The translations under genes and the position numbers were made by a program. The notes under the pieces were generated by a model. It saw nothing but the letters and a program-made list of their open reading frames with translations. It was not told the origin of the DNA and searched no databases. A DNA stretch of 64,000 nucleotides from a candidate division WOR-3 bacterium (GTDB lineage Bacteria; Hydrothermota; Tepidihabitantia; Tepidihabitantales; Tepidihabitantaceae): contig CBFGJV010000011.1 in NCBI GenBank assembly GCA_965649205.1, forward strand, positions 15,455 to 79,454, read 5' to 3'. Shown piece by piece: positions 1 to 64,000 of this stretch (position 1 is the first letter of the stretch; the number at the start of each line of letters is the position of its first letter).

Positions 1-506
1 AACACATTACTCTTGTCGTCTTCGGAGGTGTTTTGCTCCTCATGCTGCTTTCCGGATGTCCCAGGGTGCCAAAATCTCCCGGAAATACACCCAAGGGCGC
101 CACAGTTCTTACTGGGCAGGAGAAGAGTTATGAAACATCTTCTGCGGGAGATTCTGCGGTAGTCCAGACTGCACCGGATACATTTTCGGCCAAACCCAAG
201 CTAGAACAGCAGCCGCCGTCCAAGCCCAAAGCCTTACCTCGAATGTGGGATTATGGTTCGACCAATTGCCTGCCTTGCATAGAGATGGAGAAGATACTCA
301 AACCGCTGATGTCTGAATACCAGGGTAAGGTTGATATTCGTATCATCAATGTTTATCAGGAACAACAACTGGCAAAGCAGGCAAGAATTCAGGTGATTCC
401 AACCCAGGTATTCTACGACACAGACGGCAAAGAATTGTTCCGTCACGTCGGGGTGTATCCTCGCGATTCAATCCTCGCCAAGTTCAGAGAATTCGGCTGG
501 GAGTAA
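1..506 (+). CDS. Thioredoxin-family lipoprotein (5' end runs off the window)
   Basis: Frame is open from base 3; lipobox LSGC; CLPC active site; cis-Pro motif IPT. Confidence 0.85.
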   Translation, partial: HITLVVFGGVLLLMLLSGCPRVPKSPGNTPKGATVLTGQEKSYETSSAGDSAVVQTAPDTFSAKPKLEQQPPSKPKALPRMWDYGSTNCLPCIEMEKILKPLMSEYQGKVDIRIINVYQEQQLAKQARIQVIPTQVFYDTDGKELFRHVGVYPRDSILAKFREFGWE

Positions 507-509
507 CTT

Positions 510-1682
510 ATGAAGGAACGCACTAAGTTTTTCATAATCCTCGCTGCGTTCCTGCTCTTCTATTTCCTGCCGGTGGAACATGCCCGGGTACAAGGAGCAT
601 TGCTCGAAGGTTTTCTGATGCTGCAAGATTACGCCCGGCTCCACGTGCTTCTCTGCCTGGTGCCAGCTTTTTTCATCGCTGGTGCAATCCAGAACTTCAT
701 CTCCAAGGAAGCGGTGCTCAAGTACTTCGGCCCGAAGTCAAACAAGGTGCTGGCGTATTCCGTCGCGTCGGTATCGGGCGCGATTCTCGCGGTCTGCTCC
801 TGCACCGTGCTCCCGATGTTCATGGGCATCTACTACGCAGGCGCGGGTCTGGGCGTCGCCTCGACGTTCCTCTATTCCGGCCCGGCCATCAACGTCCTTG
901 CCATTCTGATGACCGGCCGCGTGCTGGGCCTGGAGCTTGGGGCGGCACGCGCCATCGGCGCAGTTGTCTTCTCGGTAGTCATCGGACTGGGTATGGCGCT
1001 TATCTTCTTCAGGTCGGAACGCCGGCGGGCCGAAGGCGCCGGTATCGCCGGACTCTCTTCGGAAGCGGCCCGGCGCAACCTCGGCCAGAACATCCTCTAC
1101 TTCGCTGCGATGATTGCCTTCCTTGTCTTCGCCAACTGGGGCAAACCCAAAGAACCCATCGGCTTCTTCAGCGCGGTCTATTCGGTCAAGTGGTTCATCG
1201 CCGGCGCATTCCTGCTCACCACGCTCTTGATGGTCTGGCGCTGGTTTTCGGGAGACGAAAGAAAGGCCTGGGTTCAGTCAACCTGGACCTTTGCCAAGCA
1301 GATTCTACCCCTGCTCCTCGGCGGCGTCTTTGTTGCCGGGTTCCTTCTGGGTCGGCCTGGGCTGAACGCGGGCATCATTCCGGACGGCATCATCGCCAAC
1401 CTCGTCGGCGGCAACTCGCTCTGGGCCAACCTGTTTGCTTCGGTCTCGGGCGCGCTGATGTACTTCGCCACCCTGACTGAGATACCGATATTGCAGGGGC
1501 TGCTCGGCTCCGGAATGGGCAAAGGCCCGGCGCTCGCCTTGCTCCTCTCCGGCCCGGCGCTCTCCCTGCCCTCAATGATAGTCATCACCCGCACCATCGG
1601 TCCGAAGAAGGCACTTGCCTTCATCGGCCTTGTGGTAGTCCTCTCAACCCTGGCTGGCTTGGCGTATGGAGCAGTTGTATAA
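510..1682 (+). CDS. ArsP/DUF318-like permease
   Basis: Multi-TM protein with AVCSCTVLP, SGPAINV, YFATLTEIP and GPALSLP motifs; thioredoxin and DGC neighbours. Confidence 0.85.
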   Translation: MKERTKFFIILAAFLLFYFLPVEHARVQGALLEGFLMLQDYARLHVLLCLVPAFFIAGAIQNFISKEAVLKYFGPKSNKVLAYSVASVSGAILAVCSCTVLPMFMGIYYAGAGLGVASTFLYSGPAINVLAILMTGRVLGLELGAARAIGAVVFSVVIGLGMALIFFRSERRRAEGAGIAGLSSEAARRNLGQNILYFAAMIAFLVFANWGKPKEPIGFFSAVYSVKWFIAGAFLLTTLLMVWRWFSGDERKAWVQSTWTFAKQILPLLLGGVFVAGFLLGRPGLNAGIIPDGIIANLVGGNSLWANLFASVSGALMYFATLTEIPILQGLLGSGMGKGPALALLLSGPALSLPSMIVITRTIGPKKALAFIGLVVVLSTLAGLAYGAVV

Positions 1683-1688
1683 TCAGCC

Positions 1689-3404
1689 ATGATACCCAAG
1701 GCGATTCGGCGCGAACATGTCCTAAAGGCCATCGAGGAGATAGACAAGAATGGAGCGCCCGAGCACAGGAAAGCCAAGAAGTTCCATCTCCGTTTTCGGG
1801 GACAAGACTACTCGCCCAAGCTGATTCTCTCGTTGGCCAGCCGCTTCGCATGTGGCCGTGAGCTTCGCCCGTCCGAGTTCGGCGGAGGCAGGGAGACTAA
1901 CAACTTCCTGGAACGCCTTAGTTTCAAGATAACGGGCCAAGAAAAGCTTCTCCCGTCCAAAAAGAAAGCGCGACATAGCGATCGGTGTAGCGACTGCAAG
2001 AACGCCATCATCGAATTCCTGCGTCGGGCATATGGAACCGTCAAGGTTGACCACAGAATCCACGTGCCGGCGAGATTGGGTGGTTACCGTACCTATGGGT
2101 GCTACAACGCACTGAAGCGCATACACGCTGCTCTTCAGCAGTACAGGGGCCACGGTGACTTCGTAAGGCTTAGGAACTTGCACCGCTGCGATGCCTTCAT
2201 ACCCAGTGCCAACAGGGACGTTGAGTTCGACGAGTCTCAGCATTTCACGATGGCTCGGCATATCGCGCTCTCCCACTACCCGGTGGATCTGCCGCTTGGC
2301 TTCGATAAGCAGGAGTGGATGGAGTACTGTGAGAAGACCCGGGCCAGTGACCGTGACCCGGCCTTTCGTGACGAACAACGGGCCTGGTATGACACGCTAC
2401 GTGACTTCCTGCCACTGACCAAAGGGCTGAGTCCGACGCTGAGGATTAGGATGGGAGATGTCGCATGGTGCTCAATGAATCCTGAAGACCGCGACGACGC
2501 AGAGAAGTTCCGCAGTCTGCTGGGGCTGCGCAGGCTGAGTCCAGTCGGAACGGCTCCACATGACAACAAGGCAGGTGCCAGAATAGTCACGGTGGCCATC
2601 GAGTCAGAAGGTAACTACAGCTTCAAGGGCAGGCAGAAGCTGATGAAGGAAGTCCTAACGAAGATCCAGAAGGTGATCTCGGGCGATTCGAACTTGGTGG
2701 TCTTTCCCGCCGGGTTCTTTCATACCCGCCTGGAGTTACCAAGGGGACTTGAGGAGTTCACCGCATCGGCTCAGAGGATTCTTACGTCACTGGGTTCGCA
2801 GGATGTCGTCTGCTGCGGCATAGATGGACTCGGCGGAAGAGACCAGCTTGCCGTGGCGGTGAATCATGCGGATGTCCTGGCTGTCGGGCGGAAGTTCTAT
2901 CCCACCAAGGACGACCGCGCGAACAACGTCCGCCTTGCCGAAGGTTACCTTGCCCAGGAAGCCGGTCGAAGCAGAATCTTTGCAGTCGGGAACCGACGAT
3001 TCTACTTGGCCGTGTGCTACGATGTCTTTGGAATCAGAAAGAAGGGGCTGCCAAACCCGGATGTTGAAGGTATCATCGCACTGGTACATGAATTCGGCCC
3101 CAAGGGTGAAGTTGGCTCCAGTGACCCGTATTTCGCGAAGCACGGCTTCGCCGGAGCTTCGAAGCAGTGGAGGTGCCCGGTATTCGGAGCGGCCGTCTTC
3201 AGCAACAGGGCAGTTCCCGAGAGATGGCCAACAGGGGTCATCTGGAGTGAAGGAAGCAAGAGCACAAAGCAGTGGCGCTATGAGGACAACCCGATGAAGC
3301 CCAGTGCTGAAGTCCACGTCAGAGTAGGTACTGAAGATGCACTGATACGCATCTTCGATCTTCCTACCGCTGGCAGCAACAGAGCCGTGACTGAAAGGAG
3401 ATGA
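1689..3404 (+). CDS. Three-domain fusion: ScoMcrA-like N-terminal head, Vsr/PD-(D/E)XK-like nuclease, carbon-nitrogen hydrolase (nitrilase) fold
   Basis: N-term IRREHVLKAIEEID..YSPKLILSLA..FGGGRETNNFL; middle CDAFIP..VEFDESQHF..RDEQRAWYDTLRD; C-term LVVFPAG..RKFYP..VCYD. Confidence 0.65.
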   Translation: MIPKAIRREHVLKAIEEIDKNGAPEHRKAKKFHLRFRGQDYSPKLILSLASRFACGRELRPSEFGGGRETNNFLERLSFKITGQEKLLPSKKKARHSDRCSDCKNAIIEFLRRAYGTVKVDHRIHVPARLGGYRTYGCYNALKRIHAALQQYRGHGDFVRLRNLHRCDAFIPSANRDVEFDESQHFTMARHIALSHYPVDLPLGFDKQEWMEYCEKTRASDRDPAFRDEQRAWYDTLRDFLPLTKGLSPTLRIRMGDVAWCSMNPEDRDDAEKFRSLLGLRRLSPVGTAPHDNKAGARIVTVAIESEGNYSFKGRQKLMKEVLTKIQKVISGDSNLVVFPAGFFHTRLELPRGLEEFTASAQRILTSLGSQDVVCCGIDGLGGRDQLAVAVNHADVLAVGRKFYPTKDDRANNVRLAEGYLAQEAGRSRIFAVGNRRFYLAVCYDVFGIRKKGLPNPDVEGIIALVHEFGPKGEVGSSDPYFAKHGFAGASKQWRCPVFGAAVFSNRAVPERWPTGVIWSEGSKSTKQWRYEDNPMKPSAEVHVRVGTEDALIRIFDLPTAGSNRAVTERR

Positions 3405-3405
3405 C

Positions 3406-3645
3406 TTGAAAGTCCAGGTACTCGGAATCGGCTGTGCCCGATGTCAGGAACTCGAGAAGCGCGTGATGGACGTGCTTGCCGAGCTGAACATCGCGGCCGA
3501 CATTGAACACGTCAAAGACCTCAAGCTCTTCGCCTCGATGGGTGTCTTCATGACGCCCGGGCTTGTCATTGACGGGAAGGTCGCCTCTCAAGGCAAAGTG
3601 CCGTCCAAAGACGAACTGAAGAAGATGCTCGGCGCGGGCAAGTAG
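3406..3645 (+). CDS. Small redox-active disulfide protein (MTH895-like thioredoxin)
   Basis: LGIGCARC; GVFMTPGLVIDG; GKVPS; TTG start after GAAAGGAG. Confidence 0.9.
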   Translation: MKVQVLGIGCARCQELEKRVMDVLAELNIAADIEHVKDLKLFASMGVFMTPGLVIDGKVASQGKVPSKDELKKMLGAGK

Positions 3646-3647
3646 CC

Positions 3648-4046
3648 ATGGCTGGGTGTTGCACCTCGAACGAACCAAGCTGCACCTGCGGCTCGAAGGA
3701 CGTCCTGCTGCTGGCCTGCTCCGGCGGCTCGAACGTCGGACAGATTGCCAACGATGCGGCCAAGGCGCTCGACGGCTATGGCCAAGGTTCGATGTACTGC
3801 GCCATCGGCGTCGGTGCGCAACTAGAGAGTTTCGTCAAGAACGTCCGAGAGAACCCGTGCGTCGCGATTGACGGCTGTCCGGTAGCCTGCGTGCGCAAGT
3901 CATTGGAGAACGTCGGGGTGAGACCGGCGGTGCATGTGGTCGTCACCGAACTGGGCATCAAGAAGCACGGCCAGTTCGACCACACCAACGACGACATGGC
4001 CAAGGTCGTCGGCGCAGTCGTGGACGCGCTGGCGCATAAGCCATGA
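3648..4046 (+). CDS. DGC-domain putative zinc-binding protein
   Basis: ACSGGSNVGQ, MYC and IDGCPVAC motifs. Confidence 0.88.
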   Translation: MAGCCTSNEPSCTCGSKDVLLLACSGGSNVGQIANDAAKALDGYGQGSMYCAIGVGAQLESFVKNVRENPCVAIDGCPVACVRKSLENVGVRPAVHVVVTELGIKKHGQFDHTNDDMAKVVGAVVDALAHKP

Positions 4047-4300
4047 GCGCCCAACCCGACCCGCTCGTCTGCTATTGCGGCAAGGTCACGCGCGGTCGGA
4101 TCATCTCTGCCATCCGCGCCGGGGCGATATCGCTCAAGCAGATTCAGGAGACGACCGGTGCCGGCGTCGGCGACCGCTGCAAGGAACTGAACCCTAAAGG
4201 CGTCTGCTGCATTCCGGACATCCTCGCCATTCTCAAAGAGGTAACCGGCACGAAAGAGACCGGCGGCTGCACCTGCCCGCGCTGCGGCCCGAAGCGGTAG
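4043..4300 (+). CDS. BFD-like (2Fe-2S)/CopZ-associated Cys-rich protein
   Basis: VCYC..C..NPKGVCC and C-terminal CTCPRC; ATGA overlap with the DGC gene. Confidence 0.8.
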   Translation: MSAQPDPLVCYCGKVTRGRIISAIRAGAISLKQIQETTGAGVGDRCKELNPKGVCCIPDILAILKEVTGTKETGGCTCPRCGPKR

Positions 4301-4379
4301 CTGTGCCCGTACTGGCCAATCCCGATGGTTTGCAGGTCTGCCGGCTTTGCAGAGCCGCGAAGTAGGCTAGAATGTAGCT

Positions 4380-4520
4380 ATGCAAATGAAACAACCACTC
4401 TTGCTGATAATGCTTGTCGTTACTCTGCTGGCCGCATGCGGCGAGAAGAAACCCGCGGCAAGCGGCAATCCGACCGACAGTACTCCGAAACCGGTGAACC
4501 CGTGCCCTACTGGTCGTTGA
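4380..4520 (+). CDS. Small lipoprotein (46 aa; 49 aa ending at 4529 if TGA is read as Sec)
   Basis: MQMKQPLLLIMLVVTLLAAC lipobox; own promoter TTGCAG/TAGAAT 6 nt before ATG; below the ORF-track length cutoff. Confidence 0.6.
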   Translation: MQMKQPLLLIMLVVTLLAACGEKKPAASGNPTDSTPKPVNPCPTGR

Positions 4521-4629
4521 GGATACTAGCCCCGGCGCGTGTCGCCGGGCATTGAGAGAATCTGCACGAACGGTGACGCTTCTGTGAAATAGATACTCGG
4601 CTGTAGCCACAGAGAAGCTCTGCCGGACG

Positions 4630-4758
4630 ATGCTCTACGGCCTTTCCTCGGGTGCGGCACTTGCCACGGTTGTTGGCGTCCTCATCGAAGTCCCGGTGAT
4701 GCTCCTCTTGGTACGCATCTGCCTGCGCACGCGGCACTGGTTTCCGGTCCGGGCCTGA
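4630..4758 (+). pseudogene. acr3: C-terminal remnant of Acr3 arsenite efflux transporter
   Basis: [38 protein letters not shown] matches the conserved Acr3 last-TM signature; the rest of the gene is absent. Confidence 0.8.
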
Positions 4759-4785
4759 TCAGCAACACGGCTCGTCGGTGCAGAG

Positions 4786-7542
4786 CTATATCCAGCCCTT
4801 GCGCAGCAGTAACCTCTTGACTCCCTGAGTAAGTGCCAGGTATCCGACCAGAGTGAGCGCCAGCAAAGGCCAGTAGAGCAACGGCAATCGGACAAAGCCC
4901 AGCGCGCCGGCCAGGGGCGAGTAGGGCAACCAGACGCCTACGGCCATTACCGCGAGCGTAGTCAGCGTGAGCGGCGCGCTGGCCCGGCTCTGAATGAGAG
5001 GTAATCGGTTGGTGCGGATGACGTGGATTATCAGCGTCTGCGTGAGCAGCGACTCGACGAACCAGCCGGTGTGGAACAGTGCCGCCTGGGCAGGGGTCTG
5101 GCACTTGAAGATGAAGTACATCATCAGGTAAGTCGTGTAATCGAACACCGAACTGCACGGCCCGATGAGGACGATGTAGCGGGAAATGGCACTCATAGTC
5201 CAGGGCCGGGGCCTGGCTATCTGCTCGGCGTCAACCGCATCGGTGGGAATCGGGACCTGCGAGAAGTCGTAGAGCAGGTTATTGGTCAGAATCTGTATCG
5301 GCGCCATCGGCAGGAAAGGCAGCCAGGCGCTCGCGCCCAGCACGCTGAACATATTCCCGAAGTTGGAGCTCGCACCCATCCTGACGTACTTCAGAATGTT
5401 GGCGAATACTTTCCTGCCTTCCAGCACCCCTTCTTCAAGAACAAGCAGGTCCTTTTCCAGCAGGATGAGGTCGGCGGACTCCTTGGCGATGTCCACCGCG
5501 GTATCAACCGAGATGCCCACATCCGCGGCCCGCAGCGCGGGAGCGTCGTTGATGCCGTCGCCCAGAAAGCCGACCACATGCTTGCGGCTCTGCAGTGCCA
5601 TGATGATGCGTTGCTTGTGCGCGGGAGAGAGTCGCGCCATCAGGGTCGCCTGCTCGGCTGCGGCGGCAAGTTCCTCATCCGACATCGTCTCTATCTCGGG
5701 GCCGAGCAGTACGTGGTCGCCGGCGATACCCACTTCCTCGCAGATTTTCCTGCTGACCAACTGGTTGTCGCCGGTCAGCACCTTTACCGCGACGCCGTGG
5801 CGATTCAGAGTCTCGATGGCCGGGCGGGCGGTATGCTTGGGCGGGTCAAGGAACGCGACGTATCCCTTCAGCACCAGATCCTGCTCGTCGTCTTTGGTGT
5901 AGGTCTGCCTCGGCCGCAGTTCCCGGTAGGCCAGTGCCAGAACCCGGAACCCGTCGCTGCTCAGCCGCTCGTACTCCTCTTTCAGGTCATCAATCAGGAA
6001 CGCCGCCATCGGATACAGGTTGCCGTTCAATTCGTATCGCGTGCAGCGCGCAAACACCGCCTCGGGCGCACCCTTGCAGATCAGCCGATGCCGTCCGCGG
6101 GTGCTCTTGACCACGACCGACATCAGCTTGCGCTCGAAGTCAAACGGCAGTTCGTCAACTTTCACGTGTTCCCGGGCCTGCAACCGTCCGTGCTCCTCGG
6201 TATGGCGCAGGATGGCCCGGTCGAGCACGTTGCGCAGGCCGGTCTGGAAGTAGCTGTTCAGATACGCCATCTCCAGCACCGTATCGTTTTCCTGCAACCC
6301 GACGTCGCAGTGCTGTTCTAAAATCACCTCGTCCACTGTGAGCGTGCCGGTCTTGTCGGTGCACAAGACGTCCATCGCGCCCAGGTTCTGAATGGAATTG
6401 AGCCGCTTGACGATGACCCGCTTGCGGGACATGGCGAGCGCGCCCTTGGAAAGACACACGGTCACAATCATCGGCAGCATCTCCGGCGTGAGCCCGACCG
6501 CTACCGCGACGGCGAAGAAGAAGGCTCCGCCCCAGTCGTGCTTGGTCAGCCCGTTTATGACGAAAACAAGCGGAACCAGTACCACCATGAAGCGGATCAT
6601 CAGCCAGGTGAAACCGGAAACACCCTTGTCGAAACTCGTCTGCGCCCGCTGGCCGGACAGCGTGCTGCTCATCCCTCCCAGGTAGGTCCTGCGGCCTGTG
6701 GCGACGACCACGGCCGTCGCGGTGCCGCTCGCCACGCTGGTTCCCTGATAACACACGTTGCGATATTCCAGCGGAGTCGCGGCCGCGTCACCCGGCGCAA
6801 AGCGCCGGGAATCACGGGTTTCGCCCCTGAAACCCGATTCACTGCCCGCTTCAGCTCTTGCCGGGACTTCCGGGGTTTCCCCGGATTCCGGCCGAATCGG
6901 CCCTTCGCCGGTGAGGCCCGACTCGGGGCGTTGGACGCCCGGCGATTCCGTCTTTTCAACCGGCAGGGACTCTCCTGTCAGGCTGCTCTGGCTCACGAAC
7001 AGGTCCTTGGCCGTGAGCAATCTGACGTCGGCCGGAACCATATCGCCCGCCGCCAGGTTCACGACATCCCCGGGCACGAGCTCGCTCACGGGCAACTCCC
7101 GTGCCGCACCGTCACGCAGTACGTTGGCCGTGACGCGAATCATCGCCTTCAGGCGGGCCGCGGCCCGGTCGGCCCGGTACTCCTGAAGAAACCTGAGCGT
7201 TACCCCCAAGACAACCATCACCAGCATCACCATTGCGGCACGGACGTCTTTGGTCAAATACGAAATGACGGCGAGTATTGAGAGAAGTATCACCAGCGGA
7301 TTGACAAGTGACAGCCCCAGCAGACGCAGCCAGCCGAACCGGCCTTCTTCGGCCAAGACGTTGTGACCGTGCAGCCCCTGTCGGCGCGATGCCTCCTCCT
7401 GGGTGAGACCATTTGCCGATGTCTGCAGCCTGGTGTATACCTCCGCGACCGACAGTGCGGCACACTCCACCAGAAGCGGAGATACCTGGATGCGCGCCGT
7501 CGCGCGGCGGAAAAAGCTGCTGCCCCTGCCCGGCACTGCCAT
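4786..7542 (-). CDS. mgtA: Magnesium-translocating P-type ATPase
   Basis: TGES, LTPEMLP, DKTGTLT, GDGIND, SSNFGN and FHTGWFVES motifs. Confidence 0.95.
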   Translation of the reverse strand: MAVPGRGSSFFRRATARIQVSPLLVECAALSVAEVYTRLQTSANGLTQEEASRRQGLHGHNVLAEEGRFGWLRLLGLSLVNPLVILLSILAVISYLTKDVRAAMVMLVMVVLGVTLRFLQEYRADRAAARLKAMIRVTANVLRDGAARELPVSELVPGDVVNLAAGDMVPADVRLLTAKDLFVSQSSLTGESLPVEKTESPGVQRPESGLTGEGPIRPESGETPEVPARAEAGSESGFRGETRDSRRFAPGDAAATPLEYRNVCYQGTSVASGTATAVVVATGRRTYLGGMSSTLSGQRAQTSFDKGVSGFTWLMIRFMVVLVPLVFVINGLTKHDWGGAFFFAVAVAVGLTPEMLPMIVTVCLSKGALAMSRKRVIVKRLNSIQNLGAMDVLCTDKTGTLTVDEVILEQHCDVGLQENDTVLEMAYLNSYFQTGLRNVLDRAILRHTEEHGRLQAREHVKVDELPFDFERKLMSVVVKSTRGRHRLICKGAPEAVFARCTRYELNGNLYPMAAFLIDDLKEEYERLSSDGFRVLALAYRELRPRQTYTKDDEQDLVLKGYVAFLDPPKHTARPAIETLNRHGVAVKVLTGDNQLVSRKICEEVGIAGDHVLLGPEIETMSDEELAAAAEQATLMARLSPAHKQRIIMALQSRKHVVGFLGDGINDAPALRAADVGISVDTAVDIAKESADLILLEKDLLVLEEGVLEGRKVFANILKYVRMGASSNFGNMFSVLGASAWLPFLPMAPIQILTNNLLYDFSQVPIPTDAVDAEQIARPRPWTMSAISRYIVLIGPCSSVFDYTTYLMMYFIFKCQTPAQAALFHTGWFVESLLTQTLIIHVIRTNRLPLIQSRASAPLTLTTLAVMAVGVWLPYSPLAGALGFVRLPLLYWPLLALTLVGYLALTQGVKRLLLRKGWI
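6791..6940. repeat. Cluster of six short inverted repeats forming an in-frame insert in mgtA
   Basis: CCCGGCGC/GCGCCGGG, CGGGTTTC/GAAACCCG, TCCGGGG/CCCCGGA, GGCCGA/TCGGCC, CCCGA/TCGGG, GGGCG/CGCCC. Confidence 0.7.
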
Positions 7543-7543
7543 A

Positions 7544-7597
7544 CTAGAAGCGGCGGACAGGTTCTCCGGCCGGTCGTTGGTTATTGCGGTTTTTCAC
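7544..7597 (-). CDS. Putative 17-aa leader peptide upstream of mgtA (MKNRNNQRPAGEPVRRF)
   Basis: GTG 6 nt after -10 TAGACT (TTGACT-18-TAGACT); TAG ends 1 nt before the mgtA ATG. Confidence 0.5.
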   Translation of the reverse strand: MKNRNNQRPAGEPVRRF

Positions 7598-7603
7598 GCC
7601 GCC

Positions 7604-7633
7604 AGTCTAGCCTGACCTGGTGCGAGAAGTCAA
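7604..7633 (-). promoter_or_regulatory. Sigma70-like promoter for the mgtA leader
   Basis: TTGACT-N18-TAGACT. Confidence 0.55.
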
Positions 7634-7676
7634 TAGGAAATCAGCGGCCCAGGCGCCGGGCTCGCCAATCAGAACA

Positions 7677-8231
7677 CTAGCGGTCCAACTGGTTCAGCCG
7701 CGCCTGCGCCCGGTTCAGCCGCTCGTCGAGAAACCGCTCTACATCGCTGACCGCTTCCGCATCGGAGATAACTGAGAACGCCGCAGCCATTCTTCTGGTC
7801 TCCTCCAGTTGCACCTCGGCCCAGTCCAGCACCGCGGCGGACGAACCGGCCCGTCGCAGGCGTGCGACCTCGCGCAGCATCGCGCTTGCCTTGTGTTCGT
7901 ACTGGTACTGCAGACGGCGGTTCGCGGCTGCTCCCGCGGACTGGTCGGTGGAATTCGGCCTTGTTGAGGCCGTAGACGAGCGGCCGGTCGCCGTCTGGCT
8001 GATGAGTTCGCCCCAGGACTTGTGCGCGAGCATCGGCACGCCCACGGCTGTCAGAGTCAAGAGCCAGGCAACGGCCAGTCCGAGCAGCACCGCCCATCTG
8101 ACCCGAGATCCCGCGTGCGGCGCGTATTCGCCGGGCCGAGCACCGCAGGCGAAACAGAACACCTGCCCGGCCGTCATCTTCTCTCCGCAGAAAGGACAGC
8201 GGCCCTGGTCCTGACCCTCGCTCAACTTCAT
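7677..8231 (-). CDS. Zinc-ribbon single-TM hypothetical protein
   Basis: CPFCG..CFACG then a hydrophobic helix; ATG at 8231 overlaps the upstream stop (ATGA). Confidence 0.7.
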   Translation of the reverse strand: MKLSEGQDQGRCPFCGEKMTAGQVFCFACGARPGEYAPHAGSRVRWAVLLGLAVAWLLTLTAVGVPMLAHKSWGELISQTATGRSSTASTRPNSTDQSAGAAANRRLQYQYEHKASAMLREVARLRRAGSSAAVLDWAEVQLEETRRMAAAFSVISDAEAVSDVERFLDERLNRAQARLNQLDR

Positions 8232-8926
8232 TCCTTCCCTGGCCGAAGTCTGAACCGGCCGCGGCCGGCCTTGCCCGAGCCGTGCCGCGGCTGGATTCCA
8301 GGCAGGCCGCACAGCTTGGCTATCGCGCGGTCCCAGGCATCCCGTTCCCTGCCCGGTTCCTGGTTGGAGCGCCAGTCCTGGCGCTGTTTGAGTTCCCCCA
8401 GGTCCTGAACCAGTTCGGCCACCTTACCCTGCTCAGCTCTGAGCAGGTCGGCACGCAGCACCGCGTCGCTGGTTTGCTCCAGGACGAGCGCAAAGTGCGG
8501 CAGGCACAGTCCGGGCGACTCCTGGTAACGAACCTGCAGAGCCTCATCCCGGAAATGCGCGACAAACTCCTCCACACCCTGCCGCTCTGCTTCCGCTTCT
8601 TCCGCGCACAGCGCGCAGTCCTTTCCGGAAACAGGCTGTCGGCCGGCCTCCAGCAGGATGCGCACCATTTTCATCAGGTCTTCGTAGATGATGGTCTGCC
8701 CCAGCACGTCGCCGGCAGAGCGCACGAGCCAGGCGTGCCGGTTACAGAAACCCAGAGACCTGCGCAGTTGCTCCCGGGTGCCGAGGTCATTGACGCGCTC
8801 GTACAACAGCGTGTCTATCCAGCGCGCGGTGCGCCGGGTGACCAGATGGCAAATGGGACAGCCCCTTGCCAGCGCGTCCAGTATCTCCTGCAATACTACT
8901 CCGGCCGGTCCTCTGCGTGCGCTCAT
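8228..8926 (-). CDS. DUF6062-like Cys/His-rich protein
   Basis: Duplicated pattern CPIC..GFCNRH and CALC..GLCLPH. Confidence 0.75.
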   Translation of the reverse strand: MSARRGPAGVVLQEILDALARGCPICHLVTRRTARWIDTLLYERVNDLGTREQLRRSLGFCNRHAWLVRSAGDVLGQTIIYEDLMKMVRILLEAGRQPVSGKDCALCAEEAEAERQGVEEFVAHFRDEALQVRYQESPGLCLPHFALVLEQTSDAVLRADLLRAEQGKVAELVQDLGELKQRQDWRSNQEPGRERDAWDRAIAKLCGLPGIQPRHGSGKAGRGRFRLRPGKE

Positions 8927-9132
8927 CTTGCCAGACGACCAACCAGAAGCGCGACGCCCACGCTCAGGCCGAAGAGAGCAAGGAAGGTTACCACTTCTGC
9001 CCTCAGCGCCTCGCCTATGACCTGTCTTCGGCCGAGTTTGTGCCGTTGGTACTCCATATAGACGATGGCAAACGCCGCTCCGCCGCCCAGGAGACTGAAC
9101 GTTCCGTTCACCGCGAGCAGCGTGCCCAGCAT
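8923..9132 (-). CDS. Small two-TM membrane protein
   Basis: Two hydrophobic segments around YMEYQRH; ATGA overlap with the next gene. Confidence 0.7.
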   Translation of the reverse strand: MLGTLLAVNGTFSLLGGGAAFAIVYMEYQRHKLGRRQVIGEALRAEVVTFLALFGLSVGVALLVGRLAR

Positions 9133-9141
9133 CGGACCGCC

Positions 9142-10392
9142 CTATTGCTGCTGTGAAGTCCCATTCTCCGGCTCCTCTTCCTCGGCGTCCGGGATGAGGC
9201 GCACGTCACCGCGCGCGCCCTCGGGCTGGCCCATCGCGTCCACATCCGGCAGAAGGTGCCGCGGCAGGAAGGCAAGCGTGGCGATGACTGTCGGCACCAC
9301 CGCGCTGGCGATGACCGCGGCGACCAGGAACGAATACTGCGCCTCATTGACGATGCCGTGCGAGAACCCGTACAGGGCCGATATAGTCCCAAAAGTCAGA
9401 CCGGTTGACATCATCAGAGTATAATACCAGCGTTCAGTGCGTTCCTTCCGGTAGTGGGAGATTACCGGAAACAGCCCCAGTGTCTTGGTCAGCACCTTGC
9501 CCCCGAGCAAAGCGAGGAACACGAGCGGAGCGCCGATGAGCGCCGGCAGGGAGACAAGCGAGCCGGCCCGGATGAAGTAGAACGGCGTGAGAAACCCCAC
9601 TGTCAGAGTGCGCAGGCGCCGGACAAAGTCGTGGTCCATCGCCGAAGACCCGGCCAGCACCATCCCGATGAGATAGGCGGGCAGTACCGCCTCGCTTCCT
9701 GACCAGAGCGCCAGCGCTCCCAGCCCGAACACGACAAGCGCCACCCACTTGGTACGCACTGCGGCGGTGCGGCCGGCATAGCGGCGGGCAAGCCTCCTGG
9801 TGGCAAAGGGCAAAGCGACCAGCACTACGGCTGTCGCGACGGCAAACACAGCGGTCTTGACCGTGAAAGGCGCGAAGATGAAGGCCAGGGCCAGCACCGT
9901 GCCCAGGTCGTTCACGAAACACGCGCCCAGTATCCCCTTGCCGAACTCGGTCTTGTTGAAACCTGTCTCCAGCATCACCGCGTACACTACTGCCATCGAA
10001 GTAGTGGAAAGCGCCACACCGGCGAGCAGGCTTGCCTTCACGCCCCAATGAAGCAGAAAATGCGCCAGCGCCGCGCAACCCAGGAACGGAGCGAAGAACC
10101 CGACCAGGCCGATTACCGTCACCTCGCCCAGCTTGCGCCGCAGTACTGATGGTTCAAGCTCGGCCCCGGCCAGAAAGGTGAGCATCACCGCGCCGGTCGC
10201 GGCCAGAAACCGCAGCCATTCGGCGTTCGCACCCAACGAGCCCGGCCCGAAAAAGCGCGTGGCAAAAGCACCCGCGGCCACGCCGACGCATATTTCTACG
10301 AGGGCGATTGAAACCCGCAGATGATTGGCGATGATGGTGGCGACGACCGCCAGGGCAAGCCAGACTGCGGCCAGAACAAACGTCTCCTGCAA
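9142..10392 (-). CDS. Cation:proton antiporter (CPA2/Kef-like)
   Basis: FLAGAE, ALSTTS and FVNDLG motifs; TTG start at 10392 with GGAGGA SD. Confidence 0.9.
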   Translation of the reverse strand: MQETFVLAAVWLALAVVATIIANHLRVSIALVEICVGVAAGAFATRFFGPGSLGANAEWLRFLAATGAVMLTFLAGAELEPSVLRRKLGEVTVIGLVGFFAPFLGCAALAHFLLHWGVKASLLAGVALSTTSMAVVYAVMLETGFNKTEFGKGILGACFVNDLGTVLALAFIFAPFTVKTAVFAVATAVVLVALPFATRRLARRYAGRTAAVRTKWVALVVFGLGALALWSGSEAVLPAYLIGMVLAGSSAMDHDFVRRLRTLTVGFLTPFYFIRAGSLVSLPALIGAPLVFLALLGGKVLTKTLGLFPVISHYRKERTERWYYTLMMSTGLTFGTISALYGFSHGIVNEAQYSFLVAAVIASAVVPTVIATLAFLPRHLLPDVDAMGQPEGARGDVRLIPDAEEEEPENGTSQQQ

Positions 10393-10450
10393 AGAATCCT
10401 CCGGTTCACTGCTTATCGGACAAACCCGGGCAACGGAAGTACCCGGCCTT

Positions 10451-10499
10451 GCAGGAGTCATCAGCCCGCAGGCGATTCTACGGGGGACTCCATCCCCGC
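10451..10499 (-). ncRNA. Fluoride riboswitch (crcB motif)
   Basis: GGGGATGGAGTCCCCCGTAGAATCGCCTGCGGGCTGATGACTCCTGC: GGnGATGG(A)G head, P1 GGGGA/TCCCC, GCTGATGAC tail, GGAG/CTCC pseudoknot; lies in the antiporter 5' UTR. Confidence 0.92.
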
Positions 10500-10506
10500 G
10501 GATGAG

Positions 10507-10534
10507 ATTATAGCGCGAACGAACCAGCCTGCAA
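10507..10534 (-). promoter_or_regulatory. Sigma70 promoter for the riboswitch/antiporter operon
   Basis: TTGCAG-N16-TATAAT just upstream of the aptamer. Confidence 0.75.
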
Positions 10535-11123
10535 GCCTGGCTCCAGAACCCGACAGTGGGATGATTTGGGGATTCCTGTTCGTGGTTGGGTACGCGCCTG
10601 TCAGCAGAACTGACCGTGCTGGTGGCGGCAACACTGCGTAGCTTCATCGCTTCTCATCTGCTGTCATAGTTGGCGAACCCCCTGGCGACACAGGTGCGGC
10701 TGGAGCTTGCGACCATACTGCAACGTTGCCTGGCCACGCTTGTCGCGGCCTGACCGCCTGCGCATCTGTCCGGGCAACCGTTACCGGAAGTTGCGGCGCG
10801 CGCGGCTACCCAACTGAGTGGGGGAGTCACTTCCCCCTCTACAGGCCAAACAAGGCCGTCAACCAACCTTCAGAAGGTAACTCGCTGTGAGAGTAGTTTT
10901 TAGCGCGGTTTCAGACAGAAATGCCGGGTTCGGCCGGTATCCACTTCCAAGCCAAGCAGTTGAGCAGTCACAACGGCAACAATACAGGAATCCAGCAGGT
11001 TAGGCGTTCGGGCAGGTTGGGAATAGGCCTGGCAAAACCACAGCCGGACGACTGTGAGCGTTGGCGCAAGACGCGACTCCAGCCGCTCTGGAAACGACTG
11101 CTGGCCGGGCAGGACATCCGCCG

Positions 11124-11172
11124 CTGACATCTGACACTTGACTTCCAGCTTCTAGCTTCTGGCATCTGCCCT
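11124..11172. repeat. Degenerate 7-bp tandem repeat (7 units)
   Basis: CTGACAT CTGACAC TTGACTT CCAGCTT CTAGCTT CTGGCAT CTGCCCT; a shorter similar run lies at 12011-12038. Confidence 0.6.
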
Positions 11173-11223
11173 CGTCCGCTCCTCCTGTTGACTCCCGCCC
11201 GTTTCTACCCTAGCATCCCGGCG

Positions 11224-11718
11224 ATGGGCAAGACCTGCTGTCTGCTTCTGGCCGCCTGCCTCGCGCTACTCTTCGCCGGCTGCGACGAACTGTTCTACGC
11301 CGGGCTGAACGAAGCCGAATCCACCCCGGACAGGCCGGTGTTCCTGCTCGGCAAGGACGGCAGTCTCTTTCATGGTATGGCCAAGGTGTACGGGTTCCGT
11401 CTCAGCGGCCGGCCCAGGAAACCGCCGCCCCGGCCGGACGCCGTGAATCTCTGGCTTGAGTTCTGGTCGGCTCAAGCCGACTCCGGCCTGCGCTACATCG
11501 AGGTACACAAGATTGCCTATGGCGAACTGCCCGAACGCACGTTCCTCGTCTTCGGCCCTGATACTCTGCGTGCCGGGTTCATCTACAGCTTCAATCCCTG
11601 GTATCACGGCCTCGGCACCGCCGCCTACTTCGAAATCACGCAGGACAGCTCGGGAGCCAGGGCGATCCACGCCCTGACCGAAGAGGAGTTCCTGGCAATA
11701 ATCCACGATACGCTCTGA
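11224..11718 (+). CDS. Hypothetical lipoprotein
   Basis: Signal peptide with LFAGC lipobox; promoter TTGACT-17-TAGCAT 7 nt before ATG. Confidence 0.75.
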   Translation: MGKTCCLLLAACLALLFAGCDELFYAGLNEAESTPDRPVFLLGKDGSLFHGMAKVYGFRLSGRPRKPPPRPDAVNLWLEFWSAQADSGLRYIEVHKIAYGELPERTFLVFGPDTLRAGFIYSFNPWYHGLGTAAYFEITQDSSGARAIHALTEEEFLAIIHDTL

Positions 11719-11890
11719 TGCATCGCTGGAACGTCCTGGTGGCGCTGACCCTGCTTCTCTCCTGCCGTGGCAGAGGGCCGGGCACGGTTGACTGGCAGAG
11801 CGTGAACGACTAAGCCTACCAACTGCAGAACGTTGACCTGGAAGCAATGGGCAACACGAAGTTCGATTCTTGCGTGATTGACTACTCGCT
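11718..11890 (+). pseudogene. 5' remnant of MJ1477/TM1410 (GH114-like) glycoside hydrolase lipoprotein
   Basis: MHRWNVLVALTLLLSC..VND*AYQLQNVDL..KFDSCVIDYS; in-frame TAA then truncation; TGATG coupling to the upstream gene. Confidence 0.6.
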
Positions 11891-12224
11891 GGTACTGGCA
11901 GGCGCGCCACCCGCAAGCTCGCCCTGGCCCGGTAGCCCGGAGCCGATTCTGCGCACCTTTGCCCTGTTCTCTACCGCTACGACCTCAAGGTTATCTGGTA
12001 ACGACAGTTTCTGACCTTTCGCTTTTGCCTTCTGGCTTGATGTTTGGGTCAGACTCTAGACTGCTGGGCCGCCAAGTCACTTTCTTGCGCTTCTTGACAC
12101 CCAGCCGAATACAGGTATTCCCGATAGCAGACGGAGACTTCGCCCACAGCTAGCGGACACAGGGGTTTCTTATTGTGTTCCCTGACGAAATACGCAGACA
12201 GAACAAAGAAGGAGGCATAGTATC

Positions 12225-12482
12225 ATGAAACGGATATACGTCACCGTGCTTGCGCAGCTGGCACTGTTGTCGCGTGGTCAACACACGACAACCTACACCG
12301 GCTTGTTCTGTGTCAATGTCAACGGAAAGTATGGATACATTGACAAGACTGGTAAGTATGTCATCAACCCGCAGTTTGACTACGCAGGGAGTTTCTCCGA
12401 GGGGCTGGCAGTTGTCGAGATCGGTGGCAAGTGGGGCTACATTGACAAGACAGGAAAGTTCATCTGGGAGTTGTCGGGATAG
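12225..12482 (+). CDS. Short WG-repeat (KWG) protein, probably truncated
   Basis: GKYGYIDKTG..F(S)EGLA..GKWGYIDKTG; GGAGG SD. Confidence 0.8.
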   Translation: MKRIYVTVLAQLALLSRGQHTTTYTGLFCVNVNGKYGYIDKTGKYVINPQFDYAGSFSEGLAVVEIGGKWGYIDKTGKFIWELSG

Positions 12483-12499
12483 CACTTCACTAGGCCTAC

Positions 12500-13940
12500 G
12501 GGGTCAGGTGCTGCCTTTTTCACGGAAACGCTGAGCGATGAGTTCTGAGTACTGAACGAAGGGAGAAGAAGACGCTGACCGCCTGATTGCGGCGTAAGCT
12601 CTGTCCGACCGCCTGCCCCTCGTCACCTCAGACACGGTCTTCCGCCGCTGAGGCGTCAGAGTCGTCGAGCGGCAACGCTCCCTCGTCCTGCCAGGTCTGT
12701 GTGTGAGACAAGAGCCATAGGAAACTGCTTCCCAAAATCGAGAAGGACGATAACAGGTACCTCGCCGGTTGTCCGGAATTGCAGAGACGCTACACGCAGG
12801 GCCCTTCCTAGTCTTGCGGCGTGTCAATATCGTAGCGCTTACCGACCCGCGGCCCACCTTCTCCTTTGCCGCCAGCTTCATCGTGGGCATGAACAGGTTG
12901 GGCTTGAGCGCTATCAGCCGGTCCACCTGCATCAGTGCCAGAAGCTCCTCCTTCGTGTCATACCGGCGATAACCAGCATAGCTGCGCACCAGACTCCAGT
13001 TCTTGCTCTCCACGTAGGGCGAGCCATCCTTCCGGTACGTCCTGGTGAAGCGCAACTTGTGTGTATCGGCAAACTTCGCCAGCGCCTGGTTGATGACATT
13101 GCTCGAATGGAGAGCAGTAACCGGAAACGGCGACGCACGTAGCGCGCTCTTCATCGCCAGTATCCCCCAGATGTGCGCCTTGTTGCACAACACCTGCCAA
13201 GGGCTCTGCCCGCCGTGACTTACCAGGTCTATCTCCAGATACCCAAGCTGCTTCTTAGGTTTGTCGTGGTAGGTTTCCACCGGGATGCATTTCTTGAGCC
13301 AGGAGGCGAAGGGTTGGACCTGTAGCGGCGTTTAGCCAGAAGCTCTTTCCGGACTGGTCGGAGTAAGCGGTCCACGGTAGATGGGCTGATAGTCTGAAAC
13401 TTAGCCTTGACCTCGGCAGATGCTTTCTTGAGCTTGGGATGGCAGAACAACCACTGGTGGTTGAGGTGGATGAAGTGAGCGAGGTGGAGGGAAGACGGGT
13501 AGCGGGCAAGCTGCCAGAGGGCGAGCAGATAGGGCAGCATATCTGGGCCGTAGCGTTTCTTGTGGCCGCGGCGCGAGAGGAGGGAGCAGGACGGGTCGGC
13601 GATGACGGTAGTGCTGTGGCGGTGACCTTCTGGCCAACGTGGCGGAGGACGAAACTGAGATGCTTCCGGCCGAGGTGTGTGATATCTGTCAGCTCGTCCA
13701 GCAGTGCGGACCTGGTCTTCTTTCTTGCGGCCCGGTACTTTGAAGCATTGGCGGAGATGATGGACTTCTTAGCGGTCACGGTGTAGACCCCTTCTGGTAT
13801 TGTGGCTACCACTGGACATTCTCCTTTCGTTTGGGATAAAAGAATGCTCTTGGTAGCCTGGTTTTCAAACCTAAACAGGCCCGGATCCTTTCTGACGAAA
13901 CGGCTTCCTTTGGGGTTAGATTGTTTCTGACGAAAACCGA
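12500..13940 (-). mobile_element. Degenerate IS with a frameshifted DDE (rve-like) transposase
   Basis: Three overlapping frames: Y.AA.KK..S.LLDE..H.GRKH; ISPSTVDRLL; GYLEIDLVSH..FTR..RK..VESKN..VR..GY.RYDT. The catalytic SDNGSEF segment is deleted. End positions are approximate. Confidence 0.8.
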
Positions 13941-14030
13941 AAGCTTGACTACCAGAGGGTATGTTCTACTATGTGACATAGGCATAAAAACGGAGGGCCG
14001 GATAAGCGGTTCTCCTAAACGTAAGGAGGA

Positions 14031-14642
14031 ATGATGGTAGAAAGAATAGCTAGGGTTGTGCTGTTTGCAGTTCTGTTTGTCATCCCTGCGCAGGCATTAG
14101 CCGGGGCTGCGGATGCAAATAGCTATTTTCTTTCCGGTCAGATGGGCGCAGGGCTGAATCTGGGCAGCGGAGGCGGGTTCGACCTGCAGATTGCACCACG
14201 TGGACTTTACTTTCCAATGCAGAGTCTGGGTTTGGGTGCGGAGCTCGACCTTGGCTACGGCAGCCAGTCTAATTTCAGTTATACCAGTCTGGCCATTGGA
14301 CCCAGAGTAGCCTACTTCGTGAAGTTGGAGGGACGTAGGTACCCCCGGGGATGCTGCCTTACACCCTATCTAGGTACAAACAACATGTGGATGCCCTACG
14401 GGGGATTGTCCGTTATGTTTCTTTTGCACTCCAGCAAGTTCGGTTCTACTACAAGTACCGCTACTGGCTACAAGGCCAGACTGGGGGTTGGCGCGGCTCC
14501 TCGTATAGGCGACAGGGGCACAGCCTTCATGGAAATCGGTTTTGAGACGTCCAAGCTGTCGGGTAGCACATCAGTTGCCAGCAGTTCCTCTGGAAACAGA
14601 TTGTATCTGGAAGGCGGGTTCGGAGCTTTTCTTTTTCGCTGA
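14031..14642 (+). CDS. Outer-membrane beta-barrel-like hypothetical protein
   Basis: Signal peptide, alternating Gly/aromatic strands, C-terminal GFGAFLF. Confidence 0.65.
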   Translation: MMVERIARVVLFAVLFVIPAQALAGAADANSYFLSGQMGAGLNLGSGGGFDLQIAPRGLYFPMQSLGLGAELDLGYGSQSNFSYTSLAIGPRVAYFVKLEGRRYPRGCCLTPYLGTNNMWMPYGGLSVMFLLHSSKFGSTTSTATGYKARLGVGAAPRIGDRGTAFMEIGFETSKLSGSTSVASSSSGNRLYLEGGFGAFLFR

Positions 14643-14660
14643 ACTCTAGTGCAGGAATTG

Positions 14661-14687
14661 GCCGGCCTCCGAAAACCGGAGGCCGGC
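14661..14687. terminator. Hairpin between convergent genes
   Basis: GCCGGCCTCCG-aaaac-CGGAGGCCGGC, 11-bp perfect stem. Confidence 0.75.
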
Positions 14688-14695
14688 TGTTATTA

Positions 14696-16324
14696 TTAGT
14701 GATAAGAGCGAGAGAACTTTGCTTTGGCGACGCAACGTCCACAAGGCTCCAGCAGACGGCAGAAGTATACACCGGAGGGAAGCGGTTGACCTGTGTCGTC
14801 TCTGCCGTCCCAGATAGTTTGGAAGGCAGCAGGAATCGTGCGTACCGTTCTACCGGAAGCGTTGCTTATCTGCAGCAGGCTGCCGCGTTTGGTTAAACCA
14901 GCAACACGGAAACAGGTGGCCTGGCTGAAAACAGTTGGAAACACAGTTAGACGTATGGGGCCGGACAGCCGAGGTTGGGGAGCATTCAGAGCAGTCAGAG
15001 GTACGACTCGAATTGTACCGTCGTAGGGAATCAGATTCTGTCCGGTTACAACCAGCCTTATTTCGCCCGTGTCGCGTGGCTCCACGTAGAGCAGGACCTG
15101 ACCGGCGAAGTCGCTGGTGTCGTGGACACAGAAGGAAGATTTCATCGAGGCACATACTGTGGCCCCTCCCACTGGCTCAGAATCACTGTAAACATTTATC
15201 AGTATCCACTGAGGGGCAGCGGATATTTCCATGGGCTGGTCAATATGCAGGCGACGAGGAGTTGCGGTCCAGATGGACAGTTCCGGGTCGCCGAGCAGAT
15301 TGAAGCCGCGGTAATCGCTTGTTTTGGTGGGGTACTCAGCATACAGCTGATTTCGCGCCCGTATAGCAGCTTTGCCTAGTTTGTATATGTTTTCTACGAA
15401 AAGGCCGGTGAAGAACCCGCGTGATACGGCGCTCCTTACCTGGGCTACGCCCGAGGCAGAATGGGTATTACCAAAGAAGGCTACAGCTCCCTTGAGATTG
15501 CCGATAGTGCCGGCTTTGAGCCATGCTTCTCCCACCATAGAGTCATTGGGATATAGAGTCATTGTCTCGCAAGTAATGGAGAGAATGATTGGCAGCATTT
15601 TGCGGTTGGAGGTCTGGGCAGGGTCTAAAGCAAAGGGTGTACGCCAATTGCCGCCGGCGGTGCCACGATAGAGTACGAGGCCGGTGCCGGAGTCTATGCA
15701 TTTGATTACGTCACTAGCGTCGTTTCCCCGCAGGGAGGAGAGGGTGTCACACTCGGTGAAACCAGCCTGACCTGCCAGTTCCGCAGCCATTCGGGCGTCG
15801 GCCCAGTAGGTGGGCCAGTCACTGTCGTTGTAGTCCCGGACGATAGCGGTCAGACCCAACATCCAGTCTGGTTTGGTCAAGTCCGGTTTTACGGCGTAAG
15901 CCATGGTCTTGGCTATCATTACTTCAAGCTGAGAGCTGGATTTGGCTGGAAATCTTCCCACTGCCAGTTCAGAGCGCAGGTCGCCCTCCATATCTGAGTA
16001 GATATGGTCTGTGGCATAGTTAACTTGGCCGGTGTAGACCCGGGCCGGCAAGGCTGTGGGTGAACCTACGAGCAGCACATATTCCGGCCTAAGAGGCCAG
16101 GTGTTATACGCCTGTTTGATGTAGTTTCTTATGCTGGTAGTATCAGCACCAATTTCTGACAGTTTCACTACCTTGGTTTCAAGCCCGGTCGCCTGCTTCC
16201 ATTCCGCGAAAGGCTGGATAGTCGGAGCCAAGTCGTCGGTAGTTATGATCAGATACCGTGCACCATCCAATGCGACTGCGAAGTTGATAATTAAGGCAGC
16301 CAGAAGCAATATGGTGGTTTTCAT
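14696..16324 (-). CDS. C25 (gingipain-like) peptidase family protein with FlgD/T9SS-like C-terminal domain
   Basis: YLIIT, YVLLVG, AVGRFP, ITC, FNLLGDP; C-term WDGRDD.G..LPSGVYF. Confidence 0.85.
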   Translation of the reverse strand: MKTTILLLAALIINFAVALDGARYLIITTDDLAPTIQPFAEWKQATGLETKVVKLSEIGADTTSIRNYIKQAYNTWPLRPEYVLLVGSPTALPARVYTGQVNYATDHIYSDMEGDLRSELAVGRFPAKSSSQLEVMIAKTMAYAVKPDLTKPDWMLGLTAIVRDYNDSDWPTYWADARMAAELAGQAGFTECDTLSSLRGNDASDVIKCIDSGTGLVLYRGTAGGNWRTPFALDPAQTSNRKMLPIILSITCETMTLYPNDSMVGEAWLKAGTIGNLKGAVAFFGNTHSASGVAQVRSAVSRGFFTGLFVENIYKLGKAAIRARNQLYAEYPTKTSDYRGFNLLGDPELSIWTATPRRLHIDQPMEISAAPQWILINVYSDSEPVGGATVCASMKSSFCVHDTSDFAGQVLLYVEPRDTGEIRLVVTGQNLIPYDGTIRVVPLTALNAPQPRLSGPIRLTVFPTVFSQATCFRVAGLTKRGSLLQISNASGRTVRTIPAAFQTIWDGRDDTGQPLPSGVYFCRLLEPCGRCVAKAKFSRSYH

Positions 16325-16953
16325 TAGGGAATCTGGGACATTGCCGGACGGTTTTTTGACCATGCAAATGAAGCTTCAATTGTAAATTCTAATCGTCTGC
16401 CCTGATTGGTCAAGCAGCAGGGTAGGAAATACCGTTGCCGGGTGGAAGCAAATGGGTTGAAGCTCGGGAATACTTGTGTTTCCCTAAAGATGGTTTTCTG
16501 GTGGAAAAGAGGGGAGAAAGGCGAATTATGGGTTTGACACGGAAATTGATGGAGGATTGACCCCCGGTCGCTTAGGATACAAGTTTCCGGAAAGGACGGA
16601 GACACTAATCGGAAAGTAACTGATCGGGTAAGTGATTTAAAGCATGAAAGATAGGATTGATGGTGCAGAATCAATTTCGGATAAGGGTGGAATATGAGGT
16701 GGAGTTTCAAGAACAGGCCGTCCTTCGGCTTCTGGTTGGTACGCGGGCGGATGTATGGAGTTAGATGTAAGCTTACCTGTCGGCAGATTTAGAGCGTGAT
16801 GCAAACTATAAAGGCGTAGACTTATATCTCCATGCGGGTTACAGTTGTTCGTGTACTGTAGAGGGTGTGACTCACCTACGTGTCTTATATGCTGACATTG
16901 TGCTGGCTTTCAGAGCCAATACTGGTTGGTTTGGTTGGCAGGAGCGTCAGAAG

Positions 16954-18045
16954 TCAGGTGGTGAGATTGATTTCTGTTTGGGGGTCAAAAAAGTGAAGTT
17001 TCGCAAGGTCAAAGGAGATTGCTATCTTGGTGCCGGGTTTGGGTGCACAGTTGGGGGGGACACGGGCAATGAGGGAGGCGTCCTGAAGTTTAAGGTAAAG
17101 GATGTTTTCGTTGCCCATCAGTTCTGCCACTTCTACCAAAGCTAAAGCATGAGGTTCAGAGTCAGTTTGCGTGGCGGCGATGATATTCTCCGGCCGAATA
17201 CCCATAGTTACCGTCTGACCGGAAAGACGCTGGAGTCTGGGGGAAAGGGTAGGGGGTAATGTAAGAGTGAAAGCGGGATGAATGAATCGCACGGGGTTTT
17301 GCTCTATTCTGCCTTCCAGAAAGTTCATCGGTGGCGAGCCGATGAATCCGGCTACGAAGCGGTTGGCTGGTCTGTTGTAGAGAGTCAAGGGGTCGTCCAC
17401 CTGAAGAAGTCTGCCGTCTTTCATTACTCCAATACGTTGGCCCAAAGTCATAGCTTCTACCTGGTCATGGGTGACATAGAACACTGTGGTCTCCAGACGG
17501 AGGTGCAGGCGGGCCAATTCGGCTCTCATTCCTACTCGGAGTTTGGCGTCCAGATTGGAGAGGGGTTCATCGAACAGAAATACCTGCGGATGACGAACAA
17601 TGGCGCGACCCACGGCTACACGTTGGCGCTGTCCGCCAGACAAAGCAGCCGGTTTGCGGTTAAGCAGTTCGGAAATACCCAGTATTCTTGCTGCTTCTTC
17701 TACGCGTTGTTTGATTTCCGGCTTCGGTACCTTGCGTAGTTTCAGGGCAAAGGCCATATTTTCGTACACGGTCATATGAGGGTAAAGGGCATAGTTCTGG
17801 AATACCATAGCCACGTCGCGGTCTTTGGGTTCCAAGTTATTTACCAGCCGGTCACCAATGTAGATCTCGCCGGAGGTGGCTTCGTCCAGACCGGCAATCA
17901 TACGCAGAGTGGTGGATTTGCCGCACCCCGAGGGACCGACCAGGACGAAAAACTCCTTGTCCCTCACCTCCAAGTTCAAATGGTCAACGGCAACTACGCC
18001 TTTGTCGAACACTTTGGTTAGGTCTTTGAGAAGAATTCGACTCAT
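16954..18045 (-). CDS. Sugar/G3P ABC transporter ATPase (MalK/UgpC/MsmX family)
   Basis: GPSGCGKS, FQNYALYPHM, LSGGQRQR, DEPLSNLD, TOBE-like tail. Confidence 0.93.
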   Translation of the reverse strand: MSRILLKDLTKVFDKGVVAVDHLNLEVRDKEFFVLVGPSGCGKSTTLRMIAGLDEATSGEIYIGDRLVNNLEPKDRDVAMVFQNYALYPHMTVYENMAFALKLRKVPKPEIKQRVEEAARILGISELLNRKPAALSGGQRQRVAVGRAIVRHPQVFLFDEPLSNLDAKLRVGMRAELARLHLRLETTVFYVTHDQVEAMTLGQRIGVMKDGRLLQVDDPLTLYNRPANRFVAGFIGSPPMNFLEGRIEQNPVRFIHPAFTLTLPPTLSPRLQRLSGQTVTMGIRPENIIAATQTDSEPHALALVEVAELMGNENILYLKLQDASLIARVPPNCAPKPGTKIAISFDLAKLHFFDPQTEINLTT

Positions 18046-18051
18046 ATCTGG

Positions 18052-18882
18052 TTACCTAGTAGACTCCTGGGGTTGCCACAGCAGGCTCAGTACCTTGGCA
18101 AGTGTTTCCTTAAGGTCACGGCGCTGGACCACCATATCCAAGGTGCCGTGTTTCAGACAGAACTCGGCAGTCTGAAAACCGGGAGGTAGTTTTTCCCCGA
18201 TGGTGCCTTCAATAGTGCGACGACCGGCGAAGCCGATGAGTGCGCCGGGTTCGGAGATATTCAGGTCGCCCAGCATGGCAAAGGAAGCAGATACACCGCC
18301 GGTGCAGGGGTCTACGGGTATAGATATATAAGGCACGCCTTCCCGGCGCAACAGCCCGATTTCTGCTGCAGTTTTGGCCATTTGCATCAGGGAGAACATA
18401 CTTTCCTGCATGCGGGCACCGCCGGAGGTAGCGATAATAATTAGAGGTAATCTTTCGGTACGGGCCAGTCTGGCAGCCCGGGCAATTTTCTCTCCTACAA
18501 CTGAGCCCATACTTCCGCCCATAAAGCCGAAGTCCATAACGCCGAATACAACCCGAATCCCGTAAATAGCAGCCCGGCCATATATGAAGGCATCCTTGCG
18601 ACCTGTTTTTTTCTGGGCCTGTCGTATTTTTTCTTCATATTCGGGAAAGCCTAAGGGATCAGCCGGGGCCAGATCGGCATCCAGCTCTTCCAGTTTGCCG
18701 TCGTCAAGCAAGATAGAGATATACTGCTCTGGGGTGATGCGAAAGTGGTGGCCACAGCGTGTACAGACAAAGTAGTTAGATTCCAGAGTTTTCCGATAGA
18801 GGATTTCCGAGCAGCCTTCACACCGAAGCCAGAGGCCATCCGGGGTCTGAGACTTGCCCGTAGGGACAGATTGCACAGGCAT
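18052..18882 (-). CDS. accD: Acetyl-CoA carboxylase carboxyltransferase beta subunit
   Basis: C4 zinc finger; FMGGSMG, SGGARMQE, GGVSASFA, GFAGRR. Confidence 0.95.
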   Translation of the reverse strand: MPVQSVPTGKSQTPDGLWLRCEGCSEILYRKTLESNYFVCTRCGHHFRITPEQYISILLDDGKLEELDADLAPADPLGFPEYEEKIRQAQKKTGRKDAFIYGRAAIYGIRVVFGVMDFGFMGGSMGSVVGEKIARAARLARTERLPLIIIATSGGARMQESMFSLMQMAKTAAEIGLLRREGVPYISIPVDPCTGGVSASFAMLGDLNISEPGALIGFAGRRTIEGTIGEKLPPGFQTAEFCLKHGTLDMVVQRRDLKETLAKVLSLLWQPQESTR

Positions 18883-18984
18883 TGCGGAAGTATAGAAGTG
18901 CCACTGAAAGTGTCAACAGTCGAGCTGTTTTCATGCCGGTGACTCAGGGTTGACCCTGGGTTGAACACAGTCTATGCTTTCAAT

Positions 18985-19578
18985 ATGAATACAACCGGTG
19001 TAGCGGCTGGCGTACTTAGCGTGGTGCTGGGAGTGTTGGTGTGTTTTTTCGGCTACAGGCTGCTGCGGGGTACTCTGGCGGTGGCTGGATTTACCGTGGG
19101 TGCTTTGCTGGGAGCTGCCCTAGCTTCGTCAGTGCTGCACAGTTCAGGAGTGTTTGTAGTGGTGGTGGCGGTAGTGGCCGGCATTCTGGGCGGGGTACTG
19201 GCTGCGGTGCTTTACAAGGCTGGGGTGTTTCTTCTCGGTGCGGTCGGTACCGCATTGCTCGTGGGAGTGGTTATCGTCAGCACTGGTGGGATGCCAAAGA
19301 CATTGATATTAATTTTGTTTGGTATCGCCGGCGGACTGCTAACCTTGCTATTTCAGAGGCTACTAGTCTGCATACTGACAGCTTTTACCGGAGCAGGAGG
19401 AGTGGCGTTGGGTATATTCCAGTTGTGCGGCTGGTACGCAGGTGACATTAGTTACCAAGCCCTTACCCAGTTGCGTTCTGCGATAAAACATTTGGACTGG
19501 ATGGTGGTGTTGTGGGGCGTGCTGGCCATTGCCGGCACTGTTGTGCAGTTACGGCAGCATTACAAGAGAAAGAGGTAG
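18985..19578 (+). CDS. DUF4203-like multi-TM protein
   Basis: CFFGYRL..TAFTGA..G..VQ pattern; ATG 6 nt after TATGCT. Confidence 0.75.
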   Translation: MNTTGVAAGVLSVVLGVLVCFFGYRLLRGTLAVAGFTVGALLGAALASSVLHSSGVFVVVVAVVAGILGGVLAAVLYKAGVFLLGAVGTALLVGVVIVSTGGMPKTLILILFGIAGGLLTLLFQRLLVCILTAFTGAGGVALGIFQLCGWYAGDISYQALTQLRSAIKHLDWMVVLWGVLAIAGTVVQLRQHYKRKR

Positions 19579-19581
19579 AAA

Positions 19582-19860
19582 GTGAAGAGAGACGGTAAAA
19601 GTGATATACCTGGACCGCAACGAGAGCATTTGCAACATGGCCGGGTAGGACAAGAGATGCTTTTTCTGGTAGAGCAGTCCCCAGATGGCGGTTATAGTGC
19701 CCGGTGCGAGGGTGAATGTGTGTTTACCGAGGCAGACAGCTTAGAAGAGTTGCATCAGCAGGTGCGGGACGCAGTATGCTGTCATTGTGGAGAAGAATGC
19801 CCCGAAAGAATAAGGCTCAGGTTTTCAGGGTCAGGTCGGGAAGAGGTCATTAGTCCGTGA
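19582..19860 (+). CDS. hicB: HicB-like antitoxin (start uncertain)
   Basis: FLVEQSPDGGYSA..FTEADSLEEL..VRDAV; overlaps hicA. Confidence 0.75.
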   Translation: MKRDGKSDIPGPQREHLQHGRVGQEMLFLVEQSPDGGYSARCEGECVFTEADSLEELHQQVRDAVCCHCGEECPERIRLRFSGSGREEVISP

Positions 19861-20108
19861 AGTTGCCGCGGGACATGTCAGGAGCGCAGATGGTGCGAGT
19901 ACTGCGGCGCCTGGGATATGAGGTGATACGACAGTCAGGGAGCCATGTGCAACTGGCTGTAAGCCGTAACGGTTTTGTCCACAAATTGACCATACCGATG
20001 CACAAACAGTTGAGAATAGGCACTCTGGATGGTGTGTTGGAAGCGGTAGCGGCGCACCTAGGGATGGAAAGAAGTCGCGTAGAGGAGAAGGTTTTGATCG
20101 GCCGATAG
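19857..20108 (+). CDS. hicA: HicA mRNA interferase toxin
   Basis: LRRLGY..RQSGSH..TIPMH..L.IGTL. Confidence 0.9.
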   Translation: MKLPRDMSGAQMVRVLRRLGYEVIRQSGSHVQLAVSRNGFVHKLTIPMHKQLRIGTLDGVLEAVAAHLGMERSRVEEKVLIGR

Positions 20109-20166
20109 CCGATTTACCCAGTGGCTTATAGGAATAACATACACTTTTACTAGAAAGGATTGTGGT

Positions 20167-22746
20167 ATGAGAAGAGCAGTGATTTTGTGGGTGGTACTGG
20201 TGATGGCCGCCAGGGCAGGTGAATTTCTGGGCGTAGTATCAGGAACCAGACCAGAAGCGCTGACTGAGCATGTGGCAGTTGTAGGAATGATGGGGGATGA
20301 GGTGATAGTCGTGGGTAAAGATACTTCCAGTATTGTGCTGGCTGGAGGTCGTGTGCTGGACGAGATTATGCCTCATAAGCGTTACCTGCGTGTTCATCTG
20401 CTGGCAGGTGCTGAAGACGTAGAATTGTATGCTCTAGGCCGAGTACTTCTTGTTGCCGGAGAAGAATATCTGGTGGTTACCGATGAGTCAGGTGAGCAGA
20501 GTATACCCGGACTGCGGGCGTTGGTAGCACCTCTGAACTTGGAGTCCTGGGTTATGTCCGGGAAGGATACGGGCGATAAAGATCGGGAACCGATTCTGCC
20601 CCAGGTAAAGGCTGATCCGCTAATACAGCGAATGGTAGAAATGGTCTCGTCGGATACGGTTTTGTCCTATGTCCGACGACTGCAGCAGTATCGCAGCCGC
20701 TATTCCACCGGTGATTCCTGTAAGGCAGCGGCTCAGTGGCTGGCTGCCCGGTTTCGCGCCTATGGATGCGATACCGTAATTTTGCAGCATCATACCACAA
20801 ACCATGCGCCGAATGTTATTGGCGTGAAGTACGGTGTTCTCGGGCAGCGTAACCTTTATGCGATTATTTCCGGCCACTTTGATTCTTATGCGGCTTCAAA
20901 TGCACCGGGTGCAGACGACAATGCCTCGGGTACCGCCGCTACACTGGAAGCGTGCCGGGTTATGAAGGATTACCGGTTTGAGAGGGATTTGCGGTACATT
21001 GCCTGGTCGGGCGAGGAATTTGGCCTCTATGGCAGCAAGTACTATGCGAGTCAGGCGCGAGCAAAAGGAGACAGCATACTTGCGGTGTTGAACTTTGACA
21101 TGATTGGTTATGCGGACACTCGGCCGGAGAATTTAGACTTGATGGCCAAGAATGCTAATCCGGCATGTGGTCCGCTGGCACAGTGGTTCCGGGCAGTGGC
21201 CGATACTTACACTGCTTTGCGTTGTACAGTGCAGATGATGAACGATAACCAGAATTCCGATCATGGCCCCTTCTGGAACAACGGCTATCTTGCCCTGACG
21301 GGTATAGAGGATTTCTGGCCTTCCAATCCTTACTACCATACCTCTCGCGATTCCATCGGGTTCGGATATAACGATAACGAGTTCTGTACGCAGGTGACGC
21401 GAGCCGCGGTGGCCGCTTTGGCTACCCTGGGACGGCCACTGGCTCCAGACAAACCCTGGTTGAGTTTTCAGCGAAGCTGGATAAACGACTCGGTAGGTAA
21501 CCGCAATGGTCGCTGGGACCCAAATGAGAGCGTGGCGGTGTATGTCAAGTTGCGCAATATGGGAACCGAGTCGGCCCACGGCGTAACGGCGCTTCTCATA
21601 ACGGAGGACCCGCTTGTCACCGTGCACCGGTCAGAGGCTTTCTACGGGGATGTGCGTGGTCAGGACAGTGCTCAGTGTCTGGAACCATATTGGGTGAGCG
21701 CGGCGGTTCATACCCCGCAGGAACATCAGGTTATGTTCCAGCTGACTATTATCTCCGCAGAAAGTACTTGGACTGATCGGTTCAGTTTGACTGTGGGCGA
21801 GATACTGTCCACAGACCCGATACCGGATGGACCACGACTGCCGCCTCTATACTGGGCTTTTGATGATATTGACCGCAGGTACGAACAATGTCCTGAGTTC
21901 TCCTGGGTAGAAATAAGAGGAAGGGGGATGAAGCTCAGTTTCAGCCATAATGATTCGGTGAAAGTGGTGAATTTGCCATCAGAGTTCGGTCCCTGGCGAT
22001 TCTACGGTCAACGTTATACGCAGGTGTCTATCAGCGCAGACGGTTGGATTTGCCCGGGCAACAATCGGCAGCCCTACTATACCAACGTACCTTTGCCACA
22101 TGCTTCGACGCCTCCGGGGGCAGTTTTTCTCAACTGGGACGATCTGTATCCGGATACTTCCCGTACTGTGTGGTATTGGCACGATATGGCAAATCGCCGG
22201 TTCATCGTGGAATACGACAGTGTGGCCTACTATGCTGCACGTACCTTGCGAGATAAGTTTCAGGTGTTGATATACGATACCACCTCGGCGCCCGGCTCCG
22301 GTAATAATCTAATAGTTGTGCAATATCTGACGGCCAACGGTTATACCAGCTCCACCGTGGGAATTCAGGACCCTTCGCGTCAGATTGCAATTCAGTACTT
22401 GTACAACGGTTTGCTGGCAAAAGGAGCGGCAGGTATTGTTCCTGGCCGGGCCATAGCCTACTGGGCGGATATGCCAACCGGGATCGTAGAGGAGCGGTTG
22501 CCGCATACAGCCCGACGTGCTAACTACTGCGGTCCAACCATAGTCAGGGGAATTTTGAGATGGGGAGAATATGAGAGAGGTGCAGGCTGCCGGGCGGAGT
22601 TGCTGAATACGGCGGGAAGAAAGGTAATGGAGTTAACAGAGGGAGTGAATGACCTTCGCGGCCTGGCGCCAGGTGTTTATTTTCTCTTAGAACCAGGGTT
22701 TGGGACCCAGTCGCAGATGGTGCGGAAGGTGATAGTGGCGAAGTAG
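20167..22746 (+). CDS. Secreted M28 metallopeptidase with T9SS-like C-terminal domain
   Basis: GHFDS, GADDNASG, GEE.GL.GS, NFDMIG, SDH, YHT; C-term APGVYF..RKVIV. Confidence 0.9.
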   Translation: MRRAVILWVVLVMAARAGEFLGVVSGTRPEALTEHVAVVGMMGDEVIVVGKDTSSIVLAGGRVLDEIMPHKRYLRVHLLAGAEDVELYALGRVLLVAGEEYLVVTDESGEQSIPGLRALVAPLNLESWVMSGKDTGDKDREPILPQVKADPLIQRMVEMVSSDTVLSYVRRLQQYRSRYSTGDSCKAAAQWLAARFRAYGCDTVILQHHTTNHAPNVIGVKYGVLGQRNLYAIISGHFDSYAASNAPGADDNASGTAATLEACRVMKDYRFERDLRYIAWSGEEFGLYGSKYYASQARAKGDSILAVLNFDMIGYADTRPENLDLMAKNANPACGPLAQWFRAVADTYTALRCTVQMMNDNQNSDHGPFWNNGYLALTGIEDFWPSNPYYHTSRDSIGFGYNDNEFCTQVTRAAVAALATLGRPLAPDKPWLSFQRSWINDSVGNRNGRWDPNESVAVYVKLRNMGTESAHGVTALLITEDPLVTVHRSEAFYGDVRGQDSAQCLEPYWVSAAVHTPQEHQVMFQLTIISAESTWTDRFSLTVGEILSTDPIPDGPRLPPLYWAFDDIDRRYEQCPEFSWVEIRGRGMKLSFSHNDSVKVVNLPSEFGPWRFYGQRYTQVSISADGWICPGNNRQPYYTNVPLPHASTPPGAVFLNWDDLYPDTSRTVWYWHDMANRRFIVEYDSVAYYAARTLRDKFQVLIYDTTSAPGSGNNLIVVQYLTANGYTSSTVGIQDPSRQIAIQYLYNGLLAKGAAGIVPGRAIAYWADMPTGIVEERLPHTARRANYCGPTIVRGILRWGEYERGAGCRAELLNTAGRKVMELTEGVNDLRGLAPGVYFLLEPGFGTQSQMVRKVIVAK

Positions 22747-22773
22747 TGTACGCAAGCCAGCAGATGCGGCCTG

Positions 22774-22998
22774 ATGATTACCCTTCTGCTTACCGTCTGG
22801 ATAGGGATAATGGTGGCGCTAGCCTTGCTTGTGGCCTGGTTGCTTGTTTCCCGATTTCCGGAGGTGTTTTTTCAGAGCAGAAACTGGCGCGACAGCGCTG
22901 AGGGGAGAAGAGTACGGATGGTGCTTCTGGTTGGAGCTGGTGTGGGCGTGATTACAGCCGGAGTCAGTCTCGTTCTGTTTTTCGTGCGTCGGGCGTAG
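22774..22998 (+). CDS. Small two-TM protein
   Basis: Two hydrophobic helices. Confidence 0.5.
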   Translation: MITLLLTVWIGIMVALALLVAWLLVSRFPEVFFQSRNWRDSAEGRRVRMVLLVGAGVGVITAGVSLVLFFVRRA

Positions 22999-23431
22999 CC
23001 GGCTTTGCAGGATTGGGCAGGAGAAATCCTACAAGCGGAGACCAGTCGGTGTACCACTTCCAGTTGGGACTGTAGCCCCTTACCCGCCACCAGTAGGCTC
23101 CGTGCCGGTAGAACCCTACACTAGTTTCGCCTCCGTAGATTTTGTTCTGGAATGCATACTGTTTTTCCGGCACCGACAAAGAATCGGTGTAAACCTCCAC
23201 CTGATAGTAGTACGCTCCTGACACAATCTGCCATTTCAGAGCTACGTCCTGAGGATATGCATAGTGCGGAATCAAAGTATCGTTTTTCGGCTCGATCTGC
23301 ACCGGCGGAGCCGGAGGGTCTTGTTTCTGCGGATCATGAGGAGCGAAGCCAAAGGGATTCTGGCAGATGGAGAAAAACAGGATAGATGTAAGCAGCAATA
23401 GACTAAGACGCACCGAAGCGAGCAGTTTCAC
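22964..23431 (-). CDS. Exported hypothetical protein with Fn3/Ig-like strand pattern
   Basis: Signal peptide; LKW..Y.VEV..YWWRVR..WS; ATGA overlap with the PIN/TRAM gene. Confidence 0.65.
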   Translation of the reverse strand: MKLLASVRLSLLLLTSILFFSICQNPFGFAPHDPQKQDPPAPPVQIEPKNDTLIPHYAYPQDVALKWQIVSGAYYYQVEVYTDSLSVPEKQYAFQNKIYGGETSVGFYRHGAYWWRVRGYSPNWKWYTDWSPLVGFLLPNPAKPATPDARKTERD

Positions 23432-23988
23432 TTCAGTTCCACGAACTTGGGTCGGGCGAAAACTATCCTTCCCAGGTTGGTGTCCAGATTGCCCTGTACT
23501 ACTACTTCGATGTCCTGTCCCACCAGGTCCGCTGCATTCTCGATCACCAGTTTGATACCGCCATCCAGGTAGCCGATACCTTCGTTTTTCTCCTTTCCTT
23601 TTTTGGCTACCCTTACCCGCACCTCTGCGCCGGGAAGAAACTGAGGTCTGAAAAGATTGTAGATCTCAGTGAGCACTACAACCTGGTCGGTTCCCAAGGA
23701 GACAAGGTCAGGGATGGTAGTAAGCAGCAGAGCTTTATGTTTCTTTAAGGCTGCAGCTAAGCTAGCACGGTCGCGCAGGCGGGCATCAGATTTGACTGTG
23801 ATGCCTTTAATCTTGCGCAGAGCAGCAATTGTTTCCCGTGCACGCTGGTTGCGCAGGTCAGTGTCTGAGCCGGGCTCGGGTACCAGCAACGTACCACTTA
23901 CTAGGCCCAGCTGCAGAAAACGGACAATCCTCGGATCGGAAAGAGTGTCGAGGTCCAGAATGAAGGTTCTGGGTTTGCGAAAAAGCAT
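23428..23988 (-). CDS. YacL-like PIN/TRAM protein, degenerate PIN and no TM region
   Basis: C-term GKEKNEGIGYLDGG..VIENA..GRIVFA; located downstream of radA. Confidence 0.75.
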   Translation of the reverse strand: MLFRKPRTFILDLDTLSDPRIVRFLQLGLVSGTLLVPEPGSDTDLRNQRARETIAALRKIKGITVKSDARLRDRASLAAALKKHKALLLTTIPDLVSLGTDQVVVLTEIYNLFRPQFLPGAEVRVRVAKKGKEKNEGIGYLDGGIKLVIENAADLVGQDIEVVVQGNLDTNLGRIVFARPKFVELK

Positions 23989-24024
23989 GGTAATAACCTC
24001 CGTAAATGGTCAAAACAGGACGCA

Positions 24025-25392
24025 TCACGAAATCCCCAAAATTTCCAGAGCGGCGTTGACTGTTTCGACCGGGAATAGTTGCAGCCCCGTGTTCTTGCGC
24101 ATTCTGGATGGCAGATTGCGGCGGGGCAGAATTACCTTCTTGAATCCGAGTCGGGAAGCTTCGCTGATGCGGGCTTCGACGCGGGCGACAGAACGTAGCT
24201 CACCGCCCAGTCCGACTTCGCCGATGAGAACTGAGTTGTCGGCGAGAACGACATTGCGGAGAGAAGAGGCTAAAGCGGCGAGTACAGCTAGGTCAGCGGC
24301 CGGTTCCTGAATTTTGAGTCCGCCGGCGATGTTCAGAAATACATCGTGTCCGGCGGCAGGAATTCCGGCTCGACGTTCCAGAACACAGATGAGCATATTG
24401 AGACGACGCAAGTCAAAGCCGGTGGCGACACGCTGGGGAAGAGCGTAGGGGGTTCGTGCCGCCAAGGCCTGTATTTCTACCAAAAGAGGTCTGGTTCCTT
24501 CCATAGTGGCACAGACAGCCGAACCGGAAATGTCCGGGCGTCGGCCGGAAAGGAAGAACTGAGAAGGATTGCAGACTTCAGATAGACCAGAATCGGACAT
24601 TTCGAACACCCCGATTTCATCAGTCGGACCAAAACGGTTTTTCGCGGCACGCACTATCCGGTACTGCTGCATCTGCTCGCCTTCAAAATACAACACCGTA
24701 TCTACCATGTGTTCCAGAGTCTTGGGGCCGGCTATAGCGCCGTATTTGGTAACGTGGCCAATGAGAATGGTGGTAAGAGTACGGGCCTTGGCCAGACGGA
24801 GAAGTTCGGCAGTACATTCCCGGACCTGAGAAATACTCCCGGGCGCACTGGTAAGATCGGAGCTGTACAGGGTTTGAATAGAATCTACAACAAGTAGACC
24901 AGGATGGATTTCACTGACGGCCTCTATGAGCTCTCCCAGTTCGACGGAACAGAGCAGGGTGATATTGTCGGGATGCACTCCCAAACGTTCGGCCCGCAGT
25001 TTTACCTGTTCAGCTGATTCTTCGCCGGTGACATACAGTACGCGTATGTGGTCCTTACCGAGCCGGTCGCATAACTGCAGGGTAAGGGTGGATTTGCCGA
25101 TGCCCGGCTCGCCGCCAATCAGCACCAGAGAGCCTGTGACAAGTCCACCGCCGAGTACCCTGTCGAGTTCAGCCAGTCCGGTAGTCTGGCGACGTTTCTG
25201 TTGCGAAGTGACTTCTGCCAACGAGATTGGCCGGGCCGGAGCCGCGGTACGCACCCGGCGGTTGCGACTGGATTTCTTCTCTTTGCGGTCCTCTTCTACA
25301 AAAGTGTTCCATTGATCGCAGCCAGGACAGCGGCCCAGCCAGCGGAGGCTGGTATAGCCGCAATTTTGGCATACGAAGGCGGAGGCTTTCAT
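24025..25392 (-). CDS. radA: DNA repair protein RadA/Sms
   Basis: CQNCG..CPGC, GEPGIGKS, KNRFG; start taken at ATG 25392. Confidence 0.96.
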   Translation of the reverse strand: MKASAFVCQNCGYTSLRWLGRCPGCDQWNTFVEEDRKEKKSSRNRRVRTAAPARPISLAEVTSQQKRRQTTGLAELDRVLGGGLVTGSLVLIGGEPGIGKSTLTLQLCDRLGKDHIRVLYVTGEESAEQVKLRAERLGVHPDNITLLCSVELGELIEAVSEIHPGLLVVDSIQTLYSSDLTSAPGSISQVRECTAELLRLAKARTLTTILIGHVTKYGAIAGPKTLEHMVDTVLYFEGEQMQQYRIVRAAKNRFGPTDEIGVFEMSDSGLSEVCNPSQFFLSGRRPDISGSAVCATMEGTRPLLVEIQALAARTPYALPQRVATGFDLRRLNMLICVLERRAGIPAAGHDVFLNIAGGLKIQEPAADLAVLAALASSLRNVVLADNSVLIGEVGLGGELRSVARVEARISEASRLGFKKVILPRRNLPSRMRKNTGLQLFPVETVNAALEILGIS

Positions 25393-25394
25393 TC

Positions 25395-26783
25395 TTAGTC
25401 CAGCGGTATTTCTTCGTCCATTACTGGTTCTTCGTAGCCTGGGGGTGCCAGGTCTTCGAAACGCATGCAATGCTTGAGGAAAACAAGGGGGACGGTGGCG
25501 AGGGGGCCATTGCGTTGCTTGGCAATGATGACTTCGGCTTTACCCTCGGCGTCTGGGTCGGTAGGAAAGTAAAATTCCCGGCGGTAGAGTAGTAGCACGA
25601 GGTCCGCATCTTGTTCTATAGCTCCGGATTCGCGCAGATCGGCAAGCTCGGGACGCTTGTCTTTGCGTTGCTCGGGAAGACGTGAAAGTTGGGATAACGC
25701 AACTACAGGTACATTTAGCTCTTTGGCCATGGCCTTGAGTGAACGGGTGATTTCGGTTATTTCCTGTTGACGGTTTTTTTCCCGTGTACGCGGGCCGCTT
25801 GCTTCCATCAGCTGCAAATAGTCGATGAGAATCAAGTCCAGCGGCTTTTTGGCACTCTGGCGCCGGGCACGAGCGCGGATTTCCAGAGCGGTGAGCGCGG
25901 GTGAGTCGTCGATGAGAATGTCCGCGTCGTTCAGGCTCGTTGCGGCCCGCAGCGATGCCCGTTCTGCTCCGGAAAGCCTGCCGCTGCGCAGGTTATGCAT
26001 GGATATGCTGGCTTGAGAACAGATTAGCCGCTGTACCAGAGACTCGGTGGACATCTCCAGACTGAAAATTGCTACCGAATGTCTTTCGCGGCCCGCGTTG
26101 ACGGCGATATTAAGAGCAAAGGCTGTTTTGCCCATGGAAGGCCGGCCGGCAATAATGATAAGTTCTCCGCGTTGCAGCCCGCAGGTGAGCGCGTCCAGTT
26201 CTCTAAATCCTGTGGGTATGCCGGTAGTGGCGGGTTTTTGTATGGCGACGTTTTCAAATCTGTTTATTTCTTCCTGCAGCAGCTCCTTGATATGGATAAA
26301 TCCTTTGCGAGTACCTGACTGGCGGATTTCAAATATCTTCTGCTCCGCCTGATCGAGCAGTTCTTCCGGGCGCCGGCTTTCATCCCAGGCATTCTGGACA
26401 ATTTCGGTAGCGGTTTGAATAAGCTGACGCTGGATGGATTTTTCCAGAATCAGCCGGGCGTGTTCCTCGCAGTGGGCCGTGGTGAGGATTGACTCCACTA
26501 ACGAGGCAAGAAAGGGCGGTCCGCCAATGTTGTCCAGTTGTTTCATGCGCCGCAGTTCGTCTGTTACTGTTACTGTGTCAACAGGGGAGTTGCGATCGAA
26601 AAGGTTTACCGCTGCCTTATATACCTGGCGGTGGCTGGGCAGATAAAAGTGTTCAGGATTTCGCCCCAGAATTTCAATGACCAGAGCAAGAGCCTGCGGG
26701 TCTTGCAGCATGGCAGCAAGCACTGCCGCTTCGGCGTCCAGCGCTTGAGGAAGACGGCGAGTGAGTTCTTGGTTCTCAGGCAT
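25395..26783 (-). CDS. dnaB: Replicative DNA helicase
   Basis: GRPSMGKT, IDYLQL, LSQLSR, DLRESGAIEQDAD, KQRNGP. Confidence 0.96.
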   Translation of the reverse strand: MPENQELTRRLPQALDAEAAVLAAMLQDPQALALVIEILGRNPEHFYLPSHRQVYKAAVNLFDRNSPVDTVTVTDELRRMKQLDNIGGPPFLASLVESILTTAHCEEHARLILEKSIQRQLIQTATEIVQNAWDESRRPEELLDQAEQKIFEIRQSGTRKGFIHIKELLQEEINRFENVAIQKPATTGIPTGFRELDALTCGLQRGELIIIAGRPSMGKTAFALNIAVNAGRERHSVAIFSLEMSTESLVQRLICSQASISMHNLRSGRLSGAERASLRAATSLNDADILIDDSPALTALEIRARARRQSAKKPLDLILIDYLQLMEASGPRTREKNRQQEITEITRSLKAMAKELNVPVVALSQLSRLPEQRKDKRPELADLRESGAIEQDADLVLLLYRREFYFPTDPDAEGKAEVIIAKQRNGPLATVPLVFLKHCMRFEDLAPPGYEEPVMDEEIPLD

Positions 26784-28005
26784 CTTGGCGTTTTCTCTCC
26801 TGCCAGAGTTTGGCAATTTCTTTGAGAAGCAAGGCGGCGAACTCGTTTTTATTCAGGAGCGGGAAACGGCGTAGCCTTTTCTGTTTTGAAAGTAGTGTGG
26901 CCTGTATGGAGTCGGAGTCGGCAGTAGCATAGTCGTTGACTACAATGAGATCCATTTTCTTGGCATTCAATTTCTGGCGGGCGCGGTTCAGATCCGGGTC
27001 CAACGAGAAACCTACAACCAGAGCCCGATGTTCGGTCTGGCTTACAGTCTGGAGAATATCCGGAGTACGTACCAGTTCAAGCTGCAAATTCGGTGTGTGC
27101 AATTTTTTCTTGCCGACCTTTTCGGGCCGATAGTCGGCCGGAGCTGCGCACATCACTAGCACATCAGTTTCAGGCAGGTGGCGAAGAACAGCCTCCAACA
27201 TTTCTGCGGTGGTGCGTACCCGTTCTGTTTCCACTTCTGGTAGCGGGGTAGAGACGACGCCGGCGATGAGTCGTACCTTAGCCCGGGAGAGAATGAGTTG
27301 GCGACAGATAGCAGCTCCGAGCTTGCCGCTGGAGCGATTGGTAATAATGCGTACCGGGTCCAGGGGTTCTTCGGTGCGTCCTACGGTAAGGAGTACACGG
27401 ACGCCAGCGAGGTCGGGCGTTTTTTGAGAGAGCGCGGCAGCACACAGCGCGAAAAGATGAGAGGGTTCGGGAAGCCGACCAGGCCCAGAGGTACCACAGG
27501 CCAGTTCACCCTTGGTAGGCTGTATAAGCACATATCCGCGTTTGGCGAGCAGGGCAAGATTATCCTGTACCGCGGGGTGAAGCCACATATTTGAATTCAT
27601 AGAAGGAGCAAGGAGGACGCGACCGGCCTGGAGGGTAGAAGAAGGAATGGCTAAGAGGAGCGTGGAGAGAAGGTCATCGGCAATGCCATGGGCAAGTTTC
27701 CCTAAGATGTTGGCAGTAGCTGGAGCTACCAGTACCAAGTCTGCCCAGCTGGCCAGGTCAATGTGTTGTACAGAACCTGCAGGCAGGGTAGAGCCGACGG
27801 GTTTATTATTAGGAAAGAGTTTGGTAGCCACCGGACGGCCGGTGAGCGCAGTGAAGGAGTGGGGGGCAAGCAGTTTGCAGGCGTGGCGGGTCATCACCAC
27901 CTGGACCTCATGGCCGGCTTTACGTAACAGCCGTACCAACTCCAGAGTCTTGTAGGCAGCAATGCCGCCGGTGATTCCCAATAGGATGCGAGAAGGTTTG
28001 GTCAT
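26776..28005 (-). CDS. coaBC: Phosphopantothenoylcysteine decarboxylase/ligase
   Basis: TGGIAAYK, APATAN, LACG..G.GR, DPVR.ITNRSSG. Confidence 0.95.
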   Translation of the reverse strand: MTKPSRILLGITGGIAAYKTLELVRLLRKAGHEVQVVMTRHACKLLAPHSFTALTGRPVATKLFPNNKPVGSTLPAGSVQHIDLASWADLVLVAPATANILGKLAHGIADDLLSTLLLAIPSSTLQAGRVLLAPSMNSNMWLHPAVQDNLALLAKRGYVLIQPTKGELACGTSGPGRLPEPSHLFALCAAALSQKTPDLAGVRVLLTVGRTEEPLDPVRIITNRSSGKLGAAICRQLILSRAKVRLIAGVVSTPLPEVETERVRTTAEMLEAVLRHLPETDVLVMCAAPADYRPEKVGKKKLHTPNLQLELVRTPDILQTVSQTEHRALVVGFSLDPDLNRARQKLNAKKMDLIVVNDYATADSDSIQATLLSKQKRLRRFPLLNKNEFAALLLKEIAKLWQERKRQDA

Positions 28006-28030
28006 GGGAGCCGAGACACTTCCCGACTGT

Positions 28031-28294
28031 TCAGCCGGTAACTCTGTAATTCAGGTTAGGCTCACCATAGCCTTCGCGAGTGAGGGCTTCCATTTCTGCT
28101 TCGGTCAGTTTTTCGTATTTGAGCTCACCGGCAATAAGGCGTCCCAAGGCGTAGTCGTAAACATTCTCGTTGAGCTGGACCTCGCCCTTCTGCATGGCGT
28201 CGATAAGTCGCCTTGCTTCTAAGGCGGCCACATTAAGAGCCTGATACTTGTTAGGGTATTTTTCCCAGATACGCTCTAAAGATATGTTTTTCAT
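28031..28294 (-). CDS. rpoZ: RNA polymerase omega subunit
   Basis: NKY...VAA.EARRL; gmk-rpoZ-coaBC synteny. Confidence 0.8.
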   Translation of the reverse strand: MKNISLERIWEKYPNKYQALNVAALEARRLIDAMQKGEVQLNENVYDYALGRLIAGELKYEKLTEAEMEALTREGYGEPNLNYRVTG

Positions 28295-28962
28295 CTGTCA
28301 CTTCCTCCTTTGGGGGAAACTTTGCTGCCGCTGTCTTTGAGCGGTAGCAGATTTATCTGCCGACTGGTCCGAAGTCGCTCGGCCCGGATTATGGCCAGCA
28401 CGTCTGCCACGGCCTTGTCCAGTCGGTCGTTTACTACCAGATAATCAAACTCGGGAATCGCGGCCAGTTCGTTCTGTATTTCTGCCTGGCGGCGCTGAAC
28501 CACTTCCAAGGAATCGGTACCGCGCTTGCGCAGCCGACGGTTGAGCTCGGCGAGGTTGGGTGGGATTATGAAGATGCCCACCGTACCGGGAAGGGCTTGC
28601 TTGCAGGAACGCATGCCCTGAATGTCCAGGTCGGCTATGACATCGCGGCCCTGCTTGAAACAGGCAAGAACGTGAGCCCGGGGAGTGCCGTACAAGTAGC
28701 CGTAGACCCGGGCGTGTTCCAGCAGTTCACCTTTACGCAGCAATTGTTGAAATTCTTCTTCGGAATAGAAGTAATAGCTGCGCCCGTGTTTTTCGCCTGG
28801 TCGGCGAGGGCGGGTGGTGGCGGATACAGAGTAGGCCAGATGACGGTCGGCGGCTACTGCTCTGCGGCAGATGGAAGTCTTGCCTCCACCCGAAGGTGAA
28901 GACAGCACGATGAGAAAGGGATGATGCCGAATCCTGGTAGGAATGGAAACTTTCCTATTCAA
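28291..28962 (-). CDS. gmk: Guanylate kinase
   Basis: SPSGGGKT, SATTRPRRPGE, YGTP. Confidence 0.95.
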   Translation of the reverse strand: MNRKVSIPTRIRHHPFLIVLSSPSGGGKTSICRRAVAADRHLAYSVSATTRPRRPGEKHGRSYYFYSEEEFQQLLRKGELLEHARVYGYLYGTPRAHVLACFKQGRDVIADLDIQGMRSCKQALPGTVGIFIIPPNLAELNRRLRKRGTDSLEVVQRRQAEIQNELAAIPEFDYLVVNDRLDKAVADVLAIIRAERLRTSRQINLLPLKDSGSKVSPKGGSDR

Positions 28963-29830
28963 TGTTACGCACCTGTTCTTTCAGTTTTTCAATTTCGCCT
29001 TTAATTTCTATGGCGCGCCGGGATACTACTACGTCGCGCGCCTTGGCAGCCATCGTGTCTGTTTCGCGCAACATCTCCTGGGCGATAAAGTCCAATTTCT
29101 TGCCCGAGGTGGAAGAAAGCTTTAGGGTGCGCAGAAACATGGTGCAGTGGCTTTTAAGGCGTACGCATTCTTCGTGGATGTCCACCTTGTCAGCAATGAA
29201 GGCAATTTCCTCCACAAGACGCTTAGGGTCAACTTCGGCCTTGAGTGCTTCCAGCTGGCTGAGGAAATTCTGTCTGCGCTCGGCCAGACGCCTGGGTACG
29301 CGAGCTTCAACTTGGCGCACGGCGGCCAGTATTTTCTTCACTCGCTGACGCATGTCTCTCACCAGTATGGCTCCTTCGGCCTTTTTCATCTGGTTGAGCT
29401 GTACCAGAGCTTGATTAATCAGACGGCGACAGACCCGCCACAGCTTTTGGCGGTTGCGCGGCGACTTCCCGGTTACCACTAATCCCGGGAAAGAGAGGAC
29501 TGTGTTTATGTCCAGCGTGCCCGGCAGCTGGTAGCGGGCCTTCAGTTCGCGGGCGAGCTTGATGTAGTCACGGGCGAGAGCGTGGTTGATGGCCAGGGTT
29601 GGAGTGTCAAGCGATTCGTCCAGATCAACCTGCAGCTGTACATATCCCCGTCGGATGTGTCGTTTTACCAGCTCCCGTATTTCACCCTCATAGCCGGCCA
29701 GAACCGGGGGCAGACGCGGTATTAACTCAAAGAACTTATGGTTGACCGAACGAATGTCCACAATGATGGTACCATTTGTGGGTTCAAGTTGGGTCTGTAG
29801 TCGGGCAACGCCAGTCATGCTCCGTATCAT
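28955..29830 (-). CDS. yicC: YicC/YloC family endoribonuclease
   Basis: MIRSMTG, RSVNH, DIHEE..RL.SH, GKKLDFI.QEM.RE, KEQVRNIE. Confidence 0.92.
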   Translation of the reverse strand: MIRSMTGVARLQTQLEPTNGTIIVDIRSVNHKFFELIPRLPPVLAGYEGEIRELVKRHIRRGYVQLQVDLDESLDTPTLAINHALARDYIKLARELKARYQLPGTLDINTVLSFPGLVVTGKSPRNRQKLWRVCRRLINQALVQLNQMKKAEGAILVRDMRQRVKKILAAVRQVEARVPRRLAERRQNFLSQLEALKAEVDPKRLVEEIAFIADKVDIHEECVRLKSHCTMFLRTLKLSSTSGKKLDFIAQEMLRETDTMAAKARDVVVSRRAIEIKGEIEKLKEQVRNIE

Positions 29831-30288
29831 CGTTCCGCTCCGGTTTTTTCTCCTTCTTCCAGTATTATCGTCACCGGCCCGTCATTGGTCAGAGATACCT
29901 GCATATGCGCTCCGAATTGACCAGTACGAGTCGGAACCCCCAGATAGGCCAGCTCGGCCACGAACCTTTCGTACAACTCTTTTGCGCGTTGTGGCGGGCA
30001 GGCAGCAGTAAACGACGGGCGCAAACCCCTGCTTGTATCTGCATAGAGGGTGAATTGTGGTACCACTAAACAGGAGCCGTGGGTATCCAAAAGCGATAGG
30101 TTCATTTTGCCAGCTGTATCTTCGAATATCCGCAGCCGAGCTACGCGCGACGCCATTTGGCGACAGGTTTCTTCAGTATCGGCGTGGCCTATGCCCTGCA
30201 GTACGAGTAATCCTGGTCCAATGCGGGCAATTTCTTCGGTTCCCACTGTGACCCAAGCAGTGCTTACCCGTTGTAACACTACACGCAT
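29827..30288 (-). CDS. dtd: D-aminoacyl-tRNA deacylase
   Basis: MRVVLQRV, QFTL, GQFGAHM.V.LTNDGPVT. Confidence 0.95.
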   Translation of the reverse strand: MRVVLQRVSTAWVTVGTEEIARIGPGLLVLQGIGHADTEETCRQMASRVARLRIFEDTAGKMNLSLLDTHGSCLVVPQFTLYADTSRGLRPSFTAACPPQRAKELYERFVAELAYLGVPTRTGQFGAHMQVSLTNDGPVTIILEEGEKTGAER

Positions 30289-30915
30289 CTAGTAAGCTTT
30301 TCTCTGTTTGAGCAGATGTACCAGTCTGCGGGCAAAAGCGCGGGCCTGCAGGTGGGTGGAAGCGGTAACGATATTGCCATCGGTCACAACGGGATTAGGC
30401 AGGTAGCGAGCTTCACCAGCACGCAGCATGCTGACGGCCTGCCGTTCGGGAACGGTGGTAGCGCGCATCCCTTTTAGAATTCCTGCATTGGCAAGGCATA
30501 TGCTAGCGATGCCAACTGCACCGACCGTGCGCCCGGTAGCGGCGAACTCACGCAATTTTTCGTGTAGAAGAGAGTCACGCCAGAAGATGGCAATGCCGGA
30601 ACCGCCCACAAGGACAAAAGCCGAGAAGTCGGAGGCGCGTACGTCGTGCAGTCTTACTTCCGGGTTGAGAATAGTTTGATCCATTCCTACGGCCGGTGCG
30701 GTGTCTTGGGAAACCACTACGTATGCCATTCGCGCCAGTTCCAGCTGACGAGCGACAGTGAGAAACACTTCGTCATCAAACAGGCGTTGGCTCACGAAAA
30801 TCAGAACCGGTAGCGGGCCGCGCGCATTTGCCTGTGTGTGCGGCGAGACAGGACTAGACTCGGCTTGTAGCAAGCCGGAAAGCAAGAACGGCAGCGCCCA
30901 AAGCAGTTTGGTCAC
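30289..30915 (-). CDS. DJ-1/PfpI family protein with signal peptide
   Basis: LVGGSG, LANAGIL.G.RAT, VVTDGNIVTA. Confidence 0.8.
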   Translation of the reverse strand: MTKLLWALPFLLSGLLQAESSPVSPHTQANARGPLPVLIFVSQRLFDDEVFLTVARQLELARMAYVVVSQDTAPAVGMDQTILNPEVRLHDVRASDFSAFVLVGGSGIAIFWRDSLLHEKLREFAATGRTVGAVGIASICLANAGILKGMRATTVPERQAVSMLRAGEARYLPNPVVTDGNIVTASTHLQARAFARRLVHLLKQRKAY

Positions 30916-30952
30916 GGTAAATCAATGAAGGATATTCAGGATGGAGGGAAAG

Positions 30953-31450
30953 TCAACGACCCGGCAGTGATTCCAGACCTCGGACCGTGTCCTGAGGTTT
31001 GATACCGTGGCGGTGAAACCATCCGGCGTTCATTTCTAGAGCAAAGCGTACGGGTACCGAGGATTGATAGCGGGTCAGCGTGTCTTCCGGGCTCATTTCA
31101 AAGATGTCGGCGATGATACCGGAGGAGGTGATAAAGGCAATACTGAGGGGAAGATAGGTATTTTTCATCCAGAAAGAATGGGGGGCGTTTTCACCGAAAA
31201 CAAAGAGCATTCCGGAGTCAGGTGCCAGCCAGTGACGGTACATCAGTCCCTGTTCCCGTTCTTCTTCGTTGGTGGCTACTTCTACATAGGCTACTTGCTC
31301 GCGAATCCTAAGTTGCAGGCGGGGAAGGTTTAAGCGAATTGTCTCTTCTTTTGTCTGGTGTGTCTTCGAATTCCGGGGACAGGAACAGCTCGGATGAATG
31401 AAAGAGACCAGCAGGATGAACGCTACCGGCCTACTTAGTTTCACCTTCAA
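30953..31450 (-). CDS. DUF192 family protein
   Basis: GLMYR, GMLFVF, FWMKNT..PLSIAF, ALEMNAG. Confidence 0.9.
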   Translation of the reverse strand: MKVKLSRPVAFILLVSFIHPSCSCPRNSKTHQTKEETIRLNLPRLQLRIREQVAYVEVATNEEEREQGLMYRHWLAPDSGMLFVFGENAPHSFWMKNTYLPLSIAFITSSGIIADIFEMSPEDTLTRYQSSVPVRFALEMNAGWFHRHGIKPQDTVRGLESLPGR

Positions 31451-33560
31451 GAACTATCCGGGACAGGTCGGCAACCTGAAGAAAGAGAGAGCGCAGATAA
31501 AGCGCCAGACGCAGACGGTTGGTGCGTAACCTTTCGTCTTCTGCCATAACCAGAACCTCGTCGAACAGACGGTCAATAGGCTGTCTCAGCTCCAAGAGCA
31601 GCTCCAATGCTGGGAAGTAGTCATAGGAGGCCATAGCCTTTCTTACTTCTGGCTCTACTTTCTGAGCGGTTTGCCACAGTTCGATCTCGGCCGGTTCGTA
31701 GAACAGGGCAGGATTGGGTAGACCCGTAACTTGCTGGTTCTTCAAGATGTTAGCCACGCGTTTCTGACCGATTATCAGCTTTTCGAACTCCGGTCGGCTG
31801 CGGAAGGCAGATAGAGCACGGGCTGCGGCCAAAGCGCGCACCGGATAGTGCCAGGTTGTTTCCATGACTGCCGCGGATATGTCATAGGGGATTCCTTTAT
31901 CGGCAAGTACGGACTCGAGTCTTTCTTGGAGAAACGGAATCAGTTTGGCGGAGTATTCAGCCGAGGGAGACTTGAAATTGCGGAGGGCCACAGTCAGCAG
32001 CTTCTTGAGGTCAATATCCAAGTGGTGCGCGAGTATGATGTTCAGAAGTCCGGAAGCAGCGCGACGCAAACCAAAAGGGTCTTCTGAACCGGTGGGGATG
32101 GAACCGGTAAGAAAGGTAGCTACTATGTTGTCAATTCGATCCACCAGGGAAAGGCACGCGCCGTACCTGGTACGGGGCAGTTCTGAGTCGGCACCGGTTG
32201 GCAGGTAGTGTTCGGCGATGGCGTCGGCCACTTCGGCTCTTTCACCCAGCAGCCGGGCATAGATGCCCCCCATTTTCCCCTGCAGACTGGTAAACTCCTT
32301 TTCCTTCACCATATTTGTCAGAAGGTCAGCCTTGGACAACCATGCAGCTCGGTCCAGGATGTTTATTTCTTCTTCTGTCATACTCAGCTCAGCGGCCAGA
32401 TGGCCACACAGTTCGCGCAGGTGAGCTGTCTTGTCGTAATAGGTGCCGATGCCTTCTATCCAGACAACGCGTTTTTCTTCTTCCACCAGTGCTTCCAAAC
32501 CTCGCCGCAGGTCCTCGTCAAAGTAGAAGCGGGCATCGCGCAGCCGAGATTCGACGGCATGTTCGTACCAGCGTGCCACAAGCTCTTGGTCACAGCCAGG
32601 AGTGTCGGCTACGGCTACAAACAGCGGCAGCAGGTCGGTTGTGTCCGCTTTCGGATTCTGAGTTTGCGCCTGTACGGCGAAACAACGTTGATGTTTCTTC
32701 AGAGCGGTTATGAGTACATCGGGCGGCAAAGTCAGGTACGTAGGGTCGAACCGACAGAGAATCACAACCGGTGACTCGGTGATGTTCACCGTTTCTTCCA
32801 GAAGTTCTTCGTCTCCAATCATAAATCCGCCGGCCTGGGTACAGAGCTTGTCTGCCTGGGTGCGTACAGCTTCTCTTCTTTCCTCAGGTCGGCACAGTAC
32901 TCCATGCTCGCGCAGGGTGTTTTCATATTCCAATGCGTCAGCCAGACTTAGAGGATGGGATTCACTTCGTTTGGCCCAAGTAAGGCGATCGGCAGTAAGA
33001 CTGGCAAATTCTACCGGTACCACTTCGGAGCCGAGCAGGCAGACAAGCCAGCGGATCGGTCGGGGAAACCGAGTAGCATCTGTCTGCCAGCGCATTGTGC
33101 GGGGAAAGGAAAGCTGACGCAGACAAAGCGGAATCTCCTTTAGGAGAATTTCCCGAGTATGTAGCGGGGGCACTTCTTTTCTGACAAAGGCGTATTCTCC
33201 GCGGGCAGTAGTTTTGAGATACAAATCCTGGGGTTGCTTGCCATGAGCGGCCGCAAAACCGATGCCAGTGCGGGTAGGAGTGCCGCCGGTGTCGAAAGCC
33301 ACCTTTGCCGGCGGACCCTGCACTTCTACTTCGCCTCCCGGCTTTTCTGCCTGTACAGAAGAAAAACGTACACTCAAACGGCGAGGTGTGTAGAACAGCT
33401 CTGGCTCAGAAAACTGAAGTTCATGCTGGTTCAGTATTTCCCGGATACGATGGGCCAGTTCTTCACTTCCGCGCCGTAGAAACGCAGGGGGCAGCTCCTC
33501 GGTACCTATTTCTAGGAGTAGAGGCAGGTATAGTCCTTCGATTCTTTCTTTAGTTTGCAC
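31431..33560 (-). CDS. glyS: Glycine-tRNA ligase beta subunit
   Basis: LEIGTEELP, TPRRL, RL.DA.F, KADL, GSEDPFGLRR, NRL. Confidence 0.95.
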   Translation of the reverse strand: MQTKERIEGLYLPLLLEIGTEELPPAFLRRGSEELAHRIREILNQHELQFSEPELFYTPRRLSVRFSSVQAEKPGGEVEVQGPPAKVAFDTGGTPTRTGIGFAAAHGKQPQDLYLKTTARGEYAFVRKEVPPLHTREILLKEIPLCLRQLSFPRTMRWQTDATRFPRPIRWLVCLLGSEVVPVEFASLTADRLTWAKRSESHPLSLADALEYENTLREHGVLCRPEERREAVRTQADKLCTQAGGFMIGDEELLEETVNITESPVVILCRFDPTYLTLPPDVLITALKKHQRCFAVQAQTQNPKADTTDLLPLFVAVADTPGCDQELVARWYEHAVESRLRDARFYFDEDLRRGLEALVEEEKRVVWIEGIGTYYDKTAHLRELCGHLAAELSMTEEEINILDRAAWLSKADLLTNMVKEKEFTSLQGKMGGIYARLLGERAEVADAIAEHYLPTGADSELPRTRYGACLSLVDRIDNIVATFLTGSIPTGSEDPFGLRRAASGLLNIILAHHLDIDLKKLLTVALRNFKSPSAEYSAKLIPFLQERLESVLADKGIPYDISAAVMETTWHYPVRALAAARALSAFRSRPEFEKLIIGQKRVANILKNQQVTGLPNPALFYEPAEIELWQTAQKVEPEVRKAMASYDYFPALELLLELRQPIDRLFDEVLVMAEDERLRTNRLRLALYLRSLFLQVADLSRIVLEGETK

Positions 33561-33746
33561 GCGGGGATAATAGTAGATATCCGCCAGAAAGTCAAACTTG
33601 CTGGCAGCCCGCCTTTCGGGGATGGTAGCCCAGCGTTAACAGTTTGTTACACCAGCACATAGCATATGGAGCGCCAGATGCAATTCTGTTTGACAGGGCT
33701 GGTCGGCGAAGTAATAATCCTCCACTCGCAAGAAAGGAGAAACCAA

Positions 33747-34175
33747 ATGCGTTCCGTATGGAAGCTGTCTGTCTTGACCGTCTGTCTGCTTGCGCTTGTG
33801 ACTGGCTGTCTGAGTCTCAGCGGCGTTAAAGCTGCTTCTGAACCTGCTCCTCAACAGAAGGTAGTAGAGAGACTTCTTCAGTGGATGATAGACAGGGGAG
33901 ATGAGGACATCAAGAGTATAATATCTCCACAATGGGTGAAGGAAAATCGCGTCAAACTGGAAAAATACAAAATCAACGCTTACGGACCGCAAGATTACAA
34001 GATTACGCGGGTACAGAAGACAAAAGTTGTGGCAGAAATTTTTTTCGTAGGAGGAACGGCACACGAGCTGACTTTTACAGTAAGGAAAGAAGGTGGCAGA
34101 TCCTACATAGTGCCGGGGGAACGTTCCGAAGGATGGATAGACCCTTGGACTGAAGTCAGACTGAATGTCCGTTAG
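33747..34175 (+). CDS. Hypothetical lipoprotein
   Basis: AAGGAG SD; LVTGC lipobox. Confidence 0.7.
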   Translation: MRSVWKLSVLTVCLLALVTGCLSLSGVKAASEPAPQQKVVERLLQWMIDRGDEDIKSIISPQWVKENRVKLEKYKINAYGPQDYKITRVQKTKVVAEIFFVGGTAHELTFTVRKEGGRSYIVPGERSEGWIDPWTEVRLNVR

Positions 34176-34638
34176 CAGAACCAGAATCTCTTGTTCGCGG
34201 TAGGACAATATATAGTCAGGAAGTCGTGGTCGTAATTTGCGGGGAGTCCCCAGTCCACAGGCCGCCTAGGGGGTAGGCAGGAACCAAGAGGGTAGAAACC
34301 AGATAACTGCTTGTTATGTTCGATGGTTAGGTGTGCGGTAGCTCCGGGACGCAGACAGAGATAATGGTACGGCCGAAAAGCTAAGGATAAAGGGGAAACT
34401 AGATGGATAGCCTGGTTGAGAAGTTGTAGTTCGCTTCAGGAGAATGACATTGAGTGAGGCAATTAAAGCCATGTCTGTTTGCGTGAGGAGAGCATGCAGT
34501 TGAGTTCAGAGGAGGATTCAGAACTGTGTTTTCCGGTTCGGGTTCATGCGGGGACGCACGAAATTTACAATGAGCAAATAATGCCGAAAGAAGGGGAGTT
34601 TGACCAATCGCCAAGTGTCAGTTAGCTTTATTCAGCGT

Positions 34639-35058
34639 ATGGAAGAAACAGGCACAGTGGTAGGTTTCAGAGGCACGCAGGCGGAAGTTGAAATACCAGC
34701 CCGAGGTGAGTGCAGTCATTGTCCGGCACACAGTTTATGCAACTGGACCGGTCAGAAAACCAGAATGATTCTGGCTGCGAATGCAGTGCAAGCTCGGCTT
34801 GGCGACAGAGTCCTTCTCAGTCTTTCTCCGAAAAGAAAGGTTAGTTCTAATCTGTTGGTCTTTGGGATTCCGACTCTGGGCATGCTGGTTGGTGTACTTC
34901 TAGGCAGTCTGGTTTTTCGGACCGAACTGTGGGCGGGAGTTCTGACTGGAGTCGGATTGACGGCCGGTTTCTTATTGGTGAAGCTGATTGATGGACTAGC
35001 GGGCAGGTCAGGGAAAATACTGCCGGTAGTTGTTAAAATTCTCAGAGAGGAAGACTGA
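34639..35058 (+). CDS. RseC/MucC family protein
   Basis: EETGTV, CSHC....LC, A..GD.V, two TM helices. Confidence 0.85.
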   Translation: MEETGTVVGFRGTQAEVEIPARGECSHCPAHSLCNWTGQKTRMILAANAVQARLGDRVLLSLSPKRKVSSNLLVFGIPTLGMLVGVLLGSLVFRTELWAGVLTGVGLTAGFLLVKLIDGLAGRSGKILPVVVKILREED

Positions 35059-35156
35059 AAAGCGTGTGTTACTCCCTTTGTTTTTCCCGACTATTTTGCC
35101 GGATGCGAGAGAGAAGCGGGATGTTGACAGTCTGGGCGAATCAGATAGATTAGCCC

Positions 35157-35993
35157 GTGGTGCGCAAAATCGCAGTCTGTAATCAAAAGGGTGGCGTAGG
35201 AAAGACTACTACGGCAGTGAATCTGGCTGCTGGCTTGGCGCGGAAAACAGGGCAGGTTCTTTTGGTTGACTTAGACCCGCAGGCGCACGCTACAGTGGGA
35301 CTGGGTTTGAGTCGGGAGGGTTTGTCTCTTTCTGTGTATGACGTGCTGATAGAGCCGGAGCAGGTGAATGCGGCCATTGTGCGGAATCGGGCGCAGGGAC
35401 TGGATCTTCTGCCGTCTGCCATTGGTTTGGCTGGAGCAGAGCTGGAGCTGGCGCAGGCAGACAGCCGTGAGTTCAGGCTGCGCCGGGCGCTTGACCTGGT
35501 GGACACAGCCTACGATTTTGTACTTATAGACTGTCCGCCTTCGCTGGGGCTTCTTACGCTCAACGGTCTGGTTGCTGCTCATGCGTTACTGGTGCCAGTA
35601 CAGACAGAATATTACGCACTGGAAGGCATTGCCCGGCTGTTGGACACGGTCAATTTAGTCCGTGACAGCCTGAATCCAACGTTGGAATTGGAAGGGGTTC
35701 TGCTGACAATGTTTTCTTCGCGTTTAACTCTGGCTCAGCAGGTAGCCGCGGAGATAAGGGGTTTTTTCAAAGGGCAGGTATTTAGCACCGTCATACCTCG
35801 CAGTGTAAGATTGGCCGAAGCACCCAGTTTTGGCAAGACTGTGTTCGACTACGACGGTTCTTCGGCTGGGGCCGCGGCTTACGCAGCGCTGGCGGAAGAA
35901 ATATTGGCTAAACATGGATACAGGACGGAAGCGCACAAAGAGCAGCTGGAGGATGTAAACCAGGGAGGAGATAGTGACAGACAGCCAGCGTAG
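35157..35993 (+). CDS. parA: Chromosome partitioning ATPase
   Basis: NQKGGVGKTTT, DLDPQ, DCPPSLG, EAPSFG. Confidence 0.95.
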   Translation: MVRKIAVCNQKGGVGKTTTAVNLAAGLARKTGQVLLVDLDPQAHATVGLGLSREGLSLSVYDVLIEPEQVNAAIVRNRAQGLDLLPSAIGLAGAELELAQADSREFRLRRALDLVDTAYDFVLIDCPPSLGLLTLNGLVAAHALLVPVQTEYYALEGIARLLDTVNLVRDSLNPTLELEGVLLTMFSSRLTLAQQVAAEIRGFFKGQVFSTVIPRSVRLAEAPSFGKTVFDYDGSSAGAAAYAALAEEILAKHGYRTEAHKEQLEDVNQGGDSDRQPA

Positions 35994-36825
35994 GGCTCTG
36001 GGCAAGGGCATCCGGGCCATAATACCTGAACCAACGCAAACCTTTTTGAGTGGGCATACCAGATTCCTGCGTTTGGAGGAAATCAGACCCAATCCCTATC
36101 AGCCCCGCCACAAGGTAGAGGACAATCTGAGTGAACTGGTTGCTTCCATCAAAACCAACGGGCTGCTCCAGCCGGTAGTAGTGAGACGTAGAGGAGACGG
36201 GTATGAGTTGGTGATGGGTGAAAGAAGACTGCGAGCTGCCAGACAGGCCGGGTTGGAACAGATTCCCGCAGTGGTGCGCGAGGCGACCGACAGGGAGATG
36301 TTGGAACTGGCTTTGGTGGAAAACTTGCAGCGGTCCAACCTCAACCCTATTGAGGAAGCGCTTGCCTACCGCCGGTTGGCGGACGAGTTCAAGCTCGATC
36401 ATGAGGAGATAGCAGTTCGTGTGGGCAAAGACCGTTCCACTGTGACTAATGCGCTTCGTCTTCTTACTCTGCCGACAGAGGTAAAAGAGCTGCTGGCTTC
36501 GGGTCAGCTCAGTGCGGGACACGGTCGGGCACTTCTCGCCTTGAGTGACCGCCGGGCGCAGGTGGAGCTGGCGTTGAGGATAGTGAAGGAAGGTTTGTCG
36601 GTGCGCCAGGTGGAAAAACTCTGTAGGCGCAAGATTTTGCCTCCGCGGCACCACTCCGCAGAGCGTGATGTTCACATAGAAGAGCTGGAACATAAACTAC
36701 AGGAGAGGTTTGGCACCAAGGTTACGATCAGCAGCATCAAGGGCGGTACAGGTACCATAACTATTTATTACCATTCGCTCCAAGATCTGGAGAGGGTAGT
36801 GCGAGAGCTGTTGGGTAAAGGTTAG
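35974..36825 (+). CDS. parB: ParB/Spo0J partition protein
   Basis: ALGKG, NPYQPR, GERRLRA, ENLQR, HTH. Confidence 0.95.
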   Translation: MTDSQRRALGKGIRAIIPEPTQTFLSGHTRFLRLEEIRPNPYQPRHKVEDNLSELVASIKTNGLLQPVVVRRRGDGYELVMGERRLRAARQAGLEQIPAVVREATDREMLELALVENLQRSNLNPIEEALAYRRLADEFKLDHEEIAVRVGKDRSTVTNALRLLTLPTEVKELLASGQLSAGHGRALLALSDRRAQVELALRIVKEGLSVRQVEKLCRRKILPPRHHSAERDVHIEELEHKLQERFGTKVTISSIKGGTGTITIYYHSLQDLERVVRELLGKG

Positions 36826-36842
36826 AAAGTAGGGAGTAGCGA

Positions 36843-37586
36843 GTGGCGAGTAAAAAGGAAATATCGTTTCTGATTACTACCAATTACGATGCGAAGATTA
36901 TCAAACGTTCTGTTTCTCTTACTACCTTCCGGATTATCCTGGCGGTTGTTGGCCTAGTAATAGCACTGGTGGCGGCAGGTCTGGTACTGGCCGGAGCCAG
37001 CGCGCAGAGAATGACCAGATTGGCTTATTTGGAATACCGCAATAGCCGGTTGGAAGCGGAGTTTGCGAAGCTGGTTATGCTCCGTCGGCGCCTCGCCGAG
37101 TTGGAGGAACAGAGTAAGAGAATGGCAGAGATGCTAGGGGTGGAGCGAACACCTCCAGAGGTGAACTGGGATGCACCGGCTCTCTCAGCCGAGTCCGGAC
37201 GCAGCGAGATGAGAGTTCTGGGCGACTTACCTACCATTGTGCCACTTGACGAGTATGTGCTTTCGCGCGGCTTTAGCAGCCGACATCAGGCAGTGGACTT
37301 AGCAGCTCGTTCGGGAACTGCGGTGCATGCGGCAGCAAGGGGAGTGGTGGCAGACTTGGGTACAGATACGGTTTTTGGTAAGTATGTCTTGTTGCGGCAT
37401 GCAGAGGGATACGAAACGTATTACGCCCACCTTTCTCTCTGGCGGGTGAAGACAGGTGATTCGGTACGAGCCGGCCAGGTCGTTGGTGCTGTTGGCTCAA
37501 CTGGTCAGTCCAGTGCTCCGCATCTGCATTTTGAGATACGTAGATATGGTCAGAGGATTGACCCCACTGGGATGATGAAATTCTGA
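36843..37586 (+). CDS. M23 family peptidase
   Basis: TM, coiled coil, H.AVD, YAHL, STG.S.APHLHFE. Confidence 0.9.
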   Translation: MASKKEISFLITTNYDAKIIKRSVSLTTFRIILAVVGLVIALVAAGLVLAGASAQRMTRLAYLEYRNSRLEAEFAKLVMLRRRLAELEEQSKRMAEMLGVERTPPEVNWDAPALSAESGRSEMRVLGDLPTIVPLDEYVLSRGFSSRHQAVDLAARSGTAVHAAARGVVADLGTDTVFGKYVLLRHAEGYETYYAHLSLWRVKTGDSVRAGQVVGAVGSTGQSSAPHLHFEIRRYGQRIDPTGMMKF

Positions 37587-37611
37587 ACCAGAGGAATTAG
37601 GGAGGACACTA

Positions 37612-38865
37612 ATGAAAAGAGAATTACTCCTAGGGTTTTTACTACTGCTGGGAGCGGTCTGTAAGCCCACTGGCCAGAAGGTGAAAGTGACTTTCTGGCA
37701 CGCCATGGGCGGAGAATCGCAGAAGACATTGAAGACGATGGTGGAAGAGTTTGAAAAAGAGAATCCAGATATTCAGATAGAGCTGATTGGCATGGGTAAT
37801 TATGATGCCTTAGCGCAGAAGCTGATGGGTGCAGTTGCAGCCAAGGAGCCGCCGACTATAGCCCAGATGTATGAAAACTGGACTACGCAACTGCACGCCA
37901 GTGGAGAACTGGTATTCCTAGACAGCTTTGTGCGAGGTCCGGATGGTCTGAGTGCAGAAGAGCTGGTAGATATCTATCCGGCACTCTTGGAGAACAATAC
38001 TTGGGATGGCAAGCTGCTCACCCTGCCTTTTAACAAATCGGTGCCAGTTTATTACTACAACGTGCCGATGTTTGAACAGGCAGGTTACAAAGAGTTTCCT
38101 CGCACCTGGCCGGTATTCCGTCAGGCGGTAAACAGGCTGACGAAGCGAGACGCGGCAGGTAACACCGAGGTATGGGGCACGGCTGGAGGCACAGACATTT
38201 GGATATTCGGCTCCATGCTCTTTCAGAAGAACAGTCGCTTTTTGGACAAGGAAGACGGCGAACCGGAGTTTAACGGCCCGGCCGGCGTAGAGGTACTTTC
38301 ATTTCAAGTAGAAATGGTACTAAAGGATAAGGTGCAAACTGTGGCGCCGGGACGCGCGCCCATGGACGACTTTCTCGTAGGCAGAATTGCTTGTCTGACG
38401 GGCAGTTCCACTTGGCGGGCGCCGATAGTGGATAAAGAACCATTCAAAGTGGGCATGGCGCCTATTCCTATATGGGATAAGCCGGCGGCTATCATCTATG
38501 GCACCAACATTGGTATGTTCCGTCGGGCGAAGCCTCAAGAAAAGGCAGCAGCTTGGAGATTTATCAAATGGTTCATTTCACCAGAACAGCAGGTGAAATG
38601 GTCTCTGGGCACCTGGTATGTGCCGATTCAGCGCAGTTGTTTGAACGACCCGAGACTGAAGGAACGCATGGCCACTACTCCAGGTCTGGCTGCAGCCTAT
38701 GGGCAGATGGATTATGCGGTATTCGAGCCCAGGGGATTGAAGTGGTTGGCAGGTCGCAAGGCGTTGGTGGAGGAGTTGGAGCAGGCAATGTTGGGAGCGA
38801 AAACTCCCCAGCAGGCTTTGGATGATGCGGCCAGGCGGTACAAAGGGGAGGGAGGGGAGAAATAA
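37612..38865 (+). CDS. ABC transporter sugar/G3P substrate-binding protein
   Basis: TFWHAM, LPFNKS...YYN, AAW.FIKW. Confidence 0.88.
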   Translation: MKRELLLGFLLLLGAVCKPTGQKVKVTFWHAMGGESQKTLKTMVEEFEKENPDIQIELIGMGNYDALAQKLMGAVAAKEPPTIAQMYENWTTQLHASGELVFLDSFVRGPDGLSAEELVDIYPALLENNTWDGKLLTLPFNKSVPVYYYNVPMFEQAGYKEFPRTWPVFRQAVNRLTKRDAAGNTEVWGTAGGTDIWIFGSMLFQKNSRFLDKEDGEPEFNGPAGVEVLSFQVEMVLKDKVQTVAPGRAPMDDFLVGRIACLTGSSTWRAPIVDKEPFKVGMAPIPIWDKPAAIIYGTNIGMFRRAKPQEKAAAWRFIKWFISPEQQVKWSLGTWYVPIQRSCLNDPRLKERMATTPGLAAAYGQMDYAVFEPRGLKWLAGRKALVEELEQAMLGAKTPQQALDDAARRYKGEGGEK

Positions 38866-38891
38866 AGGGTTAAAGGGTAAAGAGTGGCTGT

Positions 38892-39677
38892 TCAGTATTC
38901 CACGCTTTCCAGTACCAAACCGTGGGAGGGGGCGGTTGGAAAAGGTCGGTGTTTGTGCCCAGCAAGGGCAGCGCGAATGTCAGTCAGGGTAATGCTACTA
39001 GCACCGTAGGCAACTGCAGCACCAACAATTCTTCTGACCATCTTGTATAGAAATCTGTCGCCTCGGATAGTTATGATTAGTTCGTCTTCGGGTGTGAGCA
39101 GGTCAAGACAATAGAGTGTGCAGTATGCCGGCCGAGAAGGCAGATGAAGATGACAGAAGTTCCCGAAATCGTGTCGGCCGGAAAAAAGTTGCAGAGCGCG
39201 GCATAACCGTTCTGTCTGTACGGGCAGACGGAATTCCCAATAGCGGGATGCGCGGAGAGGAGAGCGGCCGAGTACGACAAAATAGCGGTAAGTTTTGCTT
39301 TTGGCACTGTAGCGGGCATGGAATTCCACCGGTGCCAATTCTGCGTGTTTAATCAGAATCTCCCGGGGTAGGTGGAAATTGAGCGCCCGGCAGATTTGCT
39401 GAGTGGTTAGACGAGAGCTCGTTTGGAAGTTGGCCACGTAGTTACGGGCAGAGACGCCCGCGTCGGTACGAGAACAACCGTAAACGGTAACATGTTCACC
39501 AAGCAATTTGGTTAAAGCAGCTTGCAACTCTCCCTGTACAGTGCGGTGATGGGGTTGATACTGCCAACCGGCAAATCCGGAGCCATCAAATTCCAGAACC
39601 AGACGAATGTTCTGGAGCGAACGCAAAGAAAGGGTTTTGGCAGGCGGAACTGAAGGTGCTATTCCTTTGTCAGGCAC
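38892..39677 (-). CDS. truA: tRNA pseudouridine synthase A (start uncertain)
   Basis: FDGSGFAGWQ, SRTDAGVSA, FLYKMVR. Confidence 0.93.
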   Translation of the reverse strand: MPDKGIAPSVPPAKTLSLRSLQNIRLVLEFDGSGFAGWQYQPHHRTVQGELQAALTKLLGEHVTVYGCSRTDAGVSARNYVANFQTSSRLTTQQICRALNFHLPREILIKHAELAPVEFHARYSAKSKTYRYFVVLGRSPLRASRYWEFRLPVQTERLCRALQLFSGRHDFGNFCHLHLPSRPAYCTLYCLDLLTPEDELIITIRGDRFLYKMVRRIVGAAVAYGASSITLTDIRAALAGHKHRPFPTAPSHGLVLESVEY

Positions 39678-40036
39678 TTCATACAGAATCGGGCATAGGG
39701 GACCACATTCAGGCGAGCCCGGGAAATGGGTTCCCCGCATTTTTCACAGGTGCCGTAAGTTCCTGCAGAGAGACGACATAGTGCGTCGTCTATCTCGCGC
39801 AGGGTCTCACTTTCCAGCGAACGCAGGCGGGAAGCAAGCTCACGCTGGTAGTTCTCCGTACCCTGGTCTGCAGTGTGGGTACGGTGCCGGGAGAGATCGC
39901 CTGTAGCTTCGGGACCGCAGGATTCCATAATTTTCTCGGCTATGCTTCCCTGTTTGAGTATACGGCGTTTTTCAGCCAGTAATTGCCTTTCGTACTTGAC
40001 CAGTTCTGTTTTGGTGAGTTTTTTGCGTCTATTCAT
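39659..40036 (-). CDS. TraR/DksA family C4 zinc-finger protein
   Basis: H.AD; GTYGTCEKCG..I...RL..VP....C.KC. Confidence 0.88.
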   Translation of the reverse strand: MNRRKKLTKTELVKYERQLLAEKRRILKQGSIAEKIMESCGPEATGDLSRHRTHTADQGTENYQRELASRLRSLESETLREIDDALCRLSAGTYGTCEKCGEPISRARLNVVPYARFCMKCLTKE

Positions 40037-42978
40037 TGTCCTATCCGTTTGAGAGCCAATTGCGCCGGCTCTGCGTTTATCTTTACTTCGGACACAATTT
40101 CCGCATCAGGCAGCGACTCCGGGGTAACACGGAGCGCAAGTGTCTCACGACTAATGTAATCTTTGAATTCCTCTATCGCTTCTGTCAGCCGTGGACTGGC
40201 GGTACAGTGCAGGAAGATACGGTCGGTGACATCAAAACCTGCCTGCTTACGCAGGTTTTGGACACGGTGTACCAGTTCGCGTGCCAGACCTTCGTTTTCC
40301 AGCTGCCGGGTAAGCTTGGTGTTAACCCCTACTATTCTTTCTCCCTGTTCGGCCACGACAAAATCTGCCGGGAAAAGATTGGCATCAGTGAACAGCAATT
40401 CCCGTACATTCAATTCTTCCTTGATGTCATCGGCATGACGGAGGAAAATCTCCTGCTCTTCGGGATGGCTGAGTCGGATGATGCACGAGGAGAGAGGTTG
40501 ACGAACCTTGAGGCGAGCCTTTTCCCGTGCCGCCCGGCCCAGGGAAACAACAGTCTGGATTAGTTTCACTTCTTCCTCCAGGGCTGGGTTGATCAGTTTC
40601 TCGTCTGGTTCCGGATAGGGGCAAAGGTGGACGGATTCCACCGCGGCCGAATTCCAGGACCGTACCAGATTCTGATACATTTCTTCCGTAAGAAAGGGCA
40701 TGATAGGCGCTATCAGTCTGATTAGGGTCTCCAGACAGGAATAGAGTGTATGATAGGCAGCCAGTTTGTCCGTGTCGTGCGCAGACTTCCAGAAGCGACG
40801 GCGACTACGACGCACATACCACAGAGAAAGGTCATCTACAAACGATTCTACGGCGCGCGGAACCGCAGCCGGGTCATAATCGTCCAGCCGCTCGCGAGTG
40901 AACTTCACCAGAGAGTGCAGTCGGGATAGAATCCAGCGGTCAAGAAGAGCAAGAGATTCGGGATGAGGGAAAGGGGGGCGGGGGACAAAGTCGTCAATGT
41001 TGGCATAGGTGACAAAAAAGCTGTACACGTTCCAGAGTGTAAGAAGCTTTCGCTCTGCTTCCCGACCGGCCCCATAGCCAAAACACAGGTTCTGCGCAGG
41101 GTTCTGACTGGTAAAAACCCAGCGCATAACATCCGCGCCCATTTTCTCTACCGCTTCCTCTACTTCAATGGCATTGCCCCAGGACTTGTGCATCTCCCGG
41201 CCATCTTCTGCCTTCATGGTAGCGTAGCCCAGAACAGTGCGAAATGGCGCCCGGTTTTCCAGGACGGTAGACATCGCTAGAATGGCATAGAACCAGTTGC
41301 GGAACTGGCCGGGAAAGGATTCGGTAATGAAATCAAAGGGAAACCATTCCTGCCAGTAGGCCCGATTGGTGAGATAGTGGGTGGTGGAGAAAGGCACGAT
41401 GCCGGCATCCAGCCAGGGATTGCCTACGTCCTTTATGCGCGGTACGGGTCGGCCGCATCGTTCGCACTTCACTCTTACCGCGTCTATCCAGGGACGGTGC
41501 GGCGTGTGTCCGGCAAACTGTTCCCAGCCTTCTACACAGCGCGCCTGCAGTTCTTCACGGGAACCGATGACGTCAAACCAGCCGCATTCGCACTTGAAGA
41601 TAGGCAGAGCCAGACCCCAGTAGCGCTTCTTGGAAATGCACCAATCTGCCATATTACGCAGCCAGTCCAGCTCTCGCTCCAGTCCGAACTCAGGAATCCA
41701 GCGTACCTGCCGGGCAGATTCCATAATCGGCTCGCGCAGTGGGTCCATGCGGATGAACCACTCATCCACCAAGCGGAATACGAGTTCCTGTCCACATCGC
41801 CAACACACCGGGTAACGATGCGTATAGTCCTCTACCCGGAAAAGCAGACCTTTCTTTTTCAGGTCTGCAAAAATTTCTTCCGCTACTGCAGCCGAGTTTT
41901 TACCTGCCAGCCAGCCGAATTCAGGACGGAAGGTACCGTCTTCCTGCAGCGGGGCAATTACTGCTAGACCTAGCTCTTTGCCTAGAAGGAAGTCCTCTTT
42001 CCCGCAGCCGGGCGCAATGTGGACTATACCTGTCCCCTCACCTGCGCTGACTTCGTCCCAGGGGATTACACGATGCTCTACACCGTTCTGCGGCGCAAGC
42101 TCGTCATAAGGACCGCAATAAGTCAGACCAAGTAGTCCTTCGCCTTTTATTTTTTCTACAATACTGGCGTCCTTACCTAGTACAGTGGAAAGCAGGGGCT
42201 CGGCCAAAATGTAGATGGCGTTCTCGTAGCGGGCACGGACATATGTGAGTTCCGGGTGCACCGCGGCGGCAACATTAGAAGTAAGGGTCCATGGTGTAGT
42301 TGTCCAGACCAGAAGGTATTCATTCTTCCGTTCACACAAGGGAAAACGTAGATATACAGCTTTATGAGTCAGTTCGCGATAGCCTTCTGTGACTATCTCC
42401 TGGTCGGAAATGGCAGTGCCACAGCGTGCACACCAGGGCATTACATCCGTGCCTTCGTAGATGAGACCGCGTTCATGGCATTTCTTCAGGAAGTACCAGA
42501 TGGAATAGTTGTTTTCTTCAGACATCGTGTAATAGGAATTCTCCCAGTCCATCCATTGGCCGATGCGGATGGACTGCTGGGTTTGTATGCGAGAGTACTT
42601 CTGTACCCGTTCTTTGCACTTTTCTATGAACCGGTCTATGCCCATTCTCTCTATGTCGCGTTTAGAGCGGAATCCCAGTTCCTTTTCAACTTCTACTTCT
42701 ACCCATAGTCCTTGGCAGTCGAAGCCGTTTTGGAAACGCTGGTCGTACCCGTTCATGGCTTTATAGCGTTGAAACAGGTCCTTATAGGTGCGACCCCACG
42801 CATGGTGTACGCCCATGGGACCGTTGGCAGTTATGGGACCGTCCAGGAAGCGGAACTTCTTAGTGCTGCCACGGTTGCGCTCCATCAGCTTGGCAAAACA
42901 ACGGTTCTTGTCCCAGAATTCCAAGATACGCTTTTCTATCTCGGGATGATGGGGGTGCCGGGGAACTGGAGTAAACAT
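40033..42978 (-). CDS. ileS: Isoleucine-tRNA ligase (type 2-like)
   Basis: DGPITANG.GVHH, WTTTPWTL, GTGIVHIAP, EMHKS, REL..RVQ.LRK.AGF.VTDRI. Confidence 0.95.
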   Translation of the reverse strand: MFTPVPRHPHHPEIEKRILEFWDKNRCFAKLMERNRGSTKKFRFLDGPITANGPMGVHHAWGRTYKDLFQRYKAMNGYDQRFQNGFDCQGLWVEVEVEKELGFRSKRDIERMGIDRFIEKCKERVQKYSRIQTQQSIRIGQWMDWENSYYTMSEENNYSIWYFLKKCHERGLIYEGTDVMPWCARCGTAISDQEIVTEGYRELTHKAVYLRFPLCERKNEYLLVWTTTPWTLTSNVAAAVHPELTYVRARYENAIYILAEPLLSTVLGKDASIVEKIKGEGLLGLTYCGPYDELAPQNGVEHRVIPWDEVSAGEGTGIVHIAPGCGKEDFLLGKELGLAVIAPLQEDGTFRPEFGWLAGKNSAAVAEEIFADLKKKGLLFRVEDYTHRYPVCWRCGQELVFRLVDEWFIRMDPLREPIMESARQVRWIPEFGLERELDWLRNMADWCISKKRYWGLALPIFKCECGWFDVIGSREELQARCVEGWEQFAGHTPHRPWIDAVRVKCERCGRPVPRIKDVGNPWLDAGIVPFSTTHYLTNRAYWQEWFPFDFITESFPGQFRNWFYAILAMSTVLENRAPFRTVLGYATMKAEDGREMHKSWGNAIEVEEAVEKMGADVMRWVFTSQNPAQNLCFGYGAGREAERKLLTLWNVYSFFVTYANIDDFVPRPPFPHPESLALLDRWILSRLHSLVKFTRERLDDYDPAAVPRAVESFVDDLSLWYVRRSRRRFWKSAHDTDKLAAYHTLYSCLETLIRLIAPIMPFLTEEMYQNLVRSWNSAAVESVHLCPYPEPDEKLINPALEEEVKLIQTVVSLGRAAREKARLKVRQPLSSCIIRLSHPEEQEIFLRHADDIKEELNVRELLFTDANLFPADFVVAEQGERIVGVNTKLTRQLENEGLARELVHRVQNLRKQAGFDVTDRIFLHCTASPRLTEAIEEFKDYISRETLALRVTPESLPDAEIVSEVKINAEPAQLALKRIGQ

Positions 42979-43048
42979 CAGTATTCAGCCTCCGCAATGG
43001 TTAGTACTCGAAGCGCGTAATTCTCAGTTGAAAACATAGTGTTCATTT

Positions 43049-44590
43049 CTATCGGGCTCTCCCCGTGTTACGCGCATCTGCCTGGAACATGGGCCAAGGC
43101 GAAGCAGCAGGACCACCACCGGAGCCACGTATACACCAGGCCGCAAGGCCATTGCCCACATAGATGTTCCCTTCGTCGTCCAGCTTGGGCGAGGAAATAA
43201 ACTCGGCTGAATAGCCTTCTCCGAGAGCACAAGCCCAGCGTCGAGTACCATCGCTGTTTACGGCATACAGAGAGTCTGAACTGGCAGCAAGAAATCTGTT
43301 CTTTTTGCCCAGCGTGGCGAGAAAGTAGATAACCCCTGTGCTGGCTACAGCAGGAGTGGAGATTACCGCTCCCAGCATAGGAGACCGATAAATCCACAGG
43401 AGGCTACCGTCGCTTGGTCTCAGGGCGAGTAGTCTTCCGCTCGTTCCCACATAGACAGTATGATCGAGGCCGACGACTGGGGAAGACGGCTGGTCTCCTA
43501 CCAGTACCTGCCAGTTTTCTGTGCCGTCAATCAGGTTTACGGAAGCAAGTCGTCCGTCCTCGTCTGCGACATATATCACGCCCAGGGAGTCGTCAATGGC
43601 GGGGGAAGCATCAATCTGGCTGGTGGAAAGACCATAGACCCATTTTCTGACGCCGCTGTAGGGGTCCAGGGCATACAAGCTACCAAGCTGGCTGGCCACA
43701 TATACGGTGCCGTCTTTGCCAATTACTGGTGAGCTGTATCCCCCTCCGGTGCGATGCGACCACAATCGTTGCCCATTTGTCGATGTGACAGCTAGAAGTG
43801 AATCTCCGTTAGTGTGGATGTACACCGTCCCACCGGTACTGATGGCGGCGGTGGCCATTACTTCCTCGCCGATGTAGATGGTCCATTTCCTGGTACCGTC
43901 CGCATTAATAGCATAGAAAGAATCATTGGCGCAGCTTATGTAGATGGTACCATCATCGTCAATAGCAGGAGCTGGGTAAAACTCGTTTTCGTCCAAGTCA
44001 ATGAATTCCCAGCGGCGTGTACCATCCAGTCGCCGACAATTCAGGGCACCGTATTCGCAGCCGATATAGGCTGCATCCCGGGTTTGGTCCAAACCGAAAG
44101 TATTCAGGCTGAATTCGGCGGAGTCCTGGGGGTCTTCCGGGTCAGTATACGTAAAACTCCAGCGGATGTTTCCTTCTGTGGGGTCTGCGGTAACAGACAA
44201 GGGGTCAGACCAGCCTGAGCTTCTTCTGGCGTTGCGGGCGCGGACTCTGATGCTGTAGCGGCCCGGCACGGTATAGGTGTGAGTATCGGCAAAGGCCTGG
44301 CCGCCGGCAACAAAAGTTGACCAGGGGGAGCGGGTACCGTCACCCCAGTCGAACATATATGACACTTCTGCTCCTGTCGGGTCTGAGGTCTGGGTGGTGC
44401 AGGCATATACTGCCCCGACTGTGGCGTGTGCGGGCCCGCGGGGAATTTCGGGTACCAGGGGTGCGCGGCCGCAGGCAGTTAGGAAAAAGAAAGCTGCAGC
44501 CAAGAGCAATGTGGTAACCTGCTGATATTTTGAGGTTGCCGTCGGTAACGGGTCTGGTCGTGCCCAGTTTTTGCTTCCAGTAAGCCTCAT
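43049..44590 (-). CDS. PKD domain plus PQQ-like (BamB-type) beta-propeller lipoprotein
   Basis: LTAC lipobox; FDWGDG; repeated SP.I..DG.(I/V)Y..S...LYA...DG..W. Confidence 0.8.
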   Translation of the reverse strand: MRLTGSKNWARPDPLPTATSKYQQVTTLLLAAAFFFLTACGRAPLVPEIPRGPAHATVGAVYACTTQTSDPTGAEVSYMFDWGDGTRSPWSTFVAGGQAFADTHTYTVPGRYSIRVRARNARRSSGWSDPLSVTADPTEGNIRWSFTYTDPEDPQDSAEFSLNTFGLDQTRDAAYIGCEYGALNCRRLDGTRRWEFIDLDENEFYPAPAIDDDGTIYISCANDSFYAINADGTRKWTIYIGEEVMATAAISTGGTVYIHTNGDSLLAVTSTNGQRLWSHRTGGGYSSPVIGKDGTVYVASQLGSLYALDPYSGVRKWVYGLSTSQIDASPAIDDSLGVIYVADEDGRLASVNLIDGTENWQVLVGDQPSSPVVGLDHTVYVGTSGRLLALRPSDGSLLWIYRSPMLGAVISTPAVASTGVIYFLATLGKKNRFLAASSDSLYAVNSDGTRRWACALGEGYSAEFISSPKLDDEGNIYVGNGLAAWCIRGSGGGPAASPWPMFQADARNTGRAR

Positions 44591-44646
44591 ACCTTAGCCT
44601 CCAAGTATAGCGACAAAACTGAATCTGACAAGAAATCTTTCGTAAG

Positions 44647-44675
44647 AAAAAAGGCCCGCGCTGGGCGGGCCTTTT
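44647..44675 (-). terminator. Intrinsic terminator
   Basis: AAAAGGCCCGC-gctgg-GCGGGCCTTTT; on the minus strand the stem is followed by a U run. Confidence 0.8.
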
Positions 44676-44694
44676 CGATGCTCTTGCTTGCTTT

Positions 44695-46551
44695 CTATTT
44701 GGCTCCTGCTTTGCCCCGGTTGTAGGCATCCCGCTGCCATTTTGGCCAGGGAGCATCGGGCATAAGTAGTTTGTCCTTGTAGCCGGCTACGCAGTACAAC
44801 GCATCTTCGCCAATGACGATGATGTTGCCGTTGGAAAGGATTGCCGGCTGACCTTCAAACGTGTCAGGTTTGCCGCGGCGGGCAGATTTCTTGCCCGAGA
44901 AGTAGTCCGGACAGTTGCAGGCCCAGACCAGCTCACCATCTGATTGACGAATGCAGTATAACACATCCGCGTAGTCCTGATAATACAGATAGTCGCCGGC
45001 CAGAATCGGGCTGGTGACAATGTCGTCTGTTCCGTGTTGTTTGGACCAGATGATGGCGCCAGTAGCCGGGTTCAAGCAGTACATTTTTCCGCTGCCGGTT
45101 CCGGCAAATACCGCGGTGGGACTGACTACCACTCTCGTTACCTCCGCATCCAATATCGCGGTCCAGCGGATGGCACCGTCGGTGGCTCTTACCGAGAAGA
45201 CCCGACCGGAGCTGGAACCGCAGTAGAGGTTGCCGTCAGCGCCGATGGCTGGCGGATGGATTTCGTTGTTCTGGCGCAGCATCTTCTTCCAGGAAGGACT
45301 GGCCAGATTTGGAGGCAGTTTGTAGAGGTAACCAGAATCGGTACCGATGTAAACGTTGCCGCCGGCATCAATAACCGGAGCTCCCACCATACCGGGAATG
45401 CGATAGCGGGCGTTGAGAGTTACAGTTGTGCCGTTGTCAGTGAAGTAGTAGAGCGTATCGTTGTCACGAGGAGCGTAGATTTTGTCGCCGTTTACCGCCA
45501 CGGTTCCCCAGGGGATATAGGTGAGGGAATCTTCACGTTTCTTGCCGGGCCAGTTCCAGACTTTGCTCAAGCTGAGATTGAAGGCGTACAGCTCGCCGTC
45601 TTCGTTTCCGACTATGATGTGCTGGCGGTCCGGACAGTATACCGGATGGCCGGTAAATTCATTTTCTTCTTCTGGTACATATGGCGTGCCGGTGCGGCGG
45701 GTGCGTCCTTGTGTGGTTATCGCCCGGATTGTACCGCCTTCGACTGTGGTGTAGATGAGTTCTGTGGTGCCGTCCATGACGATGACAGGAGATCCCGTTG
45801 CCAGATATTCGTTCTCTTTGTCGGACCACCACCACCAAGTGACAGCCCCGGCTTCCCCGACGACAAGGGTTTCCGGCCGGGACCATTCTGAGAGGGTGCC
45901 TTTTTTGTCTCGAGCCTGGCAGGATACAGCTACTTTGCCCAGTCTGGTGTAGGTGTGGGAGTCGCGTACTATGCCGCCGCTTGGTACCCAGCCGATGGAA
46001 TCGCCTGGGAAGATGCTGTCGCTCCAGATGCCAGTGTTACCGTCACCCCAGCGGAAGCGGAACCCTACCGAGTCGCCATCCGGGTCAGTGGTTGTGGCAG
46101 AAAACCAGGCAGGAACATTAATGACGGCCACCAAAGGTATGCGCATTGTAGGCACAAGTGGTGCAGAATTTGGGAGGATTCTGATACTGGTAGGTTCAGA
46201 CCAGTCTGAGGTCTTGTTTGGGTCCTCGGCGAGTACAGCCAGTACCTTGACGGAATAGTGGCCCGGAGTACGCCAGGCGTGATATACATACGCTCTCTCG
46301 CCGGAGGGATAGCTGGTTTCAGTAGTTTCTATAGAGGCGTCTCCCCAGTTGATAACATAGCGTACTTCCTTGTTCTGGGCCTGGGTAGTCATTACCTCAA
46401 AGCGCGTGGGTGCGCCCTGATAGGCGGAGTCAGGGCCGATTGGTCGGCCCGGGGTTTCAGGCGGCCTGGCTTTGGGGCAGCCAGTGACAGTGAGGAGTAA
46501 TACTAACGCCAGTACGCCTGCAACGGTCAATCTGGTCCAGTTCATCATCAT
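44695..46551 (-). CDS. Double PKD plus PQQ-like beta-propeller lipoprotein
   Basis: VTGC lipobox; two WGD PKD motifs; propeller repeats; AAGGAGG SD. Confidence 0.8.
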   Translation of the reverse strand: MMMNWTRLTVAGVLALVLLLTVTGCPKARPPETPGRPIGPDSAYQGAPTRFEVMTTQAQNKEVRYVINWGDASIETTETSYPSGERAYVYHAWRTPGHYSVKVLAVLAEDPNKTSDWSEPTSIRILPNSAPLVPTMRIPLVAVINVPAWFSATTTDPDGDSVGFRFRWGDGNTGIWSDSIFPGDSIGWVPSGGIVRDSHTYTRLGKVAVSCQARDKKGTLSEWSRPETLVVGEAGAVTWWWWSDKENEYLATGSPVIVMDGTTELIYTTVEGGTIRAITTQGRTRRTGTPYVPEEENEFTGHPVYCPDRQHIIVGNEDGELYAFNLSLSKVWNWPGKKREDSLTYIPWGTVAVNGDKIYAPRDNDTLYYFTDNGTTVTLNARYRIPGMVGAPVIDAGGNVYIGTDSGYLYKLPPNLASPSWKKMLRQNNEIHPPAIGADGNLYCGSSSGRVFSVRATDGAIRWTAILDAEVTRVVVSPTAVFAGTGSGKMYCLNPATGAIIWSKQHGTDDIVTSPILAGDYLYYQDYADVLYCIRQSDGELVWACNCPDYFSGKKSARRGKPDTFEGQPAILSNGNIIVIGEDALYCVAGYKDKLLMPDAPWPKWQRDAYNRGKAGAK

Positions 46552-46585
46552 TTTCCTCCTTAGGATAAACGGGATGCCAATGTTC

Positions 46586-47620
46586 CTACTTCATTACTAC
46601 CGGGCCATGGAAGCTACCGCGTTCTGGGAAACGGCACACTCCTCCACGGCCGTCCTCAAAATAGAAATAGTACTGATGATCGGCGGCTAGGAAGTGTTTG
46701 GTGCGATACACGTATAGTCCGTTGTAGGGCTTTCCGGCGGCCAGGCTCATTTGGTGAGGTATGCCGTCTATGTAGATGAGAGCGAGTGCTGCCGGATCGT
46801 TGTCCGCATCGCGGTATTCTACTGTGTAGGTATAGCGGGAAAGATGATTGCCGATAGGCGGAGTAATCCGGTTGCTAGAAAGTCGAGGGGGAGAGTTGGG
46901 GGTTTCATACACTTCTGGACCGCGGATAAAGCCGTAGCGAGGATGGGAGACACAGTCTCCTCTGTCATCTTCGGCACTGAAATAGTAATGGTGGGAGCCC
47001 GGGGCAAGACAGGTCTCGTACAGATAGATGCCGTCATTAGGTTCGCCGCTGTGCAGTTTCATCTGGTGGGGAATGCCGTCAATGAATACTCGTACCTGTC
47101 GGGGTGGTGCCTTGCCGTCTTTGTCCTGATAACGAACGGTGTAGGTATAAATGTCCTTACTGGTGGAGCTGGCGTAGTGTACTCCGCCCTCAGAGAGAAT
47201 TGGAAGTCGGTTGTAGGGAGCGCGGGATCCAACAAAGGGGCCACGCCAAGCTCCGTAACGAGGAAGTCGTTCGGTCTGACCACGGGCGTCTTCGACCTGG
47301 AAGTAATAGGTATGTTCACCTTTGGGCAGGGTGAGGCGGGCTCGATACACGCCTTTGGCAACTTTGCCACTGGCGAACCGGAGGGGGTATGCCTCGCCGT
47401 CAACATAGATACTTATCCTGGCCGGAGGGTCTCCGTCCGGGTCTGAATATCTGACACTGGCGACATAGGTTGTGCGGGTGAGCCCACCTTCCAGCGGCCG
47501 GAATTCCGGCTGGGACAGACAGGGTTTATTGTTTGCCTCTTGGGCAAACGCAGGAATCACCAACGTCGCCGCAGCCAGAACAAAAAGGGTGGTGGAAAGA
47601 AGGCCGCGCTTTTTCAACAT
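46586..47620 (-). CDS. Secreted protein made of three ~100-aa tandem repeats
   Basis: 3x Y.D.D...P....(V/I)DG....G.Y....H.Y(Y/F)F..ED.RG....P..G...GP. Confidence 0.8.
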   Translation of the reverse strand: MLKKRGLLSTTLFVLAAATLVIPAFAQEANNKPCLSQPEFRPLEGGLTRTTYVASVRYSDPDGDPPARISIYVDGEAYPLRFASGKVAKGVYRARLTLPKGEHTYYFQVEDARGQTERLPRYGAWRGPFVGSRAPYNRLPILSEGGVHYASSTSKDIYTYTVRYQDKDGKAPPRQVRVFIDGIPHQMKLHSGEPNDGIYLYETCLAPGSHHYYFSAEDDRGDCVSHPRYGFIRGPEVYETPNSPPRLSSNRITPPIGNHLSRYTYTVEYRDADNDPAALALIYIDGIPHQMSLAAGKPYNGLYVYRTKHFLAADHQYYFYFEDGRGGVCRFPERGSFHGPVVMK

Positions 47621-47646
47621 AACTTCCTCCTTATTCAAGTCCGAGG

Positions 47647-47675
47647 ATTATAGAAAGTGCATGTTGGAGTGTCAA
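47647..47675 (-). promoter_or_regulatory. Perfect consensus sigma70 promoter
   Basis: TTGACA-N17-TATAAT. Confidence 0.85.
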
Positions 47676-47807
47676 TCCGCTCCGAAACGAACGAAAACAG
47701 GCAACCATCTGTCACAAGGAATGATAGTTGTGTCTGTATTCCTGTCAACCTAATTTCGTGGAGAAGAACAACTTGACTTAACTAAGTTCTGGTCCGATGA
47801 TAGGGAG

Positions 47808-48281
47808 GTGAGAATAGCACTCATTGCTGCTTGTTGTGTTTTATCTGCAGGTACAGGGGGTGGATGCAGACCACAGGTCAAACCCATAGAAGTGGATTTC
47901 CGCCGGTTGAAGTTGGAGCAGGTGAGTCAGGGGGTATTGGAGCTGGAGCTTTACAATCCTAACAGATTCAGGCTGGCTGCGGAGAGCCTGCGTTATTTTC
48001 TTGTGTGCGGCGAAGATACGTTGGCTCAGGGTGTAAAACCGCAGGGAGTAAGTATGGCGGCACTGGATAGTATTGTAGCCGAGTTTCCTTTTGAGCTACG
48101 TTATGACATCTGGGCTCTGGTGTTGCGTCTGCCGGCCATACTTGCGGATACGGTATGGTTGCAGCTGGAGGGTAGGTATGTTGTCTCCTGGCCCGGAGGA
48201 AGCGGACGGTTTAGCTATGCTCGTTACATCTTTTTGGCAGAAGAACTGAACAGGCTGAGGAATCTGTTTGGCGGAGACTAA
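47808..48281 (+). CDS. LEA type 2 (LEA14-like) lipoprotein
   Basis: GGC, L.LYNPN...L....Y pattern. Confidence 0.65.
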   Translation: MRIALIAACCVLSAGTGGGCRPQVKPIEVDFRRLKLEQVSQGVLELELYNPNRFRLAAESLRYFLVCGEDTLAQGVKPQGVSMAALDSIVAEFPFELRYDIWALVLRLPAILADTVWLQLEGRYVVSWPGGSGRFSYARYIFLAEELNRLRNLFGGD

Positions 48282-49042
48282 CCGCAGAGCACAGCCCCGC
48301 CGTTGACGTTGAGAATTTCGCCGGTGATGAAGGTGGAAAGGTTAGAGGCAAGGAAGATTACGGCAGAGGCGAATTCCTCAGGACGACCCACCCTACTCAA
48401 GGGAATAGTGGCGAGCACCTGTTTGCGCAGAGCCGGGTCAGATAGGGTGGGGCGAGACATATCCGTGTCAAACCAGCCCGGGGCGATACAGTTCACTAGG
48501 ATGCCGTAGGGAGCGAGTTCGACGGCGAGCGATTTGGTCAGACTGATGATAGCGCCTTTGGACGCGGCATAATGGGAATGGAAAGCTTCTCCTCGCTGAC
48601 CTGCAGTGGAAGAGACTAGGATGATGCGGCCCGCTTGGGCCCGGCGCAGAAGCGGAACGGCTTCGCGGCAGCAGACAAATACGCCCCGCACATTGACATC
48701 CAGCATCTCGGCCAACTGCTTGTCTGTCATCCGCTCTATACCTGCCGTTTTCCAGATGCCGGCGTTGGCTACCAGTATGTCCAGCCGGCCTAACTCGTTG
48801 GTTATTTGTTTGAACATACGCTTTATCTGACCCGAGTCGGCCATATCAGCCTGCAAAGGAAGAGCGCGTACGCCTGCGGTTTCGCACTCGGCGCAGGTTT
48901 TTACCGCTTCCTTTCTTCTTCGGTGGTAATGGACGATGAGGTCAGCTCCAGCTCGGGCCAGAAGCAGACAGGCGGCTCTGCCCAGTCCGCGGCTCCCGCC
49001 GGTCACCAGCGCTACTTTACCGCTAAGGTCAAGGGAGAGCAT
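48278..49042 (-). CDS. SDR oxidoreductase (FabG-like)
   Basis: TGGSRGLG, NAG, YAASK, NCIAPG. Confidence 0.92.
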   Translation of the reverse strand: MLSLDLSGKVALVTGGSRGLGRAACLLLARAGADLIVHYHRRRKEAVKTCAECETAGVRALPLQADMADSGQIKRMFKQITNELGRLDILVANAGIWKTAGIERMTDKQLAEMLDVNVRGVFVCCREAVPLLRRAQAGRIILVSSTAGQRGEAFHSHYAASKGAIISLTKSLAVELAPYGILVNCIAPGWFDTDMSRPTLSDPALRKQVLATIPLSRVGRPEEFASAVIFLASNLSTFITGEILNVNGGAVLCG

Positions 49043-50174
49043 CCTGGAGACCCTGAAGGAATGTTTCCACCTCTTCTTCGGTGTTGTAGAAGTGAGGAGA
49101 GATGCGGAGCATATTCTGCCGCAGGGAGCAGTATAGTCCGGCCTGGGTGAGTTTCTGCCACAGGGCCGCCATATCTACGCCCGGTTTGTGGCAGGAGATA
49201 ATACCGGCTGAGTGCTCGGAGTCCGCGGGCGTGACTATTTCAAATTCTGCCCGTTGTAGTCCGGAGCGGAGTTGTGCGGTCAGCATGTTGATTCTTGCCT
49301 GTATGTCCTTTAGGTCGAACCGAAGGAGTATCTTTACGCATTCGCCCAATCCCAGTATGGCAGGCCAGTTTTTGGAACCTTCTTCGTAACGTCTGGCATC
49401 GGGCAGCATAGGCTGGAGGGTAAAGAAGTCATTTACCTGGTCCCAGCGTACCGATAGCCAGCCCATGTTACACGGCTGGAGGGAGCAGAGTAGTTCAGGA
49501 CGGATGTACATGAAACCGGAGCCGATGGGTGCAAACATCCATTTTGCCCCATGTGAACAGACAAAGTCCACTCCTGCCTGGTGAAAATCCATGTCCACAG
49601 CTCCCAGTCCCTGCATCGCATCAATGATGAAGTAGATTCCACGTTCACGACAAAACCGGCTGATGGTGCAGATATCGACCCGTACACCGGTAACGAAGTT
49701 GACCCAGGAAAGGGCTACGCAGCGGGTATTTGCGTCGACCAGGCGGAAAACCGCTTCCGGGCCCTGAGCCAGTTCCTGGCTGGTAACCCAGCGTTTTTCA
49801 ATCTGCGGCAACAGGAAGCGGAAGGGATATGTCACAGACGGAAAATCATCTTGCATGAGTATCACGTTGTCTGTGGGTTCCCACTTGATGCTGCCGATGG
49901 CAATGTTTATGCCGGCGGTAGAGTTCTTGGTGAAAGCTATGCCCTCTACAGGTACGCGCATCAGCCGGGCCAGGTTCTGGCGGCACTCTTCTGCCAGAGA
50001 CTCAAAATTGGGGGTGGGAATGCGGCCAAGCTGGAAGGTGAAACTTTCTAGGAAGCTGGTAGCCAACTTGAGCGCTGGCAGAGGCAGAGGGCCGACGGCT
50101 GCATGGTCAAAGTAAACGCAACCGGAAAGCGCCGGCATCAGCTTGCGGACTTCTTCTATGTCTTTACGGTTCAT
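49029..50174 (-). CDS. Class V PLP-dependent aminotransferase
   Basis: YFDHAA, DAMQ.LG, GAKW, RISPHFYN. Confidence 0.9.
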   Translation of the reverse strand: MNRKDIEEVRKLMPALSGCVYFDHAAVGPLPLPALKLATSFLESFTFQLGRIPTPNFESLAEECRQNLARLMRVPVEGIAFTKNSTAGINIAIGSIKWEPTDNVILMQDDFPSVTYPFRFLLPQIEKRWVTSQELAQGPEAVFRLVDANTRCVALSWVNFVTGVRVDICTISRFCRERGIYFIIDAMQGLGAVDMDFHQAGVDFVCSHGAKWMFAPIGSGFMYIRPELLCSLQPCNMGWLSVRWDQVNDFFTLQPMLPDARRYEEGSKNWPAILGLGECVKILLRFDLKDIQARINMLTAQLRSGLQRAEFEIVTPADSEHSAGIISCHKPGVDMAALWQKLTQAGLYCSLRQNMLRISPHFYNTEEEVETFLQGLQDALP

Positions 50175-50218
50175 AGGCGGCCATTATGCCCGGTCTGGAA
50201 GCGAATGCAAGTCTTGCC

Positions 50219-52237
50219 TCAGTTTGAGTTCTGCACTATCAGTTTCTGGGTGCTGGTTATGTTTCCGACATCAAGCCGGACAAGATAGATGCCGTCTGGT
50301 AGACCATACAACTCCAAGGGCACGGTCAGGTTGCATTTGTCCGTGGTCAGGCCATAGGAGCGAATGCAGCGGCCGGTAGCATCATAAAGGCGAAGCTGGA
50401 ATGGACCGGGCCGAGTGAGACCTATTTTAGCCTGGGCTTTGTTGCGGGCAGGGTTAGGCCGCAGCGGAAACAGCGTGGCGCGGCCCACCTCGGCTTCGGG
50501 CATTATCTGGTTTTCAATGCCAGTGGTGATATTGTGTTTTTCCAGTATCCACCTGCCCGGGTTGAACTCAAAACCGGTGGGTTGATCAGGTAAAAGGAAC
50601 GTGTCGCGCTGGGGATTTGTCCTGATATTCCAGTGCAGCAGCGTATCAGTTCCGTCGGCGAGTGTTACCCGCGCTTCGAGGGGGATATGGAAACATACGG
50701 GTGCCTGATTGCCGTTGGACTGGGCTACGTCCACTATCAGCTGCCAGCCTTCTGCAGTCTGGCGGCGGAACCAGTTGATGTTATAGTACGGAAATCCGGC
50801 CATATACACCCATTCATCATAGAACCAGTCCAGTTCCAAGCCGCTAACCCTTTCCTGAATCCGTTTGCGGTCTTCAGTAGTGGAGTTACCGTAGGCAAAG
50901 CTGTCCAGCCACTCCCTTTCGGCCTGGAACCAGATGCCGGGCTGCTCAAAGACGGTATCGCCCATCACATATCGGGCCATATGGTTTACCCAGGCGCTCT
51001 TGCAGTAGGTATGACCCCAGTCAAACAGCCGGGACATACCCGGGTTGTAGATGGGGTGGCGGTCTCTGGCGTCGGCGGTAAAGAAGTCCTGCCGGTACTC
51101 TTCCATAGCGTTGAGGAAAGCCTGACGGCCATAACGATGATAATGCCAGAGCGGATCTAAGTAACTTGCCCCGCCTTCGTTGAGCCAGATTTCGGCCCAG
51201 ATGAAGCAGGTGATGCAGTCGCCATACCACATATGGGCCAGTTCGTGCGCGATACCGGATTCGTCTGCGTTGGTTATCCAGCTGCGATGAATCGTGGTCA
51301 TAGTCTGGTGTTCCATTCCGCCAGCTCCAAACGGGTACACCGCTACCTGTCCGTACTTTTCGGCCAGGAAGGGGTACTCGCCAAAGCGATTGGAGTCGGA
51401 GTAAAAGGCAATCATATCCGGTACGTTGGCGAAAGCGGTCATTGCTCGGATAGAATCTTCAGGCCATACCCAGTGCCGAATGAGCATCGAGTCGCCTGAG
51501 CGAGACCGGTACCACTGAGTTATTTCCTTGAAGATGCTGACAGCAAAATTGATGAGATAGGTGGGTATCGGATAGCGATGAGTCCACCAGAAGGTTTTCG
51601 TGCGCGCAGGACCGGAAGTTACGCTGTCCAGCATACCGTTGGCGCAGGCCCGGAACGAGTCGGGCACAGTGATGTTCACTTGGCAACCCCGTTCTGCTTT
51701 GTCCCAAGGATGGTCCCAGCAGGGAAACCAGTAGCGGGCGTCTTCAGGCTGGGTCAGGGTGTAGCATACAGAATGGTTGCGGCCGGAGCCGGAACCCTGC
51801 AGATAATAGTAGAAGCCTCTGTTGGTAGTAGTAGAAAGACGGCGGTAGTATATATCCAGATATACCGATTCGCCCAGAGCCAGGGGCGGGGCGAGATAAA
51901 CAATAAGACTACTTGTGGTAGTGCGGAAGTTCTGCGTTTGGCCAGTCCGGCGGACCGAGTCGCAGACCAGGCGGCCGAAGTCGAAAACTACACTGTCCAG
52001 CAGGGGCAGTTGGCTGACCAGCCAGATGCCGCAGCGGGCGCTCATTGCGCCTGAAGTCATCGGCAAATTCAAGTCTATTCGGTAGAAACGGACGTCATAG
52101 GTGTGGCTAGACTCTGCCGCAACCCGGGCAGGTTCGCAAAGCGGCATTAGCCATTTGGTTTCGTAGCGTTCCGGTCCCGGAACATAAGCTAGGCAGATAC
52201 TCGCCAGCACAAGCGACCACGACAGTGTTGTTATCAT
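50219..52237 (-). CDS. Secreted M1 aminopeptidase with T9SS-like C-terminal domain
   Basis: ARYWFPC, GGMEH, HELAH.W.G..WLNEG; C-term PNP..YD.TGR..GIYLV..KLIV. Confidence 0.92.
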   Translation of the reverse strand: MITTLSWSLVLASICLAYVPGPERYETKWLMPLCEPARVAAESSHTYDVRFYRIDLNLPMTSGAMSARCGIWLVSQLPLLDSVVFDFGRLVCDSVRRTGQTQNFRTTTSSLIVYLAPPLALGESVYLDIYYRRLSTTTNRGFYYYLQGSGSGRNHSVCYTLTQPEDARYWFPCWDHPWDKAERGCQVNITVPDSFRACANGMLDSVTSGPARTKTFWWTHRYPIPTYLINFAVSIFKEITQWYRSRSGDSMLIRHWVWPEDSIRAMTAFANVPDMIAFYSDSNRFGEYPFLAEKYGQVAVYPFGAGGMEHQTMTTIHRSWITNADESGIAHELAHMWYGDCITCFIWAEIWLNEGGASYLDPLWHYHRYGRQAFLNAMEEYRQDFFTADARDRHPIYNPGMSRLFDWGHTYCKSAWVNHMARYVMGDTVFEQPGIWFQAEREWLDSFAYGNSTTEDRKRIQERVSGLELDWFYDEWVYMAGFPYYNINWFRRQTAEGWQLIVDVAQSNGNQAPVCFHIPLEARVTLADGTDTLLHWNIRTNPQRDTFLLPDQPTGFEFNPGRWILEKHNITTGIENQIMPEAEVGRATLFPLRPNPARNKAQAKIGLTRPGPFQLRLYDATGRCIRSYGLTTDKCNLTVPLELYGLPDGIYLVRLDVGNITSTQKLIVQNSN

Positions 52238-52399
52238 AAAAGCTCCTTTGTCACCAAATTCTACACATATTAGGGATGAATGCCATCAGTTGACACTCAG
52301 TACGATCAGTTCATACTGTAAGTAAAAAAGAGCCGGTTTTGGCTGCCGATGGTAGTCGGCCGCGAGCCGGTAGAAACAAAAACTGACAGGAGGTCAGAA

Positions 52400-52849
52400 A
52401 TGCTGAAGGAGTTCAAGGAGTTTGTTCTCCGGGGCAATGTGATGGATATGGCCGTGGGCATTATCATCGGTGCGGCGTTTGGCACCATCGTCAAATCGCT
52501 TGTGGAAGACGTTCTTATGCCGCCAATTGGCTTACTTCTAGGCAAGGTGGACTTTTCCAATCTGTACATACTGCTCAAAGAAGGCGCTACACCCGGGCCG
52601 TATGCGGCGCTCGCTGATGCCAGAGCTGCGGGCGCAGTGACGCTGAACCTGGGGCTTTTCATTAATACCATCATCAGCTTCGTCATTATTGCCTTCTGCG
52701 TGTTTCTTCTGGTGAAGGGTATGAACCGGCTGCGGCGTCAGCCGGTGCCAGTGCCGGCAAATACCAAGGAATGTCCTCACTGCGCCATGGTCATTCCTCT
52801 GGCGGCCAGACGTTGCCCGCATTGCACCTCGCAGCTGGGACAGGATTAG
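52400..52849 (+). CDS. mscL: Large-conductance mechanosensitive channel with C-terminal zinc ribbon
   Basis: [21 protein letters not shown]; tail CPHC..CPHC; AGGAGG SD. Confidence 0.95.
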
Positions 52850-52918
52850 AAACCGGTCAGACCAAACGGTAGCTGCTGGGAATCGCTGCCTCTGTGTATT
52901 CGTAGCAGGGGTCTCTCC

Positions 52919-54103
52919 TTACGACTGACAGCGTTCCAGCAGTTCCGTGAGGAATAATCTTCCTGCTTCTTCCAGGTCGCCGCTCAAAAGGAAAGTTGCA
53001 CTTCTTACCCGTATACCGCGAGCATCCACATTCAGCGGGCGTTGGAGCTTGGCAGGATAAACCAGCACTGCCTCCTGACATCCTTTCAGCGCTGCGTATG
53101 TGTGAACCTGAGCGAAGTCAGCGCTATCTGGCTGTTCAGGGTACTTGTATTTTGTATCCAGTATGAATTTTATTGTGCCGGTCTTTGCGTCCCGCAGCAC
53201 AATGTCTGCCTGCATTTCGGTCCACCCTGGGGCGATGGGCACGGGGTACTTTTCTTCCAGTTCTAGCTCTGCAGGTAGGTGGGCGCGCAGCCACTCGGTT
53301 ACGAATGTTTGAAACAGGTTGTGCATACTTACGAGAAACGGCAGTATCTTGTGTTCGCCAGTTTCTATATGCGGGCCGCTATGCTCCAGAAAAAAACGGC
53401 AGAGCGCGTGCAGCGGTTGATAGTCTTCGTTCAGGCGATTGTATAGTCGGCCAAGGCAGTCTTTGGCTTTCAGCGGAACAAGGCTAGTCACACCTTGCAG
53501 GCGGTGAAAGGCCTGACGTACAACCGGTAGAACCCGCTCGGTACACAGCCCGCTGCGGGCGATGCACAGAAGCGTCCAAGTAAGAAGCTGATTCTCCTCA
53601 GTGTCAGTGGTGTGCTCGTGATAATGACAGTGCAGCTGAGCGTCCCAGGGTCTGCGGGCAAGATACGGTATATCCAGGCGGCCCCGGATGACGGACAGCC
53701 GGCCTGATTCTGGTTCGTAGGTGCGGTAAAATCCCCGCCTGCTTCTGTCCAGAACCCGGCGCGCCAGAATATTTGCGAGTCGTTCGTAGAACTCGGTCAG
53801 AGACGCACGATCGGTCAAACCAGAAATGAACTCAATTCCCTTGAGCCGATAGGCATATTCGAGCATGCGGAACAGATTACCCAGCGGCACTTTCGGTTTC
53901 AGGACGATGTGCAGTTCCTGGCTCAACGGTATCGTCCCTACCCAGCCCTGGGAAGTGAGTTGCCATTGTCCTTCGGTTCTGGGCGAAGGGAATTCAACAT
54001 TTACCCTTTGCCCATAATGTCTGAACAGACTTTCTCCCAGCTTCTCATCCAGCGCTTCTCTGGGAAGGCGAACTGGTTCGTACTCCGAAAGTTCAATCCT
54101 CAT
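52919..54103 (-). CDS. mcrC: McrC family nuclease subunit
   Basis: WVG.I, PKV..NL..ML.YA, RGRL, D..EN, ADI..LDTKYK, D..Q..Y. Confidence 0.9.
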   Translation of the reverse strand: MRIELSEYEPVRLPREALDEKLGESLFRHYGQRVNVEFPSPRTEGQWQLTSQGWVGTIPLSQELHIVLKPKVPLGNLFRMLEYAYRLKGIEFISGLTDRASLTEFYERLANILARRVLDRSRRGFYRTYEPESGRLSVIRGRLDIPYLARRPWDAQLHCHYHEHTTDTEENQLLTWTLLCIARSGLCTERVLPVVRQAFHRLQGVTSLVPLKAKDCLGRLYNRLNEDYQPLHALCRFFLEHSGPHIETGEHKILPFLVSMHNLFQTFVTEWLRAHLPAELELEEKYPVPIAPGWTEMQADIVLRDAKTGTIKFILDTKYKYPEQPDSADFAQVHTYAALKGCQEAVLVYPAKLQRPLNVDARGIRVRSATFLLSGDLEEAGRLFLTELLERCQS

Positions 54104-56785
54104 TTAGCCGCGGGATATGCGTTCTTTCACTCTTTCCCAGCTAAACGCCTCGGCTTTTTCCGATCGGTCGAAGAAGTACTCATCCAGGTATGGCTGGATT
54201 TCGGTGCGCCAGATATTTTCCAGTTGCGAGGATAGATCCTTGGTCAGGAAGAAGGAGATTCCCACATGGTAGTGTTTATCGCCAATAGTATTGTTTAGTT
54301 CCTTTAGCACCTCAATCAGTCGCTGGACAGGGAAACCGGTTTGCGCGTGATGGCGTTCCAGAATCTCATACTGCGGATAGAGCGGAAGGAAGGCAAACCT
54401 GCGGCGCAGGGCATGGTCAACCAGAGCAATGGAGCGGTCGGCAGTATTCATCGTGCCGATGATACGTACGTTCGCCGGTATCTTGAGTCCGCCGCCCCCT
54501 GCCATAGGTATTTCCTCTTCCCGATACTCAAGTAGATACATAAGCTCACCGAACACACGCGCCAGGTTCGCCCGGTTGATTTCGTCAATTATCAGAACAC
54601 ATTTCCCTTTGGCCATCTGCGCCTTTTGGCAGAAATTCAGGAATCTGCCGGGTACGACCGGGTAGTGCAAACCGCCGTCGGCTTTCGACTCCGGCCGGAT
54701 GCCCTGGATGAAATCCTCGTATGCGTAGGCGGGATGGAATTGGACAAGCTCGACAAAGCCGTCGTCGTCGCCGACCAAGAGTTTTGCCAGCCGCTTGGCA
54801 ACGAAGGTCTTGCCAGTTCCCGGCGGCCCGTATAGAATCGCCTGCCCTTTGCGCTCAATAGCTTGCAACCAGTTCTCCAGTTGTGCCTCAGAGATACCCG
54901 TATCTCCGGTAAAGTCGGCACGGGTATATGGCGGTTGTTCCGGGGACTCCCTTTCAGAGTCCTCTGCGCCAAGATAAGCCCGGATAGCAGGCCAGGGGTT
55001 TTCTGGGCCGGCAAGCAGGGCCAGAGGGAAAAGTTGCACAAATGACTGCGCTATGCGTGTGCGCAACTTTTTGGCCGGCAAATCTGACGCTTCGTGGGCG
55101 GGAATGAGCTGAAAGACATTGAAGTTGTAATTATCAGGCTCAGCCAGCCAGCGGGCGATATCGGCCGGTTGATTGTCGCCTTGGAGATAGTCGCCCCAAT
55201 CATAATGGTTCAGAATGTTGGCAAGCTCTTTTCCACAGGTACGGCAGTTCTGGGTAAGACGTTGCTGCACCTCGGGCGCATAATCTGTGACAGCAAATCC
55301 GAACTCAATACTTTCCTTTTTCACGGTGACGTAGAGTTGAGCGTCTCCGATTCGGCGACTGCCCTTTGGATAGAATGCGCCCCAGAGGTAATCCCACGTC
55401 CCGCCCTTGCCAAAGTCGTTCTTCGGTATCTTGGCCAAGATGCCTTTCTCGGTTTCCACATAATCTTTAATGGCCTTGGGCAATTCTTTTGCTACGTCAG
55501 CCAGCAAACGACGCAAAGGTTCTTGCAGGTGGTCTTCGAATTCCTGGTGGTGTTCGTTGTAAAACATTGTTGTCGGGTTTGCGTGCAGCTGGCTAAGCAG
55601 CTCAAAGGTGCGTTCGGTGAAGTACGGCCGGGCGCGTGGCGATTCCTTTGCTTCTGGCGGCTGGATACCGTCGGGAACTCTTGGCGCTGAGGCGATTTCA
55701 TTGAATTCTTTTTTGCTAAGTTCGATCAGCGTCCCACGCCACCCGGACTGGTTTACCGTTCTCGGTGTTGTGTCGTTCCACTCCACTGGCAGACGGTGGC
55801 CGTGACGAACCCCCGGTACGAAGTAGTATGAGCCTGTGACAGTACCGAGACCTAACACTTGAGTCGTACCCTTGTTGGCGACTATTCGGTCGCCAGGCCG
55901 GATGCGGAGAAACTTCTGCACTTGCGTCAGTCCACCTGTTGTCCAATCGGGCTTCCGGGCTGAGATTTCCTCGTACCTTTGCTCTAATTCTTCTTCTGAT
56001 AGGTCAGTCAGGTCGCCAAGGTCATCCCAGCCGATTGCAATAAAGCCGCCTGTGCGGCACTCGTCCCAAAGCCAAGCGTTTTCGCCGGGTGCAATCTTCC
56101 AGTAGCGCGTTATGCTCTCGTCCTTGGTTACTGACGCACAGACCCAGATGAAGCTCTGAATGTCTATCATATCCTTGGCGCCGAAACGCTGCAAAAGGAT
56201 GAACAATTGCCCGGCTACCTGTTTGAACCAGACGTAGAACGGGGATGCCGGCTTCGCAGCATATTCCTTGTTCGCTCCGACAAAATTCATGAACCACGTA
56301 ACGATAGAAGGTTTGACAAATAGCTCTTCTTCCGGGAAGAGCAGAAACAGGTAATAGGTTGGAAATGTCCATTTGTTCGGAAGGCCGCGTTCCTTGCAGT
56401 AGGCTGAGAATCGGTCGAGCCGGACGTGTGCAGGACCTTCACCGTAGAGAAGGTCAAGTACAGCTGCACAGAAGGAAGGTTTATCCAGTGATTCCGTATG
56501 CAGGATGCTGAGGTCGCCGGCCGCAGGTGTTGATAGATGCAAGAGGTTAGTTGCCTGAGCTACTTTCCCGAGCCGACTGACTACCTCGTCGTAGTTTCCC
56601 TCGGCAATGAGCTTGCGCAGGTCAGTTTCGTCAAGAAGTTTTGAGGCTAGCTCCACCGCCTTGCGTTTGTAGATTATTTCTTTTTCCTGAAAGTGCTTGT
56701 GGTCGAAGCTGTTCCAGTCCGGGAAACGCTTGCGGACCAACACCAGCATCTCGTTGACTTGTTCGTTTGTCAGTTCCACTTTCAT
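54104..56785 (-). CDS. mcrB: McrB family AAA+ GTPase with a long multi-domain N-terminus
   Basis: GPPGTGKT, QFHP.Y.YEDF, IIDEINR, MNTADRS, ALRRRF; abuts mcrC. Confidence 0.92.
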   Translation of the reverse strand: MKVELTNEQVNEMLVLVRKRFPDWNSFDHKHFQEKEIIYKRKAVELASKLLDETDLRKLIAEGNYDEVVSRLGKVAQATNLLHLSTPAAGDLSILHTESLDKPSFCAAVLDLLYGEGPAHVRLDRFSAYCKERGLPNKWTFPTYYLFLLFPEEELFVKPSIVTWFMNFVGANKEYAAKPASPFYVWFKQVAGQLFILLQRFGAKDMIDIQSFIWVCASVTKDESITRYWKIAPGENAWLWDECRTGGFIAIGWDDLGDLTDLSEEELEQRYEEISARKPDWTTGGLTQVQKFLRIRPGDRIVANKGTTQVLGLGTVTGSYYFVPGVRHGHRLPVEWNDTTPRTVNQSGWRGTLIELSKKEFNEIASAPRVPDGIQPPEAKESPRARPYFTERTFELLSQLHANPTTMFYNEHHQEFEDHLQEPLRRLLADVAKELPKAIKDYVETEKGILAKIPKNDFGKGGTWDYLWGAFYPKGSRRIGDAQLYVTVKKESIEFGFAVTDYAPEVQQRLTQNCRTCGKELANILNHYDWGDYLQGDNQPADIARWLAEPDNYNFNVFQLIPAHEASDLPAKKLRTRIAQSFVQLFPLALLAGPENPWPAIRAYLGAEDSERESPEQPPYTRADFTGDTGISEAQLENWLQAIERKGQAILYGPPGTGKTFVAKRLAKLLVGDDDGFVELVQFHPAYAYEDFIQGIRPESKADGGLHYPVVPGRFLNFCQKAQMAKGKCVLIIDEINRANLARVFGELMYLLEYREEEIPMAGGGGLKIPANVRIIGTMNTADRSIALVDHALRRRFAFLPLYPQYEILERHHAQTGFPVQRLIEVLKELNNTIGDKHYHVGISFFLTKDLSSQLENIWRTEIQPYLDEYFFDRSEKAEAFSWERVKERISRG

Positions 56786-57466
56786 AGCACTACCTCCCTT
56801 ATGCAGGACGTTGGATTACGGTGCGGGTTGACTTGTCTCACACTAGGCAGAATAGCCGAACTGGCAATCCGGGTCAAGGTGAAAGCAAGTTAAGCAGTAT
56901 GTCTGAATGCAGACAGGATAAGTAACTTTACAACTTACTGTCGGTCAATTGGATAGAAAAAAACACCGACAGTTTGCAGCGGGAAGTGTAATTTAGTGAG
57001 ATTCTAACGGTCTGGAGTTGATGGAGATAAACCGGAAAAATGCATAGTGTGTAAAACTATATTGTAACTGTCTGAATATTTGCTGGTTATGTTTGTATAA
57101 CCGGTCTTGTAGCCTTAGTGGCGTGTGGAGGGGGGAACGGTTCCCCCAGTGGTTTGGTTGGCGGGCGAGTAGGGAATTTGAAGGTGGTTTGCGTGGGCAG
57201 GTTGCGATTCGAGCTATGCTGGGGGTTTCAGAGTCTAAAAATAGAGGAATGATGATCCCGGTTACGGCAGAATTTAGGTCGGTATTCTGGTATGCGGGCG
57301 TGAGGACGGGAGCGGGTGTGAATGCGGCTTCATAGTTGCCGCCTGTGGCAGCTCGGACGGAGGTTGAAAGGCGAGGTCACTCTGCTATGGCAAAGGCAAT
57401 ACCGCTCCTTGCGCTCCGACCCGGCCAGATGTTTGACCCGCAGGTAAGCTGAATCTATACTGAATT

Positions 57467-58924
57467 ATGGCTAACTGGAACGGACCTTTGGAAAAAATTG
57501 ACGATACGCGGCTGCGGATTCCGAAGAGCTATAAACCGCAGATGCGCGTTGATGGTATTATTTACGCTGATGCAAATCTTTTGGAAGATATAAAGCGCGA
57601 CCAGGCGCCAGAGCAGGTGGCGAATGTAGCTACCTTGCCCGGTATTGTTGGTCAGTCTATGGCAATGCCGGATATTCACTGGGGCTACGGATTTCCTATT
57701 GGCGGGGTGGCGGCTTTCCGCGTTGAGGATGGTATAGTTTCACCGGGCGGAGTGGGGTATGACATCAATTGCGGTGTGCGGCTGCTGCGTACCAAGCTGA
57801 GTCGGGAAGACTTGAAGCCGGAGCTTCTGCGTAAGCTGGTCTATTCCATTTACAATAATGTGCCTTCGGGCGTAGGCTCCAAGGGCAAGATAAGGATTTC
57901 GCAGGCAATGGTGCGGGAAGTGCTTACCAAGGGCGCGCGCTGGGCTGTGGAGCAGGGTTACGGAACCGAAGAAGACTTGGAATACACCGAGGAGCATGGC
58001 GAAATGGCTGGTGCAGACCTGGCTGGAGTGTCGGCCCGGGCTCTGGAGCGGGGTATGCCGCAACTGGGCACCTTAGGCGCGGGGAATCATTTTCTGGAGA
58101 TACAGGAAGTAGTAGAGGTGTATGACCAGAAGGCGGCCGAGACACTGGGTATCTGGCCCGGGCAGATTACGGTGATGATTCATACCGGTTCGCGCGGACT
58201 AGGATATCAGATTTGCGACGATAATGTGAAAACGCTTGTGGCTGCGGCGCGGAAGTACGGAGTGGAGCTGGTGGATAAACAGCTGGCCTGTGCGCCAATT
58301 GATTCGCGTGAGGGCAGGTTGTACTTCGGGGCGATGGTGTGTGCGGCTAATTACGCCTGGGCGAACCGGCAGGCAATTGCGCACTGGGTACGGGAGGCAT
58401 TCAGTCAGGTGCTGGGGCTTCCGGTTGAGCAGCTGGGTATGACGCAGGTGTACGATGTGGCACACAATATTGCCAAGTTCGAAGAGCACGAGGTGAACGG
58501 AAAGAAGATGAAGCTGTGTGTGCATCGCAAGGGTGCCACCAGGGCTTTTCCGCCCGGCCATCCGGCCCTGCCGGCAAAGTATCGTGATCTTGGACAGCCG
58601 GTATTGATTCCCGGAGATATGGGCACGAGTTCGTATCTTCTGGTTGGCACTGAAACCGCAGCGAAGGAAACTTTTGGTTCTGCCTGTCATGGGGCGGGGC
58701 GGGTGTGGTCGCGCACCAAGGCGCTGGAAGAAACTAAACACCGCAACGTGGCCGAGGAATTGCAGGCCAAGGGCATAATGGTAATGGCGGCAAGTAGGGA
58801 GGTGTTGCGCGAAGAAGTGCCGGATGCGTACAAAGATGTGGATGCGGTGGTGGATGTGTGCCACCGGGCCGGCATTGCGCGCAAGGTGGCAAGGATGAAG
58901 CCTCTGGGAGTAGTGAAAGGCTAG
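57467..58924 (+). CDS. rtcB: RNA ligase RtcB
   Basis: MPDIHWGYG, DINCG, GNHFLE, HTGSRG, HRKGATR, HGAGR, YKD. Confidence 0.96.
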   Translation: MANWNGPLEKIDDTRLRIPKSYKPQMRVDGIIYADANLLEDIKRDQAPEQVANVATLPGIVGQSMAMPDIHWGYGFPIGGVAAFRVEDGIVSPGGVGYDINCGVRLLRTKLSREDLKPELLRKLVYSIYNNVPSGVGSKGKIRISQAMVREVLTKGARWAVEQGYGTEEDLEYTEEHGEMAGADLAGVSARALERGMPQLGTLGAGNHFLEIQEVVEVYDQKAAETLGIWPGQITVMIHTGSRGLGYQICDDNVKTLVAAARKYGVELVDKQLACAPIDSREGRLYFGAMVCAANYAWANRQAIAHWVREAFSQVLGLPVEQLGMTQVYDVAHNIAKFEEHEVNGKKMKLCVHRKGATRAFPPGHPALPAKYRDLGQPVLIPGDMGTSSYLLVGTETAAKETFGSACHGAGRVWSRTKALEETKHRNVAEELQAKGIMVMAASREVLREEVPDAYKDVDAVVDVCHRAGIARKVARMKPLGVVKG

Positions 58925-59008
58925 GGGGCAGAGAGAGGAGTAGAGTGTCCGGTTTTGGACTTCCGCACACTTGATCTCTTGACTTCTTGAGAACACGAAT
59001 CCTCCGCC

Positions 59009-60790
59009 ATGTCTTTTGCTGAAAAGGTGGCGCAGGCGCCAGAAAGTCCGGGCGTTTATCTACTGAAAGACGCCAAGGGGAGGGTTATCTATATTGGCAA
59101 GGCGCGGTGTCTGCGCGATCGGCTCCGGGCTTACACCCAGCCTGCTGACAATCCCCGGCTTGCCGCGATGCAGCGCCGGCTGGCAGACCTGGAAACTGTG
59201 GTCACGCGTTCTGAAGTGGAGGCACTGGTTCTGGAGGAGAATCTCATCAAGATAAAGAAGCCGCGCTACAATGTGCGACTGCGGGACGACAAGAAGTTTC
59301 CCTATCTGAAGATTACGATGGCAGAGCCGTTTCCGCGTATTTTTGTCACCCGCAATCTGAAGCAGGACGGGTCGGTCTTCTTCGGACCGTACACTTCGGC
59401 CCGTGAATTGCGCAAAGCGTTGAAAGCGGTGAAGCGTATATTTCGCATTAGGACCTGCAAGCACCGGTTGCCTGAGGAGAAGCCGGTTCGACCCTGCCTC
59501 AACTACCAGTTGAATCGTTGTACTGCTCCCTGTGCCGGGTTGGTCACGCAGGACGACTATCAGCAGCAGGTGAAGGATGTTGTCGGGTTTCTTTCCGGCC
59601 GTTCCGACGAGCTTATTCAGAAGATGGAGCGCAGAATGTGGCGTGAGTCTGATGCGCAGAACTTCGAGCGGGCCGCAATTCTGCGCGATCAGCTACTGTC
59701 GCTGCGGGAAATACGCAAGGACCAGCAGGCTGTACTGCCGGACAAGACCAGCCGGGACATTGTCGGGCTGAGCCGTGGCGAGCACGCTGCTGTGGCGGTG
59801 GTGTTTCGCGTGCGGGAAGGCAAGATTGTGGCGCGCGAGAAATATCCGTTGCGGGCAGATAGGGATGTTTCTGACGCTGAGGTACTTTCGACGGTTATTC
59901 GCTCGGTACATGGCCATACCGCGGATATTCCCGAGGAAATAATTCTGCCGGTTGCCATTGAAGATGCGGAAGTGCTGGAAGCGATGTTTGCCGAGCGCAG
60001 GGGACGCAAGGTGAGGATAGTCGTGCCGGAAAGGGGCGAGAAGGTGCGTCTTCTGGAACTGGCCAGAGCTAATGCAGACAAGGCATTGGTGGAGCTGCGG
60101 CCAGAGGAGCGCGTACCCAAGGCAAGCAAGGAGCTGGCGCAGATACTGGGGCTGGAACAGGTGCCAAGGCTGATTGAGGGCGTGGACATATCCAATACTC
60201 AAGGAACGAATGCGGTTGGTTCCATTGTGGTATTCCGGGACGACCGACCCCTGAAGAAGGAGTATCGGTTGTTCAAGATAAGGACGGTAAAGGGAGCAGA
60301 TGACTTCGCTATGATAGAGGAGGTACTTGCTCGCCGGGTACGGGGACTCTTGGAAAAGAACCGGCCTCTACCTGACCTAGTGCTGGTAGATGGCGGCAAG
60401 GGACAGCTTTCCTCTGCGGTCAGAGCGTACAGTCAGGTTGATCAGGACATTCCAATTCTCGGTCTGGCCAAACGTACAGATACGCTTTACTACCTGGATG
60501 GCCGGGAAATCACGATTCCGGTCACCTCACCGGCGTTGAAACTCCTGAAGCGCATACGGGACGAGTCGCACCGATTTGCCATCACCTTTCACCGCAAGTT
60601 GCGCGGCAAGGCGCAGACCCGGTCTGAACTGGATGACATTCCTGGTATCGGCCCCGCGCGCAAGAAGGCGCTCATCCAGCACTTCGGCAGTCTGGACAAG
60701 CTCAGATTGGCGTCGGTCGATGATATCGCCAAGGTCAAAGGCTTTGGCCCGGTGCTGGCTGAGAAGATACATGAGGCTATTCATACCTAA
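59009..60790 (+). CDS. uvrC: Excinuclease ABC subunit C
   Basis: GVY..IYIGKA, DISN, DGGKGQ, RDESHRFA, HhH. Confidence 0.96.
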   Translation: MSFAEKVAQAPESPGVYLLKDAKGRVIYIGKARCLRDRLRAYTQPADNPRLAAMQRRLADLETVVTRSEVEALVLEENLIKIKKPRYNVRLRDDKKFPYLKITMAEPFPRIFVTRNLKQDGSVFFGPYTSARELRKALKAVKRIFRIRTCKHRLPEEKPVRPCLNYQLNRCTAPCAGLVTQDDYQQQVKDVVGFLSGRSDELIQKMERRMWRESDAQNFERAAILRDQLLSLREIRKDQQAVLPDKTSRDIVGLSRGEHAAVAVVFRVREGKIVAREKYPLRADRDVSDAEVLSTVIRSVHGHTADIPEEIILPVAIEDAEVLEAMFAERRGRKVRIVVPERGEKVRLLELARANADKALVELRPEERVPKASKELAQILGLEQVPRLIEGVDISNTQGTNAVGSIVVFRDDRPLKKEYRLFKIRTVKGADDFAMIEEVLARRVRGLLEKNRPLPDLVLVDGGKGQLSSAVRAYSQVDQDIPILGLAKRTDTLYYLDGREITIPVTSPALKLLKRIRDESHRFAITFHRKLRGKAQTRSELDDIPGIGPARKKALIQHFGSLDKLRLASVDDIAKVKGFGPVLAEKIHEAIHT

Positions 60791-60856
60791 GTAATTCTTG
60801 ACAGGTGCCTGCCGACAGGAATAATGGCCTCTGAACACATCAAGAAAGGAAGGACG

Positions 60857-61273
60857 ATGATTAGGCTAATCAGTGCGGTTGCATTTTTGCTGCTGGTCGT
60901 GGGATGCGGCGGACAACCTCGCCAAGCGAAGATAGAAACTCAGCCGCCGGCTCCGAGCGGAGCAGTGGTTGAGACCGAAAGCACGACGGCAGATACGGCT
61001 GTACCGGCGCCGGCCGGAGTGTCTTTCTCCGGACAGGTTCAGCCTATTTTCGCCGCGAGTTGCATCGCTTGTCATTCACCCAAAGGCAGTGTGCCGAAGT
61101 ACGACCTGACCACGTATAGCAGTGTTGCGAAGCTCGTAGTTGCGGGCGAGGCGGAGAAGAGCAAGTTGTACACTATTCTGAAGCAGGGCAAGATGCCTCC
61201 TTCCGGCAAGCTGAGTGAAGACAAGCTGGAGCTCATACGCAACTGGATAAACCAGGGCGCTAAGGACAACTGA
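60857..61273 (+). CDS. Monoheme cytochrome c lipoprotein (Planctomycete cytochrome C-like domain)
   Basis: VVGC lipobox; VQPIF..CIACH..MPP..I.NWI.QGA. Confidence 0.88.
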   Translation: MIRLISAVAFLLLVVGCGGQPRQAKIETQPPAPSGAVVETESTTADTAVPAPAGVSFSGQVQPIFAASCIACHSPKGSVPKYDLTTYSSVAKLVVAGEAEKSKLYTILKQGKMPPSGKLSEDKLELIRNWINQGAKDN

Positions 61274-61554
61274 GATCTGTAGAGTCGGGACACAGGACAT
61301 TTTATTTGTGCTACACAGGGATTTTGTGCTGTATCTGTCCGTCGCATTGGCGGCGCTGCTGTTTTTCCGGACGCACAGTGACCAACGGTACTGGCGAAGA
61401 TCCCTCTAAGAAGATTCAGTTCCATTAGGAAAACGGAAGCGGTTTGCGTCTGGTATGGGCTGGGTAGCAACGGAGAGCCGATTTGCGAGGGGACTTGTTT
61501 CGTCCGGCTGGGTGAGGAAATACCATCGGTAGTCCGGGTGCAACTTATTCGCTA

Positions 61555-62616
61555 ATGCGAGGTTCGTTATTGGTTATGGGAGCCGGATTTGTGCTCCTCG
61601 CCGCAGCCTGCGTATGGTCTGCTCTTGCTGCGCGGTCATATGCGTTAACCGTGGAAGCAGGTGAGACCATATACCTGCCGCAGGTTGACGATATGCTTAC
61701 GATGTTGGAACCACGGTGCCAGCTGTATGCAGATTCAATGAGTCCGCGAAGTTATTCCGCGGTCTTGCTTTTTGCCGGCGCGACCGATTCGGGTCGCGTC
61801 CTCCGTGTGAATCATCCAGTTGGGTATCGCGGATACCGTTTCTACCTAATGTCGTTCTGCGGAGATTCCATCGGGCTGGTTGTGCGGCGAAATCCATCCT
61901 GGTTGTTGCTTCTATTGTCTCTGGGCCTGGTATGCTTTGGTACAGTCGGCTTGGCCGTGTCGCTGGTGCGGCGTGACGCGCAACAGGGAGACAAACCGGC
62001 AGTCTGGGTGCGCTTTGCAGCTCTGCTGCCGTCGCTGGTGGTGGCGGTGTTCTTTGTTCTCCGTACGGTGCAGGCCGGACATTTACCTTTTGCCAATATG
62101 TACGAGGCAATGCTTTCTTTTTCTCTTGCCACTCTGCTTTTTGTTGTCTCCACTCGTGACGCCAGTCCTGCCGCATTGCTCATTGGCGTGGTACTCGGAG
62201 CAGTTCTTTTTATTCTGCCAGCCCGGTTGTCTGCTATCCGGCCTCTGCCACCGGCTTTGCACAGTGTTTGGTTCGAACCGCATGTGGCGTTCGCCTTTGC
62301 CGGGTACGGCGGTTTAGTAGTTGCAGTTCTGAGTACGCGTCGAGGCCCTGCTCTGCCTCTGGCCTTTGCCGCGTTTACTCTGGCTGTTGCCTTCGGTGCA
62401 GTATGGGCAGAGCAGGCCTGGGCCAGATTTTGGTCCTGGGACCCGAAGGAAACCTGGTCTTTAGTCACCTGGATGTTTATGGCTGCGGCGGTAGGAATGC
62501 GCATCCTGCGTCGTCCCAAACTGGAGCGAATCGCAGCAGGGTTTGCTCTTGCCGCGGTGACCTACAACTTTGTTATCGTCAACCTGATTCTGCGTGGGCT
62601 GCACAGTTACCGATAG
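61555..62616 (+). CDS. ccsA: Compact fused CcsBA (ResB fragment plus CcsA) cytochrome c synthase
   Basis: VNHP..YRGYRFY (ResB-like); GHLPFANMYE, H, WAEQAW..WSWDPKETW, GLHSY. Confidence 0.88.
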   Translation: MRGSLLVMGAGFVLLAAACVWSALAARSYALTVEAGETIYLPQVDDMLTMLEPRCQLYADSMSPRSYSAVLLFAGATDSGRVLRVNHPVGYRGYRFYLMSFCGDSIGLVVRRNPSWLLLLLSLGLVCFGTVGLAVSLVRRDAQQGDKPAVWVRFAALLPSLVVAVFFVLRTVQAGHLPFANMYEAMLSFSLATLLFVVSTRDASPAALLIGVVLGAVLFILPARLSAIRPLPPALHSVWFEPHVAFAFAGYGGLVVAVLSTRRGPALPLAFAAFTLAVAFGAVWAEQAWARFWSWDPKETWSLVTWMFMAAAVGMRILRRPKLERIAAGFALAAVTYNFVIVNLILRGLHSYR

Positions 62617-62624
62617 GAGGAGCA

Positions 62625-63317
62625 ATGCTACTGGTTCTGGTTATGTTTGCCTTTCCGCCTCAACGTATCGCCAATCTGCCGACCGGCCGTCTGGTAGAGT
62701 CCGGACACTGGCAGCTATGCCTGTCGCATCGTTTCCTTTCCCCCGCTAATAACGACGCATTGAGGGGGAATCTGTTCAATTTTCTCACTGGGCCCACGGT
62801 GCGGGTTACGGCAGACCGGGGTTATCGCAAATGGAGCATAGGAGGGGCCGCAGGCAACGCTGGGCACGAGCTTGCGCTTCGTGCCGGATACGCGCCAGGA
62901 AAATTCGCTACTCTGTATGGCGAGGTATCAGCCAACGTGGTGAGTTTGAGGGTAGAAGATGTCTGGACCAGTGTCTTGGCCTCCGTACCGTGGACACCAT
63001 CGCCTGTTCTGCACTTTGTTGCGGCGCCGCAGGTGGCGGTGTCTATTGAGAGCTTGTTTGCAAGCCTTGGTCTGGGAGTTGTTGCCAGTCCGGGGCAGGA
63101 TTTGTCCCTGGGGCTTGAGCTAGAGCCGGTTCTGCTGGGTAAAGCTGATAAGCTTGCATGGAATCTGGCTCTGGACAAGAAGCTCGGCTGGCACAACTTC
63201 ACGCTGGTGCTCGGCAACTCTTACTATCAGCAGGCACCGTACCGTTTTTCCCGCGCCAACCGAGACATCACCAAGGGCTTTTTCCGAATTGGATTCAATA
63301 TCCTGCGTAAGTTCTGA
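62625..63317 (+). CDS. DUF5777-like beta-barrel protein
   Basis: NLPT..SHRF..H.F.L...N..IGFNILRKF; AGGAGG SD. Confidence 0.7.
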   Translation: MLLVLVMFAFPPQRIANLPTGRLVESGHWQLCLSHRFLSPANNDALRGNLFNFLTGPTVRVTADRGYRKWSIGGAAGNAGHELALRAGYAPGKFATLYGEVSANVVSLRVEDVWTSVLASVPWTPSPVLHFVAAPQVAVSIESLFASLGLGVVASPGQDLSLGLELEPVLLGKADKLAWNLALDKKLGWHNFTLVLGNSYYQQAPYRFSRANRDITKGFFRIGFNILRKF

Positions 63318-63361
63318 ACAAGGCTGCTTGAAGCAAGAGCGTCTGTCCGTATAGTTGAGCG

Positions 63362-64000
63362 ATGAGGCCGGCTTCTCTTCTGTTAACCAACGTTGGCCAG
63401 CTGCTGACGATGACCGGCGAAGGCTTGGGCATCATTGAGAACGCCTGGGTGCGGCTTGAGGATGGTAGAGTTGCAGATGTAGGACAGGGAGATTCAGGGT
63501 TTCAGGTTTCAGATTCTGAAGTTGTGGACTGTCGTGGCTGTGTGGTGATGCCCGGGTTTGTAGACCCGCACACGCATCTTGTGTTCGGAGGCTGGCGGGC
63601 AGATGAGTTCGAGCAGAGACTTCTTGGCAGGAGCTACAAGGAGATAGCACAGGCTGGAGGCGGAATTCTTTCCACGGTAAAGGTAACACGGGCCGCAGGC
63701 GAGGACGAATTGTACGAGCGTGCCCTGGAGAGGCTGCGCGAGATGTCTGTCTGGGGCACGACCACGGTCGATGTGAAGTCCGGTTATGGCTTGGATACAG
63801 AGAACGAACTCAAGATGCTGCGCGTGGCAAGGCGGCTGGGCAAGGTCGGCATTGCTACTGTGGTGCCGACGTTCATGGGAGCGCATTCTGTACCAGAAGG
63901 GTTGGACAGGCCGGACTATGTTCGACTCATCATTGAGGAGATGCTGCCGAGGGTAGCGGAAGACAGACTTGCCCGGTTCTGCGATGTGTTCTGTGAGAGC
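63362..64000 (+). CDS. hutI: Imidazolonepropionase (3' end runs off the window; absent from the ORF track)
   Basis: PGFVDPHTHLVF, GGGILSTV, KSGYGL, TFMGAH, CDVFCE. Confidence 0.95.
   Translation, partial: MRPASLLLTNVGQLLTMTGEGLGIIENAWVRLEDGRVADVGQGDSGFQVSDSEVVDCRGCVVMPGFVDPHTHLVFGGWRADEFEQRLLGRSYKEIAQAGGGILSTVKVTRAAGEDELYERALERLREMSVWGTTTVDVKSGYGLDTENELKMLRVARRLGKVGIATVVPTFMGAHSVPEGLDRPDYVRLIIEEMLPRVAEDRLARFCDVFCES

Follow-up and report, generated by a model that had tools for sequence, protein, structure and literature searches.

Bases that carry a nitrile or an amide shield the DNA of phages, and to our knowledge few host enzymes that counter such bases have been described. The PvuRts1I/AbaSI family, presented in the literature as (g)5hmC-dependent type IV restriction enzymes (PDB 4par; PMC4081097), couples a Vsr-like nuclease with a D...E-x-D-E-x-x-H pattern to a C-terminal accessory domain, an SRA-like 5hmC reader in AbaSI; the AbaSI mutants D61A, E75A and H78A are reported there to be inactive (PMC4081097). 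ScoMcrA (PDB 5zmm; PMC6224610) displays a beads-on-a-string layout with an N-terminal head and SBD, SRA and HNH domains. Nitrilase domains are reported to be catalytic and needed for defence in DRT1 and UG5 (DRT11) (PMC13275509; 10.64898/2025.12.16.694600), and the papers found on a nitrilase domain and anti-phage defence mostly concern or cite reverse transcriptase (RT)-type systems, the exception dealing with autophagy in plants. DpdC, which works on the preQ0 nitrile in DNA, is described as converting preQ0-DNA to ADG-DNA (PMC10164549). Searches of the literature and of PADLOC returned no description of an architecture joining a head, a nuclease and a nitrilase fold.

Such an architecture was present in P0001, encoded in the window analysed here, a 64,000-nt stretch of DNA from a candidate division WOR-3 bacterium. 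An earlier note had proposed that this protein comprises a ScoMcrA-like head, a Vsr-like nuclease and a nitrilase fold, and these fold assignments were borne out by an AlphaFold2 model (alignment n=77; mean pLDDT 90.1, confidence being low in the linkers, residues 85-93 and 282-294) and by structure matches (Table 1). The motifs were likewise located where claimed, namely H96-x3-C100-x2-C103, D168, V-E179-F-D181-E182-S-Q-H185 and RAWYD235, followed by FPA341G, GRK402FYP and VC443YD. Scans with the P0001 sequence found nothing significant in Pfam (only DUF7255, E 0.043) or NCBIfam (Lnt, E 0.004), no match among the PADLOC models and, with the single sequence, nothing in the PDB. The head resembled that of ScoMcrA 5zmm (Z 8.2, 69 residues aligned, 28 % identity; profile E 1.8e-4) and carried a precomputed PF26345 assignment. 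P0001 shares the N-terminal head and beads-on-a-string layout of ScoMcrA but lacks SBD, SRA and HNH domains; the match was restricted to residues 4-90, with Vsr-like and nitrilase folds making up the remainder. The head is very basic and likely to bind DNA, yet it is no proof of modification dependence because its function in ScoMcrA itself is given as unknown (PMC6224610).

Table 1. Features of P0001 and its host operon, in window coordinates
Feature	Position	Strand	Basis or remark
ArsP_1-family permease, upstream host gene	510..1682	+	PF03773 E 1e-72
Left junction, TATAAT over arsP stop, 5 nt before ATG	1678..1688	+	sequence
P0001, 571-aa three-domain gene	1689..3404	+	sits between arsP and thioredoxin gene
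ScoMcrA-like head domain, aa 1-84	1689..1940	+	profile and structure match; pI 10.3
Vsr-like nuclease domain, aa 95-281	1971..2531	+	fold match and motifs
Nitrilase-fold domain 'type A', aa 296-560	2574..3368	+	fold match and conserved residues
AAGGAG, Shine-Dalgarno-like, for downstream gene; within last codons of ORF	3395..3400	+	sequence
MTH895/ArsE-family thioredoxin-like gene, downstream host gene	3406..3645	+	TIGR00412 E 6e-27
DGC-domain gene and BFD-like [2Fe-2S] gene of host operon	3648..4300	+	family scan
SBF/ACR3-like transporter remnant, 47 codons	4626..4763	+	whole in G001; Pfam: SBF

The middle domain, compared as part of the whole-protein model, matched Vsr 1cw0 (Z 6.8, rmsd 3.4, 111 aligned) and I-Bth0305I 3r3p (Z 5.3); since both scores are middling, the Vsr assignment rests also on the motifs. 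P0001 differs from both proteins in being far larger and multi-domain, and the loci examined displayed neither a recurrent dcm-like partner nor an intron context. Residues D168, E179, D181, E182, H185, D221 and D235 were the same in all 279 rows (counted without deduplication), whichever type of C-terminal domain, hereafter tail, followed. A 40-sequence profile aligned the D..P....E-x-D-E-x-x-H pattern with AbaSI at a weak E of 0.23, such that D168, E182 and H185 would be the counterparts of AbaSI D61, E75 and H78 and would support a metal-dependent nuclease activity. Unlike PvuRts1I/AbaSI, P0001 has the additional head and a putative Zn site (H96/C100/C103/C261) in the nuclease domain, and its C-terminal domain is an exchangeable nitrilase fold rather than an SRA-like reader. 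The reading we tentatively favour, at a little short of an even chance, is that P0001 is a modification-dependent nuclease akin to AbaSI, in which the nitrilase fold would read or process nitrile- or amide-bearing bases. The basic head would hold DNA, the Vsr-like domain would cut, and the tail would recognize or process the modified base and set target specificity, as does the C-terminal SRA domain of AbaSI; were that so, an exchange of tails would give the enzyme a new target.

The C-terminal domain, which we designated type A, matched nitrilase-superfamily chains in Foldseek (best E 7.8e-10) and in structure comparison (VIA), where ranks 1-24 gave Z 15-20, rmsd 3.2-4.3 and 215-241 aligned residues (top match Z 19.9, rmsd 3.5, 228 aligned), while a type-A profile found no significant match among PDB sequences. 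The earlier note had read the FPE motif as altered to FPA with the catalytic Lys and Cys kept, and this was confirmed: A341 aligned with the Glu of FPE, a position occupied by Ala or Gly in 187 of 187 type-A sequences, whereas Cys443 was kept in 187/187 and Lys402 in 186/187. The second Glu was also conserved (E in 172/187, D in 6/187), and D379, Q386, D445, H467 and several Trp, Tyr and Phe residues were near-invariant. Because Cys and Lys are kept, the FPE Glu is always absent and Asp379 is near-invariant, loss of this Glu is a family trait rather than decay, and on these sequence patterns we regard the type-A domain as a nitrilase-fold relative and not a canonical enzyme. Its pocket could engage a C-N group on invader DNA, and our first guess is that of 7-cyano- or 7-amido-7-deazaguanine. 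Attack on the carbon of the nitrile or amide would come from Cys443, and Asp379 may stand in for the lost Glu; if it does not, slow turnover would leave the adduct as a covalent grip. A point against the favoured reading is that the domain itself was mildly basic only (median pI 8.4, against 7.7 for neighbouring ORFs).

The same domain also occurred apart from the nuclease. Among 267 proteins, 33 had the head+CN combination without a nuclease and 23 had CN alone, and the corresponding counts in 81 type-A loci were 18 and 28; type-A fusions of 1001-2855 aa were not found, which is weak evidence. Frequent occurrence without the nuclease fits an enzyme with its own job and counts against the favoured reading. 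The main rival to a modification-dependent nuclease, one we consider somewhat unlikely, is that the nitrilase fold is a toxic amidase effector as in DRT1. Once infection had begun, it would hydrolyse some essential metabolite or cofactor that carries an amide, and the head and nuclease would serve as a DNA sensor or second effector in abortive infection. Reports describe the DRT1 nitrilase as the effector and the UG5 system as needing its catalytic Cys, and P0001 resembles both in that its nitrilase fold retains the Cys nucleophile within a putative single-gene conflict protein; retention of Lys and of the second Glu across type A also speaks for an effector. P0001 differs from them in having a nuclease as the partner, no RT domain and no PADLOC DRT match, and in that DRT1 is described with a catalytic tetrad, while the FPE Glu is missing throughout type A. 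Scanned neighbours offered no RT partner either, apart from one RT of group II intron type close to the G031 gene, and stand-alone type-A genes abutted DNA-acting genes in several loci.

Tail exchange bears on both readings. We found the head+nuclease module joined to at least six kinds of tail, which clustered separately, with 161 rows in type A, 48 in B, 31 in C and 7 in D, besides helical forms and singletons. Type C tails carry the full FPE/K/C triad, with FPE kept in 28/28, which speaks for an effector; helical domains fill the same slot while the nuclease site never decays, which speaks against it. C443 of P0001 aligned with the CHD motif of type C. The helical tails displayed no detectable similarity to nitrilase-type tails and had no shorter homologues, no usable Atlas hit and nothing in Pfam or PADLOC. 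A quick tree built from 150 nuclease domains required 34 changes of tail label (minimum 7, shuffled mean 79), and its well-supported branches forced at least five for type A. The earlier note had missed both the exchangeability of tails and the nuclease-free occurrence of the domain.

The sister of P0001 on this tree (SH-aLRT 99) was the G017 protein, which comes from another genus, occupies the same arsP-thioredoxin junction and is 74 % identical over residues 1-282. Its tail had no significant match to type A (hhalign at most 5.5 %), and the protein, folded without an alignment (pLDDT 34), gave no fold match at E 0.001. By eye, the motif order of the G017 tail is nitrilase-like. With two tails on closely similar heads and nucleases, P0001 and G017 form a natural pair in which the choice between reader and effector is testable by domain swap. 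If the tail sets the target, it would provide a new reader fold for modification-dependent restriction and possible reagents for mapping deazaguanine-type marks; if it is a toxic amidase, it would offer a simple route to what defence nitrilases act on, the DRT1 substrate being left unknown in PMC13275509. A bolder form of the modification-dependent reading, which we hold to be unlikely, makes the nitrilase fold lacking the Glu a new class of reader or eraser of DNA modifications: its Cys would bind covalently to 7-cyano- or 7-amido-7-deazaguanine, or to some other base with an amide, in the DNA of a phage, and this grip would license the Vsr-like nuclease to which it is fused. The interchangeable tails, both nitrilase-fold variants and helical domains, would then be a repertoire shuffled against different hypermodified bases.

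The neighbourhoods of homologues displayed a moderate association with defence. Defence-type Pfam domains were found within two ORFs in 19/75 loci as opposed to 5/50 at ≥6 kb (locus-level p 0.038), and in 50 paired loci in 16 near as opposed to 5 far (discordant 12:1, p 0.003), figures to be read with the family list having been picked after the near set was seen and with near loci comprising up to 4 ORFs against ~3 far. The defence enrichment that the earlier note had looked to was seen as a lean at the locus level but not at the ORF level (22/258 vs 7/150, p 0.17). Mrr, PglZ, AIPR, TIR, SIR2 and DruA were among the neighbours of nuclease-family loci. Genome loci with tail type A had a strict defence neighbour in only 2/17 scanned, and many lay between housekeeping genes. 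No methyltransferase flanked P0001 and DNA methyltransferase domains lay within two ORFs in only 3/75 genome loci, in keeping with type IV restriction, which has no obligatory cognate methyltransferase.

Type-A loci had more specific neighbours. Within two ORFs of type A, DUF6884-like genes were present in 6/81 loci (5 distinct) and GIY-YIG-like PDC-M57B genes in 5/81 (3 distinct), the 81 loci representing 68 distinct at 90 %. HhH-GPD- or AGOG-like genes adjoined type A at L157/158, L178 and L207, and Nmad3 with a type I RM system did so at L153; several of these DUF6884, GIY-YIG-like, glycosylase-like and Nmad3-type genes overlapped or abutted the type-A gene. The PADLOC candidate PDC-M57 comprises DUF6884 and GIY-YIG-like genes, and its genes abut type A in several loci. 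DUF6884 is listed as a domain of DpdC (PMC12235509), and one DUF6884 neighbour matched the PADLOC DpdC model (E 7.5e-5). The link of PDC-M57 and DpdC with type A lies in neighbours only: P0001 has neither a DUF6884 nor a GIY-YIG domain, and DUF6884 was found in none of 80 nuclease-anchored genome loci nor in the genome of P0001 itself. Together with tail swapping, the DUF6884/DpdC-family neighbours lend indirect support to the nitrile/amide-base reading, under which a tail without its own nuclease would leave cutting to neighbouring GIY-YIG-like or glycosylase-like proteins.

The same neighbours suit an accessory DNA repair role, in which a base lesion of the N-acyl, formamide or a similar kind would be removed or marked by the nitrilase fold and a nick made beside it by the Vsr-like domain. 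The Vsr fold and the glycosylase-like neighbours are in keeping with this, as is DUF6884, whose member YfjM appears among lesion interactors in a report tying the domain to DNA-lesion binding (PMC11701544), and many carriers are, by the names of their records, thermophiles or archaea. Nevertheless, the nuclease was patchily spread across bacteria and archaea (10/272 genomes of the phylum) and exchanged tails frequently, and the restriction-enzyme head and the Mrr-to-DruA neighbours suit conflict better than housekeeping, such that we judge repair distinctly improbable.

At its own locus P0001 is tightly packed into an ars-type operon. Coordinates bore out the earlier placement of the ORF 6 nt past the permease stop (TAA, 1680-1682), with the AAGGAG of the next gene inside its 3' end and 5 nt upstream of that gene's TTG start. 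P0001 is an insertion here: G001, of the same genus, has arsP directly followed by the thioredoxin gene, and other close relatives have the same empty site. GC3 of P0001 was 0.66 compared with 0.76-0.82 for arsP, trx, DGC and BFD, while the first thioredoxin gene was lower (0.54). A function within the arsenic/metalloid operon, in which the Cys pocket would handle an arsenical or be serviced by the adjacent thioredoxin, would account for the packing and for a family gene directly upstream in 3/30 thioredoxin loci of the same order (G000, G017 and G031), and one nitrilase-fold structure (2e11) has an arsenic adduct in its title. The possibility, named as a refuting one in the earlier note, that homologues always accompany ars genes did not hold, as such neighbours were found in 0/80 distant genome loci, 0/81 distant metagenome/viral loci and none of the phylum-level loci checked; 11 of the 30 thioredoxin loci had arsP directly upstream with no insert; and a nuclease has no evident role in an arsenic operon. 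Relative to G001 the host operon is decaying: its methyltransferase gene is gone, and little is left of the gene labelled SBF by Pfam, which we take to be ACR3-like. A metalloid function is hardly credible, and the operon position looks incidental, with the operon probably supplying no more than a transcribed landing site.

The TATAAT at the left junction was shared with the G017 copy and absent from the empty sites shown. A leaderless promoter at this position was considered and rejected as a trait of the family, as 0/114 other loci had the motif at that spacing and 73 had an SD-like motif; a promoter scan made no call on it. The gene is moving horizontally. A further reading is that the head and the EDxHD/Vsr-like domain make up a selfish homing-type endonuclease, free-standing like I-Bth0305I, that enters conserved gene junctions with its tail as a passenger. 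Beyond the fold match, this would explain lone insertions among housekeeping genes, for example after hisS in L003, L009, L016 and L209, the lack of significant target-site or terminal repeats, and the sharing of one arsP 3' junction by two genera, where ~80 % DNA identity extends into arsP. We nonetheless consider it very unlikely, given that lineages differ in insertion site, tails are strongly selected and also live alone, and neither the 50,697 phage records searched nor the 72,556 plasmids gave a full-length match, the plasmids giving one partial match. Viral contigs searched by the nuclease motifs held no relative, yet they did contain one head+CN gene, near an integrase.

P0001, the 571-aa query protein, had been described in the earlier note as a ScoMcrA-like head, a Vsr-type nuclease and a nitrilase fold set within a tightly packed operon, and each element of this description was borne out. 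The gene starts 6 nt past the stop of an ArsP_1 permease gene, and the SD (AAGGAG) of the next gene, encoding an MTH895/ArsE-family thioredoxin, lies within its last codons; DGC and BFD genes follow. AlphaFold2 predicted three confident domains with flexible linkers between them (pLDDT 90.1, pTM 0.56). The head matched ScoMcrA 5zmm (Z 8.2; profile E 1.8e-4), the middle domain matched Vsr (Z 6.8) and I-Bth0305I (Z 5.3), and the C-terminal domain matched nitrilase folds (Foldseek E 7.8e-10; VIA Z ~20). Pfam, NCBIfam and PADLOC scans of P0001 gave no match reaching threshold, and PF26345, the head family, was present only as a precomputed annotation in the homologue search. Among 8000 candidates scored, 936 were homologues; the best 120 listed shared 39-50% identity, nearly all at full length, and a 77-sequence profile matched 4043 cluster representatives at E 0.001. 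Assignments of P0001 to the AbaSI, ScoMcrA or DRT1 families, or to canonical nitrilases, were rejected.

The ars-type operon is the landing site for P0001. In G001, a genome of the same genus, the thioredoxin gene directly follows arsP with no insert, an arrangement present in 11 of 30 thioredoxin loci inspected. A family gene occupied this position in three of the 30 (this genome, G017 from another genus within the same family, and G031), the G031 insert being a stand-alone gene related to P0001's tail (type A) and preceded by a 60-bp duplication of the thioredoxin gene's start. Compared with G001, the window operon has lost a methyltransferase gene and most of an SBF/ACR3-like transporter. 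The possibility that homologues always co-occur with ars genes was not borne out: homologues of arsP, ArsE-type thioredoxin, DGC and BFD were found in 0/80 genome loci and 0/81 metagenome or viral loci, with one weak match to the window's other thioredoxin, 8 kb off, among the genome loci. A role in arsenic handling is barely credible, and a homing endonuclease very improbable. Across the phylum, the nuclease was detected in 10 and a type-A profile match in 5 of 272 genomes.

The same nuclease carries several tails: type A (161 rows), B (48), C (31) and D (7), as well as helical forms and singletons. Type C tails retain FPE, the motif of the canonical nitrilase catalytic Glu, in 28/28 long members, and those scanned matched Pfam CN_hydrolase (E 4e-8 to 4e-16). 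By hhalign, type A was related to types B (87%) and C (93%), with no significant link to type D, the helical tails or the G017 tail. The clearest case of tail exchange is G017, whose protein shares 74% identity with P0001 over aa 1-282 before a different tail begins; its DNA is ~80% identical to the window from the arsP 3' end through the nuclease, and the same thioredoxin gene lies beyond the tail. We built a quick maximum-likelihood tree from 150 nuclease domains, keeping every classified non-A row and, of the first 120 close type-A matches, a random minority. The tail label changes 34 times on it, where 7 would be the minimum; support is weak for many branches, but the starred ones force at least five changes for type A. 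Type-A domains also occurred as head+CN (CN, nitrilase-fold domain), CN alone, nuclease+CN and split genes. New here are the empty-site evidence and the direct exchange of tails at a single junction.

Features of the window and of homologous loci, with observations
Feature	Location	Observation
P0001 gene	window 1689-3404 (+)	
SBF/ACR3-like gene	window 4626-4763	47-codon 3' remnant; ~1 kb shorter than in G001
P-type ATPase gene, 918 aa	window 4786-7542 (-)	absent from corresponding place in G001
Two ORFs	window 12504-13812 (-)	by eye, resemble frameshifted integrase/transposase-like remnant; no Pfam match at E 0.01
McrB-like and McrC genes	window 52919-56785 (-)	893-aa AAA_5 protein with PDC-S02- and DUF2461-like regions, then McrC protein (PF10117 E 2.5e-37); candidate second type IV system of the window
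Chimeric junction, G017	L097:2364-2570	upstream of sister gene; DGC 5' fragment joined to arsP 3' fragment, the two genes resembling each other briefly where they meet; in second, rearranged operon copy
RT gene and insert, G031	L099:2100-3493	RT gene (presumably group II intron type, by motifs) ends where duplicated thioredoxin 5' piece starts; nitrilase-fold gene and whole thioredoxin gene follow
Type-B homologue, G019	L098:195-2513	frameshifted, shortened, beside Mutator-family transposase
Apparently helical ~300-aa domain	P0202, P0208, P0209, P0211, L051, L057, L233:337-1329	conserved H-E-x-x-x-D and Y-x-x-C-x-x-x-x-G-P motifs; in tail slot or as downstream ORF

Within the nuclease domain, D168, E179, D181, E182, H185, D221 and D235 were invariant in 279/279 aligned rows (a pool of proteins and locus ORFs, redundancy kept). 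C100, C103 and C261 were nearly invariant and may form a zinc site with H96. A nuclease-only profile aligned D..P....ExDExxH with AbaSI in a weak match (E 0.23); D61, E75 and H78 are reported as essential in AbaSI (PMC4081097). We infer that the domain is active.

The loss of the FPE Glu, previously noted in P0001 alone, proved to be family-wide. Profile alignment placed A341 onto the FPE Glu of canonical type C tails, and A or G stood there in 187/187 type-A domains, indicating a selected family trait. The rest of the pocket was conserved: C443 and D445 in all 187 domains, K402 and Q386 in 186, and D379 and H467 in 185, while the second Glu was E in 172 and D in six, the query among the latter. 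Type B forms a second clade lacking the FPE Glu and keeps G-[IVL]-D (40/45; GCHD in 44/45), making D379 the best candidate, on conservation, for a replacement acid. Covalent adducts named in PDB entry titles for E41 mutants of a Nesterenkonia amidase indicate that a Cys can remain reactive without this Glu.

We tentatively favour P0001 as a modification-dependent nuclease, and infer every step: the head would hold DNA, the tail would read or process a nitrile or amide base via its Cys/Lys pocket, and the Vsr-like domain would cut. Restriction-enzyme specificity modules likewise look like a shuffled tail on a constant nuclease, and at several loci a stand-alone type-A tail has an alternative DNA-cutting gene as its neighbour. 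The division of labour would resemble that of AbaSI, in which a Vsr-like domain is N-terminal and an SRA-like reader C-terminal (PMC4081097). The strongest rival, a DRT1-like toxic amidase, is possible but unlikely; nuclease-free forms of the type-A domain are common, and published work describes the DRT1 nitrilase as an effector and a requirement of a UG5 system for its Cys (PMC13275509, 10.64898/2025.12.16.694600, PMC9122126).

The proposed defence-island setting of a modification-dependent nuclease stood in part. A Pfam scan of 258 ORFs lying no more than two genes from the target, across 75 of 80 genome loci (five had no flanking ORF; the 80 are part of 246 found), identified defence-type families at 19 loci: Mrr (three times), PglZ, NERD-kinase, AIPR, TIR, ThsB, SIR2, DruA, ResIII, MTES_1575, AbiEii, DNA methyltransferases, DUF4268 and NACHT-associated. 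In the control set, at 6 kb or more (150 of 161 ORFs, 50 loci), such families appeared in five loci. The difference held by locus (p 0.038; paired p 0.003) but not by ORF (p 0.17), and is only moderate, since the family list was fixed after the near set had been viewed and just 2/17 type-A loci had a defence-type neighbour.

For 81 loci found by the type-A domain alone, 126 of 196 neighbours were scanned by Pfam, and all ORFs with profiles made from recurring neighbours. Genes matching PADLOC PDC-M57B, which we take from their motifs to be GIY-YIG-like, occurred in five loci (three distinct), HhH-GPD- or AGOG-like genes at L157/158, L178 and L207, and Nmad3 with a type I RM system at L153. DUF6884-like genes recurred in six (five distinct) by raw count. 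In L170, L178 and L186, one of these partners and a stand-alone type-A gene overlap. This DUF6884/GIY-YIG/glycosylase context of the type-A domain is also new. DpdC, whose Pfam domain is DUF6884 (PMC12235509), turns preQ0-DNA into ADG-DNA (PMC10164549), and dPreQ0, dADG, dG+, fdPreQ1 and dCDG are reported from phage or archaeal virus DNA (10.1101/2023.04.13.536721). The link cuts two ways, as DUF6884 is also tied to lesion binding (PMC11701544). A DNA repair role is rather improbable.

No PADLOC model matched the P0001 architecture or representatives of other tail types, the one partial match being ZorE on the C-terminal extension of P0121. In the mostly open-access literature searched, we found no account of a nitrilase fold joined to a ScoMcrA/Vsr-type nuclease, which supplementary defence-screen tables may mention; apart from one unrelated paper, what surfaced on nitrilase domains in anti-phage defence was RT-related. 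The ScoMcrA paper assigns the head no function (PMC6224610). Type-A genes lay directly 3' of hisS in several methanogen-related archaea (L003, L009, L016, L209). L218 and L219, from genomes assigned to two different families (G248 and G268), encode a 565-aa type-A protein that, like the gene after it, appears identical in both, reflecting either recent transfer or a binning artefact.
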